From assembly GCF_028641065.1 (NCBI RefSeq), contig NC_073379.1, positions 111,724,001 through 111,788,000 on the forward strand: 64,000 bases of DNA, given 5' to 3'. This document shows positions 1 to 64,000 of the stretch, piece by piece; within the stretch, counting starts at the first letter, position 1, and every line of letters starts with the position of its first letter. The stretch is from Leucoraja erinacea (lineage: Eukaryota). The notes beneath the pieces were generated by a model that saw nothing but the letters and a program-made list of their open reading frames with translations, did no database searches and was not told the origin of the DNA. The translations under genes were made by a program, and so were the position numbers.

Positions 1-534
1 AATGATTCTGTGGCTAAGATCGTCTAGGAAATGTGGGTCCATGAGAAAGCAATCCATTCATCAAGAAAATAAAAAACTTTGAAGGTGGAGGATGTGGTTT
101 GATTACATTTTTACAGAAATTTAAGAAAGACGAGGATAGAAACAGCATTACTGATGACAGAGCATTTGAATAGATTTTTACTGGAGGTACATCAGTGCTG
201 TAGCCAGAATCCAGTCAAAAATTGAAAGATTATTCTACAGCTTATTCTAAATGAAAAGTGACGGAGGTAGAGTGGTGGTTTGTAAGGTCAGGCATATTTT
301 TCTCTGGAGAGGATAATAGAAGTGTCTTTGGCAATTTTGGAAGCTGCAATACCTGAGCAAAGGGATCCATACACAGTATATCCCTGGCAGTCATATCAAC
401 GCAAAATTAACGCCGCTTATATTCATTTTATTTCCCTGACAACACTGATGATTCAGTTATCAATCAACAATGATTACGTAGTTTCCTAGCAGATAATGAA
501 GCTAACAAATGATAATAAATGAAGCTGGTAGCAG

Positions 535-919
535 CAAAGATTCTATAGCGAGCATGATAGACCACTCGATGAAAAAGACATAGTACGGATTCATGGGTAA
601 TTTAAGGCCCCATTTCCGTAACCGGCTTCCGTCTCCGCACCGAAGATCCCATAGGATAATACTGCGGAGATGGAAGCCGGTTATGGAAACATCCTCGTAA
701 AAATAAAAGTTATTTGGTAAAAATCTTCTCCTCATTTTCAGAATTTTAATTTATTAACACAAACTGTTCCCCCGCAGCGTTGATTGCACTGCGAGTCGGG
801 TCGAGTCCGGTTACGGAAATGGATGACAAAATGGCCCACGTTCTGTTCCGTTGCGTACTACACGTCAGCCCATTACATTTAGCAGGAGTGGTCTATCTTG
901 CTCCGCTATAGGATCTTTG
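535..919. mobile_element. Non-autonomous hAT-type DNA transposon (MITE)
   Basis: Left TIR CAAAGATTCTATAGCG-AGCATGATAGACCACTC matches the reverse complement of the right end GAGTGGTCTATCTTGCTCCGCTATAGGATCTTTG (~33 bp). Exact 8-bp TSD GGTAGCAG at 527-534 and 920-927. No ORF. Confidence 0.9.
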
Positions 920-1432
920 GGTAGCAGCATCCGTCTCCAATGTTACCAGAATATTACCTTCAATAGATATTCAAGACCAAGAGAGAAAACATATTTTCTG
1001 AGAAATAAAATTGCCGTTTCTTTGTACAGACAAGCTGTTTTTGTTGTTCTTTTGTAGCATTGTTTTCTAAGCATTTTGTCTGATCTTTTTAAATGATGTA
1101 AAATATTCCTGAACTTCAATGGAAAACCCTGCATAATTTTAGTTAAAGGGGCAGAATAGAGATTTCCACTGGCAGATTAGATCTGTCTTTAATCAATCTA
1201 ACTGAGAAAGATTTCAAAGAAGACACAGAATGCTGGAGAAACTCAGCGGGTGCAGCAGCATCTATGGAGCGAAGGAAATAGGCAACGTTTTGGGCCGAGA
1301 CCTTTCTTCAGACTGATGGGGGGTGGGGGAGAAGAAAGGATTGATATAGTGAAATATAGATTAAATGAATGAAAGAAAAAGTAACAATGATAAGGGAAAC
1401 AGGCCATTGTTAGCTATGGGCTAGGTGAGTTA

Positions 1433-2747
1433 AGGGCCTGTCCCACTTGGGCGTCATTTGCGTGCCATTTACGCGACATCCTAAAAATTAGTTGGCGCAT
1501 GGCGCGTGGTGATGGGTGGTGGCGTATGCAGTGACGCGGTGTAACGCGTGGCACCCCAGGACTTTGGAATGCTCAAAATCCTCGCCCGCCACCTGCTTGA
1601 CGTATCCCTTGCGCATACTGACGTACTGATGGCGTACGTGTAGTGCGTGGTGACGCACGAACATTGCCTATGCTCATTTATTATACGTCACTGTGTGCCA
1701 ACGTCCATAACCATGCGCCGCCCTTACATCGTCGGCGCGCCATTTAACCATATATAACCATATAACAATTACAGCACGGAAACAGGCCATCTCGACCCTT
1801 CTAGTCCGTGCCGAACACGTATTCTCCCCTAGTCCCATAAACCTGCGCTCAGACCATAACCCTCCATTCCTTTCTCGTCCATATAACTATCCAATTTATT
1901 TTTAAATGATAAAAACGAACTTGCCTCCACCACCTCCACTGGAAGCTCATTCCACACAGCCACCACTCTCTGAGTAAAGAAGTTCCCCCTCATGTTACCC
2001 CTAAACTTCTGTCCCTTAATTCTCAAGTCATGTCCTCTTGTTTGCATCTTCCCTCCTCTCAGTGGGAAAAGCTTATCCACGTCAACTCTGTCTATCCCTC
2101 TCATCATTTTAAAGAACTCTATCAAGTCCCCCCTTAACCTTCTGCGCTCCAAAGAATAAAACCCTAACTTGTTCAACCTTTCTCTGTAACTTAGTTGCTG
2201 AAACCCAGGCAACATTCTAGTAAATCTCCTCTGTACTCTCTCTATTTTGACATCCTTCCTATAATTAGGCGACCAAATTGTACCCCATACTCCAGAATTG
2301 GCCTCACCAATGCCTTGTACAATTTTAACATTACATCCCAACTTCTATACTCAATGTTCTGATTTATAAAGGCCAGCACACCAAAAGCTTTCTTTACCAC
2401 CCTATCTACATGAGATTCCACTTTCAGGGAACTGTGCACAGTTATTCCCAGATCCTTCTGTTCACCTGCATTCTTCAATTCCCTAATTTGCTCATCATTT
2501 GATCGCCGCACCACAAGACCACCCGGGTATAAAGCGCACGCAGTTTTGAAATTATTTCACTGGGAAAATCCTTACCACAGAGATCAAACTAAGTACGAAC
2601 AACATCGCGAATGCCTCCGAAAAGAAGCAGGGCCCTCAAGAACACTTGTTGCGCGACTGTCATACCTCTAGACGATTTACGTGCGTCAGTCACTACCGGC
2701 CTGTCGCGTAAATGATGCGCAAATGACGCCCAAGTGGGACAGGCCCT
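1433..2747. mobile_element. PIF/Harbinger-type MITE containing a nested CR1 fragment
   Basis: TIR AGGGCCTGTCCCACTTGGGCGTCATTTGCG / CGCAAATGACGCCCAAGTGGGACAGGCCCT. TTA TSD at 1430-1432 and 2748-2750. Confidence 0.88.
1745..2485 (-). mobile_element. 5'-truncated CR1 (HER1-like) LINE, (ATATGGTT)n-tail family
   Basis: ORFs 2242-2514 and 1829-2341 give the CR1 ORF2 C-terminus (KDLGITVHSSLK...RLRGDLIE...FFTQRVVAVWNELP) with a frameshift. Microsatellite tail at 1745-1765. Confidence 0.93.
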
Positions 2748-3241
2748 TTACAAACAATGAGACTCAGCAAGACGACATTGAAGCTGGTACAACAACTCGG
2801 GTGGGGGATCTTTTCAAAAGATTTCAAAGGGCCTTTTAGCAGAAAAACTGGAGAAATTGGAAATGTAAAATCAAAACATAAAATGGACCTAAGGAAAGGT
2901 CATAAATATGAAATAGTATCTGTTTCTCTCTCCATAGATAGATACTGCCTGAAATGCTATGTACACTATTTTGTTTGTATTTCATAGAACATTATAATTA
3001 AAACCACATTTCTTGAAATCAAGAGTGTTTTATGGTTATATGTCCCAGATAGAACAATGAAATTCTTACTTGCAACAGCACAACAGAAGATGTAAACATA
3101 GTACACTTTAAACAACATAATAAATGAGAAAAAAAGTTCCGTGTGTGTTTTGATACATATACACACATATACCTATATACATATACACGCACGCACACAC
3201 AAACAAACAACAATAATACATAACATATATAGTTGTGTGTT

Positions 3242-3332
3242 ACACAAAAAAGCTGGAGAAACTCAGCGGGTGCAGCAGCATCTATGGAGCGAAGGAAATA
3301 GGCAACGTTTCGGGCCGAAACCCTTCTTCAGA
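3242..3332 (-). mobile_element. Penelope-like terminal remnant with hammerhead-like core
   Basis: Reverse complement reads CTGAAGAAGGGTTTCGGCCCGAAACGTTGCCTATTTCC..., matching 53123-53215. Confidence 0.85.
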
Positions 3333-4208
3333 TATAAAGTTGTGTGTTTATTTTACTTTATCGTGAGGCAGATGCAGTGCAATTTTTAATCAGGTGGACG
3401 CTTGTATCATGATCAATAGTTATCGTACTTTGAAAGGGTTAGGGTTAATTCAGTCAAAGCTCTTATTATATTATGTAGACTGGAAAGATTACCTTAAAAA
3501 AACAGGGAATAAGTATCTAAATTATTTCCTAAAACTTATTGCACTGCGACACTTCCAGATCAGTTAATGCAATGATTTTAATAAATGTGTGTTTCCTGGA
3601 ATTTCAGTCAGTGACTTTCATTGCTGTTCATGCCAAAAGAAAACTGGCTTCTACTATTGAATACTGCAAAGCAAGGGATTTTAACAAGCACTACCTCAAT
3701 ATAACTCAATGTGTATTTCTAGTTTAGATCAGATAATAAAACTACATAAACTTCTCGTCTATATTGCAGATAATATTGTGAGGTGAGCACTATATCATCA
3801 CTGATTCAAGGTATAAGAGGCCATTTAATGCATCAAGTCTATGCCCAGGATAGAACAATGCCACATATCTCATTCCCACATTTCATTGCAACTCATTATC
3901 CCTTGCATACCCATCAGTTCCAGCCTCTTTCTCTTGCCACCCACCTGTACTAAAAGTAACATAGTAGATAATTAACCTACCAACACATTTATCTTTTGTG
4001 GAAGAAAACAGGAGCACCTAGAGCAAAGCTGTACGATTGGGAAACATAACACAGACAGTACCAGAATATATGTGATAATGGTTCAGTATCTTTGTTATTC
4101 CTCCTGCATTTTTCTAATTTTGGTTTCCTCTGGTAGTGGAAGACATACCCAGCCTGACCTGCCGAGCATGTCTGCCTGTTCTGCATTTTACAACTTCAGT
4201 ATTCCTTT

Positions 4209-4750
4209 GTAGACAAAAGTGCTGGAGAAACTCAGCGGGTGCAGCAGCATCTATGGAACAAAGGAAATTGGCAACGTTTCGGGCTGAAACCCTTCTTCAG
4301 TATTCCTTTGTCTAACTAACTGCTCCCATTCACTGATTGACCAAATTACCTAATTTACACATATCCTCATGGCCATTTTGCAATTTTTTTATGCTTAACC
4401 ACTTTGATATCATAGCAGGTAGGAGTCTGAAGAAGAGTTGTGAGCCAAAACATCGCCTGTCCTTGCTCTCCAGCGATGCTGCCTAACCCGCTGAGTTACT
4501 CAAGCACTTTGTGTCTTTTTTTGATAAATCAGCACCTGCAGTTCTTGGAGGATGCCTGGCAGCAACCAATAACTGAAATAGAAAATTTAGACCATAAAGA
4601 TCATCTGATCATCGGTCTGAAGAAGGGTCTCGACCTGAAACGTCACCCATTCCTTCTCTCCAGCGATGTTGCCTGTCCTGCTGAGTTACTCCAGCATTTT
4701 GTGTAGTAGATTCTGAAACGTCACCCATTCCTTTTCTCTAGAGATGCTGC
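4209..4750. mobile_element. Cluster of four Penelope-like terminal remnants (4209-4300 minus; ~4426-4545, 4614-4705 and 4712-4750 plus)
   Basis: Repeated CTGAAGAAGGG...GAAACGTCACCCATTCC...GATGCTGCC...GCTGAGTTACTCCAGCA module; the 4712 copy is partial. Confidence 0.82.
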
Positions 4751-5265
4751 CGCTCGGCCAGAAGGCTTCCCGATGGGCCACGGCTGTGGACTAGGAAAGC
4801 GGCCGGAGGCCTTTATTGAGGCGCTGCGGTCTCAAGGATCGCCGCGTAGAAGTCTGGCCGGGGCCTGGTGAGTCGGAGTACAGGTTGGCGGGGTGGCTGA
4901 CAGAGCCCATGGCTGGGGCCAGGTCGGCACCACGGAGGTGTCTACAGTAGTGAGGCTTTGGCAGAGGTGAAACCTCACGACAGTGGAGCCTCGGCAGTGG
5001 TGAAGCCTCGCGGGTGATAGTCCAGGACCACTGTGAGGGGGGAGGGGAAGAACAATGGACCATGGGGGGGGGGCAAAGGACAATGGGATCTCGGCGTGGG
5101 GGGGGGGGGGAGAACCGCTGTGGGGGTTGGGGACAAAAGGAGGAGCCGGCATGCTTTTTGTGACTTTGTCAACACCATAGGTGGCCACTATTTGTATACA
5201 TTGGGTATGCAATCAAATAATTTCACTGTGCCTAGTCACATGTGACAATAAAGTATTCCTATTCC
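4751..5265 (+). mobile_element. GC-rich non-autonomous retroelement with Rex1-like 3' tail (family B)
   Basis: Collinear with 50813-51254 (GGCACCACGGAGG...AAGAACAATGGA...GGGGACAAAAGGAGGAGCC...CACTGTGCCTAGTCACATGTGACAATAA...TTCCTATTCCT). It interrupts a Penelope remnant that resumes at ~5266. Confidence 0.75.
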
Positions 5266-6364
5266 TCTTTTGTTTAAACCAGCATCTGCAGTTCCTTCCT
5301 GCACGTCTGATCCTTATTAATGCACATGCAAGTCTGGCATAAGTACCAGCATCTCACTGTAAACACTCCTTGTCAGGTAGTCTCTTGGGCTCAAGCCTGG
5401 TTTGTTTGCACTCTTATTCTATCGGAGGCTATTATGGGAACCACTCACATCTCTACAAATGGGGCCGGGGTGCATGACAAGGCAGCTGGATGGGTAATTT
5501 GTCAGGTGGTACCTTCCTCCTTCTCTTCCTAACTTGTTGCTTAGCCCCAGCTGTGCATTTAGGATAACGCTGGGCAGTTAGTGATATGTCTTGGCTATTA
5601 CTGACATGCAATGATGAAGTCTATCTGTCAGCAAGCTAGCTGAATTCATGAGATATTGCATGCATGTCCAACTATCAGGTGTTGGATCTCAGATGAGTTT
5701 TGCTCCCTAATCCAAAGTCAGTGGCCCAATAGTAGCACACTTGATGTGCTTCCAGATGAACATAACTGATCCAGCAAATTCCACCCTTTGAATTTCTAGG
5801 CTACTTAAAAGCAAAGCCATCATTATAGGGGGCTGTCCCAGCCAACTTAAAACAGCTGTGCAGATTTATTCAGACATCTTGAGAAGAATGTCGGGCACAA
5901 AAGGTAATCATGAACATGAGGAAGCCAATACGATTAGGAAGAATATTATATTGGTCCTATGAGGATACACACCGTTTGATTCTAAATTGTGCATCTAATG
6001 CTGTTTCTTTCTCAGGATTAACAAATAGACAAAAATAGATTGTCAGCCACGTTGTAACTTTGGCAGCATCATGAACTTTAATAGGTTCTATGTTGAATCC
6101 AATGCAAACTGATATTCCCTCTACAGAGGCAATAATTCTGTGTATGTGAAGAAATCTGGCTGTAAAAAGAAACTGCAAGTGAGACAGAATTATTGGACAG
6201 CTAACTAGGACAAATGTTACTGGCTTTCAAACTTGCATGTCAGTGAGTATATAGCTAGCATTTTGCAACAAAACCAAGTTATTGCATTATTTTATCTGGT
6301 GGCCCCACAATTAAACGCACATTGAAATTTCAAGATTCAAGAGTCAAGAGTGGTTAGTATCTCA

Positions 6365-6605
6365 AGATCACAAAATGTAGGAGCAGAATTAGGGCCATTT
6401 GCCCATCTAGTCTGCACTGTCATTCATGGCTGATCCCTCTCAACCTCATTACCATGCCTTCTCCCCATAACCTTCAACACCCATACTAATCACGAACATA
6501 TCAATCTCCGTTGTAAAAATACCCAATGACGTGGTCTCCACTGCCGCCTGTGGCAATGAATTCCTCAGATCCATTGTCCTCCAGTTAAAGAAATCCCTCC
6601 TCAAC
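6365..6605 (-). mobile_element. Old CR1 3' fragment
   Basis: Degenerate match to the reverse complement of the CR1 3' end (GCCTTCTCCCCATAACC...TGTGGCAATGAATTCC). Confidence 0.7.
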
Positions 6606-6922
6606 AACGGCAATGAACAATGACATTCTTAACTGCTGCAATACAACATTTTGATATTCACATTTTTGGAGTAATGTACAATATTTATTTTGAAAGAGTT
6701 AATGATTTTAGTTAAGATAATTAAGCATACCAACTAGCAAAGAAAATTAAAGCTATTTTTTTCTCTTCAGAATTCTTAAACATTATAGAAGTTATGCATA
6801 GTAAGAGGTTTTTACAAATATTCCAGATGACCAAAGATGGAGGGGGGGGGGAGAAGGACAAAGGGGGACCTGGCGTAGCTACTTCGTAACGTTGTAAGCA
6901 CCCTTTATGTGACGACTATTTG

Positions 6923-7301
6923 CATCCTCAAGGGCGAAGGTGATCATCCGGAAGTGGTAGTGCATGTCGGCACAAACGATGTCGGAAAGAAGGGGATGAA
7001 TATTCTGCAGCGTGACTTTAGAGAGCTCGGAAAAATGTTGAAAAGCAGGACCTCCAGGGTTGTTATCTCCGGTTTGCTTCCAATTCCCCGTGCTGGCGAG
7101 AGCAGGAACAGGGAGATACGGGACCTGAACGTGTGGCTGAGGAACTGGTGCACGGGGCAGGGATTTAGATTCTTAGATCACTGGGATCTGTTTTGGGGTA
7201 AGGGGGAACTGTACAGAAGGGACGGATTGCATCTTAACAGGTGTGGGACCAGCATTCTGGCAGGCAGGTTTGCCACTGCTACACGGGTGGCTTTAAACTG
7301 A
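6923..7301 (+). pseudogene. CR1 ORF1 C-terminal SGNH/GDSL esterase domain (truncated)
   Basis: PEVVVHVGTND and DGLHLN motifs, typical of the esterase in CR1 ORF1; stop at 7299-7301. Confidence 0.9.
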
Positions 7302-7397
7302 ATAAGGGGGGTGGGGTGTTGAATGGGACAGTGGAGGATGGAGTTAAAGGGAAAGAGTTTCTTAAATGTGTGAGCGTAGAGACCGAAGGGTGTAAAA

Positions 7398-10334
7398 TGA
7401 GGGTAGAAGAAATAGGTAGCAAGGTCAAAAGTAAAAGTGGCAGGCAGACAAAACCAGGGCAAAAATCAAAAAGGGTCACTTTTCAACATAATTGTGTAAG
7501 GGGTAAGAGTGTTGTAAAAACAAGCCTGAAGGCTTTGTGTCTCAATGCAAGGAGCATTCGTAATAAGGTGGATGAGTTGAATGTGCAGATAGCCATTAAT
7601 GATTATGATATAGTTGGGATCACGGAGACATGGCTCCAGGGTGACCTAGGCTGGGAGCTGAACATCCCGGGATATTCAATATTCAGGAGGGATAGAGAGA
7701 AAGGAAAAGGAGGTGGGGTAGTGTTGCTGGTTAGAGAGGAGATTAACGCAATGGAAAGGAAGGACATTAGTTTGGAGGATGTGGAATCGGTATGGGTAGA
7801 GCTGCGAAACAATAAGGGGCAGAAGACGCTGGTGGGTGTTGTGTACAGGCCACCTAACAGTAGTAGTGAAGTTGGGGATGGCATCATACAGGAAATTAGA
7901 AATGCTTGCGACAAAGGCAAAGCAGTTATAATGGGTGACTTCAATCTACATATAGATTGAGTGAATCAAACTGGCAGGGGTGCTGAGGAAGAGGATTTCT
8001 TGGAATGTATGCGGGATAGTTATCTAAACCAACATGTAGAGGAACCAACGAGAGAGCAGGCTATTTTAGACTGGGTATTGAGTAATGAGGAAGGGTTAGT
8101 TAGCAATCTTGTTGTGCGTGGCCCATTGGGCAAGAGTGACCATAATATGGTTGAGTTCTTCATTAGGATGGAGAGTGACATTGTTAATTCAGAAACAATG
8201 GTTTTGAACTTAAAGAAAGGTAACTTTGAGGGTATGAGACGTGAATTGGCCAAGATTGACTGGCCATTAATTCTAAAAGGGTTGACGGTGGATATGCAAT
8301 GGAAGGCATTTAAAGACTGCATGGATGAACTACAAAAATTGTTCATCCCAGTTTGGCAAAAGAATAAATCAGGGAAGGTAGTGCATCCATGGATAACAAG
8401 GGAAATCAGGGATAGTATCAAAGCAAAGGATGATGCGTACAAACTAGCCAGAAAAAGCAGCATACCAGAGGACTGGGAGAAATTCAGAGACCAGCAGAGG
8501 AGGACGAAGGGCTTAATTAGAAAAGGAAAAATGGATTATGAAAGAAAACTGGCAGTGAACATAAAAACTGACTGCAAAAGTTTTTTATAGATATGTGAAA
8601 AGAAAGAGATTAGTTAAAACAAATGTAGGTCCCTTGCAGTCAGAAACAGGTGAGTTGATCATGGGGAACCAGGATATGGCGGACCAATTGAATAACTACT
8701 TTGGTTCCGTCTTCACTAAGGAAGACATAAATGATCTGCCGGAAATAGCAGGGGCCCGCGGGTCAAAGGAGGTGGAGGAATTGAGTGAAATCCAGGTTAG
8801 TCGGGAAGTGGTGTTGGGTAAATTGAATGGATTAAAGGCCGATAAATCCCCAGGGCCAGATAGGCTGCATCCCAGAGTACTTAAGGAAGTAGCTCCAGAA
8901 ATAGTGGATGCATTAGTAATAATCTTTCAAAACTCTTTAGATTCTGGAGTAGTTCCAGAGGATTGGCCGGTAGCAAACGTAACCCCACTTTTTAAGAAGG
9001 GAGGGAGAGAGAAAACGGGGAATAACAGACCAGTTAGCCTAACATCGGTAGTGGGGAAACTGCTAGAGTCAGTTATTAAAGATGGGATAGCAGCACATTT
9101 GGAAAGTGGTGAAATCATTGGACAAAGTCAGCATGGATTTACGAAAGGTAAATCATGTCTGACGAATCTTATAGAATTTTTCGAGGATGCAACTAGTAGC
9201 GTGGATAGGGGAGAACTAGTGGATGTGGTGTATCTGGACTTCCAGAAGGCTTTCGACAAGGTCCCACATAAGAGATTAGTATACAAACTTAAAGCACATG
9301 GCATTGGGGGTTCAGTATTGATGTGGATAGAGAACTGGCTGGCAAACAGGAAGCAAAGAGTAGGAGTAAACGGGTCCTTTTCACAATGGCAGGCAGTGAC
9401 TAGTGGGGTACCGCAAGGCTCAGTACTGGGACCCCAGCTATTTACAATATATATTAATGATCTGGATGAGGGAATTGAAGGCAATATCTCCAAGTTTGCG
9501 GATGACACTAAGCTGGGGGGCAATGTTAGGTGTGAGGAGGATGCTAGGAGACTGCAAGGTGACTTGGATAGGCTGGGTGAGTGGGCAAATGTTTGGCAGA
9601 TGCAGTTTAATGTGGATAAATGTGAGGTTATCCATTTTGGTGGCAAAAACGGGAAAGCAGATTATTATCTAAACGGTGGCCGATTGGGAAAGGGGGAGAT
9701 GCAGCGAGACCTGGGTGTCATGGTACACCAGTCATTGAAGGTAGGCATGCAGGTGCAGCAGGCAGTAAAGAAAGCGAATGGCATGTTGGCTTTCATAGCA
9801 AGAGGATTTGAGTATAGGAGCAGGGAGGTTCTACTGCAGTTGTATAGGGTCTTGGTGAGACCACACCTGGAGTATTGCGTGCAGTTTTGGTCTCCAAATC
9901 TGAGGAAGGACATTATTGCCATAGAGGGAGTGCAGAGAAGGTTCACCAGACTGATTCCTGGGATGTCAGGACTGTCTTATGAAGAAAGACTGGATAGACT
10001 TGGTTTATACTCTCTAGAATTTAGGAGATTGAGAGGGGATCTTATAGAAACTTACAAAATTCTTAAGGGGTTGGACAGGCTAGATGCAGGAAGATTGTTC
10101 CCGATGTTGGGGAAGTCCAGGACAAGGGGTCACAGCTTAAGGATAAAGGGGAAATCCTTTAAAACCGAGATGAGGAGAACTTTTTTCACACAGAGAGTGG
10201 TGAATCTCTGGAACTCTCTGCCACAGAGGGTAGTTGAGGCCAGTTCATTGGCTATATTTAAGAGGGAGTTAGATGTGGCCCTTGTGGCCAAGGGGATCAG
10301 AGGGTATGGAGAGAAGGCAGGTACGGGATACTGA
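7398..10334 (+). pseudogene. CR1 ORF2 (APE endonuclease + reverse transcriptase) with two lesions
   Basis: NARSI, GITETWL, GDFN and SDH endonuclease motifs; GVPQGSVLGP and FADD RT motifs. In-frame TGA at 7958-7960 (Trp expected) and +1 frameshift in the T run at ~8580-8586. The start codon is a guess. Confidence 0.92.
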
Positions 10335-12068
10335 GTTGGATGATCAGCCATGATCATATTAAATGGCGGTGCAGGCTCGAAGGGCCGAAAGGCCTACTCC
10401 TGCACCTAATTTCTATGTTTCTATGTTTCTATACCTGCAAGTAAAGAATTTCACAGTGACTTGTTCCATGTGATGATAAAGTATTCATTCATTCATTTGT
10501 TCATTTCTTTTCCTCCACGTTAGAGAAACCAAATACAGATTGAGTGACTGCTTTGCAAAACACCCGATCTATTTAACAGCGCAAGTTACCTTTACAATAG
10601 ATATGTATTTATAAAACGGTAATATTCAATAGAAACATAAATAACAAACCTTGTAAGATATATTCCCTTTGTTCCTCCCATCCCATTCCTCAACTTCTCT
10701 GCTTCTTAAAACTAATTCATTTTCTCTCTTTACCAGTACTGAAACATTACCTGCTTCTCTTTTCAACATTTGCTGCCTGAGCTGCTGAGTGTTTCCAGAA
10801 TGTTATGTTTTTACTTTCTTTGAAGAGCTGTTTATTTTTAAATATATATATATTGTCCCAATGCTAGGTGCAGCACTAACACAAATATTGGATTTGTTGA
10901 ATTTCAGATGATTTTTAAAGTGTTACTATCAGCAGAGCATTTTGTAACTCAGCTGAGGTACTGTAATAAGCAGCTAAAATTGTCAGAGATTTATGCCTCA
11001 AGGAACATTCAAAGAATCCTTCACTGACAGTAACTTCACAGACAAGTTGCTTAAAGCTGCATTATCTTGACTGTCTTGTAGCCTTAATGATTTTACCTCT
11101 CCTCTCTTCATTCACTTAAACCTTTCCATTTTTGCTCAAGTAGATTTTCCCCCAGGTTGGATGGCTATTTATCTCTGGCAACTGGGATTTTATGGATACA
11201 AAGATTAGCAAAAAGCAAATAAGAACCAAATAGATAGAACAGCAACACAGTGCACAAAACAATAACTTTAGTTTCCGCGTACACCGTGTTTTTTGCAAAA
11301 TTGCCAAATGTCAATTATCCTGAACATCAAAAAAATCTGCTATCTTTGCATGTGATAAATTTACAACTTCCTTGTCAACTGGTCAAGCTTCGAAGATAAA
11401 ATTGTGGAATTTCTCTCAGAACCCTAGAGGTATTTACATAAATACTCTCTGATCTCTATCTAATGGTTAAACTTTGAACTATGATCATGGATTCGTGGAG
11501 AGTATAAACATGGTTTCAACATGATTAGAACTAGTATCACCTAAAGTCTGTACTAAATCATGCAATCTTTAATCCTTTTTTAAACCAGGTATTTTTCTGG
11601 TTTGCTTTGAAGCGATTAACCACTTTACTAATTCTGAAAGGAAGCTAATCCACATATCTCTCAGCCTATTTTAAACATTCAAACTTCGTAGTGGTCTGCA
11701 ATCTTAGCTCAATTTAAATAACATATTTACATCCACGTAATTTCAGAATTTAAAATAATTTAATCAATCCTTGTATTTCTAATGAGAAACAATATTTCAA
11801 TCTTGCCTCATAATTTGATATTTAATTCTCATAACTACATATTGCATTTCTGGCTTGAATACAACATTGAAAAGGTTGACAAAAATGCATACAATATACC
11901 ATTGGTAATATATAAGTTATAAAATGTGAAATAACCCGTTGACATAATTAAAAACCATAGATACAATCAAGCACTTGGCAGGTCTTCCAAACAACAGACT
12001 CAACTGACTGACGGTTTCAATAAATGGATCGCAGTCCAAATCCAGTGACATTTTTACTGCTTTTCCTA

Positions 12069-12358
12069 ATAAGAGGGAAGTCTTTTAGGACCGAGATGAG
12101 AAAATAATTTTTCACACGGAGAGTGGTGAATCTGTGGAATTCTCTGCCACAGAAGGTAGTTGAGGCCAGTTCATTGGCTATATTTAAGAGGGAGTTAGAT
12201 GTGGCCCTTGTGTCTAAAGGGATCAGGGGGTATGAAGAGAAGGCAGGTACAGGATACTGAGTTGGATGATCAGCCATGATCATATTGAATGGCGGTGCAG
12301 GCTCGAAGGGCCGAATGGCCTACTCCTGCACCTATTTTCTATGTTTCTATGTTTCTAT
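12069..12358 (+). mobile_element. CR1 3' fragment
   Basis: Near-identical to 10145-10432, including the TTTCTATG tail. Confidence 0.92.
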
Positions 12359-12679
12359 AATTAGAAATAAATGTGATACTAAGTGGGCTAAATAAGTGTG
12401 CACACCAAGATGAAGTAAATTATTTTATTTTCAAATGAGAGCGAGATACAAATAGAACCCAATATTTCTGCATTACATATTTTATAACGGTCGTTGAGGA
12501 AAATTGCTGCTATTCCTCCCTTTCCAGGTACAAAGTAACACCCTTGGTAGAATTTGATATTGAAGATGGTTACAAATTCTTTCCCAAAATAATTCTGTTA
12601 ACAATAAATTACATTGAAAAACCATATTACAAACATTTATGCATAAAAATAGTTGGGTTTTTTTAAATACAAACTGGCA

Positions 12680-13100
12680 CTATTTATTTATTTATTTATT
12701 TATTTATTATTTGATTCTTTATTTCGAGCAGAATAAAAGAATAAAAAGCAAGTGTGAAACAGCATACAAAAAACAAAACAAGAATATTTATAAAGTGTCA
12801 TAAACAATATCTATAAATAAATGAAATCATATGTGTCCGAAAAGGAGCAGGAAGAAGCCAAAGCTTATTAATTCCCACCCCTTATTCAACTGCTTGTAAT
12901 TATCTTATACACATTTAGCAGCTATATGTACACCATATATACATCAGCAGCTATATGTATACCATATGTACATCAGCAGCTATATGTACACCATATGTAC
13001 ACCAGCAGCTATATGTATACCATATGTACATCAGCAGCTATATGTACACCAAATTATTTACATTTATACACTAATCAAATATTTACAAAGCCATACAAAA
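12680..13100 (-). mobile_element. Crack/L2-group LINE 3' UTR with (TAAA)n tail
   Basis: Reverse complement reads GGGGTGGGAATTAATAAGCTTTGGCTTCTTCCTGCTCCTTTTCGGACAC...CTCGAAATAAAG and ends in TAAA repeats. Resembles fish Crack-type 3' UTRs, recognised from memory only. Confidence 0.5.
12917..13050. repeat. 29-bp minisatellite, ~4.6 copies
   Basis: Unit AGCAGCTATATGTAYACCATATGTACATC in tandem. Confidence 0.92.
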
Positions 13101-13124
13101 AAGAGATGCTATAAAAGCACTAAA

Positions 13125-13390
13125 TGTAGCCGCCAAGGAACGCAGGGGCGATACAGACTAAGGGACTGTGGTAACGGTGAAATCGACAGAAGGATGGAGG
13201 GTTGGGTGTGTATGCGTGCTTTGTCTGTGATATTTATTTATTTGCTTATCTTTATTATTTTACCGTGGATGTTTCGTTAGCTTTAGAAATGTTTGAATGC
13301 TGCACTGACTGGCTGACATTTTAAATTTCGTTGTACATGGCCCATGTTACAATGACAATAAAGAAACTATTCTATTCTATTCTATTCTAT
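13125..13390 (+). mobile_element. Rex1/Babar-type 3' UTR with (CTATT)n tail
   Basis: AATTTCGTTGTAC...ACAATGACAATAAAG followed by CTATT repeats. Confidence 0.6.
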
Positions 13391-13620
13391 GAACAATGAT
13401 AAAAACATCCATTTTAGTTTTGCATAGAAAGCTTAAACATTGCAATGGTCCGGATACCCAGGTTTCTCCAATGAATAGCGCTACAACAAAATGATCTAAT
13501 TTGTAAATACTTAGATGATAATGAGACAAACTACACTGAATGTGGTTAAGGAATCTGAAAAAGAACAGCTAGTATTAAGCTGTTCCCATTCAATTGATAA
13601 AAATACATCGATAGATGCTC

Positions 13621-14160
13621 CTGAACATATTATCAGTGATGTAACCTGGGGTCATTGGGTGTTTCGGGTCTTTCAACATCAGACACCCTCACCCAGGCGA
13701 CCCAGCCGTGGTTGATCAGACCACGACATGTGTTCACGTGGCATTCACTCCTCCCCATGGACCTCCTCTCCTGATCCAGAGTCATCTCGAGGCCTTCTCC
13801 GCTGCCTCTGTGGTGTTCTACATGACTCTTCTCCTCGCCACTCCGTTGATGCCCAGTGCACTCAAGGCTTTGTAGAGCGATAAACCTGCAAAATCTCTGC
13901 AGCCAACCTCGATGGGCATACACCTCGCCTTCCAGCCCTGCTTACGGCAGTCTATGACCAGCTCTTCATACTTGGCCATCTTCCTCTCGTGGGAGACCTC
14001 CTTGTCGAACTGACCCCAGACTGCCGTCTTGCAGGCCTGTGGCCCTTTGACTCAAACCTTCTCCGGAGATCGGTTGTGAATAGGTTACCCACAGCCAGTG
14101 TAGGTCCAAGACCAACCAATGAGCAGCAGCCAATCTTCAGTCCAGCTAAGATTCCACACC
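13621..14160 (-). mobile_element. Internally deleted HERO-like (RLE-clade) non-LTR element
   Basis: Single frame 14066-13734: PEKV*VKGPQACKTAVWGQFDKE|VSHERKMAKYEELVIDCRKQGWKARCMPIEVGCRDFAG...TEAAEKASR*LWIRR, followed by a 3' UTR ending GGTTACATCACTGAT. Confidence 0.8.
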
Positions 14161-14189
14161 ATTAACTTGGGAAATTTGCCTCACTAATC

Positions 14190-14600
14190 CTGGGCTTGTA
14201 CTCGCTGGCGTTTAGATGGATAAGGGTGGGCCTCAAAGAAATTTACTGAATAGTGAAAGACCTGGATAGAGTGGATGCGGAGAGGATGTTTCCACTAGTG
14301 GGAGACTCTATGACCAAAAGCCTCAGAATAAAAGGAAGTACCTTCTGAAAGGAGATGAGGAGGAATTTCTTTAGTCAGAGGGTGGTGAATCCGCGGAATT
14401 CATTGCCACATACGGCTGTGGAGACAAAGGCAATTGATATTTAAGATGGAGATTGACAGATTCCTGATTAGTACGTGTGTCGGGGATTATGGGGAGAAGG
14501 CAGGAGAATGGGATTCAGAAGGAAAGCATGGTCAGCCATGAATGAAGGTTGGAGTAGACTTGATGGGCCAAATGGCCTAATTCTACTCTGCGAACCTATG
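14190..14600 (+). mobile_element. Old CR1 3' fragment
   Basis: GGGCTTGTACTCGCTGG...TTCTTTAGTCAGAGGGTGGTGAAT...GGGCCAAATGGCCTAATTCT. Confidence 0.85.
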
Positions 14601-14831
14601 AATCCAGTGCTAGTCAGAACCACTGTAAGAGGGAAGACCCTACTCCATTGTAACGGAGCTTCTCAGCCTGACAAATCAGGTCTGTTTTAAATTATTTAAC
14701 TTTAGTTTTAACAATTTTATTGATTTGTAAGTACTTAAATGTCTACTTTCAATGAATCCTCTGTTATGTTATATTTTTCTTTACAATTTAGATTACTTCC
14801 AAGTTCTGAATAATTCCAGCATGTCACATTG

Positions 14832-15047
14832 AAACATAGAAACATAGGTGCAGGAGTAGGCCATTCGGCCGTTCGAGCCTGCACCGCCATTCAATATGAT
14901 CATGGCTGATCATCCAACTGAGTATCCTGTACCTGCCTTCTCTCCATACCCCCGATCCTTTTAGCCACAAGGGCCACATCTAACTCCCTCTTAAATATAG
15001 CCAATGAACTGGCGTCAACTACCTTCTGTGACAACTACCTTCTGTGA
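14832..15047 (-). mobile_element. CR1 3' fragment
   Basis: Reverse complement of the TTTCTATG-family tail. A 16-bp tandem duplication (CAACTACCTTCTGTGA) sits at the truncation point. Confidence 0.9.
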
Positions 15048-15830
15048 ACACCGATAGATTATCAAAAAAAGTATAACTTGTAGCAAAAAAACTGCTACCT
15101 TTCACTCAATAATGGGGGAACCACCCTTCCATGCACTGCTAAAGGCCATGCCATAAAATCTTGTTTCCCTGTATTTTACAACATACAGTGTCTTGAAAAG
15201 ACAAGGTTAAGTCCATATTAAGATTGCGGGTGGGTATTTCTTTACAAACTAGAGACCAATAATTTTGTTGTTGATTAGGAATTTCGGCTTAGGAATTTCA
15301 TACAATATTGTCCTTTCCTCAACTCACTGACATCATGTAAAAAGGGCTGTCAAGAATTTCACCCTTTCATAACCTACTTGGACCTCCTTCAAACTATTAC
15401 CATTCTTCATACATTTAATAAGTTATATGCTAAGCCTTGCATGGCAATGGTGACTAATTATATTTCCTGAAAATATAACTCCCATTCAAAAGGGACAATT
15501 ATTAATGCACAAATTGACCCGGATGCTCAGCAGATTAAAAGTCATATCTACAAACTGTTAAACTCTGGAAATGGTGCTTAATTTACATGGTCTTGCTGGT
15601 CGATTACATAATGTGCTTATGGCCACCCTCTCATTAGTTTATGATAGACAATTTCCCACATTGTTTGCCTCATTAATTTTGCCACAGAATGTTAATTAAT
15701 TCTGAAAATTAATAGAATGTGTAAGATGCTAATGATGTGATAAATGTTAATGCAATGCTAATTAAACCCTCTGAGAGAGATAAGGAACAATGTAAACTCT
15801 GCGTGCAAGTAGCTGATCCAACACCATCCG

Positions 15831-15930
15831 GTAGACACAAAATGCTGGAGTAACTCAGCGGGGCAGGCAGCATCCCTGGAGAGAAGGAATGGGTGACATT
15901 TCTGGTCGAGACCTTTCTTCAGACCCATCT
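15831..15930 (-). mobile_element. Penelope-like terminal remnant
   Basis: Reverse complement ATGGGT-CTGAAGA-AAGGTCTCGACCA-GAAATGTC-ACCCAT. Confidence 0.85.
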
Positions 15931-16059
15931 ATAGGTATGTTTTGCCCCAACAGAAGATAAGCCAACCAAAGCTGATGGGACTGATGATGCATACAGTGAA
16001 GTGGTAAAAGGTAACCAGCCTGGACAGCCTTCACGGTGATTTCAAACTCATCATTCATT

Positions 16060-16300
16060 CAGGCTGGAGGTCTATGACCAGTGAAGTTCCACGGGGATCT
16101 GTATTGGAACCTCTGCTGTTTGAGATTTCCTTTTAATGAATAAATAAGCGTAGATGGTTGCTTCGTAGGTTTGCAGATGACACCAAGATTGCTGGGGTTG
16201 TAGACTGTGAGAAAAGATGTCCAAGTACACAGCGGGAAATAGATCAGCTGCAGAAATGGGCAGAGAAATGGCAGATGGAGTTTAATCTGAGCAAGTGGAC
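16060..16300 (+). mobile_element. Decayed CR1 RT fragment
   Basis: RFADDTKIAGVVD...WAEKWQMEFN. Confidence 0.85.
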
Positions 16301-16324
16301 TGCTCATAGGTTTCATAATCTCGC

Positions 16325-16550
16325 AAAGATAGACACACAATGCTGGAGCAAGCCAGCGGGTGAGGCAGCATCTCTGGAGAAAAAGAATAGGTGACTTCTC
16401 GGGTTGGTACACTTCTTCAGACTGGAAGTAGAGGTGGGGGGATTAGAGACGAGAAAAAGGCCACAACAAACCAGGGTGGGCAAAAGATTACCTCAGGAAT
16501 GATGGAGCCCATATAGGCCCATTGTTGGCTGGGGAAGGTGTACATCTCTT
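16325..16550 (-). mobile_element. Penelope-like 3' remnant
   Basis: GACACACAATGCTGGAG...GCATCTCTGGAG...CTTCTTCAGACTG module. Confidence 0.7.
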
Positions 16551-17317
16551 AGTCCACATTACCTTATATCCGAGCAGCACCAGTCACAACTAAAATGAGA
16601 TGCCAACTTTGATGAAGCCGTAACATAGGACTTTGTTCTTGCTAAACATCAGAAACAGCATGAAATAAACATAGCTAAGTAGCTCCATGTCTAACAGATC
16701 AAAGCGCTGCAATCCAATTATGAATGGTGGTGAACAGTTAAGAACTGATGTGCGGAGAATCCATGAAACCCAATCCCCATGTATGGGAGAACAAGCAGTA
16801 GTACTTAGAGGAGGCTTAAGTAAATGCAATCCAGATGGTCTCTCATTAAGGACCCCAGTGTCACACAAACTTACACTTCAGTCATTTTATTTTGCTTCGC
16901 ATCATCAAGAAATGGTTGAACATGCCGTTAATAACTGAGGCAATGGAAAATAGCAACGCTGGTCTTTAGAACTAGTTATGCCTCCAGCCAAACTACAATA
17001 CTGGCATCAAATCAGTCAAGTTTTGGAAGATAAGAGGTAGCATCTGTCAATAAAGATGCATAAAACTGCAGAGGAAGATATATCGAGCACAAAAATACAG
17101 TGATGGAGGAACTCAGCAGGTCGGGCAGTATCCGTGGAGGGGAGGGGATGGGAGGAGAGCATCTGTCAATAACCTGCTCAACAAACCTCAGTTTAGATTC
17201 TGTCTGGACCACACAATTCCAGATATTGTGTCAGACATTCATCCAAACATGAAACAATTAGTTAAATTCCAGAAGTGAAATTGTGTGAGAGCGAATGGCT
17301 TGCCCTTGTGGGAACTT

Positions 17318-17575
17318 AGAAACATAGAAAATAGGTCCAGCAGTAGGCCATTCGGCCCTTCGAGCCTGCACCTCCATTCAATATGATCATGGCTGATCAT
17401 CCAATTCAGTATCCTGTACCTGCCTTCTCTCCATACCCCCTGATCCCTTTAGCCACAAGGTGCCACATCTAACTCCCCCTTAAATATAGCCAATGAACTG
17501 GCCTCAACTGCCTTCTGTGGCAGAGAATTCCAGAGATTCACCACTCTCTGTGTGAAAAATGATTATTTCATCCAA
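17318..17575 (-). mobile_element. CR1 3' fragment
   Basis: Reverse complement of 10180-10430. Confidence 0.9.
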
Positions 17576-18299
17576 CTTCTGACCAAATTTAGCATTATGC
17601 AGCCTCAGTAAAACCAAATCAGACTATAAAGGAATATGGTCACGATTGCCAGAGGTGAATTATTCCAGCCCATAACATGACTGCAAAAGGTTCTGTCCCA
17701 TGACCATGACCAACTATCTACGTAATGCATGAATGACCTTCCGCCAATGATAAACTGATTAAAAACTGTTTAAATACTCACTGGTCACTACATAGTGGTC
17801 ACTTCTGTTATGCAACTTGAAGAGCATTAAGGCATCTTCAACAAGGCGCCTGCAATCTCCACTCTTGCCTCTCTCAGTAACTTGGGATAGATCCCAGCAA
17901 GTCCTGGGGATTTTTCCATCATAATACTCATCAAGAGACCCAACACCACCTCATTCTTGATAGCAAAGTGCACTCTATCATCAATGCACCATGTTTACAG
18001 ACAGAGACAGGAGAATTATAAACCATAGACAATAGTTGATTGAAGGAACCAAATGTAACATTTCCAGATCTGGTGTTCACATGAGTCTAAGTGGGAAGTG
18101 AGTATAGGTACTCCCCCCATTTATAAACATTTAATTTACTAATTTTTGCTAAGTACCCATTGACTCTTTAGATTAAGGGAGACGATGCATTTACAGAGAG
18201 GAAGTCTTAAGTTAACAACCCAATCCAGAAAAAACAGTAGGGGGCTGAGACCAGGAGGTACAGTCATTGTCGATAGTTCATAGGACAGCACCGACTTAC

Positions 18300-19000
18300 T
18301 AACACATCAACGGCGAGTGTGTGGAGAGGGTCAACACCTTCCGGTTTCTCGGCGTCCATATCGCTGCTGACATCTCCTGGACGGACAACACGACAGCGGT
18401 CATCAAGAAGGCTCAGCAGCGGCTGCACTTCCTGAGGGTCCTCAGGAAGCACAACCTGGACTCTAACCTGCTGCGGACCTTCTACCGCTCGTCCATCGAG
18501 AGCCTGCTGACATACTGCATTACAGCATGGTATGGCAGCTGCACCATGGCAGACAGGGAGAGGCTTCAGAGGGTAACCAGGACAGCGCAGAGGATCATTG
18601 GCTGCCCCCCCCCATGATGGACATCTAAGATAAGCCTTAGCAGGGCAAAGAAGATCACAAAGACAGCTCCCATCCTGCATTTGGACCCCTTCGACCTCCT
18701 GCCCTCTGAAAGGCGTTATAGGTGCAGCATATCATACAAACACACTCAGGAATAGTTGCTTTCCGAGATTATATCTACCATAAATTCAAATTCACACATG
18801 CACTGACTACACTGCCCAACACGGACTTCCATCTGTATATATGTATATATGTATGTAGCGCCGCAGAATTTGTGCACCTATTCCCCCCCCCCTTCTCCCT
18901 TCTGTTTTTTGTTTTTTCTGTTTCTTGTTTTTTGTGCTAAATTGTATGTATGCACTGAGTACGAGCAGCTTTCAGTTTCACTGTACATGTATAGTGACAT
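18300..19000 (+). mobile_element. Rex1/Babar LINE 3' fragment
   Basis: VERVNTFRFLGVHI...KKAQQRLHFLRVL...FYRSSIESLLTYCITAWYG...LPSERRY, then a 3' UTR. Confidence 0.9.
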
Positions 19001-19344
19001 ATCTAAACATTTAATTTACTAATTTTTGCTAAGTGACCATTGACTCTTTAGATTATATTTGACATGATTTATGAACCTTTCTTACTATAATGACCAATCC
19101 TGAATAGTAGGGGGCTGAGAGTGAGGTACAGTCAGAAGATAGTTCATAGGAGTCATTACTAACAATGTTGGTGGCCTGTGGTAGATGACGATATATGGTG
19201 TGCAGTCTCATGACTTGTGGGATCGAGTGTGGCTCACGGGTCCGATGCGCCAGCCACACAAGCGGGAACAGTGGGGCCACATGAAGACGGCTGTGGGAAG
19301 ATTTAGGACTGCAGCCTTCCTCCTGTCTCTGTCTTTAGTCAGAG

Positions 19345-19802
19345 CAGGGGCGGAAAACCCGGGGGGGCCAGAGGGGACACGTCCCCCTCCCCATGTTTTG
19401 AGAGGTGGGGGACATCGCCCCCAGGTTTTTGTGATCCCGATTTTAAAATCGCCGTTTTTAGCGCTGGATGNNNNNNNNNNNNNNNNNNNNNNNNNNNNNN
19501 NNNNNNNNNNNNNNNNNNNNNNNNNNNNNNNNNNNNNNNNNNNNNNNNNNNNNNNNNNNNNNNNNNNNNNNNNNNNNNNNNNNNNNNNNNNNNNNNNNNN
19601 NNNNNNNNNNNNNNNNNNNNNNNNNNNNNNNNNNNNNNNNNNNNNNNNNNNNNNNNNNNNNNNNNNNNNNNNNNNNNNNNNNNNTTCTGTGTGTGTTGAG
19701 TCAGTGGGTGCGTGCGTGCTGTGGAACTGCGCGTGCACGCGTGGCCGCCAAAAAAGTGTGTTCCCCGTCCTCTCCATGTTTTGATAGCGAGTTCCGTTCT
19801 TG
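19345..19802. mobile_element. hAT-type non-autonomous DNA transposon spanning the assembly gap
   Basis: Starts CAGGGGCGGAA and ends in degenerate TTCCGTTCTTG. Exact 8-bp TSD AGTCAGAG at 19337-19344 and 19803-19810. Subterminal repeat GTCCYCTCC(C)CATGTTTTGA on both sides. Inserted into a CR1 3' fragment that continues to ~19960. Confidence 0.8.
19471..19684. other. Assembly gap (N run)
   Basis: 214 consecutive N. Confidence 1.
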
Positions 19803-20249
19803 AGTCAGAGGGTAATTAATCTGTGGAACTAATTGCCACGGTAGGTTGTGGGCATAGACAAATTCTTGATTGGAACGGGTAACAAGGGTCATGGGGAGAA
19901 GGCAGGATTGAATGGCGGAATAGACTCGAAAGGCCGAATGGCCTCATTCTACTCCAATTTGTGGCACTAACGAGTCGATTATCTTTAAAACTGCTTACCA
20001 CTTTCCTAGTAGTTGTACTAACAATAAACAAGCACTAACCCACATTAACACTGTAAGAGCCTTCAATTGCAAGCTACGAATGAAATCAAAGGTGTCGCTG
20101 GGTAAACACGATCGCTATCCATCAGGATTACAGCGGTATTGTATGGACACGTGGACCACTGCCACTTGACGTATTGTATTTCACTTTACATACTCGATCC
20201 TTGAAAGTAACCACAGTATTTTGGAAGAACACAAACTCATGCACATTTA

Positions 20250-20628
20250 TAGAAACATAGAAATTAGGTGCAGGAGTAGGCCATTCGGCCCTTCAAGCCT
20301 GCACCGCCATTCAATATGATCATGGCTGATTATCCAACTCAGTATCCTGTACCTGCCTTCTCTCCATACCCCCTGATCCCTTTAGCCACAAGGGCCACAT
20401 CTAACTCCCTCTTAAATATAGCCAACAAACTGGCCTCAACTACCCTCTGTGGCAGAGAGTTCCACAGATGCACCACTCTCTGTGTGAAAAATGTTCTTCT
20501 GATCTCGGTTTTAAAGGATTTCCCCCTTATCCTTAAACTGTGACCTCTTGTTCTGGACTTCCCCAACATCGGGAACAATCTTCCTGCATCTAGCTTGTCC
20601 AACCCCTTAAGAATTTTATACGTTTCTA
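20250..20628 (-). mobile_element. CR1 3' fragment
   Basis: ORF 20339-20641 gives IETYKILKGLD...GYGEKAGTGY, near-identical to the end of ORF2 at 10334. Confidence 0.95.
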
Positions 20629-21104
20629 TTAGAAACGTCATCTCAATTCATCTCAAGGATTTGGAAAAAGTGCTCCAGGCTTCAAGTCAACTGAAAATCA
20701 CCTTACTCTTCTCCACTCAGAGAGTCTGGAGAGTCCAAAGGGATATTCAAAGGCTAATCTTCCAGTTGGAGCAATCTAACTAAAGAAATGTAGCTGACTT
20801 TGCTACTTTCCCAAGATTACATCATGTCATTTCTCTCTTCCCTCGTTGAATGATATTGTGCATGAAAAATCTGCACAGCAGTGTCTCTTTTATCTTAGAC
20901 ATCAAGGACACAGCTGATAACATCTGGGTAGAATTTTTACTCTCATAGAATAGTGTGCTGTTCAAGGCTTACTATCCAAGGCATGTAATTGAGTGTTTAA
21001 TTTTACAGACAAGCAGCTGTAACAACTCACTCAAATATGGAACAAATGCAATAGAGAGAAGCTGCATGAAGGAAATAATGCACACACTGTGCGTATCACA
21101 TCAC

Positions 21105-21410
21105 GGGTGGCACAGTGGCACCGCGGTAGAGTTGCTGCCTTACAGCACCAGAGACCCGGGTTCAATCCCAACTACGGGTGCTATCTGTACGGAGTTTGCA
21201 CGTTCTCCCCGGGACTCCGTGTGTTTTCTCTGAGATCTTCGGTGTCCTCCCACACTCCAAAGACATTCAGTTTTGTAGGTTAAACGGCTTGGTGGAAATG
21301 TAAATTGTCCCTAGTAAGTGAGGGATAGTGTAAGTGTACAGGGATCGCTGGTCGGTGTGGACTCGGTGGGCCAAAGGGGCCATGCTGTATCTCAAAACTA
21401 GTTTAGTTTA
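21105..21410 (+). mobile_element. HE1-like tRNA-derived V-SINE
   Basis: tRNA-like head with B box GGTTCAATCC, V-domain GGAGTTTGCACGTTCTCCCCG...CCTCCCACACTCCAAAGAC, and CR1-like tail. Confidence 0.9.
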
Positions 21411-22090
21411 GTTGTAAATGGAAAAACTTATAGTGAAAAACTTTTGTTGCGTGCAAACCGTTCAGCAGAAAGACAATACATGATTATAATTAATCCATTT
21501 CAGGCACGTGCCATGAGTAATCACTCAGGGTAGGCACTGGGCAGTCAGTCGACCTTTAAAAAAAAAACGCACATGCGCAGAAAATCGTAAAACCGCGCAT
21601 GCGCAGATCGGTCCTGTAGGCAGTCAGTCCACTTTTTAAAATCTTTAAAAAACCCGCATGCGCAGATTGGTCTCCTCTCCGGTAGGCATGCGCAGCACAT
21701 TGCATGCAGTCCACAGTGCAAAGGCAGAATTTCAGCTGCCTTTATTGCCCGTTGTAAGTGAAGACTTGAAGCAGCGTCCACGGTACACGGGTTGAACATA
21801 GTTACGCGTATTACGTGTACTGTGGATGAAAGGCACGGGAGAGTTATGGCTACCTAAGACCCATTATTTAAATAATAACCATTTAATAATTAATACTGAA
21901 TTTAGTAAATGTATTGGAAATCTTTACTATTTATATTTAAACCTTTTTATAATTTTAGTCAGGATAAAACTGTCCCTGAATCTGGCAGTGTGCGTTTTCA
22001 CATTTCTATACCTTTTGCCTGATGGGCGAGGGGAGAAGAGGGTGCGACTCGTCCTTGATTATGCTGCTGGCTTTGCCAATGCAGCACAAG
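21410..22090 (-). mobile_element. Rex1-type 3' end interrupted by a GC-rich insert (21501-~21960)
   Basis: 21960-22040 translates on the minus strand as LFSPRPSGKRYRNVKTHTARFRDSF; a tail-like segment lies at 21410-21500. Confidence 0.65.
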
Positions 22091-22189
22091 GTATAAATGG
22101 AAATAAACTAAACTGGAAATAGAATAAATTAACCCAAACCTACAGAGATTCATAAAGCTGTAAAATCTCCAAGACATTAACTGGCTGCA

Positions 22190-22570
22190 AATAAGGCTGG
22201 GATCAGGTTGATGTGAAAGAGTTATTGGAATCAGATGGGAAGAATAACACAGATACATAGGGTGAATGCACAGTCTTTTATCAAGGGTTGGAGAACCAAG
22301 AACTAGAAGGCATAGTTTCAAGGTGAGAGGGGGAAGATTTAATCGGAACCCGAGGGCAATTTATTCACACAGAGGGCAGCAAGTATATGGAATGAGCTGC
22401 CAGAGAAAGTAATTGAGGCAGATACAAGAACAACATTTAAAAGACATTTGGACAGGTACGGGTTTAGAGGATAGGTTTAGAGAGATATGGCCAAACAGGC
22501 CTTGTTTACATGGAGCATCTTGGTAGGTCTGGATGAATTTAATCTAAGGGCCTGTTTCCATGCTCGAAGA
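22190..22570 (+). mobile_element. Old CR1 3' fragment
   Basis: AAGAACTAGAAGGCATAGTTTCAAGGTGAGAGGGG...TGGAATGAGCTGCCAGAG. Confidence 0.8.
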
Positions 22571-22889
22571 TTCCATGGCACAAAATGACGAGCCTGAGTA
22601 AAAGAAGACATGGGAGGAATAAAAATACACCATTATCCAGAGAAGGGAACTGGGTGGGGGGGACAGGAGGGGGTGGCGATCTAGGTAAGAATGTCCTCAG
22701 TGGCTATAACGCGAGCTGCAACAACAGCCATATCACTGGAACGTGCCATGGGTGAAGAAGGGCTCGCTGGTGCACTTTGCCAGTCAGGAGTGCCGTCGAA
22801 AGCCGGGACTCTAAACGGCCGGGGTGACGGTGGGGGCACGGGATGGGTCGGCAGGTCATTCCATTCACATTCTGTTTACATGTTATATT

Positions 22890-23760
22890 TGTGCAGGAAG
22901 GAACTGCAGATGCTGGGTTACACCATAGATAGACACAAAATGCTGGAATAACTCAGCGGGACAGACAGCATCTCTGGAAAGAATGAGAGCAGAGACAGAC
23001 CCTCACCAAATGCAGATTAAGTGACCACTATTTGGCAGTGCAAAAAGGAAGACAGAAGAGATTCTGGCAACCAAGAGAAAACAGAATATGCGGCCACTGT
23101 TTGACAGATGAGGTTGAAACAGAGGTGCACTTCCTCCTAAAATGCAAAAAAAATGACAAAACAAGGAAAGCATACTTTGACAAACTCAGTGTGGCAACCC
23201 CTGATTTTAAAGAACTAGATGATACATCAAAACTAAGAATAATCCTTGGCGAAGGAAATACGGCACATCTTGGTGCACAATACGTAACAGCATGCCACAA
23301 CCTGAGAGACGGTGAATGACCAACATGCACATATGTACGCACACACTAATTGACATTAACTGACACTAAGAAATTAATATTGAATTGCTAAACTTGCTAT
23401 TGTGTTGTACTGCTTACAGCTGCAAGAACGTGTAGCATCAATAAAGGGCTATAGGCCTATTGCGAGTTTATGTACAGGGACATATCTATCCATGCACTGT
23501 ATACTTGTATTTATACTTATGCATCTTAAATATGTATGTCATGTTTTATACTTTGGCAATATAACAATGTATTTTTTATCATGCCAATAAAGTTTATTGA
23601 ATTAAAAATTGAAATTGAACAAATTGAATGAATGGGTGCCGTTTCGGGCCAAGACCCACATCTCAGTCTGAATAAGGGTCTTGACACAAAACATCACCAA
23701 TTCTTTCTATCCAGAGATGCTGTCTGACCCGCTGAGTTACTCAAGCATTTTGTGTCTACA
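22890..23760. mobile_element. Fold-back Penelope terminal element interrupted by an RTEX-like LINE
   Basis: Minus arm 22890-22985 plus 23626-~23660, plus arm ~23665-23760. Confidence 0.75.
22986..23625 (+). mobile_element. RTEX-like LINE 3' fragment with C-terminal CCHC knuckle
   Basis: RQTLTKCRLSDHYLAVQKGR...RENRICGHCLTDEVETEVHFLLKC...AQYVTACHNLR*, followed by GCCAATAAAG and an (AATTGA)-like tail. Possible GAATG TSD. Confidence 0.75.
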
Positions 23761-24524
23761 TTTTATATTTGTTTTATTTAAGTGTCTGGCACTCCATGGT
23801 GCTTCAGAGACACTGTAGGCGAGTCATTAGCAGCCCCAGGGGTCTTGTACTTTCATTATCATGTGATGTCTGTCAGTCCAGAGCAACGGATAATGCAGAA
23901 TGGCTCTGGAACTGAGGGTGTTCAACCAGTAATCAGCTAGGCTGAATGTTTCTTTTCTACTCTGCAGAAAGTTGATGTTTCTTACTTAGGTTATATCTAT
24001 TTAAACATTTGTTTGATGGTAGTCAGAATATTATGAGTAGGTTTGGTTTTCAGTTGAATAAGTCCCCACCTACCCTTTGCATTATCATGCACTCACTCCT
24101 TGACCATCCCTATCGGACGCATGGCTCTCCATGCCAAATTCTACCACCAGAGGGAATCCTTTTCATCATCTCAAACTCACTAATTACATCACTAGTTCTT
24201 CAGCACAAAAGATAATAGAACCACAATCCAGGCAATTTCCTCTCACAACCCAACACCTCAGTCTCAAGTTTCACTGCAGAGAATCCACATTGAACTCACT
24301 GATTGTTCAAATATTTTTTTCCCTTGTTGTATAACTTATTAACCTTTGTAGACGAGCCACTTTAACATGAAAGCCAAAACATCTTTATGAGATTCCGTTT
24401 TTTTTCCAGTCCACTTTTTTTGCAGTAATATCTGTTACTAGATCCCAAAATTCCTCCTCTTATCCATATCTGCTGACATTGCAACATCGTGATAACAGGG
24501 ATCAAACCAATCATGAAAAAACTC

Positions 24525-24690
24525 ACAGGAAGGAACTGCAGATGCTGGTTTAAATCGAAGATAGACACCAAATGTTAGAGTAACTCAGCGGGACAGGCAG
24601 CATCTCTGGAGAGAAAGAATGGGTGACTCATTCAGAATCTGCAGAAGGGTCTCGACCCGAAACGTCACCCATTCCTTCTCTCCAGAGATA
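24525..24690. mobile_element. Fold-back Penelope terminal element
   Basis: TCTCTGGAGAGAAAGAATGGGTGAC ... GTCACCCATTCCTTCTCTCCAGAGA inverted about a CTGCAGAAGGGTCTCGACCCGAAAC core. Confidence 0.8.
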
Positions 24691-25004
24691 AAACTGAAAC
24701 TCTTCCTCTTCGGGTCTGACATCACTATCTCAAGAAACCATTCCTCTCCACTAAAACAAATGGACTCTCTCAGCCGGGTCCAACCTGCTACGTGAATCCT
24801 GGGTATAAGTCTGGCAATTTGCAAAAAAAAAATGGTGCTTCATAACAAGATTTCATAAAGAGTTCAATGAGAGAATGCAGATCAAATGACAGCAGCAAGA
24901 ATCCCATAGGAAGTTTGGGCATGCATATGCACACAAATAATCCTTAACAAGGGTTATTCTAAATCAAGTGTACATAACAATTATGTAGAGAAAGTTAGAA
25001 GTTA

Positions 25005-25508
25005 AGGGCCTGCCCCACTATGGCGACCTAATTTGCGAGTTGCGTTCGCCACAAACTCGCAGCATGGTCGACACGTGGTCCTAGGAGGTCACTGTAATAC
25101 TCCTTCATGCTCGAGGGAAGTTCCCACATACTCGTGGTCAGTTTGGTCGAGGAAAAGTTTACAGCATGCTGAAAAATTTTCCACGAGTAAAAATTGGTAG
25201 GCATGGTTCTTTTGAACTCGTAGTGCAGTGGTAGTGGGGTTGCCATGTAGATATAGGCAGTCGAGGTAGCCGTAGGCAATCTCCTTTGCTGACCAGGCAT
25301 TTTAATTGGCTCATTGGAGTTCTCAGTAGCAAGGAAAACCGCCCGTTAATGTTAAATGCCCACTAAACTTTATTACAAGTTATCTGGCTTCTTAAAAGCA
25401 TCTCCACTCCTTCTCCCCCCACCCACTAAAGGACTTACCGTAGACTGTGGCAGCCGTCTTTGACCTTCCTGTTCAAGCACTCCCACGCTTTCCCTGGCCC
25501 CCGCTTAC
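25005..25508. mobile_element. Truncated PIF/Harbinger-type MITE (left end only)
   Basis: TTA|AGGGCCTGCCCCACT left terminus as in the other MITEs; right TIR not found. Confidence 0.65.
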
Positions 25509-25940
25509 GACACAAAAAGTTGAAGTAACTCAGCGGGTCAGACAGCATCTCTGGAGAAAAGTGACTAGGTGACGTTTCGGGTCGAGACCCTTCTTCTGAA
25601 ACATCACTTATACCTTTTCTCCAGATTGCTGTCTGACCCGCTGAGTTACTCCAGCTTTTTGTGTCTATTTTCGGTTTATAGACAATAGACAATAGGTGCA
25701 GGAGTAGGCCATTCGGCCCTTAGAGCCAGCACCGTCATTCAATGTGATCGTGGCTGATCATCCCCAATCAGTACCCAGTTCCTGCTTTTTCCCCATATCC
25801 CCTGACTCCGCTATCTTTAAGAGCGCTATCCAGCTCTCTTAGCATCCAGAGAACCTGCCTCCACCGCCCTCTGAGGCAGAGAATTCCACAGACTCACCAC
25901 TCTCTGTGAGGAAAAACCAGCATCTGCAGTTCCTTTCTAT
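25509..25940. mobile_element. Fold-back Penelope terminal element with nested CR1 3' fragment (25678-25912, minus)
   Basis: Inverted arms at 25509-25595 and 25596-25675. CR1 tail (ATAGACA)n is inserted before AAACCAGCATCTGCAG resumes. Confidence 0.8.
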
Positions 25941-27019
25941 AGATTTACTATGGCAAGCTGTCAAAATTGCACACAGACATGATTTTCCTTGCAAATTTTG
26001 CTTTCAATAATATGGTTTGATTAGAGAAATTCTCAATCTGTTTGTAATCAAAAATTGTTCTCATATTGGTTGGTTGGTTAACACACTGGAGAACATTCTC
26101 AATGATCCAAAAGTGAATTATTTCATAATACCAAAGTACAAAAATGTGTGAGCACTCCAAATTGCTGCAACACAAACACTCAATATTGCCCAGTTCACCA
26201 TACCTTTACTCCAACTTTTAATGTGAGCTATTTCAATCTTTCAACTATTTTTGCCTTGCAATACACAAGTGCTTTGCGCTACTAGTATCCTGGACAATCC
26301 AAGTTACTTTTGATCAATCCCATTGCAATAAGACAATGAGCTCTTAGACATTTTCTGTCATCAACCCAGTCTTTTCTGCTGAAAGCCACGGTTTTCCAGA
26401 GAAGTTCATATCGTATCCCAAAAAATGCTTTAAAATGACACTGTAATGCATTTCGTTGTCTCATGACACTGAAATATAATTCAATGCATCCACCACACAG
26501 ATCCTGGGAGGTAAACACTCTCATCATGAGTATCCAGAAGTTGCTAGCCAGTTTATTTTCTCCCTTCCTGTAATCAAATTAATAAACGGGATAAGACAAT
26601 GTTTTAAACGATGCTTTTAAACAATGCAACTTGTACTAATCCTGAAAACAGCTTTCTGCTGTGATTGTCACAAATGTCTTGTTGCACAAGATCAAACGAG
26701 TAAAGAAGATTATTCGAGCGTTCTAAATCCAACCAAATGTAAAGATCTTATAGCTAACCCCTAATTCAGCCAGTAATAGCTCTAGCAGATAAGATTAAGA
26801 GGAGTCCAAAGGGTTGTATCACTACATTAAGGGGAAAAGGGTTATTACAGATGGAATGGGGCCCCCCAAGAAACCAATGTGGTCATCGATGCGTGGAGCC
26901 ACAGGAGATGGTCACGGCCCTCAATCAATGTTTCTCCTCTCTTTTTACAGTGAAGAAAGTCATTAAGCTAGGGAACTTGGGAAAGTTAAAGGAGATAGGG
27001 AACTTGGGAAAGTTAAAGG

Positions 27020-27978
27020 AGCAAGCTGGCCCATCGGCCCACCAAGTCCATGCTGACTTGCGACCCCCATACACTAGTTCTATCATACACACTAGGGACT
27101 ATTTTTACAGAAGCCAATTAACCTACAAATCTGCACATCTTTGGGATGTGGAAGAAAACCCAAGCACCCAGAGAAAACCCATGCAGTCACAGGGGAAACG
27201 TACAAACTCTGTGCAGACAGTATACAAAGTCAGGATCAAACACGCGTCTCTGGCACGGTAAGGCATCAAAGGGCCTGTCCCACTTACGTGTCCCTGGCAC
27301 GCATATTACGCGACCTCGCGGTTGTGATGAGGCGCACGGGCATCGTACGGCCGCGCGAGGGCCGGTCCCACTGAGAAGCGCGGAGGGGTATGTAGTTGTG
27401 CGCGACATCGCCTGGGGCTCCAAAATTTTTGTAGTGAACGAAATTTTGCGCTCCAACGGCCTGTTGCGGAACTGACGACCAAAATGGGGCAAGACCCTGG
27501 CGCAACGCAACGTCTCACTTCCAACAGCAGCAGAAGCAGGCAAACGATCGCCGAGCTCGGCCTGGGGCTCACGGCCGTTGCCGTTCGGATCCGCCCCCAC
27601 TTCTACTCCCAGAGCAGGGACAAGAACATTTAAGATAGACACAAAATGCTGTAGTAACTCAGCGGGACCGGCAGCATCTCTGGAGAGAAGCAATGGGTAA
27701 CGTTACGGGTCAAGACCCTTCTTTTCAGACTGAAGAAGTCTCGACACAAAACATCATCCATTGCTTCTATCCAGAGATGCTGCCGGTCCCGCTGAGTTAC
27801 TACGGCATTTTGTGTCCATCTTCAAATGACGTCACGCGCTCCAGACGGCTGTGCGGTCGAATGAAGTCGCACGGGACCGTCGCGGCTCAATGCGACCACA
27901 GGGTCGTGTAATTAGCGTGCCAAGGACACGTAAGTGGGACAGGGGCTTAACTCGACACCTGCGCCACTGTGCTGCCCT
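27020..27978 (-). mobile_element. HE1-like SINE split by a MITE
   Basis: SINE body at 27020-27269 resumes at ~27951 (CTCGACACCTGCGCCACTGTGCTGCCC). Confidence 0.8.
27270..27947. mobile_element. PIF/Harbinger-type MITE containing a fold-back Penelope-end module (~27630-27825)
   Basis: TIR AGGGCCTGTCCCACTTACGTGTCCCTGGCACGC / GCGTGCCAAGGACACGTAAGTGGGACAGGGGCT. Flanks CAA/TAA. Confidence 0.85.
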
Positions 27979-28349
27979 AATCTATGTAATTCAACAATAC
28001 CCGTGGGAAGCTAGAGAAGAAATTACAGGAGTTATGACTGAGATATAGGAATCATCATTAGACACAGTGAGGTGCCGGAAGACTGGAGAATGGATGGAGA
28101 AATACTGTGCCTCTATTTAAGAAGGGCAGCAAAAAAAAACCTCAGAACCACATACCAGTAAACTTAACATCTGTGGTTGAAAAATAACTGCAGATGATTT
28201 TGAGGGGTAAGGTATGGGTTTAGGTTTATTGTCACATGTACAGAGGTAAAGTGAAGCGTTTTGTTTAGCATAGTATCCAAACAGGTCGGATATACCATAT
28301 GTAGAATCAGTTCAAACTCAAGTAAATAGAGCAAAGTGGAAGATACATA

Positions 28350-28815
28350 CTGATTCCTGGGATGTCAGGACTGTATTATGAAGAAAGACTGGATAGACTT
28401 GGTTTAGCCTCTCTAGAATTTAGGAGATTGAGAGGGGATCTTATAGAAACTTACAAAATTCTTAAGGGGTTGGACAGGCTAGATGCAGGAAGATTGCTCC
28501 CGATGTTGGGGAAGTCCAGGACAAGGGGTCACAGCTTAAGGATAAGGGGGAAATCCTTTCCAAACCGAGATGAGAATCCCCTTTTTTTCACACAGAGGGT
28601 GAATCTCTGGAACTCTCTGCCACAGAGGGTATAGGCCAATTGGCTATATTTAAGAGGGAGTTAGACTGGCCCTTGTGGCTAAAGGGATCAGGGGGTATGG
28701 AGAGAAGGCTACGGGATACTGAGTTGGATGATCAGCCTGATCTCGGTTTTAAAGGCGGTGCAGGCTTTAAGGGCCGAATGGCCTACTCCTGACCCCTTTG
28801 TCCTGGACTTCCCTA
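28350..28815 (+). mobile_element. CR1 3' fragment with scrambled end
   Basis: MSGLYYEERLDRLG...FFTQRVNLWNSLP; the tail is mixed with its own reverse complement. Confidence 0.88.
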
Positions 28816-28999
28816 CAGAGTACAGAGTGTCATTCTCAGCATTGTAGCACAGTTAGTACCTTAGACAAAATCTTGACCACTGAATTGGGTAGCGGTGGGT
28901 CAAACACCAAGCTTACGGAAGAACTGTTCAGAAGCACGATAAAGGAGGGGAGGAAGTTGTTCCCGGGCCTGGTGGTGAGCACTTACATGCATGCATTGC

Positions 29000-29330
29000 A
29001 TTGGGAAAGACAGAGGTTGATCACAGATTGTCAGCATGGTTTTGTGCATGGGAAATCGTGTCTCACAAACTTGAGCGAGTTTTTTTGAAGAAGTAACCAA
29101 TGCAGTTGGTGAAGGCATGGCCATTGATGTTGTCTACAATGACTTTAGCAAGATTCTGCATGGTAGGCTGCTCTCGATTGTCGCATGGGATTCAGGGAGA
29201 GCTGAACTACTGAATACAGAATTGCCTTCCTGGTAGGAAGTCGAGAATAGTGATGGATGGTTGTTTTTCAGAACTTGCGACTAGTGGCGTGCTTCTGGGA
29301 TCAATCAATGCCGAGCCCATTGCTGGTTGT
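29000..29330 (+). mobile_element. Decayed CR1 RT fragment (continues the fragments at ~26820-27000 and ~27995-28215)
   Basis: QHGFVHGKSCLTNL motif; collinear pieces of one old CR1 broken by later insertions. Confidence 0.75.
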
Positions 29331-29869
29331 CACATCACGGAGTCAAATAGTGTGTAAACAGGCCCTTCAGCCCAACTTCAATGCCTCAATGGTGCTTTTA
29401 TTGTCACTTGCAAATGGGCCTTGGTCATATTGAATGGCGTTGCTGGCTCAAAGGGCCGAATGGCTTACTACTGCACCTATTTTTCTATGTTCCTATGGAC
29501 AGTGAAATTCTCCTCTTATGTACAGTCCAGTACAGTATTCCCATAGTTAAGCACATCCTCGATTAGCAAGTGTATAGAAATGGTCCACTGAGTCCGCATG
29601 CAGGAGGCGCCATTTTCAAAGTCCAAGCCGTGCTCTCGTTCATATGGGCGATGACTGATCCGGGCAAGTCCCAGGCTGTTGCAGGTCACCAGACATCCTC
29701 TTTCTTGGATGCAACGCCCCTCTTCTCTCCCGTCCACGTTTGTGCCTTGGGGCAACCTAGGACATGGCAGGCCAGACACCGTTTCCCTCTCCTACCAGCC
29801 TTGCTCCTTGCCCGTCCAGTCCGTCATCATCGTCGCCAACTCCTTCCGCCCTAACTATTCCTCTCGTCA

Positions 29870-30230
29870 TTTTATACACACCTAGAAGATCACCCCCATC
29901 CTCCTGCACCACAGGGAATAAACTCCTAGCCTGCTCAACCTCTCCCTATAGCTCAGGCCCTCGAGTCCTGGCAACATTCTCGTGAATTTTCTCTGCGCCC
30001 TCTCCATTTCAACAACATCGTTCCTGTGACAGCGTGACCAAACTGAACACAATATTCTAAAAGTGGCCTAACTCTTGTACAACTGTAACATAACCTCTCA
30101 ACTTCTATATTCGATCTTCTGTCTAATGAAGGCCAATGTGCTTATAGCCTTCTTGACCAGCCTATCTACCTGTGGTGTTCAAGAGGGAACTGCAGTGGTG
30201 TCTACCTGTGGTGCCACTTTCAAGGACCTA
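29870..30230 (-). mobile_element. Old CR1 ORF2 fragment
   Basis: Reverse complement similar to 43650-43980 (RMLPGL...ERL). Confidence 0.8.
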
Positions 30231-30303
30231 GGAACTAGTTTCATGTATCTCAATGACTTAAGGTGAGAGGGGTGAAATTAAATTTTTAATTGATATATGC
30301 ATT

Positions 30304-31193
30304 CCGGAAGTGGCGGCGCTGTTGACAGCTGCGGCTCGCCCGCAGTCTGTATGTTTTTACTTTTTTTGTTGTTTTCTTTTGTCCTGTTTTAGTAAAATTT
30401 TAGTTTATTAGGTTGTGTTATGTGTGGGGGGGGGGGGGGGGGGGGGGGGTTAAACATGTTTTTTGTCTCTCCCTTCGGGGGAATGCGACTTTTCTTGCCG
30501 TATCCCCCTTCTCTGCCTCCGTCTGCGCTGAGGCCTAATGGTGGAGCTGGTGGCCTCTCCAACTGCGACCGACCTCGAGGCTCCGGAGGCAGAGCCAGCC
30601 AGGACTTACCAACGCGAGGCTGGCCGAATTCGGGGCTGAGGCGGCGTTCCGGCATTCCGGGGGTAGTGGTCCGGCTTCGGGGCTGAGGCGGCGAGGCGGC
30701 AATCCGGCGGCGGCGACCTGAATTCGGGGCTCGGCCGCGGGCCCAGTGGACGACATCGTCGGGAGCTCGCAGGTCACAGGTTGGTGACCTGTTTTTCCGG
30801 AGCTCCCGCAACTACAGCTGCGTCCGCTGGACTGGAGGGCAGCAGCTTTGGCAGCTTCGACCACCCCGGGCCGCGGAGCTTGAACCGGCCCGTTCGCGGA
30901 GCTCGGATTGAGCCGCGGGACTTACTTACCATCACCCGGCGGGGTCACAACAACGGAAGCCTGGATCGCCTCAGCGCAGAGGGAGAACAAGGAGGGAAAA
31001 GACAGAGACTTGAAGACTTTTGCCTCCATCGCAGTGAGGAGGTGCCTGGTGAACTCACTGTGGTGGATGTTAATTTGTGTTTATTGTATGTTTTGTTATT
31101 TATTATTATATGTATGACTGCAGGCAATTAAATTTCGTTCAGACCGAAAGGTCTGAATGACAATAAGGGAATCTAATCTAATCTAATCTAATC
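30304..31193 (+). mobile_element. GC-rich non-autonomous retroelement (family A), apparently full length
   Basis: 5' CCGGAAGTGGCGGCG; blocks shared with 37787-38456; 3' hairpin TTCAGACC-GAAA-GGTCTGAA, TGACAATAA and (ATCTA)n tail. Confidence 0.8.
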
Positions 31194-32254
31194 ATTGTAG
31201 CTTCTTTTGGTCTACAAAAAAAGCATCAGTGCATCAAAGACATCTAGCACAACATGCAGACAATGTTTATACACAAAAGTGAAAAATGACCATAATGACA
31301 ATATAAACTACAAATGTGACCTGTAGTGGATTAGCAATGCAGAAATGGAATCTACCTGCTATCTCATTGTATGGATCAGAATGCAATTTACACTTCATCT
31401 GAAATAGTTCATGTGATGACAGCTTCAATCTCTCCTTTATCACTGTTAGTCTTGATGGAAACCCATTAGTAAAGGGAAATTAAACTAATCACTACATTTT
31501 AATGTTCCCACTTTTCTCCGACAGTGGATCTAAGCCTTTTTAATGATCGTTGTTTAATGACCGTTGTGAAAACACATGTCATTGCTATATTCATTCTGAA
31601 AATTATTAATTGTGGCAAATCCAAGTGAAAGATAGCTGGACTTTAAGGGAGTAGTATCTAGTTATCTTCAGTACTGAGGTTTGCTGTCAATCTCCACTGG
31701 TCGGTGTTAATGACAAAACGCAGACTTTTCACTTAAACTGGCTCCAACCCCCTCTATTCATCATCCTGTGTGGATAGAAATGGCTAAATGTCAGGCAAAA
31801 TGCCATGTGACTGCACACAGCATGCATGTGGCTATGTTGCCCTGACACTATTTAAAAGTTGTTAGCAGATGACAGCAAATATATTAATATGCCTGGTGAA
31901 AATTCTGTTCACGTTGATTGTACAGAATATTAACAGTTCCCAAAGTTATCACAAAATATTACTCCTTCAAAAAGTCTGCTTCTGATTGTAATAGTCTAAA
32001 CTTCTTCCCAGTTGTTTAATTTATAGTCATAGGAGATATGTAATCTTATAGCAAATAAACCCCCCTGTATCTTTGAACCTGTAGCTTTAGTGAAGAGGAT
32101 AGTAAATATATATTCAGGCAATTATCAGGCTAAACCTTCGAGTCTAGTTAAATTGTGAATATAATACAAATTCAGAAAGGTTTAACCACAATTGTAAAAC
32201 AATATGGAATCAGTTCCGCAAACAGACCAGGAAATATTTATTCTATTGGATCCA

Positions 32255-32830
32255 AACTCTGAGACTTCATAAGACGCTGGTCAGGCCACATTTGGAGTAC
32301 TGTGAGCAATTTTGGGCCCCATATCTGAGGAAGGATGTGCTGGGTCCAGAGGTGGTTTACGAGCATGATCCCAGGAATGAGTGGGTTCACATATGTTGAC
32401 CGTTTGACGACACTGGGCCTATACTTGCTGGAGGTTAGAAGGATGATGGGGTACCTCATTGAAACTTACCAAATAGCAAAAGGTCTGGATTGAGTGAATG
32501 TGGAGAGGATGTTTCACGAATGGGAGAGTCTAGGACCAGAGGTCATAGCCTTAGAATTAGAGGACATTGCTTTAGGATGGAGATGAGGAATTTCTTTAGT
32601 CAGAGGGTGGTGAACCTGTGGAATTCATTACCTCAGAAGGCTGTGGAGGCCAAGTCAATGGATATTTTTAAGGCAGCGATAGATAGATTCTTGATTAGTA
32701 CAGGTGTCAGGGGTTATGGGGAGAAGGCAGGAGAATGAGGTTAGGAGGGGGAGATAGATCAGCCATGATTGAATGGCGGAGTAGACTTGATGGGCCGAAT
32801 GGCTTAATTCTGCTCCTATCACTTATGAAC
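32255..32830 (+). mobile_element. Old CR1 3' fragment
   Basis: ESRTRGHSLRIRG...FFSQRVVNLWNSLP...GYGEKAG. Confidence 0.9.
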
Positions 32831-33635
32831 AAACTACAGGGTTTGTGAACGAAAGACTTTTGGCGACATCTTAATACATTATATACATCTAGTTAATCTC
32901 CTGGAACTGAAAGTATATATTTGAGACCCAAAGATTTTGAATGAAAACAAAAGCGGGAACAGGTACTTTCAATTTACAATTCTGTTGGACTGCTTTTTTA
33001 TGAATGAAAGCAGTGGCTTGTTGTATTCAAGCAGCCATTCAGGCCTTTGTTCAGATGTGATCTATATAAATAGGAGCTGTCCTAGTCTCGTAACATAGAG
33101 TGGTTTCACATTACAGGTGCCATTTTTTTGATATTTTGTACAGTGCATATATTTGTGACAATCATCTGTGCCATTTAATTTGAAGGAGATCGGTACAGTA
33201 GCAGAATTGATCTCAGAGACTACGCTAGTATTATGGCAGTCTTTCAAAAGAATAGTCCCAGTATCAACATCACAATCCATGTATGGGGCGGCACGGTGGT
33301 GCAGCAGTAGAGTTGCTGCCTTACAGCACTTGTGCCAGTGGGCAAAAGGGCTGCATCTCTAAACTAAACTAACTAAACACAATTAGTATCCAGAGGTTCA
33401 ACACCATTTTAATTTAGTTATGTCCTACACTGGATTTTCCTATCGTATCATTCTCTGAAGAAAAAACCCAGAATTAATGCATTAATATAGGAGTAAGTAA
33501 GTCAATGAAAATGATAAAACAGTTCCTAGAAGCTAATTCAGCCCAGAAGTCTGGGCACTAAATCAAAAAAATGTTTAAGTAACCTACTAGAAATATATAT
33601 TTTTGAATCAGGTAACAAGTACGCACCCTTATCAA

Positions 33636-33823
33636 GGTACACAAAAATGCTGGAGAAACTCAGCGGGTGCAGCAGCATCTATGGAGCGAAGGAAATAGGT
33701 GATGTTTGGGGCCGAAACCCTTCTTCAGACCCGAAACCCTTCTTCAGCCCGAAACGTTGCCTATTTCCTTCGCTCCATAGATGCTGCTGCACCCGCTGAG
33801 TTTCTCCAGCATTTTTGTGTACC
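33636..33823. mobile_element. Fold-back Penelope terminal element (near-perfect hairpin)
   Basis: GGTACACAAAAATGCTGGAGAAAC... / ...GTTTCTCCAGCATTTTTGTGTACC with ~75-bp arms; duplicated CCGAAACCCTTCTTCAG at the pivot. Confidence 0.9.
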
Positions 33824-33836
33824 ATATAACAATTAG

Positions 33837-33979
33837 ATTTCAGATTCAGATTCAGATTCAATTTTAATTGTCATTGTCAGTGTACAGTACAGAGACAACG
33901 AAATGCATTTAGCATCTCCCTTGAAGAGCGACATAGCAAACGATTTGAAATTTAAAAAAAAAGATATAATAATAAGTGT

Positions 33980-34010
<31 letters not shown>

Positions 34011-35050
34011 TACTTTTAACCGGAACTCGAAAGAGGGCAGTCACCGAGGTACCAGTGTACTTGAGTAGAGTGACAGCCGCCGTTGAAAGAAGCTGTTCCT
34101 CGACCTGCTGGTTCGGCAACGGAGAGACCTGTAGCGCCTCCCGGATGGTAGGAGGGTAAACAGTCCATGGTTGGGATGAGAGCAGTCCTTGGCGATGCTG
34201 AGCGCCCTCCGCAGACAGCGCTTGCTTTGGACAGACTCAATGGAGGGGAGCGTGGAACCGGTGATGCGTTGGGCAATTTTCACCACCCTCTGCAATGCCT
34301 TCCGGTCGGAGATAGAGCAGTTGCCATACCATACTGTGATGCAGTTGGTAAGGTTGCTCTCGATGGTGCAGCGGTAGAAGTTCACCAGGATCTGAGGAGA
34401 CAGATGGACCTTCTTCAGTCTCCTCAGGAAGAAGAGACGCTGATGAGCCTTCTTGATCAGAGTAGAGATATTGTGGGTCCAAGAGAGGTCATCGGAGATG
34501 TTGACTCCCAGGAGCCTGAAGCTAGAAACACGTTCCACCTCCGTTCCCGTTAATGTGGATGGGGTGTGCGTGCCGCCTCTGGACTTCCTGAATTCTACAA
34601 TGAGCTCCTTGGTCTTCTTGGAGTTAAGGGCCAGGTTGTTGTCAGCGCACCATGCTGCTAAGTGCTGGACCTCCTCCCTGTAGGCCAGCTCATCGTTGTT
34701 GCTGATGAGGCCAATCACCGTTGTATCATCTGCATACTTGATGATGGTGTTAGTACCATGTACAGGTGTGCAGTCATCGGTGAAGAGGGAGTAGAGGAGG
34801 GGGCTCAGCACACAGCCCTGAGGAACATTCCGGTGTTCAGGGTGAGGGTTGAAGAGGTGTGCTTGTCTAACCTCACAGACTGGGGTCTGTTGGTTAGAAA
34901 GTCCAAAGTATCCAGTTGCAGAGGGAGGGGTCGAGATGACAGCTATATCAAACCAGGTGTTACCGAGTTTGGTGATCAGTTTTGATGGAATAATGGTGTT
35001 GAATGCTGAGCTGTAATCGATGAACAGCATTCTTACATAAGTGTCTCTGT
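33837..35050 (-). mobile_element. Rex1/Babar LINE, 5'-truncated RT + 3' UTR, (ATCTGA)n tail
   Basis: ORF 34041-35030: MLFIDYSSAFNTIIP, PQGCVLSPLLYSL, KYADDTT, KKAHQRLFFLRRL, with local frameshifts. Confidence 0.95.
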
Positions 35051-35310
35051 TACAGCACGGAAACAGGCCATCTCGGCCCTACAAGTCCGTGCCGAACAAA
35101 TTTTTTTTCCCTTTAGTCCCACCTGCCTGCACTCATACCATAACCCTCCATTCCCTTCTCATCCATATGCCTATCCAATTTATTTTTTAATGATACCAAT
35201 GAACCTGCCTCCACCACTTCCACTGAAAGCTCATTCCACACCGCTACCACTCTCTGAGTAAAGAAGTTCCCCCTCATATTACCCCATAAACTTCTGTCCC
35301 TTAATTCTGA
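35051..35310 (-). mobile_element. CR1 3' fragment (ATATGGTT family, tail lost)
   Basis: GNFFTQRVVAVWNEL...GRWD*, near-identical to 44070-44300. Confidence 0.9.
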
Positions 35311-35594
35311 AATACCTTCGATCTTCCAGCATCTGCAGTTCCTTCTTGAACACGCACTCTTATCAAGTACCATTTTCTTTTCTGTCAACTGCTAATTATA
35401 CCCATCATCTATCTCCCAGTTACAATGAATAGACATCAATGCTACTTTAAGACTATTATTCCAAATTATCACACAATTGGCAGTAGTCACTTAGCATCCT
35501 AAATTAATCTAAAATCTTTTTCAAAAATACAAAGATATTGAAGGATGTGAGGCAGAAGTGAAATATCATAAATTATTATTTTCAGTTATAAATG

Positions 35595-36157
35595 GTACTT
35601 TTAACCGGAACTCGAAAGAGGGAGCACATTACGCCAATTTTGGCCTCCCTTCACTGGCTCCCAGTGCACTTTCGAGTTCATTTTAAAATTATTTTATTTG
35701 TTTTTAAATCGTTGAATGGGCTCACCCCGCCTTACCTCTCTGAGCTGCTCCATCCATACGCTCCTGCCCGGTGCCTCAGGTCAGCTGATCAGCTGCTCCT
35801 TGAGGTACCGAGGTCTAAGCGGAAGCTCAGAGGGGATAGAGCCTTTTCTGTTGCTGCTCCGGCACTCTGGAACACCCTGCCGTTGCACATCAGACAGGCC
35901 CCCTCACTGTCCATCTTTAAATCCTCCCTAAATACTAATTTTTATTCACTGGCTTTCGACACTGGCTGAGACATTGCTCCTGTTTTTAGTGCTTTTAATG
36001 TCTTTTAATTTGTACTGTTTTATAGTCCTTTGTTTTACGGTTTTTAATGGTTTGTAATAACTTCTTGTCCATGAGTTCTCATGTACAGCACGTTGTGGCA
36101 ACTGTAGTTGCTTAAAGTGCTTTATAAATAAAGTTATTATTATTATTATTATTATTA
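35595..36157 (+). mobile_element. L2-clade LINE 3' fragment with (TTA)n tail
   Basis: HITPILASLHWLPV...FKIILFVFKSLNGL...GDRAFSVAAPALWNTLP; tail AAAGTGCTTTATAAATAAAG(TTA)n. Confidence 0.93.
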
Positions 36158-37045
36158 CTCGAATGGCCACAATCTTCCAACACATTTCTTCATAATATTT
36201 ATATGAAATATTAACTCTATTGATGGCAGAGATTTGAACAGTTCATTAACACGTAGAAACTCTGAATCTCAACATATAAATACTAACTTCAACCAGACTA
36301 AGTTCCAAATTTTCAGAGGTGGTGTGTGATGTTTTTCCTGCCTCGAACAGCTCAAAGATCAAAAAGTTATTTTTGTTCCAGTGAAATATTTTCAAAATAT
36401 TATTTATTTTGGTGGCCAAAATCATTTTTAAATGACATTAAACAGACTTTGGCCCATCAGAGACTGATGTAAAGTCTGTGTCGTTTTAAACCATAATGGG
36501 TTCAAGCTTTTGGTCCAAACAATCTAAAATCAGTTTGCCAGAACAGATGGAGTTTTCATTTATATTTGGAACCACACATACTTTGCTAAATATTTGCATT
36601 TGACTTGCCTCAAGGGACAAATAGCAGACACAAGTTTACTTTAAAGAGTGTGAGGTGGTAAGTTACCAAAAGAAAATAGATGTAAATCAAAAAAACATAG
36701 GCAGAGGTTACCATGAAGAGTTACCAAATTCTTTCTCAATCATTCCAGTCTATTAGTTGATAGTAATTGATTAGAATTTTCTGTCGCAGAGAATGTTTAA
36801 TACATATTCTTTGAATTTAATTCAAAATTGATAGCTTCTTAATTAGTAAGTGTCAAAGGTTATGGGGAGATGGCAGGAGAAGGGGGTTGAGATGACAGCT
36901 ATGATCAAATGGTGGAACAGACTCGATGGGCCAAACAGCCTCATTCTGCCCCTATGTCTTATGAACTTATGAATTGCAATATCAATATCTACCCATACAA
37001 TCCAATTGGAAATATTACCCAGTGTCAAAAGCTTAACCTACCTTA

Positions 37046-37272
37046 TGCCCCTGTCCCACTTAGGAAACCTGAACGGAAACCTCTGGAGACTTTGCGGCCC
37101 ACCCAAGGTTTCCGTGCAGTTCCCGGAGGTTTTTGTCAGTCTCTCTACCTGCTTCCACTACCTGCAACCTCCAGAAACCACCTGCAACCTCCGGGAACCG
37201 CACAGAAACCTTGGGTGGGGCGCAAAGTCTCCAGAGGTTTCCGTTCAGGTTTCCTAAGTGGGACAGGTAGCA
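37046..37272. mobile_element. Palindromic PIF/Harbinger-type MITE
   Basis: ~85-bp inverted arms starting TGCCCCTGTCCCACTTAGGAAACCTGAACGGAAACCTCTGGAGACTTTGCG. TTA TSD at 37043-37045 and 37273-37275. Confidence 0.92.
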
Positions 37273-37786
37273 TTACTCATCAAATGATTACATTTTCCAT
37301 GGGAATTATCTCCACATGAATCAAATCAACTTGCACAAGGCAAAGAGTAAATGTGAAAATGGAAGTGGAATGGAGGAAAAGAGAGTTATATCATTGCTCA
37401 TTTTTGCACCTGGGCTACAATAAATTATGAATCCTGTTCAGTTGGAGGTTAAAGGCAACGGGAAAACCACGACAAAATTAAACACAAACATCCAATTATT
37501 TAAGCTTTAAGGCAAGGCAGAATGGGGAAAAAACACAATGAGGCTTACTGTGACTGTGAAGTACCCTTGCGCAAGAGAGGTTAATTCAAAATGGATGGGA
37601 AGAATAGTTTATTGTTCAGAAAGAAAATTCATGTGTAGAGGAAACTTAGTTCTGGATCTTTGTTTATAGCAATCTTTCCTCTGTAAGTCTCATGTTTATT
37701 TTTCAAAAATCATTTTCCAAAATTGAGTTAAAAATATTACATTGCTATCTGCACAACATCTGATTTCATAGGGTGAGAGGGTTCAC

Positions 37787-38456
37787 TTTTAGTTTTTGTT
37801 GTTTTTTGGTTTTATTTTATTATGTTGTGTATAGGTGTGGGAACGGGGTGAAACGTGTTTTTGGTCTCTTCCTTCGGGGGGGGGGGGGGGGGGGTGCGAC
37901 TTCTCTTGTCGTATCCCCCGTGTCCGTCTCCGTCTGCGCCGAGGCCTAATGGCGGAGCTGGCGGCCTATGAGCTGGGGCAGCGTTCCAGCGGCAACATCG
38001 GAGCTGTGGCGTTCCGGCGGCAGCGGCGACCCGACAACGGAGCTGTGGCGTTCTGGCGGCTGCGGCGAACAACGGAGCTGTGGAGTTCCAGCGGCGAGCA
38101 GCGACCGATGACCTCGGAGGATCGGCCACGACGATAGCGTCGGGAGCTCACAGGTCGCCTCGGAGCAGAGGGAGAACAAGGAGGGAATAGACACGGACTT
38201 TAAGATTTTTGTCTCTCATCACAGTAAGGAGGTGCCTGGGGAACTCACTGTGCTGGATGTTAAGTTGGGTTTATTGTGTGTTTTTGTCATTTTTATTATA
38301 TGTATTCAGATTCAGATTCAATTTGAATTGTCATTGTCAGTGTACAGTACAGAGACAACAAAATGCATTTAGCATGTATGACTGCAAGGCAACGAAATTT
38401 TGTTCAGGCCGATAGGTCTAAATGACAATAAAGGCTACTTTGCTTACTTTACTTTA
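37787..38456 (+). mobile_element. GC-rich non-autonomous retroelement (family A) with nested Rex1 tail (38306-38373, minus, TSD ATGTAT)
   Basis: Shares 5' and 3' blocks with 30304-31193; internal CGGAGCTGTGGCGTTCYGGCGGC repeats; (ACTTT)n tail. Confidence 0.8.
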
Positions 38457-40457
38457 CAAGAAGCTAAAAAGAGTCTTTTGGTTGCACTTACACCAAAGGA
38501 CCATGCCCACATGGTTGGTAAACATAATTTAGCAGCTGCATAGGCTTATTAAAGTGATGCACATTTTAATGTAGCAGACATCCCACATGACCGACAACCC
38601 ATACAGGAACTAATGTCCGTTTTAATGGCAAGATGTTAACAAGGTGGCTGTGGTCTGTTTTACATCTTCCCTCTCTTTCTACAACACCTCCCTTCTCCAA
38701 GCTCAAGGGAATTTAAAATTCAGTTTTCCTAATTATAAACTATTTTTCTCTGATCATCGGGTTTCATATCCAATTGTGCACCATTTTGCTTTGCTGCTAC
38801 TGCGTTAATTTGCTTGGAAAGTGTTGAGGAATTCAGTTTACAAGCTTAGGGTACTCCAATATTTAACATTCAGCTTCAAAAGGATTATTGCTTTCGAGGA
38901 TTTGACACGACTAAATGGAAGATGTGAAATGGGTTTTCAAGTATAACTAATTTGCTGTAGAGTCATAAATTAGAATGTCTGAAGCATTTAACACTGCTGG
39001 TGTAGTTGTCATCACTGCTGATGTATACAATGAATTCACAGATTAATTGGAGGGACAGTAAAATAGTTAAATTTAGTAAACTGAATACCTCATACTCATG
39101 ACGTAAGTAGTGAAGTTTTTCCTTGCATGCAAGGTGAACAGATCCCCACTATATATTTTATGTATGCATGTGGAGATAATTTTATTTAAATGACCATTAA
39201 CATTGTATAAATTGTTAACTTGAGCAGGGATTATTACAAGTGCAGGCAGGTGTTCTAATATTCTTATTTATTTAGTTATATGAGCTACCTTTCATCTCTG
39301 TCCAAAGGTGACCAGCTGGCAAATTTTTAGAAAACTTAATTTTATGGGAGCAAATTTTAAATACCTCTCGACTCACTTGGAGCCAAATCCAAGTCAACTG
39401 TAATGTTTGGAAAATATTTGGGCTTGTGCCCTTACAAATGTTAAACAAACTTGATTTATTAATTATGAATAGGCATCATGGTGCACTTGTTTGTAAACGG
39501 CATGATGTTATGAAGAATGTTAATGTTCAAAGTACAGATTAGATAACCATTGTATTTATAATGTGCCTTAACATCTTCAAACCCTGTTTAAGTATTTTTG
39601 GCATCTTAGAAAGTGCAGAACAAATTCCATTGCAACCACTAATACCAGTTTTGTTATCCTCTTCCCCAATACGATCAAACAATTAGCCTTGTCCCTTTCA
39701 AAAACGTTCCTGAGTTCAAAAAACGTTCCTGAATTCAACCTAGATCTTCGGTGTGGTCTTGAGGCATTTCATTTCCTAATAAACATTAAAAGCCAATGTC
39801 TCTCCGTCCATTAATTAATTAATTTTAGGGTACACTGACTGTGATTATATGGGGTCATCACAGAGCCAGGGGTGCCGTTATTTGAATGTTGGGGTGCAGT
39901 CACTAAAATTTAGAAGCACAAAATAAGAGTAGAAATTCCATTTGTAGGCACGTGCCTATTGCTCCAAAACCCCATGGAACATTCATATGTGAAACACTGT
40001 AAATATTAATCAGAGTAGAAAATTACTACAGTTTACTTAGGTGGATATATAAATGTTAGAAATTATGATACAGTCATGATTATTTTTCAACCTTCACGAA
40101 AAATTCTACTTCGCACATTACAAAAATCTGTTTTAGTACATTGAGTGAAATCCCTGTTTAATATTTTGTAGTACATTTGTTTCTCTTTCATGTAAAATTG
40201 CCTCTGCAGTCTCTGCTTGAAGCAAAATATTGTTTCTATACCTGGTGTGTGGTCTGATTTATTTCTTTTTTGTCTGGGTCACACAAACTTTCTATTTTAG
40301 TTTAAATGATCATATTTGCTTTAAAGAAACTAAAGGAAAGCCAAAACCAAATGAGCAGTTTGGTGATGTCATCATGACAAGTGTTCGCAACAGTGATCCA
40401 GAAAGTAGCTGCACCATTGCTGCCATGGATAAGATTAGCTAAATCAGTAGGCTGGGA

Positions 40458-40672
40458 TAAACACAAAAAGCTGGAGTAACTCAGCGGGGCAGGCAACATT
40501 TCTGGAGAGAAGGAATGGGCGACGTTTCGGGCCAAAACCCTTCTGAGTGTGAAGAAGGGTCTCGACCCGAAACGTCACCCATTCCTTCTCTCCAGAGACG
40601 CTGCCTGTCCCGCTGAGTTACTTTTTTGTGTCTATTTTTGCTTTAAACCAGCATTGCAGTTCCTTCTTACAC
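40458..40672. mobile_element. Fold-back Penelope terminal element
   Basis: Inverted arms meet at CCCTTCTGAGTGTGAAGAAGGGTCTCGACCCGAAACGTC. Confidence 0.88.
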
Positions 40673-40939
40673 AGTAGACTAGGAACCAGACTTAGTCTCC
40701 AGGACTAATAAGGAGACAGATCTAGCATGATTTGTACTCCCACATCTGATTGTTACTCAAGAATATGCTGAGGCAACATTGTGATAAAAACAAGAGAGGA
40801 ACATGTGAACACATATGTATGGCCCTTGAGTGAACGTAGAATTACTTCTGACACCAAAGCATTCTTTGCCTTAATACCTGTATTGTTTCTTTACTCAGAA
40901 ACACAATGAAAGAGACTTGTGGGAGGGTTAGATGAGGTA

Positions 40940-41890
40940 ATTGCACCAGGGTAAGGGAACCAAGAACCGGAGGATGTAGGTTTAAGGTGAGTGGGGAAAG
41001 ATTTAATAGGAACCCAAGGGGTGACTTTTTCCACACAAAGAGTGGTGATGGAACAAGCTGCCAAAGGAGATAGTCGAGGCAGATACGATCACAACATTTA
41101 AAAGACATTTGGACAGGTACATGGATAGGAGAGGTTGAGCAAGATATGGGCCAAAACACAGACAGGTGGGACTAGTGTAGATGGGGCATCTTGGTTGGCA
41201 TGGACAAGTTAGTCCGAAGTGCATGTTATGTTGCATGACTCTAGGATTAGTTCAGAATGTCAGCGATTTTGTTTCCCATTGGTTGATACTTAGTCATAGA
41301 GTGATACAGCATGGAAACAGGCCCTTCGGCACAACTTGCCCACATCGGCCAACATGTCCTCGATACACTAGTCCCACCTGCCCACGTTTAGTCCATATCC
41401 TTAAACCTGTCAAATCCGTGTACCTGTCTAACGGTTTCTTAAACGTTGGCCCTGCCTCAACTACCTCCTCTGGCAGCTTGTTCCATACACTCACCACCCT
41501 TTGTGTGAAAATGTTACCACCTCAGATTCCTATTAAATATTTTCCCCTTCACCTTAAACCTATGTTCTCTCGTCCTCGAATCACCTACTCTGGGCAAGAG
41601 ACCCGATCTATTCCTCTCATGATTTTATACACCTCCATAAGATCATCCCTCATCCTCCTGCACAGCATGGAATAGAAGAGACCCAGCCTACTCAACCTCT
41701 CCCTATAGCTCACACCCTCTAGTCCTGGCAACATCCTCGTAAATCTTCTCTGTACCCTTTCCAGCTGGACAACATCTTTCCTATAACATGGTGCCCAGGA
41801 CGGAACACAATACACTAAATGCGGCCTCATCAATGTCTTATACAACTGCAACATGACCTCCCAACCTCAATACTCTGATTGATGTAGGCC
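40940..41890. mobile_element. Tail-to-tail pair of CR1 3' fragments (~40940-41230 plus; ~41290-41890 minus)
   Basis: WNKLPEEVVEAG and LERVQRRFTRMLPGL motifs on the minus copy; a homologous 3' end on the plus copy. Confidence 0.85.
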
Positions 41891-42199
41891 TTATAAAGAC
41901 TTATGGGCATACAGCAGAGAAATAGGCTCTTTGAGCATGACCATGCCAACCATCTCATACCTATCTTTACATTTACCAGCACTTGCCACATAGTGTTCTA
42001 TTCCTCGGCAAGTCAAGCATTCATCTCTTACTTCTTAACTACCGAAAGAGTACCGGCTTCCACTTCCCTTTTAGGTGGTGCATTCCAGATTTCAATTAGC
42101 CTCTGAATTAAACTTTCTTTGTCAGATCTCCTCTAATATCTTTTCCCTTCTCTTCAACCAATACTTCAGTTTTAGATACCGTTGCAATGGAAAAAGGTC

Positions 42200-42890
42200 A
42201 ATGAGGTAGTCAATTGGCTACAGAATTGGCTTGGTGGTAGGATTCAGAGGGTGATAGTGGAGAGCTGATCTTTAGATTGGATGCCTGTGATCAGTGACGG
42301 GTGGTAGGGATCTGTGCTTGGTCAGCAGTTGCTCATCATTAATGATCTATCTGGATGTGAATCTAGACACAATATGCTGGAGTGACACAGCGGGACAGGC
42401 AGCATCTCTGGAGAGAAGGAGTGGGTGGCGTTTCGGGTCGAGACCCTTCTACAGAATATATGGGATGTCAATTATATGAGAATATAGTTGGCATGGTTAA
42501 TACGTTTGTGAAATACACCAAAGTTGGTTATGTAATGACAGTGAAGGCCATTTAAGACTACAGTAGGCATCTAGAACCAACTGGGAAAGTGAATCGAGGA
42601 ATGGCAGATGGAATTTAACTATGACAAGTGCAAAGCGTTGCATTTTGATAAGTTAAACCAGAGCGGGACTTGGATGGTGAATGGTAGAGCACAGGAGAAA
42701 GGTGAAAAGCAGAGAGATCTAGGGTACATTTACATAGCTCCACAAATTGGCTACACAGGTAGACAGGGTAATGATGAAAACATTTGACATGCTGACTTTC
42801 ATTTGTCAGGCCAATGAGCACAAGAGTTGGGATGTCATGTTACAACTATGCAAGATGTTGGTGAGATGACACTTGGACTATTTTGTGCCT
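42200..42890 (+). mobile_element. Decayed CR1 RT fragment with a Penelope remnant inserted (~42365-42450)
   Basis: WQMEFNYDKCKALHF-type motif and SWDVMLQL. Confidence 0.75.
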
Positions 42891-43049
42891 CTTGCAAGTT
42901 GCTTCTCCCCGTCGAACTCTTTGCCAAGTCCTGTCATGATATTTAATCGACCTTCACCCTAATTCAGGACCTTAATGTTGCAATCAATTTCCAATTGAGG
43001 AGCTCACTCTGGATCCCACGTCGATCGTATAGTTTAGTTTAGTTTATAC

Positions 43050-43320
43050 CTCAGTAATGAGAAGGTGAAGAAAACATTTCAGCCATTTGGTCCGTGCAGG
43101 TTTTGAGAATGCAACCAGGTACACTATCAGGTCCAGTCGTTTTTGGAGGGTTCACCCTCCTGAAGGATCTTCTGATGTCGGCTTCGGTGATTGAGATTGC
43201 AATATCATTGAGGGCTATGGGGCCTGGAGAAGGAACATCAGTGTTCTCTCTGTCGAACCGTGTGTAGAACGCATTGAGCTCATCCATGCCTCGCTGTCGC
43301 TTCAGCTGCCACTTAGTTTC
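43050..43320 (-). mobile_element. Decayed Rex1 internal fragment
   Basis: DELNAFYTRFD...RVNPPKTTGPDSVPGCILKTC. Confidence 0.8.
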
Positions 43321-43474
43321 TCCTTGCAGGGAGTGATGAAGTGCAAGCCCTGCCACATATGATTTATCCACAAATTTATCCATCTTTATTCCCTTTAAAA
43401 CTGCCACCAGCTCCTTTTCTGTAATATTGAAATTACTGCCGACATAAGTGAAAGAAAAGAGAATAGTGATTTAG

Positions 43475-44328
43475 GCCATTTGGAAAAATGGGCTGAAAGA
43501 TGGCAGATGGAGTTTAATGCTGATAAATGTGAGGTGCTACACCTTGGCAGGACAAATCAAAATAGGACGTACATGGTAAATGGTAGGGAATTGAAGAATA
43601 CAGTTGAACAGAGGGATTTGGGTATAACCGTGCATAGTTCCTTGAAGGTGGAATCTCATATAGATAGGGTGGTAAAGAAAGCTTTTGGTATGCTAGCCTT
43701 TATAAATCAGAGCATTGAGTATAGAAGCTAGGATGTAATGTTAAAATTGCACAAGGCATTGGTGAGACCAAATCTGGGGTATGGTGTACAATTTTGGTCG
43801 CCCAATTATAGGAAGGATGTCAACAAAATAGAGAGAGTACAGAGGAGATTTACTAGAATGTTGCCTGGGTTTCAACAACTAAGTTACAGAGATAGGTTGA
43901 ATAAGTTAGGTCTTTATTCTCTGGAGCGCAGAAGGTTAAGGGGGGACTTGATAGAGGTATTTAAAATTATGAGAAGGATAGACAGAGTTGATATGGACAA
44001 GCTTTTCCCTTTGAGAATAGGGAAGATTCAAACAAGAGGACATGACTTCAGAGTTAAGGGACAGAAGTTTAGGGGTAATATGAGGGGGAACTTCTTTACT
44101 CAGAGAGTGGTTGCGGTGTGGAATGAGCTTCCAGTGGAAGTGGTGGAGGCAGGTTCGTTGGTATAATTTAAAAATAAATTGGATAGGCATATGGATGAGA
44201 AGGGAATGGAGGGTTATGGTATGAGTGCAGGCAGGTGGGACTAAGGGGAAAAAAAGTTGTTCGGCACGGACTTGTAGGGCCGAGATGGCCTGTTTCCGTG
44301 CTGTAATTGTTATATGGTTATATGGTTA
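43475..44328 (+). mobile_element. CR1 3' fragment (ATATGGTT-tail family)
   Basis: WAERWQMEFNADKCEVLH...GRWD*, with stops; tail TATATGGTTATATGGTT. Confidence 0.95.
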
Positions 44329-44784
44329 ATAAAATTGTCAGTGTCCTTACTAGTTTAAAATATTCTTAAACTTTGACTGGTGTGCTCTCTGTATTCTTCG
44401 AATAAATAGTTCAACTTCAGCAGCTTAATCTGAATGTCCAAATTCCACCAGAAAATTAAATGCCTAGGTTTAAGTAGTATCCAGCCATATAAAAATGATT
44501 TGCTTCATCATTCCACATCATATAAGGGGATGCAAAAGTGATGCTCACAATATACTATTTGCCAGAACTACTTCCCAATCAAAATCTGGGCTTTAATGCA
44601 AATTCAATAATTGTAAGATATGCTTTCAACTGCAACACACAAAACATTGCTAACATAATCTTGCAGCTGGCAATCAATGGATGTCTGGCAGCTACAAGAT
44701 CATAGCAATGTCTTTCCAAGTAATGCAACTTAAAATACATTTCATTTTTTGTCTCACACCAACTCTCAGAAAAGACTGTACAAA

Positions 44785-45135
44785 CAAGGAACTGCAGATG
44801 CTGGTTAATACACAAAAGGACACATAGTGCTGGAGTAACTCAAGTCAGGCAGCGTCTCTGGAGAACATAGATACAAGACCAAAGATAGGCACAAAAAGCT
44901 GGAGTAACTCAACGGGTCAGACAGCATCTCTGGAGAAAAGGAATAGTTGACATTTTGGGTCGAGACCCTTCTTCAGACTGAGTCAGGGGAAAGGGAAACA
45001 AGAGATATAGAGGGTGATACGGAGAGATATAGAACAAATGAATGAAATATATAGCAAAAAGTAACGATGATAAAGGAAACAGCCCACTGTTAGCTGTGTT
45101 GTTAGGTGAGAACGAGCTAGACAATGAGATACTGA
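44785..45135 (-). mobile_element. Tandem Penelope-like terminal remnants
   Basis: Two GCTGGAGTAACTCA...TCTCTGGAGAA modules plus upstream body homologous to 1340-1430. Confidence 0.8.
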
Positions 45136-46109
45136 CTCAACGGTCTCATTCTCCCATTTATTCTGCAGTTTCCTATTCTCTCTCACCTGCGAATCAACTT
45201 CCCTTGATTCTCCTACAATCCACCTACACTTGAGACAATTTACAGCAGACAATTAACTTTCCAAGATCTCCACGGGGTGTAGGAGGAAACTGAACACTGG
45301 GGAAAGCCACTACTTCACAGCAAAATCCTGAATATTCAAGAAAAGAAGCACCCAAGGACGGATTGAACCTGCATCAATGCAACAGCGTAGCAAAGGCATT
45401 AACTGTTGCATCACTGTGCCTTCTACTACACTGTATAAAATGCATAACGGCATCAATCAAAAAAGATGGAATGCATACTGCAAACGAAAGGGACAGTTGA
45501 GGTTTAGGGCTGGGACCCTCCCTTTGCACTGCTCGCAGAAATACAAACTGTGCATTTCATTCCACAGATGCTACCTGACCTGCTGAGTTCCTCCAGCAGA
45601 TTGCTTTGTTTCCACCAGCATGTTGGCTGGAATAGAGCACTTCAGTTATGAGGAGAAAATGAAAAAGCCGAGTTTGTTTTCCCTAGAGCAAAGGAAACAT
45701 AGGGGTCTGGACCCGATTACGAAGATTATAGATAAGAGTAGACAATACAAAACTTTTGCCCATAGCAGGTCTAAAACTAGAGGGTGTAGGTTTGAATAAG
45801 GAGTGAAAGGTTTAGAGTGGATCTGAGGAATTGCACCCGATTGTGGCTTTTAGCACCCGAATATTCACCAGAAGGTGGTTGGGTCTTCGATGCTCTGTCT
45901 GAGTGGATAATGGAAGCACTTACTCTCACAACATTATAATATCTGAATAACCACTTGAATTACTGCAGCTCAGAACACTACGGCTCAGATACTGGTCCTT
46001 GACCGTCGAAGAAGGAAGGCATGTTTTCATACTGTATGACTTAATGGCTCTATCAATGACTAAAATGACCATGTCAAGGACACTTTAAATCATTCAGGAA
46101 TCATTACTT

Positions 46110-46420
46110 GCCGTGTTTAAGAAGGAACTACAGATGCGGGATAAATCGAAGGTAGATAAAAAAATCAGATTCAGATTCAGATTCAATCTTTATTGTCATT
46201 GTGCAGTGTACAGTACAGAGACAACGAAATGCAGTAAGCATCTCACCCAGAAGAGCGAACATAGAATAATGCTGGAGAAACTCAGCGGGTGAGGCAGCAT
46301 CTATGGAGCGAAGGAATAGGTGGCGTTTCTGGTCGAGAACCTTCTTCAGACTGATGTGGGGGTGGTGGGGGAGGGGGGGAGGGGGGGGAAGAAGAAAGGA
46401 AGAGGCGGAGGCAGTGGGCT
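46110..46420 (-). mobile_element. Penelope 3' end with nested Rex1 tail (~46165-46268)
   Basis: Matches the reverse complement of 53040-53215; an (ATTCAG)n Rex1 tail is inserted. Confidence 0.8.
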
Positions 46421-46767
46421 CCGTGATATTACTTTCCGTTATGTACTTTTTGTTTTGTGACTAAAAAAAGGTCATAGATTGTAGCATATTGTTCCATATT
46501 ATACATAAGTAATGAGCATATTGATGATTACCATTAAGTGCACAAATTGTGACAGAAAAATTGTAATTACAATTAATTATAATGAATTTAATATGTATGT
46601 AAACATGCAAGGAATTTGTGGAAACATACACGGAAAATGACATTAGAACGAATCATCAAAAGGACCCAGTTTGATTTTCAAATAAGCCGAACTTTAACAA
46701 AGACTGGTTGCAAACACTTGAAAAATATGAAAAATGCCTTTCTGCCTGATTTATGCATAATATAAAC

Positions 46768-47012
46768 AGAGAAACATAGACATTAGGTGCAGGAGTAGGC
46801 CATTCGGCCCTTCGAGCCTGCACCGCCATTCAAAATGATCATGGCTGATCATCCAACTCAGTATCCCGTACCTGCCTTCTCTCCATACCCCCTGATCCCC
46901 TTAGCCACAAGGGCCACATCTAACTCCCTCTTAAATATAGCCAATGAACTGTGGCCTCAACTACCCTCTGTAGCAGAGAGTTCCAGAGATTTACCACTCT
47001 CTGTGTGAAAAA
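46768..47012 (-). mobile_element. CR1 3' fragment
   Basis: Reverse complement of 10185-10430. Confidence 0.92.
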
Positions 47013-47979
47013 AGAGTGTAATGGGTCCAATTTCTTGGCAATTTAAAAAATATAAATTATTTTTAGGATATCAATCAATACAATATGAATCAACTTAAAA
47101 ATATTCATTGAAATTCTTCATTTTTCTCACTGTCTTTGTTGCAACAAGCAAATCAATGATGACTATTGTTGACGTGCCATGTATGCAAAATGTAGAATTC
47201 TGACATGTTTTAGGAAATTCAAGCTTTTTCTGTCGTCTTCTATGTAGAAGTAAATGATTTTGACAGAATTGCAATTTCATGGCTTTTAGCACCCGATCAC
47301 ACCCGATTTACATATTGAATAGGATAATGAATTGTGGCAAATTGTATCAATCATTCGTCCTTATCTGGTTCCACACGTAACTTACCAGCCTGTGCCTCTT
47401 CCCTTTCCCCCTCTCCTCCTCCCGCCACCTTCATCAGCCCAAAATGTCTTTGTCACCTTCTTCACTTTCTCGTGTTGTCACCTATCACCTCCCAGCCTGT
47501 ATCTCAGCACTCCCTCTCACTGCTATAGCTTCACTCTCCATTCTCAGTCTCAACAACAGGGCCTTGACCATCTCTTTGTCTCTACAGATGCTGCTTGGCC
47601 CGTTGATTCTTCCAGCAGTTTGTTTTTAGCTGTACAGGCTTCTTTTGTCTTCTTTAAAATGCTGATGAAGAGCCTCTCACCTGAAACATTGACTCTGCTT
47701 CTCTTCCCACATATATGGCCTGAACCACTGAGTATTTGTTTAAGAAGGAACTGCAGATGCTGGAAAATCGAAGGTTGACAAAAGTGCAGGAGAAGCTCAG
47801 CGGGTGCAGCAGCATCTATGGAGCGAAGGAAATAGGCAACGTTTCGGGATTTGGTTTATTTATTCTCACCTGTAAAAAGATAGCAAAAAGCTTGCCCTGC
47901 ATGCTGACCAGTCAATTCACACAATACATGAGAACAATAGCTCCACTTTTGGAACAGCACGCAGAGTGTCACCACATAT

Positions 47980-48346
47980 CACCGGTTCCTCGCTCCCCTC
48001 CATTGAGTCTGTCCAAAGCAAGCGCTGTCTGCGGAGGGCGCTCAGCATCGCCAAGGACTGCTCTCACCCCAACCATGGACTGTTTACCCTCCTACCATCC
48101 GGGAGGCGCTACAGGTCTCTCCGTTGCTGAACCAGCAGGTCGAGGAACAGTTTCTTCCCGGCGGCTGTCACTCTACTCAACAACGTACCTCGGTGACTGC
48201 CAATCACCACCACCCCCCCCGGACACTTATTATTATTTATTCAAATCATTTGCTATGTCGCTCTTCCAGGGAGATGCTAAATGCATTTCGTTGTCTCTGT
48301 ACTGTACACTGACAATGACAATTAAAATTGAAATTGAATCTGAATC
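47980..48346 (+). mobile_element. Rex1 3' fragment, same family as 33837-35050
   Basis: Near-identical to the reverse complement of 33850-34270; AATCTGAATC tail. Confidence 0.92.
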
Positions 48347-48714
48347 ATCTGCCAAAGTCCAAAACTCTGAATTAAATTTCTTATACAGATCCACTACCTA
48401 TTTTCGAGCACCCTTGGTTCCAGAGGTTGCCATTATCCATTTTGCCGGACCAACAGAATTTGGGGAACCGAGATACCCGCCTGGAAAGTCGGCCGCAGAA
48501 GTCGCTAAGGGAACAGATTTGCCAACTCCAGCTGGGCCAGAGTTCCATAGCCCCAGCCACCGGGAGCAAATTCAACCCGCTGATTGTCGCAATAGGTCCA
48601 GATGAGGTCAAGATCGACATCCTCTCCCGGCCTGGGTACCATATTTTTGGGGGAGACTTCTGGGGGGGAGGGTCCCATTGGACACTGAATAAAGAGGAAA
48701 CATTAGGTCAATTG

Positions 48715-49058
48715 CTCACAAGTTTAGGAGTAGAATTAGGCCATTCGGCCCAACAAGTCTACTCTGCCACTCAATCATGGCTGATCTCTGCCTCCTAATC
48801 CCATTTCCCTGCCTTCTCCCCATAACCCTTGTCACCCGTTCTAATCAACAATCTGTCTATCTCTGCCTTAAAAATATCCACTGACTTGGCCTCCACAGCC
48901 CTCTGTGGCAATGAGTTCCGCAGATTAACTACCCTCTGACTAAAGAATTTCCTCCTCACCTCCTTTCTAAAAGAGTGCCCTTTAATTCTGAGGCTGTGAC
49001 CTCTGGTCCTAGACTCTCCCACCAATGGAAACATCCTTTCCACATCTACTCCATCTCT
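48715..49058 (-). mobile_element. CR1 3' fragment
   Basis: ERMFPLVGESRTRGHSL...GYGEKAGKWD. Confidence 0.9.
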
Positions 49059-50199
49059 GCTTATTGTTACTGACTTATCAGCTAAAATCAGTTAACTCAG
49101 CACACACCAGGGATTAAACCTGGGATCATTGTGATCCAATTAACAAGCAAATTCAATCATTCTAAAATAATGCTAAGAAATCAATCCAATAGAGCCAAGG
49201 GCATGCTCCTTTAATAGAGACTAGTTATCAGGCTATGATTGATGTGGTGTCAGTAATAATCTCCCCAATCTAGCTCCATAAGATAGCAAAAATGCAAGTT
49301 ACGTATTCTTTGGTAGGGTAGAGGAAACACTCATAACTTGCAGATGAGTTCTAGAGCAAATCCTGTTAATCTTCCATCTGCTGAAGGTATTTTGATGATA
49401 AGAGTAGAATTGTGAAAGTACACATCAGACTAACTACTTTCCCATTATCAACAAACAGACAACATTCCCTGGAAACAGAGCCTGAAATAAAACAGAGCAC
49501 AGTTCGTCAGACTCAGCCCGAGTCCCAATCTGCTTCTTTCACAACACAAGTTACATTAGTTACTGCGGTTCTTCTGTATGAACCATTGAAAGCCACTCTG
49601 CTTCATGGAACAGTAGTTCGCCCATATAACTTTCTCTCTCAGTCCAAGACTATAATTGTATCTTAAAAATGTTCAAAATCTTGGTCTAAAAACTTTTAAA
49701 CTTATCACATATATTACCAGAAAAAACAGAACTTTAGCAGAAGTGGATGAATACAGGATCAAACACATGAAATTTACCAAAAGGAGGATCTAATCACAAG
49801 ATGTTAAACACTCAGGGCTCCAGGTCTGGAGATCATTTAAGGATAAGTCCCTTTTAAGTAACACCAAAGCAAACCTCGTCTCCACTTAAATCCAGCTTTT
49901 GTGTGAGAGATCCACATCACTGCAGGCCTCAAATGCACTAAAGATGGTTCTGCACATACCCATGGCCAACTATCCAGAATACACCACCACAAAGGAGCAG
50001 ATTACCTTTAGCAATCAAGGTTTGAATGGAACCGGTGATGAAGCATAAAATAGTGTGCCATACAAGAGTATTTTAATCCATTTATCTCTTTAATTCCTGT
50101 GTGGAAGTTGTCAACACCTAAACATAATTCAAGTCTTGCCAAATGGCTAATTTAACAATGAAGATAATCAGATGAAGTCAATTTACATTAGGTATCGTC

Positions 50200-50580
50200 T
50201 TTTAGTTTAGTTTAAAGATACAGCACGGAAACAAGCCCTTCGGCCCACTGGGTAATGATTCCCGCACATTAACACTACACTACACACACTAGGGAGAATT
50301 TTGCATTTAACCAAGCCAATTAAACTACAAATCTGGACGTTTTTGGAGTGTGGGAGGAAACCAAAGATCTCGGAGAAAGCCCACGCAGGTCATGGGGGGA
50401 ACGTACAAACTCCGTACAGACAGCACCCGTTGTCAGGATCGAGCACGGCGAGTCACTGGCGCTGTAAGGCAGATGCTCTACCGCCATGATCATAATGAAT
50501 GGCGGTGCTGGCTCGAAGGTCCAAATGGCCTCCTCCTGCACCTATTTTCATGTTTCTATGCTATGCTACTGTGCCGCCCA
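50200..50580 (-). mobile_element. HE1-like SINE with an ~80-bp CR1 tail inserted in its head (~50484-50560, plus)
   Basis: Reverse complement of 21105-21410; CATGATC...TTTCTATG inserted. Confidence 0.85.
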
Positions 50581-50812
50581 TTCTTTGGATTCAGGGTTTA
50601 ACCATTCGTACATTAATGCTGTGAAGACATCAAAATAAATTCAACTATTTTAAGGCGACAAAAAAGGTGTGTGTATGGCATTCGTAAATGGATATTTAAT
50701 GTACTACAGGTGACCTACCAGGATTTTCTATAGAATCAGGACCAGTTCCTGTGGATTGGAGGGTAGCTAATGCTATCCCACTTTTTAAGGAAGGTGGGAG
50801 AGAGAAGACTGG

Positions 50813-51254
50813 GAACGCGGCCGGAGTCCTTTATACAGGCGCCGCAGTCTTGACGCCTCCCGGATCACCACGTAGAGGCCGGGGTCGGGGCCCGTCTCGG
50901 GAGAAGCGGCCGATGGGCCCAGCTCGGCACCACGGAGGCGTGAAGTGAAGCGTCGACAGTGGTGAGGCCACGGCGGCAGCAGCGGTAAGCCTCATGTCGA
51001 TGGGGCATCGGCGGTGGTAAAGCCTCGTGGGTCGATCCGCCATCGACAGTCAATGAGAGCGTGGAGGACCACCGTGAGGGGAAGAACAATGGAGGACCTG
51101 GCATAGGGGAACGGTTGGGGGACAAAAGGAGGAGCCAGCATGCTTTGTAACTATGTCAGCACCGTAGGTGGCTGCTATTTATATACATTGTGTATGTAAG
51201 CAAAGAATCTCACTGTACCTAGTCACATGTGACAATAACGTTTTCCTATTCCTA
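50813..51254 (+). mobile_element. GC-rich non-autonomous retroelement (family B)
   Basis: Collinear with 4751-5265; directly follows a short CR1 RT piece (DWRVANAIPLFKEGGREKTGN). Confidence 0.75.
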
Positions 51255-52074
51255 ACCTCTTATTGCTTAAAATGGCACGTAAGACATTTGTAACTTCACT
51301 GGCCAACCCCACAAAGTAGATAATATCAATTAAAAGAAAATTAAAGCTTTAATCTAGCTGCTAGTGGGATGTACATATGGGACTGAATAATGGCATCTTA
51401 TTTCCTTTCTGCTATAATAATGATTCCGTTGACAAGCTTTGTTAATCCATAAAGTTTAATGTACATATAATCATTTTCAGACTAGTGTAGACATTATCTT
51501 CACTTTTTATCAAAAATCAAATTTTAAACGCTATTATGAACTTAAAATATGAAACCAATTAACAGATTTGTGTGCGATAAGAATACATTAATGATACATG
51601 CAGAAAATTCTAAACAACACAAAAACATTCATTTGCTCCACTGGAGTTAATTTAACATTAATCTCAATAAAACTGTGCATAAATACCATGGGAGTAAATA
51701 ATCGGATATGTTGCTAGCTACGGACTGACTACAACATTAGTTATAATTTGCACCTCTTACTCATCATTTAATTCTCATCTTGAACAATAATTTTGCATTC
51801 AACCCAAGTTATACTCAAGTTTTTCATTGTGAATGAGACAAAGTAATGCAGCGTGGACACCTTTCTGTTGCATTTGAATAAAACATCCTTTGGAGGCAGT
51901 TGCTGTGTAGCAGCAATGATTACAGAATGTTTCTCATGGACCAAGCTGGCAAAGAGACCTTGCTATTCACAGTGATCTATTTATCCAAGCAGAGGCCAAC
52001 ACATGTTGCTGGTCCCTTGTTTAGATATTTAAGGGGCCTAATCAAGACAATTACCATAAACAGAGAGTGGAATC

Positions 52075-52312
52075 CCAGAGAGTTGTGAATTTGTGGAATT
52101 CCCTGCCACAGAGGGCAGTGGAGGCCAAGTCACTGAATGGATTTAAGAGAGAGTTAGATAGAGCCCTAGGGGCTAGTGGAGTCAGGGGATATGGGGAGAA
52201 GGCGGGCACGGGTTATTGATTGGGAACGATCAGCCATGATCACAATGAATAGCGGTGCTGGCTCAAAGGGCCGAATGGCCTCCTCCTGCACCTATTTTCT
52301 ATGTTTCTATGT
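52075..52312 (+). mobile_element. CR1 3' fragment
   Basis: CAGAGAGTTGTGAATTTGTGGAATTC...TTTCTATGTTTCTATG. Confidence 0.9.
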
Positions 52313-52479
52313 AATATCAAAGATAGCTCCATCCAATATTTGATAGGACACCTTACTTGAGTGCACAGTGTCCTTCGCAGCCTCAGTATGTCATAAGTAG
52401 AGTAATGGAATTAATAATCCAGTAACCACCCGTTGAAGGAGTTTACTGAAAAAGAATAGACCAGGATATCATAATCCCA

Positions 52480-53215
52480 CGTGACCCCACCACTCGCCAC
52501 ATCTTCCCATCTCCCCCCATATCTGCCTTCCGCAAAGACCGCTCCCTCCATAACTCCCTTGTCAATTCTTCCCTTCCCTCTCGTACCACCCCCTCCCCGG
52601 GCACTTTCCCTTGCAACCGCAAGAGATGCAACACTTGTCCCTTTACCTCCCCCCTCGACTCCGTTCAAGGACCCAAGCAATCGTTCCAGGTGCGACAGAG
52701 GTTTACCTGCATCTCCTCCAACCTCATCTATTGCATCCGCTGCTCTAGATGTCAGCAGATCTATATCGGTGAGACCAAGCGGAGGTTGGGCGATCGTTTC
52801 GCCGAACACCTCTGCTCGGTCCGCAATAACCAAGCTGACCTCCCGGTGGCTCAGCACTTCAACTCCCCCTCCCACTCCATCTCCGACCTCTCTGTCCAGG
52901 ATCACCTCCATGGCCACAGCGAGCAGCACCGGAAATTGGAGGAACAGCACCTCATATTCCGTTTCGGGAGTCTGCATCCTGGGGGCATGAACATCGAATT
53001 CTCCCAATTTTGTTAGTCCTTGCTGTCTCCTCCCCTTCCTCAGCTCCCCTGCTGTCTCCTCCCATCCCCCAGCCTTCGGGCTCCTCCTCCCTTTTTCTTT
53101 TCTTGTCCCCGCCCCCGTTCAGTCTGAAGAAGGGTTTCAGCCCGAAACGTTGCCTATTTCCTTCGCTCCATAGATGCTGCTGCACCCGCTGAGTTTCTCC
53201 AGTTTTTTTGTGTAT
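52480..53215 (+). mobile_element. Penelope-like element 3' part: Cys-rich linker, GIY-YIG endonuclease and terminal repeat
   Basis: Open frame 52480-53016: ...FPCNRKRCNTCP...FTCISSNLIYCIRCSRCQQIYIGETKRRLGDRFAEH...VAQHFN...EEQHLIF...GMNIEF. It is followed by CTGAAGAAGGGTTTCAGCCCGAAACGTT at 53123. Confidence 0.93.
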
Positions 53216-53264
53216 CATAATTCCACATCTTTTGAAACGCCAAGGTGACTAATCAGTGAATAAA

Positions 53265-53460
53265 TTATCAGTGGGCGTCACTTGATAGCTCTGTTGAAGA
53301 GACCTTCCATCCCTTTGCTAATAATGAATAGAGGACATGGATAATAATTACTCACATTGGATTTGTCCGACGTTTTATGAATAGGACATAGCTGGGAAAC
53401 ATTCCACATTTTCAGGTAGATGCTAGTGCTCCACATTTACTGGAACAACCTGTGCTATTG
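53265..53460 (-). mobile_element. Ancient CR1/L2-group LINE RT fragment
   Basis: Minus translation LFQ*MWSTSIYLKMWNVSQLCPIHKTSDKSNVSNYYPCPL, a decayed W(K).A.V.PVHK...NYRP.SL motif. Confidence 0.6.
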
Positions 53461-54810
53461 CATTTGGTGCTGATGATGTGGCCTCTTCCACATTGGCACG
53501 GTCAAGCATGGACTAACTAAATTATTATTTTACAGAGCAACTGTGCAGTTCGCAACCGCCAACTTGAGATTCTAGTTGCACATCATTCCAGATCACCTTC
53601 CCTTCCCCACACCAACCTCTGGCTTTGGTATCCTCCATAGCACGGCGAGGTTAAATGAAAATTAGAAGAGCAGTAGCTCGTATCCAGTGTCATGTCATTA
53701 TATTTTCCAATTTCAAGTCACATGCTCCCCCATGTCTTTCTTGTCCATCCCCTCCGGTCCACCCAGGGTTTCTCTCCCTTCGTTCATCTTTTCTACCCTC
53801 CGCTTACCTCCCACACCCCCAACTTGCCATTAATTAGACTCCCTTTCTCCGACCTGATTCCATCCTTGTGCTCGTCTACCTTGGTTTATTGCTCCAACGG
53901 TTCACCCTTTCCTATTGTCTCCACAATCTAGTTCCATCTGCCCATCATCCCCCTCTCCATCTGCGTCTACCCACCAGCTTCTGTCTCAACCCCTCCCTCT
54001 CACTTCTATAATAACCATCTTCCCTCTACTCTCTTAGTCCAGATGCAGGGTCTCAATCTGAAAAATCCCTTTCTCTCCGCAGATGCTGCCGAGTTCTTAT
54101 CGTGGTTATTTGTGTTGGGTTTTAACCAGAAGCAAGCAGTACAATACGCATTTCAAAGATTAATCATTTCTCATAAGAAGTGTATTGCTCTGATCACAAT
54201 AAATTAGATTGAACATAATTGTTAAGGTGATCAGGTACAAACATGAATTTCTAGTAAAAAATCCAGGTAATAATCAATTGGGATTGCATTAATTGCTTTT
54301 GTCCTGGGTTGAAAAAGACTAATAGTTACCAATTAAACAATGTTCATGTGACTGAATTACTAATTACACATGATTTCTGAAATCACTTACATATTTTAAA
54401 TAAACTTTCAGAATTGCATGAAGAAAATTGCAAATGTTTTGTTTAATTTACTTTTATTTTCTATCCAATTAGTTATACTTAAGTTATTAAAATTTGGTAT
54501 CATAAGCTAGAAAATGTTTTTAAAGTAATTTAAATTTGCTGGATAGTTGCATTTAGTGCACCACTGATCCTGTGGTATGTACTCCATTCAAGCAGAGATA
54601 TGTTAGCAATATTAGTTAGTAAATCAGATTTTACAGAAAGCTTAAAATAATTTATGGATATTCAGCATGTATCAAGCCAACACAACATGCAACTTAGTTT
54701 AATGTGTCATGTTGTTCCTATTTCCTCATGACATAGAAGACTATTCAACCTATTGAATTAATACCAGCTCTCAAATAAATGCCGCCTCCCTCCCCCCCCC
54801 CCTCCCCCTA

Positions 54811-55348
54811 AGGGCCTGTCCCACGAGCATGCGACTGCATGTGGCTAGCGCGACCTAACGTGGTCGCTTGAGCCGTACGGCCTCATGGCCGGTCCCACTT
54901 CGATCGCCGGAGCCGTATGGAGTTGTGCGGGGCTGGTCTCGACATCGCGCGGGGCTCTGAAAAACTGACACTGTTCAAAAATTCCACACGACAACGGCCT
55001 GTCAGCCTGCAGCCGCATTGATATCGTACGCAGCACCTCGACGTCGTACGCAGTGTCTTGACGCCGTACGCAGTGTCTTGACGGCGTACGCCTAGCGCGT
55101 GGCATTGCGCGATGTCGTCACCGCCCGACGTGCCGTTGCATGATGAGATAACCGCCCGACGCCGTGCAACGTCCAAATTCAGTCAGCCCGCCTCGCTGAT
55201 TGGTGAGTATGATGTCGGGACCAGCCCCGCACAACTACAGACGGCTCCACGGTTGGAAGTGGGACCGGCTCCGTGAGGCCGTACGCCTCGCACCACCACA
55301 TTTGGTCGCGCTAGACGCATGCAGTCACATGCTGGTGGGACAGGCCCT
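54811..55348. mobile_element. PIF/Harbinger-type MITE
   Basis: TIR AGGGCCTGTCCCACGAGCATGCGACTGCATG / CATGCAGTCACATGCTGGTGGGACAGGCCCT, with inverted similarity extending ~120 bp. Flanks CTA/TTA. Internal 20-bp tandem repeat at ~55040-55090. Confidence 0.9.
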
Positions 55349-55829
55349 TTACTGAACACAGGATGAGCATGCAACCTCTACAGACACAGTACTACAGCAC
55401 AGGATTGAATGTGGGAGCTGTGAAGCTGCCGTCTAAAAACATTCACATGAGCAATAAATGCAAACTGCCTTTTTTAAAAGCTACATCCCTATTAAAGTAG
55501 TATTTCCTTTTGCTCAGCACATGTTATTCTTCCCTTTACTGCAAGATAGTCAAAGACTTGGTTCTGGCCAAATGTAGGTAGTTGTTACTCAAGAGCACTA
55601 AAGAATGAGTGGGTTCTCTGAGTTAATTCAACAGTCCTCGTGCCATTTTCTAATACCAGACCACAAATCAACATCTAAAACAAATTTCATTGACAATTCC
55701 AATATTAAAGTTCACGACACAAAATCAAAAGAATGGTTCTGGACCATGTGCAAAATCGTGTTATTCAGATTATGAATTATGCATGTTATTCAGATTATGT
55801 TCCAGATGCTGGAAATCCAAAATAAAGAA

Positions 55830-56510
55830 AATTGTTCAATAGTTTTTTGGTCACGTGTACCAGGTACAGTGAAATATATTATTTTGCATACAGATAATAA
55901 TAATAATAATAATAATAATCTTATTTATATAGCACATTTTCAGTCAACTTGCATTGACCCCAAAGTGCTTCACATAATTACATTACATTTACACACAGGC
56001 AAAGGTGGGTGAAGTGTCTTGCCCCAAGGACACAACGACAGTATGCACTCCAAGCGGGATTCGAACCGGCTACCTTCCGGTCGCCAGCCGAACACTTAGC
56101 CCATTGCGCCATCTGTCGTCCCAAGATCAGCAAGACTATCCCTGTACATGAGCACAATCCCCCGGACGGTACAGAATGTACTGAACAGCCCACCGTCCAT
56201 ATGCAAGAGGTGCAATCTGGTACCATTTTACAGTCCCAGTTGTCCCCCTCTCCAGCCCTTCGTTTTCCGGGGTGGGGGAAGCTCCCGCAGCCGACAGTGG
56301 GTGCGGAAGGTGAGGTTCGCCCGATTCCTCTGACTGTGCCCTTTTGCCCTTTTCCAGTGACCGCTGCCGTTGCCTTCTGCCCCCTTTCCGATTGCGGATC
56401 CACAGGGCAACCAGGGGCTGCGCTCGGCGGCTTTCCCTCTCCGGGTCGCTGGGCCAAGCCCCAGGCAGCTGCTGCGGGCTTGTTCCCGCTGCCACAGCAC
56501 CAAGCTGGAA
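55830..56510 (-). mobile_element. GC-rich non-autonomous element with Rex1-type tail (host of the CORE-SINE)
   Basis: Reverse complement ends ATGCAAAAT...TTTCACTGTACCTGGTACACGTGACC; GC-rich body. Confidence 0.55.
55895..56122 (-). mobile_element. Intact tRNA-derived CORE-type SINE with L2 tail
   Basis: A box TGGCGCAATGGG, B box GGTTCGAATCC, CORE-like GTTGTGTCCTTGGGGCAAGACACTTCACCC, tail GTGAAGCACTTTGGGG...ATGTGCTATATAAATAA(G)(ATT)n. Confidence 0.88.
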
Positions 56511-57329
56511 TTAGTCATCAGGTCAAGCAGTGTTTATGGGAAGAGAAAGAGAATCACTATTTCAATTCCATGTTCACTCTTCGAGGGCTAGCAAAGAAAT
56601 AGCCTTTCATCCTGGAGATGTGTCCAATCTCTTGTTTCTTGCAAAGTTGTCAGCACTTTTCCATTAAAGTTAGAGTTTTTCTTTCTCCAAACCCCAGTTT
56701 GGAATTCTTCTAGAACCAAATGGATGGTTTGTACCTTAAAATGGGACAAGACGTGATCATTGCAGCTCGAGATCAATTACTGCTCTATCGTGCAACCTAC
56801 ATTAATCGACAATAATACGACATAAAGTAATCAACTTTTAATGATGTGATATCTGGAAAATTAAACACCGAACAATGGCATTGAAACCAGATTTTGTAAC
56901 AAAACCCAGTGCATCCACTGTAAGAGACAATGTACAGCCAAAAGTCGTTTTTCCCAGGAAAGAAACAATCAAATAACCATGAATTAAATGCTGAGAGAGT
57001 TCTTTTAAAAGCATGGTGCAGTCATCATGAGGGTTTTCAATTCAATTCCATTCCAACTTTTTTTGTCCTCTTGGCAAATATCGTCTCTAAAATATAGTCT
57101 CTGTAGACACAATGTACATTTTAACTACTGGTTTCCTTGTCCATCTGGATTTTAAATGCATTTCTTTTCACAGAATTCATGTCAAATACTGGGAGGTAAA
57201 ATGGAAAACCTTAGAATGAGTTTTCACATTAATTTGACCCAGTGGGACGATTTGCATGGCAACATTGATACATGGCACAAAACATTTCATAGAATGTTTG
57301 CAGTCACTTAAGTACATAGCCAAAGCCAT

Positions 57330-57626
57330 TTCAGTTTAGTTTTTGTTTAGAGATAGTGCAGAAACAGGCCCTTCGGCCCACCAAGTCTGCAACGACCAGC
57401 GATCTCTGCACATTAACGCAATCGTATGCACACTAGGTACAATTTACATTTATGCCAACCTGTACGTCTTTGGTGTGTGGGACAAAACTGAAGATCTCGG
57501 AGAAAATCCATGTGGGAATTGGGAAAATGTACAAACTGTGTACAGACAGCACCGTTGTGGGGATTGAACCCAAGTTTCTAGCACTGCAAGAGCTGTAAGG
57601 CAACAACTCTACTGCTCCACCACCAT
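57330..57626 (-). mobile_element. HE1-like SINE
   Basis: Reverse complement of 21105-21410. Confidence 0.85.
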
Positions 57627-58329
57627 GCAGAAATACTATTCCTTGGGAGTTGTCAACAAACGTTGTCCAATCATCAGTACTTCTCAAGCTTTTCATATTC
57701 AGTTCCTCACTCCAGGAGGACTGTAACTATTAAATGGCAAAATCGTTCTTCAGACCCAACACGTCACCCATTCCTTCTCTCCAGAGATGCTGCCTGTCCC
57801 GCTGAGTTACTCCACCATTTTGTGTCTATGTTCGGTTTAAACCAGCATCTGCAGTTCCTTCTTACACTGAACAATCACTTGATCTTTTCTAATGGTGATG
57901 GAGAATAATGTCGACCAAAACCAAATTAAAAATCTTTCACTCACCATTGTCAGATGTTTAGCTTGAGAAGTAAGGAGCCAAATCTATAAGGGAACGTGAG
58001 AGGGCAGTTGGGAAAGGCAAGGAAAGGGATAAAGAGAAATGACGATAGTGGAAGGGTATAACGCAAGGGGGAAAGAAAGAAAACAGTGGGAGACGGGCTT
58101 TGAAAAGAAACTCTGACTGCAGTGAAGCAAAGAGAGCGAGTGATGGCAACTATGGGATGGAGAAAGGAAACACACAGAGAAAGGAGACTGTGACAACGAT
58201 GTAGATTCACAGATTCTTAAGGTTTTGCAACATAGAATCAGCCCCTCAGCCCAACTCACTCAGGTCCTATCCATGCGAATCCCATTTGTATGCATTTAGC
58301 CCTTATCCCTCTAAAAACATTCCATACAC

Positions 58330-58626
58330 GTGCGGCACAGTAGCGCAGCGGTAGTTGCTGCCTTACAGGGCTTGCAGCGCCAGAGACCCGGGTGCGATCC
58401 TGACTATGGGTGGTGTCTGTACGGAGTTTGTACGTTCTCCCCGTGACTTGCGTGGGTTTTCTCTGAGATCTTCGGTTTCCTCCCACACTCCAAAGATGCA
58501 CAGGTCTGTAGGTTAATTGGCTTGGTATAAGTGTAAAATTGTTCTTTGCGCGTGTAGGATTGTGCGGGGATTGCTGGTGGGTCCGGACTCGGTGGGTCGA
58601 AGGGCCTGTTTCTGTGCTGTATCTCT
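58330..58626 (+). mobile_element. HE1-like SINE inserted in an old CR1 3' fragment (minus, ~58230-58870)
   Basis: GGCACAGTAGCGCAGCGGTAG...GGAGTTTGTACGTTCTCCCCG...GGGCCTGTTTCTGTGCTGTATCTCT. Confidence 0.9.
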
Positions 58627-58964
58627 GTACCTTTCCAAAAAAAGATATGTGCCTCTATCACCTTCTCTGGCAGCTTGTTCCATATACCTATCACTTTCTA
58701 TGTGAAAAACCTGTCCCTCGGATCACCCTTAAATCTTTTCCCTCTCAGGATGAACTTATATCATCTAGTTTCAGAAAACTCTATCCTGGGAAAAAGACAG
58801 TGGCTATCTACCCTATTTATGCCCCTTCATTTTCTAATTTTCTACAAGGCCACCCCTCAGACTCCTTTGTTCCCATAAATAAAGTGCTTTAAATACCGTC
58901 ATAACCTTCTGAATTTTGTAGTTGGCAGTCAGCAGGGCAGTCAGTACTCTGCATATCGCCAACT

Positions 58965-59180
58965 TGGACAATTTTACATTTTTATCAAGCCAATTAACCT
59001 ACAAACCTGTACGTCTTTGGAGTGTGGGAGGAAACCGAAGATCTCGGAGAAAACCCACACAGATCACGGGGAGAACGTACAAACTCCATACAGACTGCAC
59101 CCGTAGTCGGGATCGAACCCGGGACTCTGGCGCTGCATTTTGCTGTAAGGCAGCAACTCTACCGCTGTGCCACCGTGACC
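58965..59180 (-). mobile_element. HE1-like SINE (3'-truncated)
   Basis: Reverse complement of the head and V domain of 58330-58626. Confidence 0.88.
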
Positions 59181-59216
59181 ACCCCTATAGTGCTTTACCT
59201 TTCATTAAACGTTAAT

Positions 59217-59751
59217 CAATTTTGGTCGCCTAATTATAGGAAGGATGTCAACAAAATAGAGAGAGTACAGAGGAGATTTACTAGAATGTTGCCTGGGTTT
59301 CAACAACTAAGTTACAGAGAAAGGTTGAACAAGATAGGGCTTTATTCTTTGGAGCACAGAAGGTTAAGGGGGGACTTGATAGAGGTCTTTAAACTGATGA
59401 GAGGGATAGACAGAGTTGACGTGGATAAGCTTTTCCCATTGAGAGTAGGGAAGATTCAAACAAGAGGACATGACAAGAATTAAGGGACAGAAGTTTAGGG
59501 GTAACATGAGGGGGAACTTCTTTATTCAGAGAGTGGTAGCTGTGTGGAATGAGCTTCCAGTGGAGGTGGTGGAGGCAGGTTCGATTTTATCATTTAAAAA
59601 TAAATTGGATAGGTATATGGACGGGAAAGGAATGGAGGGTTATGGTCTGAGTGCAGGTAGATGGGACTAGGGGAGAATAAGTGTTCGGCACGGACTAGAA
59701 GGGCCGAGTTGGCCTGTTTCCGTGCTGTGATTGTTATATGGTTATATGGTT
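59217..59751 (+). mobile_element. CR1 3' fragment (ATATGGTT family)
   Basis: QFWSPNYRKDVNKIERVQRR...GRWD*; tail TATATGGTTATATGGTT. Confidence 0.95.
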
Positions 59752-61109
59752 ATTCCCTTATCACGTACACTGTAAGTGGCTCGATTGTACTTATGTATTG
59801 TCGTTCTGCTGACTGGATAACAGGCAACAACAGCTTTTCACTGTACCTTGATACATGACAATAAACTAAACTGAAACCAGTCCCAGCCGATCCAATCACT
59901 CCTTTTAACTCACGCTATTCACATGCTTCTAAAGCTTTGTGACCACAAGAGTGCACATGCAGACACACATGCACATAGAGACACTGGCAAACAGAGATTC
60001 ATACACACTGACACAGTCACTCACACATTGTGTGTGTGTGTGCGTGCAGACGTGTCTGTGTATCCATGTGTCTATCCCTGTGTCAATGTCCTGCTGTGAT
60101 CTTTCCATTCCCAGAATTAACAAACTGATCCCTCTTTTGGAAGTTGCCTGAGCAACATAATGAACTGGTGGGAGACGACCTCAACTGCCTTATGATGCAA
60201 GAATTCCCAAAAATGAAACTGAGCTCAAAGCCATTCTCTATCCAGATTAATAATTTAACTGCTTGCAAAGCTTTTGAGTGTCACCATTCACAATATTATT
60301 ACTATAGGGCTTTTCACAGCAGTACATTTCAATAGATCGGTGAGGAAATATATACATGCCATGGGGCAAATATCACCCTATGCCATGTTCCAACTCCAGC
60401 CCCCATTACCACTACTACTCACAGTGGCTTTACAAGATCCTAGTGCTAAACTTTTAACTATTGATTGAACTCAAATACAAAGCCTATCTTTGAACCGGTC
60501 AAAAGAACACTTAAAAGTGTTTTAAAAGTAGCGAGCAAGACAATGGATTCATTGCAAAGGTACAAAGGAACTTCGGAGACAGCAAGAAGCGAGTGAGCAC
60601 GAGGGCACATTGGAGACAGGGGATGGTGAAAAATGAGAAAGTGATAAGGGGACAGAGACATCAAGGTCTCTGACCATCGTGAGGGACTTCTAAAGGCAAT
60701 GAGGAACAAGAGTAGAAAGGCAGAGAGAATGATAAATGAACAAGATAGCTGTGAAGATAGAGATTGTTTTGACCCAATGGGATAAAAGAAGTGCAGGAGT
60801 GAAAAGATAAAGAAGCAACACACTAGTGGGAAGCATTGAAAGATCCAAGGGGCCTGAATTTTAAAATAGTGCTTTCAGCTACAGGTCAATGAAAACACGT
60901 TTAACTTGGAAATGGAAAACTGCAGAACAAAAGGAATTCTACTTGAACTGGGATAACAATATCAAGCATTCCCAGATTAATACATTTACAAGCTAATGTA
61001 CAAAATGAATTGTGCACCACTGCGAGTACTCTAAATAGATATGATTTTCAACTCAAAACTAGAAGAATGTCAGAGAAAGGGAAATTCATGAAGAATTAGA
61101 GGGGTATAA

Positions 61110-61370
61110 TGGCATAGCTGGTACTGCCTCACAGTCAGAGACCCAGCTTTGATCCAGACTGTCAGAGTGCATGTCCTCTCAGTGACCACATGGGATTCCT
61201 CCAAGTGCTCCTTTTCCCCCCACATTCCCAAAGACGTGCAAGTTTGTAGGTTAATTGGTCTCCGTAAATCACCCTTTGTATGTCGGGAGTGGATATGAAA
61301 GTGAGGTAATAGAACTAGTATGAACGGGAGACTGATGGTGGGTTGAAGGGCCTGTTTCCTTGCTGCATGA
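61110..61370 (+). mobile_element. Old HE1-like SINE
   Basis: Degenerate head and V-domain CCCACATTCCCAAAGACGTGCAAGTTTGTAGGTTAATTGG. Confidence 0.7.
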
Positions 61371-61766
61371 TGGCAATCGAGCCATTTACTTTTAGACTAA
61401 TTGTTCAATTAAAAATGATCTTCCTACTTCTATTCCGTGCCCATATGACAAAAGCAGATGGGTTATAATGTAGAATATATTAAAGCAATGAGTTCTTAAA
61501 ATAATCAATAACTGAAATATGGGAAACATTTGTGTTAATTAATAGCCAGGAAAATCAATCTGATTTATCACTGTTTTTTAATCCATATCACGTATGAAAA
61601 TCATTTTGCACATTTTTAAATGATTGGACTAATTGGAAAAATTTGACTTGGGTAATTCAGATTGTAATTGATGCAAGTGCAACTTTCATTTCCCCATTGC
61701 ATTTTGCACTCTTTGACATCAGCTTAGTTCAGTTTATTATTGTCACTTGTACCGAGGTACAGTGAA

Positions 61767-61812
61767 ACACACACGCACACACAAACACACACACACACAC
61801 ACACGCACACAC
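61767..61812. repeat. Imperfect (CA)n microsatellite within a Rex1-type 3' end (~61725-62010, minus)
   Basis: Direct inspection. Confidence 0.85.
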
Positions 61813-62127
61813 TAACGATAAAGAGTATAACATTTAGTGCAAGGTAAAGTTCAGTAAAGTTCGATTAACGATAGTTCAAAGGTCTCCAATGAGTTAGATG
61901 GGAGGTAAGGACCACACTCCAGCTGTTGAGATGATGGTTCACTTACCTGATAACTACGAGGAATAATCTGTCCCTTGTATCTGGAGGTATGTGTTTTCAA
62001 ACTTATGCATGAAGGCATAATGTACATTTCTAACTTAACAACAAAAATGGGATCAAAGTCACAACTTACAACCATCATTATTCACTACCTGTTATACGAA
62101 GAACTAATCATGCAGAAAATCAAGAAT

Positions 62128-62362
62128 CATAGACAATGGGCAATAGGTGCAGGAGCCCATTCGGCCCTGCAAGCCAGCCATTCAATGTGATCATGGCTGA
62201 TCATCCCCAATCAGTACCCCGTTCCTGCCTTCTCCCCATATCCCCTGACTCCGCTTCCTTAAGAGCCCTATCTAGCTCTCTCTTGAAAATATCCAGAGAA
62301 CCTGCCTCCACCGTCCTCTGAGACAGAGAATTCCACAGACTCACAACTCTCTGTGTAAAAAA
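62128..62362 (-). mobile_element. CR1 3' fragment
   Basis: Near-identical to 25678-25912. Confidence 0.9.
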
Positions 62363-62439
62363 GTAACAATTGCATTTTTAAGCCATAGTCATACAGCGTG
62401 GAAACAGGCCCTTCGGCCTGGCAGTTTTAGAAAATATAT

Positions 62440-63400
62440 GGCACAAGAGGGAGGGTAAGCAGCCAGAAGTTGTTGTACACATTGGTACCAATGACATAGG
62501 TTGGAAAATGGATGTGAAACAGCAAAGTTAATTTAGGGAGTTATGAAAGACGTTAAAAAGTAAGACCTCAAGAGTTGTACTCTAGATTACTCACAGTGCC
62601 ATGTGTCCGTGAGGGTACAAATAGAGACTGCCAGAATGTGTGGCTGAGGAGAAGGCGCATTGGGAAGGAATTCACAATTCTGGATCGTTTTTCGATCATA
62701 CGAGGGACAGGTTGCATTGAACTGGCAGGAGAACCAATAGCCTAGCGGAGAGAGATGCAAGTAATTTTCAGAAGAGTTTAAACTCGAGTGGCAGGGTGAT
62801 TAGAAAGTAAGTGGGAAGTTTAGGGATAATACTGTAGTCAATGAGTGTAAGATTAGCAGACAGGACATACAGGAGCATGGCAAATGAAGAGGAAAGACTG
62901 ATGATTTAAACTGCATGTATTTCAATACATGAGATTTAACAGATAAGGCGACAATATCAGGGCATGGATTGGCATAGAGATCTGGGATATTATAGACATA
63001 ACTGAAACATATAATATATAGAAACATGGCTAATAAAAAGCAGGATTAATAGTTCAATGTTCCAGGTTACAGATGCTACGGACATGATAAAGATACAGAG
63101 AAGAGAGGAGTGGAGTAAGATTGTATTTTTTGAAAGCACAACTAAAGTTCTTACAGAGGATATTTTTTGGATATTGTCAGGTGAGACTACCCTGGTAGAA
63201 TTTAGAAGCAGGAAGGAAATTATCACTTTGATGGGACTGTTTTAGAGGAGCAGATGTGCAGGGAGAATGCAGATAGATACCTGTAAAATAATAGGGCAGT
63301 ATTAGTTGAGAATTCAACTCCCCTAATATTGACGACATCTCCACTAACATTATTTAAAATGGGCAGCAAGGACAATCCAGGGAATTACAAGACTAATGAG
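62440..63400 (+). mobile_element. Heavily decayed CR1 5' region (esterase ORF1 + endonuclease)
   Basis: QPEVVVHIGTNDIG at ~62460, plus remnants of DRLHLN, IIDITET and FNSPNID collinear with 6923-7960. Confidence 0.8.
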
Positions 63401-63464
63401 CCTGACAAAGGGGTTCGGCCCTATTTCCTTCGCTCTTGGTTTCTTGGTCCTCCAAAATGGAATT

Positions 63465-64000
63465 TAAACTGGAGGTGGTGAAGGGAGGGCTAAAGCCAGA
63501 AAGGGTTATTGGGAAGAAAGAGCTACTTTAAATGTAGTTGCATCTGGTTGGGTAACTATAGTTGGGTGGAGATTATTCCATGCTTTAATTGTATAGTATA
63601 GTATAGTATATCTTTATTGTCATTTTCCTGAGTACTCACATACCCAGAGGAAACAAAAAAACGTTGCTCAACCAGTGTCCATTCAGTGTGCAGTAAAAAA
63701 TAAATAGAAATAAAAATACATATATCATGAACAAATTAAACACTCTACTCTCTACTAAATTGTGCGGGGGAAGAACGAATTGCTGTACACATCTGTCTTT
63801 GTAGCTGGGATCACAAATTGGATCGAATGCCCTCGTCTGCTCCTAATTGGTTTGGGTTTGGTGTCGGTCTGTAGTCTATGTCGAGCTGACCATTTAACAT
63901 TTTGTAAAAACAGGTCAAACGGTGAGCTTCACGTGTGTCTTGGAGAGGGTTCCACCCCAGAGAATTCAGAAGTTTGGTGACACTCGCTTCTCTCTCATAG
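63465..64000 (-). mobile_element. Divergent (invertebrate-type) CR1-group LINE C-terminus, split by a 165-bp Rex1-type tail (63593-63757, TSD AATTGT); runs off the window
   Basis: YEREASVTKLLNSLGWNPLQDTREAHRLTCFYKMLNGQLDI...RGHSIQF...YSNSFFPRTI|KAWNNL...TFKVAL. Confidence 0.8.

Follow-up and report, generated by a model that had tools for sequence, protein, structure and literature searches.

A 64,000-nucleotide stretch of the genome of the skate Leucoraja erinacea (the window; positions below refer to it) contains at 33636 to 33823 a short hairpin, in which two copies of what looks like the end of a Penelope element face each other. The sequence-only reading had counted six such pairs, all said to turn at a hammerhead ribozyme core, and had traced them either to template switching at the ribozyme fold or to a hairpin-shaped family mobilised in trans. 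The locus therefore raises the question of how the end of a retrotransposon comes to stand head to head with itself, and of whether the ribozyme has any part in the process.

Six inverted pairs of one terminal module

Mapping of a 135-nt reference module onto the window gave 34 matches and confirmed inverted pairs of one module at all six sites. In the numbering used here, +1 is the C of CAGTCTGAAG and cleavage is predicted before +33. The module is about 135 nt long, and not about 90 bp as first described; its arms stop either at about +95 to +100 or at about +135. The focal hairpin truly extends from 33634 to 35353, a later insertion having divided one of its arms, and is made up as follows.

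33621 to 33636, plus strand: left copy of the target site duplication (TSD), 16 bp, 15/16 match
33634 to 33730, minus strand: short arm, module +3 to about +100, core damaged (GAAA changed to CAAA)
33731 to 33747, minus strand: junction, a 17-nt re-copy of module +5 to +21 between the arms
33748 to 33823, plus strand: long arm, part 1, about +21 to +97, without the CUGA core
33824 to 35313, minus strand: later LINE-type insertion(s) dividing the long arm, 1.49 kb
35314 to 35353, plus strand: tail (+96 to +135), forming part 2 of the long arm
35352 to 35367, plus strand: right copy of the TSD, 16 bp

The arms (81 nt, 94% complementary) fold at -155.6 kcal/mol (z -24; 0/200 shuffles). The minus arm reads CAAACATC in place of GAAACGTT, the plus arm begins at about +21, which is 3' of the CUGA core, and stem II has a pairing probability of 0.0 in the hairpin. 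The inserted LINE-type sequence contains a reverse transcriptase (RT) fragment (34041 to 35078; Pfam RVT_1, E 4.8e-16). Long double-stranded stems, which had been expected if these loci were transcribed, are indeed predicted by folding, but the RNA sampled gave no sign that the focal locus is transcribed: two raw RNA runs, and likewise two contig sets, had zero depth on its unique left flank (33400 to 33627), a thin sampling. Rfam microRNA matches in the window scored below the gathering threshold and were rejected, as they reflect hairpin shape only.

The other five hairpins, of which the last is numbered 6 with the focal pair counted in order, have the following features.

22890 to 23757: hairpin 1; long arm on the minus strand, +135 to +13; short arm on the plus strand, +1 to +94
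22987 to 23625: unrelated insert dividing the long arm of hairpin 1
22878 to 22892 and 23758 to 23772: TSD of hairpin 1, 15 bp, 14/15 match
24529 to 24689: hairpin 2; long arm on the minus strand, +128 to +30; cut-short arm on the plus strand, +4 to +55; no clear TSD in the flanks
25509 to 25935: hairpin 3; short arm on the minus strand, +93 to +4; long arm on the plus strand, +23 to +127; no clear TSD in the flanks
25679 to 25913: insert dividing the long arm of hairpin 3
27630 to 27825: hairpin 4; both arms stop near +100 (atypical) and have three private variants in common; TSD absent
27269 to 27335 and 27882 to 27948: other inverted arms flanking hairpin 4
40461 to 40673: hairpin 6; short arm on the minus strand, +92 to +9; long arm on the plus strand, +2 to +135
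40445 to 40457 and 40672 to 40684: TSD of hairpin 6, worn, 13 bp, 11/13 match

Four of the six hairpins thus combine a long and a short arm, one a long and a cut-short arm and one two short arms, and a TSD is present in three. The sites given in the sequence-only reading hold, but the size of about 170 to 210 bp does not hold for three of them, which are larger owing to later inserts (22890 to 23757, 25509 to 25935 and 33634 to 35353). The CTGAAGA-type motif that was quoted for every junction has an exact match in none of the six. No hairpin in the window retains an intact hammerhead core, each being mutated or cut off at CUGA or GAAA, and the window gave no Rfam hammerhead match, as is expected for the minimal form. 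A further pair of copies at 4210 to 4544 was treated as chance neighbours and not as a hairpin, the arms being separated by a 123-nt gap and belonging to different subfamilies.

The parent element

The window also carries a 5'-truncated copy of the parent element (52450 to 53214, plus strand), in which the end of a GIY-YIG open reading frame (ORF; 52450 to 53016; E 2e-4) is followed by a pyrimidine-rich spacer and by module +1 to +95 with its core intact (53120 to 53214). A genome search with this copy yielded 114,175 candidates; among the 150 scored, identity reached 96% (self excluded), and frames reached 852 aa. The 852-aa frame, at locus L086, matched RVT_1 (E 8.8e-6) and GIY-YIG (E 0.0065) in Pfam, both under the curated cut-offs. 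The parent protein is encoded by a single ORF and consists of an RT, a C-x4-C-xx-C linker and, at the C terminus, a GIY-YIG domain. A CX2-5CxxC linker between RT and endonuclease is described in the available part of PMC8557442 as a feature of Neptune that is common to Nematis, and on the basis of its linker and domain layout the parent sequence fits a Neptune-type Penelope-like retrotransposon (PLE). At locus L090, a 4143-bp unit in partial tandem places the module both 3' of the stop codon and 5' of the 5' region, and L094 shows the same continuation. In addition, 65 exact copies read through the tail into the 5' region. This layout is that of a pseudo-LTR (pLTR) produced by a partial tandem that overlaps the element's 5' end. 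The assignment of the module to the end of a Penelope pLTR with a minimal hammerhead, as first proposed, is upheld. In the subfamily-B parent repeat the core (CUGAnGA, stem II, GAAA and a palindromic stem III) is intact, with 14,359 exact genomic matches.

Two further features of the parent were observed. Its 5' region (L090:3700-4100) contains GC-rich tandem repeats of about 33 to 36 bp, the number of which varies among copies, and the stretch between stop codon and module (window 53013 to 53122, and the copies at L046 and L054) resembles a retained intron, with a donor-like GT, a pyrimidine tract and a CAG ending at +3.

Abundance and pairing in the genome

In 60 evenly spaced 10-kb stretches (600 kb) we counted 235 module copies and 44 close head-to-head pairs. 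Scaled to the genome of 2.19 Gb, this gives roughly 860,000 copies and about 160,000 pairs, an extrapolation from 600 kb drawn from large contigs only; the density figures do not include another five 10-kb stretches chosen at random (L141-L145). Given the sampled density, the six hairpins per 64 kb are the genome average. When the window was included (269 copies, 664 kb), 76 close neighbours lay within 150 nt, of which 55 were head-to-head, 15 direct and 6 tail-to-tail; head-to-head pairing exceeds chance.

The junctions of the six hairpins all differ, as had been noted, but this does not extend to the genome, where one junction, CCCTTCTTCAG[A/T]CTGAAGAAGGG, recurs at 1065 sites (control, 0). 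Worn copies of it are present in three of the six hairpins (23650 to 23680, 27715 to 27745 and 40535 to 40560). In addition, three hairpins on two contigs (L168:1364-1645, L330:180-435 and L340:178-431) have an identical 15-bp target duplication inside copies of one other repeat but differ in their junctions or in where the arms end, which suggests independent insertions at a preferred site or carriage within the host repeat.

One tail, two arms and an evenly split centre base

Arm structure was determined in a young set, the first 70 of 326 exact matches to the commonest junction in subfamily B. Exactly one arm was tailed in 66 of these hairpins, and two tails were seen in 0/70: 49 paired a long with a short arm, 17 a long with a cut-short arm and none a long with a long arm, with one short and short pair and three others. 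Arms end at +95 to +100 or at +132 to +138, and the outer ends are unequal in 66/70. The tailed arm ends near +135 and its partner at or before about +98 to +105; in 17 of the 66 hairpins the partner arm stops at some point between +35 and +87, in most cases adjoining the TSD. A TSD flanks 62 of the 66 hairpins with a long arm (median, 15 bp; variable, 9 to 21 bp), and in an overlapping set of 50, with 14 loci common to the 70, a TSD of at least 10 bp was found in 34, vs 9 of 239 mismatched controls. In an unselected sample, 30 of 36 pairs were long and short (18 expected; p 4e-5). Furthermore, at 28 mapped loci, all 11 ORF-bearing inverted insertions that showed both outer ends had one tailed and one shorter arm. 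The hairpins are the shortest members of a continuum with these kilobase ORF-bearing inversions.

Arms of one hairpin agree at variable sites far more often (0.84) than shuffled pairs do (0.58; maximum 0.70 in 2000 shuffles), and within subfamily B the values are 0.86 and 0.58 (p 0.0002); both arms therefore come from one source, in line with the sequence-only reading. Mismatches amount to 122/5122 (2.4%) between arms and 11/951 (1.2%, biased low by trimming) between TSD copies, and since the arms are not more alike than the TSD copies, there is no sign of later exchange between them. At the centre of the junction CAG[A/T]CTG, the natural T was on the long arm in 33 hairpins and on the short arm in 33. 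This base discriminates between models, because a master hairpin, or fold-back of the tailed strand, would fix it, while two annealed cDNAs would leave it to chance. The one-tail rule, the TSDs and the 33:33 centre base thus argue against both a master hairpin family and simple fold-back. Each hairpin is a single insertion of a Penelope-like terminal repeat, and we consider it probable that it arose at landing from two short cDNAs, one primed on each strand of the target, which annealed at the point where the RNA template starts.

In the alternative, fold-back or self-priming, a single cDNA (or an antisense template) turns back on itself at a short palindrome, and the RT copies back until the target is joined; this is the template-switch idea of the earlier reading and closely resembles the self-priming model of Arkhipova et al. 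(2013). Private variants common to both arms would be accounted for, as would the lack of long and long pairs and the 17/66 partner arms that stop variably, like a truncated second copy; palindromes at inverted junctions are read as self-priming in the available part of PMC3846280. Fold-back predicts, however, that the tailed arm is in every case the one that sets the centre base and is more complete at its 5' end, but the centre base is split 33:33, and at several loci (L224, L230, L239, L243, L087, L102 and L105) it is the short arm that extends further 5', an arrangement that copying back from the long arm could not produce. To rescue it, frequent later flips of the centre would be required, and the arms show no homogenisation. 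A 1-nt loop, moreover, cannot close by itself. On balance, fold-back is an unlikely source of the hairpins.

A self-propagating, hairpin-shaped non-autonomous family mobilised in trans would explain why one junction recurs 1065 times in dispersed copies with TSDs. A near-palindrome at the shared edge would nevertheless yield a recurrent junction each time, many other junctions exist, and a master copy would have fixed the centre base relative to the tail. The arms match each other and not fixed left and right types, 58 short and 21 long copies have variants in common, and the continuum reaches kilobase inversions of the same layout with ORFs. We regard such a family as very improbable.

The inner edge and the ribozyme cleavage site

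The turn had been placed at the ribozyme core. It does lie within the core or at its 5' edge, but this is some 30 nt upstream of where the GUH motif would be cleaved. The breakpoint clustering that had been proposed as a check was found in 79 young subfamily-B copies anchored at +54 to +88, some of which are the two arms of one insertion and two of whose loci look duplicated: 5' ends lay upstream of -30 in 21 copies, at -7 to +7 in 41, at +8 to +25 in 14, at +36 to +46 in 3 and at +33 in none. The rate of 5' ends per nucleotide was 0.044 at -7 to +7, vs 0.0014 at +26 to +53 and 0.0008 at -64 to -8, so that 5' ends are 30 to 50 times as frequent at the edge as in the flanks. Solo copies have the same edge as hairpins, and the edge is therefore not hairpin-specific. 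Because an RT, which travels 3' to 5', would already have unwound the fold by the time it reached this edge on the 5' side of the core, and because 0/79 copies start at +33, a template switch at the ribozyme fold or cut is disfavoured as the main route.

Hammerhead cleavage could instead make the RNA end at which the arms turn. A minor junction class at +27 to +34 points in this direction: with equal-length junction probes, the genome gave 923 matches at the edge, 407 at stem III and the cut, and 48 in a mid-module control, and 8 among the first 50 stem III matches listed, counted by eye, fit both arms starting at +33. These first 50 span about 800 Mb, which implies only about 135 dispersed sites with the rest clustered, and many of the junctions turn at the self-complementary AACGTT. 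The lack of starts at +33 refutes cleavage for the majority, nearly all copies span the cut site, and a PLE protein from Anolis, PAc, uses uncleaved RNA according to the available part of PMC11167929. Cleavage may feed a small junction class, not the bulk; as the origin of the hairpins it is barely credible. The hammerhead is likely a passenger here, and the stubs are likely dead. As a separate observation, about 270 of the 407 stem III matches must fall beyond the first 800 Mb, above their share, which suggests that one stem III hairpin was amplified on later contigs.

Nature of the shared edge

From mixed evidence, we infer that the shared edge is an RNA 5' end. The edge is sharp upstream and trails downstream, as a run-off end would, and its sequence, TCAGTC, is an initiator-like motif. 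In solo copies that start at +1 to +3 with extra letters after the TSD, those letters end in G in 5/5, a post hoc observation that fits a copied cap. Drosophila virilis Penelope has an internal promoter, according to the available part of PMC2377424. In a genome-wide cap test, G was found 918 times vs 1076 for C/T, twice the base-composition ratio, but the excess was mostly GG, which is also expected from slippage or microhomology; a preceding G was present, by eye, in about 54 of 100 listed G rows vs 10 of 100 listed C/T rows, and without these the ratio was near background. The read-through copies are less favourable to an RNA 5' end: among 30 of the 65, only 2 start at 0, 4 at +9 to +26, 14 at +62 to +122 and 10 upstream, and the two near-full-length copies that lack a tandem part upstream begin at +58 and +85.

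RNA reads on the parent repeat (1 to 5% of each run) gave no start peak at +2/+3. Between 70 and 94% of them continue into unrelated sequence, and they therefore report host transcripts that hold copies and not element starts. Such host-transcript reads repeat the edges of copies (+2 in 735 reads, +3 in 480), strand-switching junctions included, and hairpin junctions are present in poly(A) reads. The sole start peak listed is weak: in single-cell run X22, 15 molecules at L090:5183 have their first base near -113, where an initiator-like TTAGTC lies beside the stop codon.

Two cDNAs might also join at an edge that is not a transcription start but a point of RT stopping or processing in a longer RNA, such as the start of a C-rich tract, a bound protein or a splice-acceptor-like site ending at +3. 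A pyrimidine tract and then CAG stand at the edge, a donor-like GT lies at the stop codon in three subfamilies, 21/79 copies read through the edge and read-through copies show no pile-up at +2; in D. virilis, the available parts of PMC4209133 and PMC2377424 have an intron that ends at helix I, with the start 46 nt upstream of that intron. The spliced junction, however, in the one form tested, had 0 matches in the genome and none in 1.41 Mb of loci, and the TSD of solo copies lies 0 to 11 nt from the edge without a carried exon. The run-off shape of the boundary also speaks against this version, to which we give little credence.

Proposed mechanism

The joining of two cDNAs at the RNA 5' end can be envisioned as follows. 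The endonuclease would make a staggered cut about 15 nt wide, and of the two 3'-OH ends one would prime at the +135 start and its partner at the +98 start or upstream of it, probably with a single RNA as template. If priming took place at the repeat copy on the RNA's 5' end, both cDNAs would run off after 95 to 135 nt, and their near-palindromic 3' ends (AG-A-CT or TC-A-GA) could anneal round an A-A mismatch, of which repair or replication would fix either base. Priming in the 3' repeat would give the same layout with kilobase arms, and the loss of one cDNA would leave a solo stub of 95 or 135 nt. In vitro, the Anolis PLE protein, a predicted dimer that uses uncleaved RNA, cuts and extends both strands, and two RT starts define the tail (PMC11167929); the available part of that study finds no strand difference in start site and does not report on the pairing of starts.

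A stricter version is tentative, and we hold it to be possible rather than likely: twin priming would be obligatory and asymmetric, with one dimer and one RNA serving two target strands at the two tail-defining starts, and the stubs would be strong-stop cDNAs off the capped 5' end, transferable to the 3' repeat and so rebuilding the pLTR. Against so tidy a two-start scheme stand the 17/66 partner arms that stop variably, by which the second arm is not tied to one start. If the scheme is true, the genome holds about 160,000 records of asymmetric twin priming, enough to settle the origin of PLE inverted repeats and tails.

Relation to known systems

The hairpins had been put forward as an undescribed system, but their layout (a head-to-head inverted copy, a tail on one arm and a TSD) is already in print (PMC3846280 and PMC8557442, available parts). 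Insertions of endonuclease-containing (EN+) PLEs with an inverted, 5'-truncated pLTR and a one-sided tail are described in the available text for Adineta Pen2, Pen2a and Pen3a (PMC3846280), for others (PMC8557442) and for D. virilis Penelope (PMC2377424). The skate hairpins share with them the head-to-head inverted pLTR, the junction palindrome, a tail of 30 to 40 nt on one arm, the TSD and the partial tandems. In contrast to Adineta, as far as it is described there, mostly the last 95 to 135 nt are inserted here, TSDs are near 15 bp (8 to 10 bp in Adineta), the pairs number about 160,000 and the inner edge is sharp. These statistics favour two cDNAs over the self-priming model presented in the available part of PMC3846280.

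The ribozyme, for which self-cleavage is a prediction, resembles minimal type I hammerheads in its CUGAnGA, the extra base before stem II, GAAA and the palindromic ACGU for helix III, but helix I has only 2 bp next to the core and the six cores are broken. In Schistosoma, dual hammerhead motifs have been noted 100 to 700 bp apart on opposite strands, while the motifs here stand back to back within 0 to 30 bp. L1 twin priming likewise starts from both target strands, its inverted pieces meet in the middle and one TSD encloses the entire insertion. In L1, however, the inverted piece is copied from a more upstream part of the RNA and has no overlap with the first, whereas here both arms copy the same terminal sequence and form a palindrome.

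Likewise, PAc (Anolis Poseidon; Frangieh et al. 2024, PMC11167929) works from two internal RT starts that lie side by side and define the tail, acts on both strands by cutting and extension, and uses uncleaved RNA. It belongs to a different clade, and the available part of the paper reports neither the pairing of starts per insertion nor run-off at the RNA 5' end. Non-LTR retrozymes are similarly ORF-less, PLE-derived and furnished with a type I hammerhead, but, in the available part of their description (bioRxiv 10.64898/2026.07.22.740005), they form head-to-tail tandems (at least two units) with an intact ribozyme per unit. With inverted arms and broken cores, the skate hairpins were rejected as non-LTR retrozymes; as MITEs they were rejected on their unequal outer ends (66/70) and TSDs of variable length (9 to 21 bp).

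The hairpins are an abundant by-product of a known class of retrotransposon and not a new ribozyme system. Their value is that of an extensive natural archive of the reaction by which PLE inverted repeats and tails arise; a literature search in main texts largely outside the subscription journals, and apart from Repbase and Dfam, found no published counts of arm pairing or of the centre base. It is the combination of never two tails, a 33:33 centre, a TSD near 15 bp and a sharp edge that separates the joining of two cDNAs from the published self-priming. In addition, the hairpins, about 160,000 in number and up to 95 bp long, could feed double-stranded RNA into host transcripts.

Other elements in the window

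The window contains a long LINE copy at 7238 to 10334, with endonuclease and RT frames of 240, 209 and 589 aa, which we take to be of the CR1/L2 type. Four MITE-like fold-backs with long inverted arms are unrelated to the Penelope module (1429 to 2751, 27269 to 27948, 37050 to 37267 and 54810 to 55349). The arms of the one at 37050 to 37267 are 82 nt long and 96% alike, and hairpin 4 sits within the one at 27269 to 27948.
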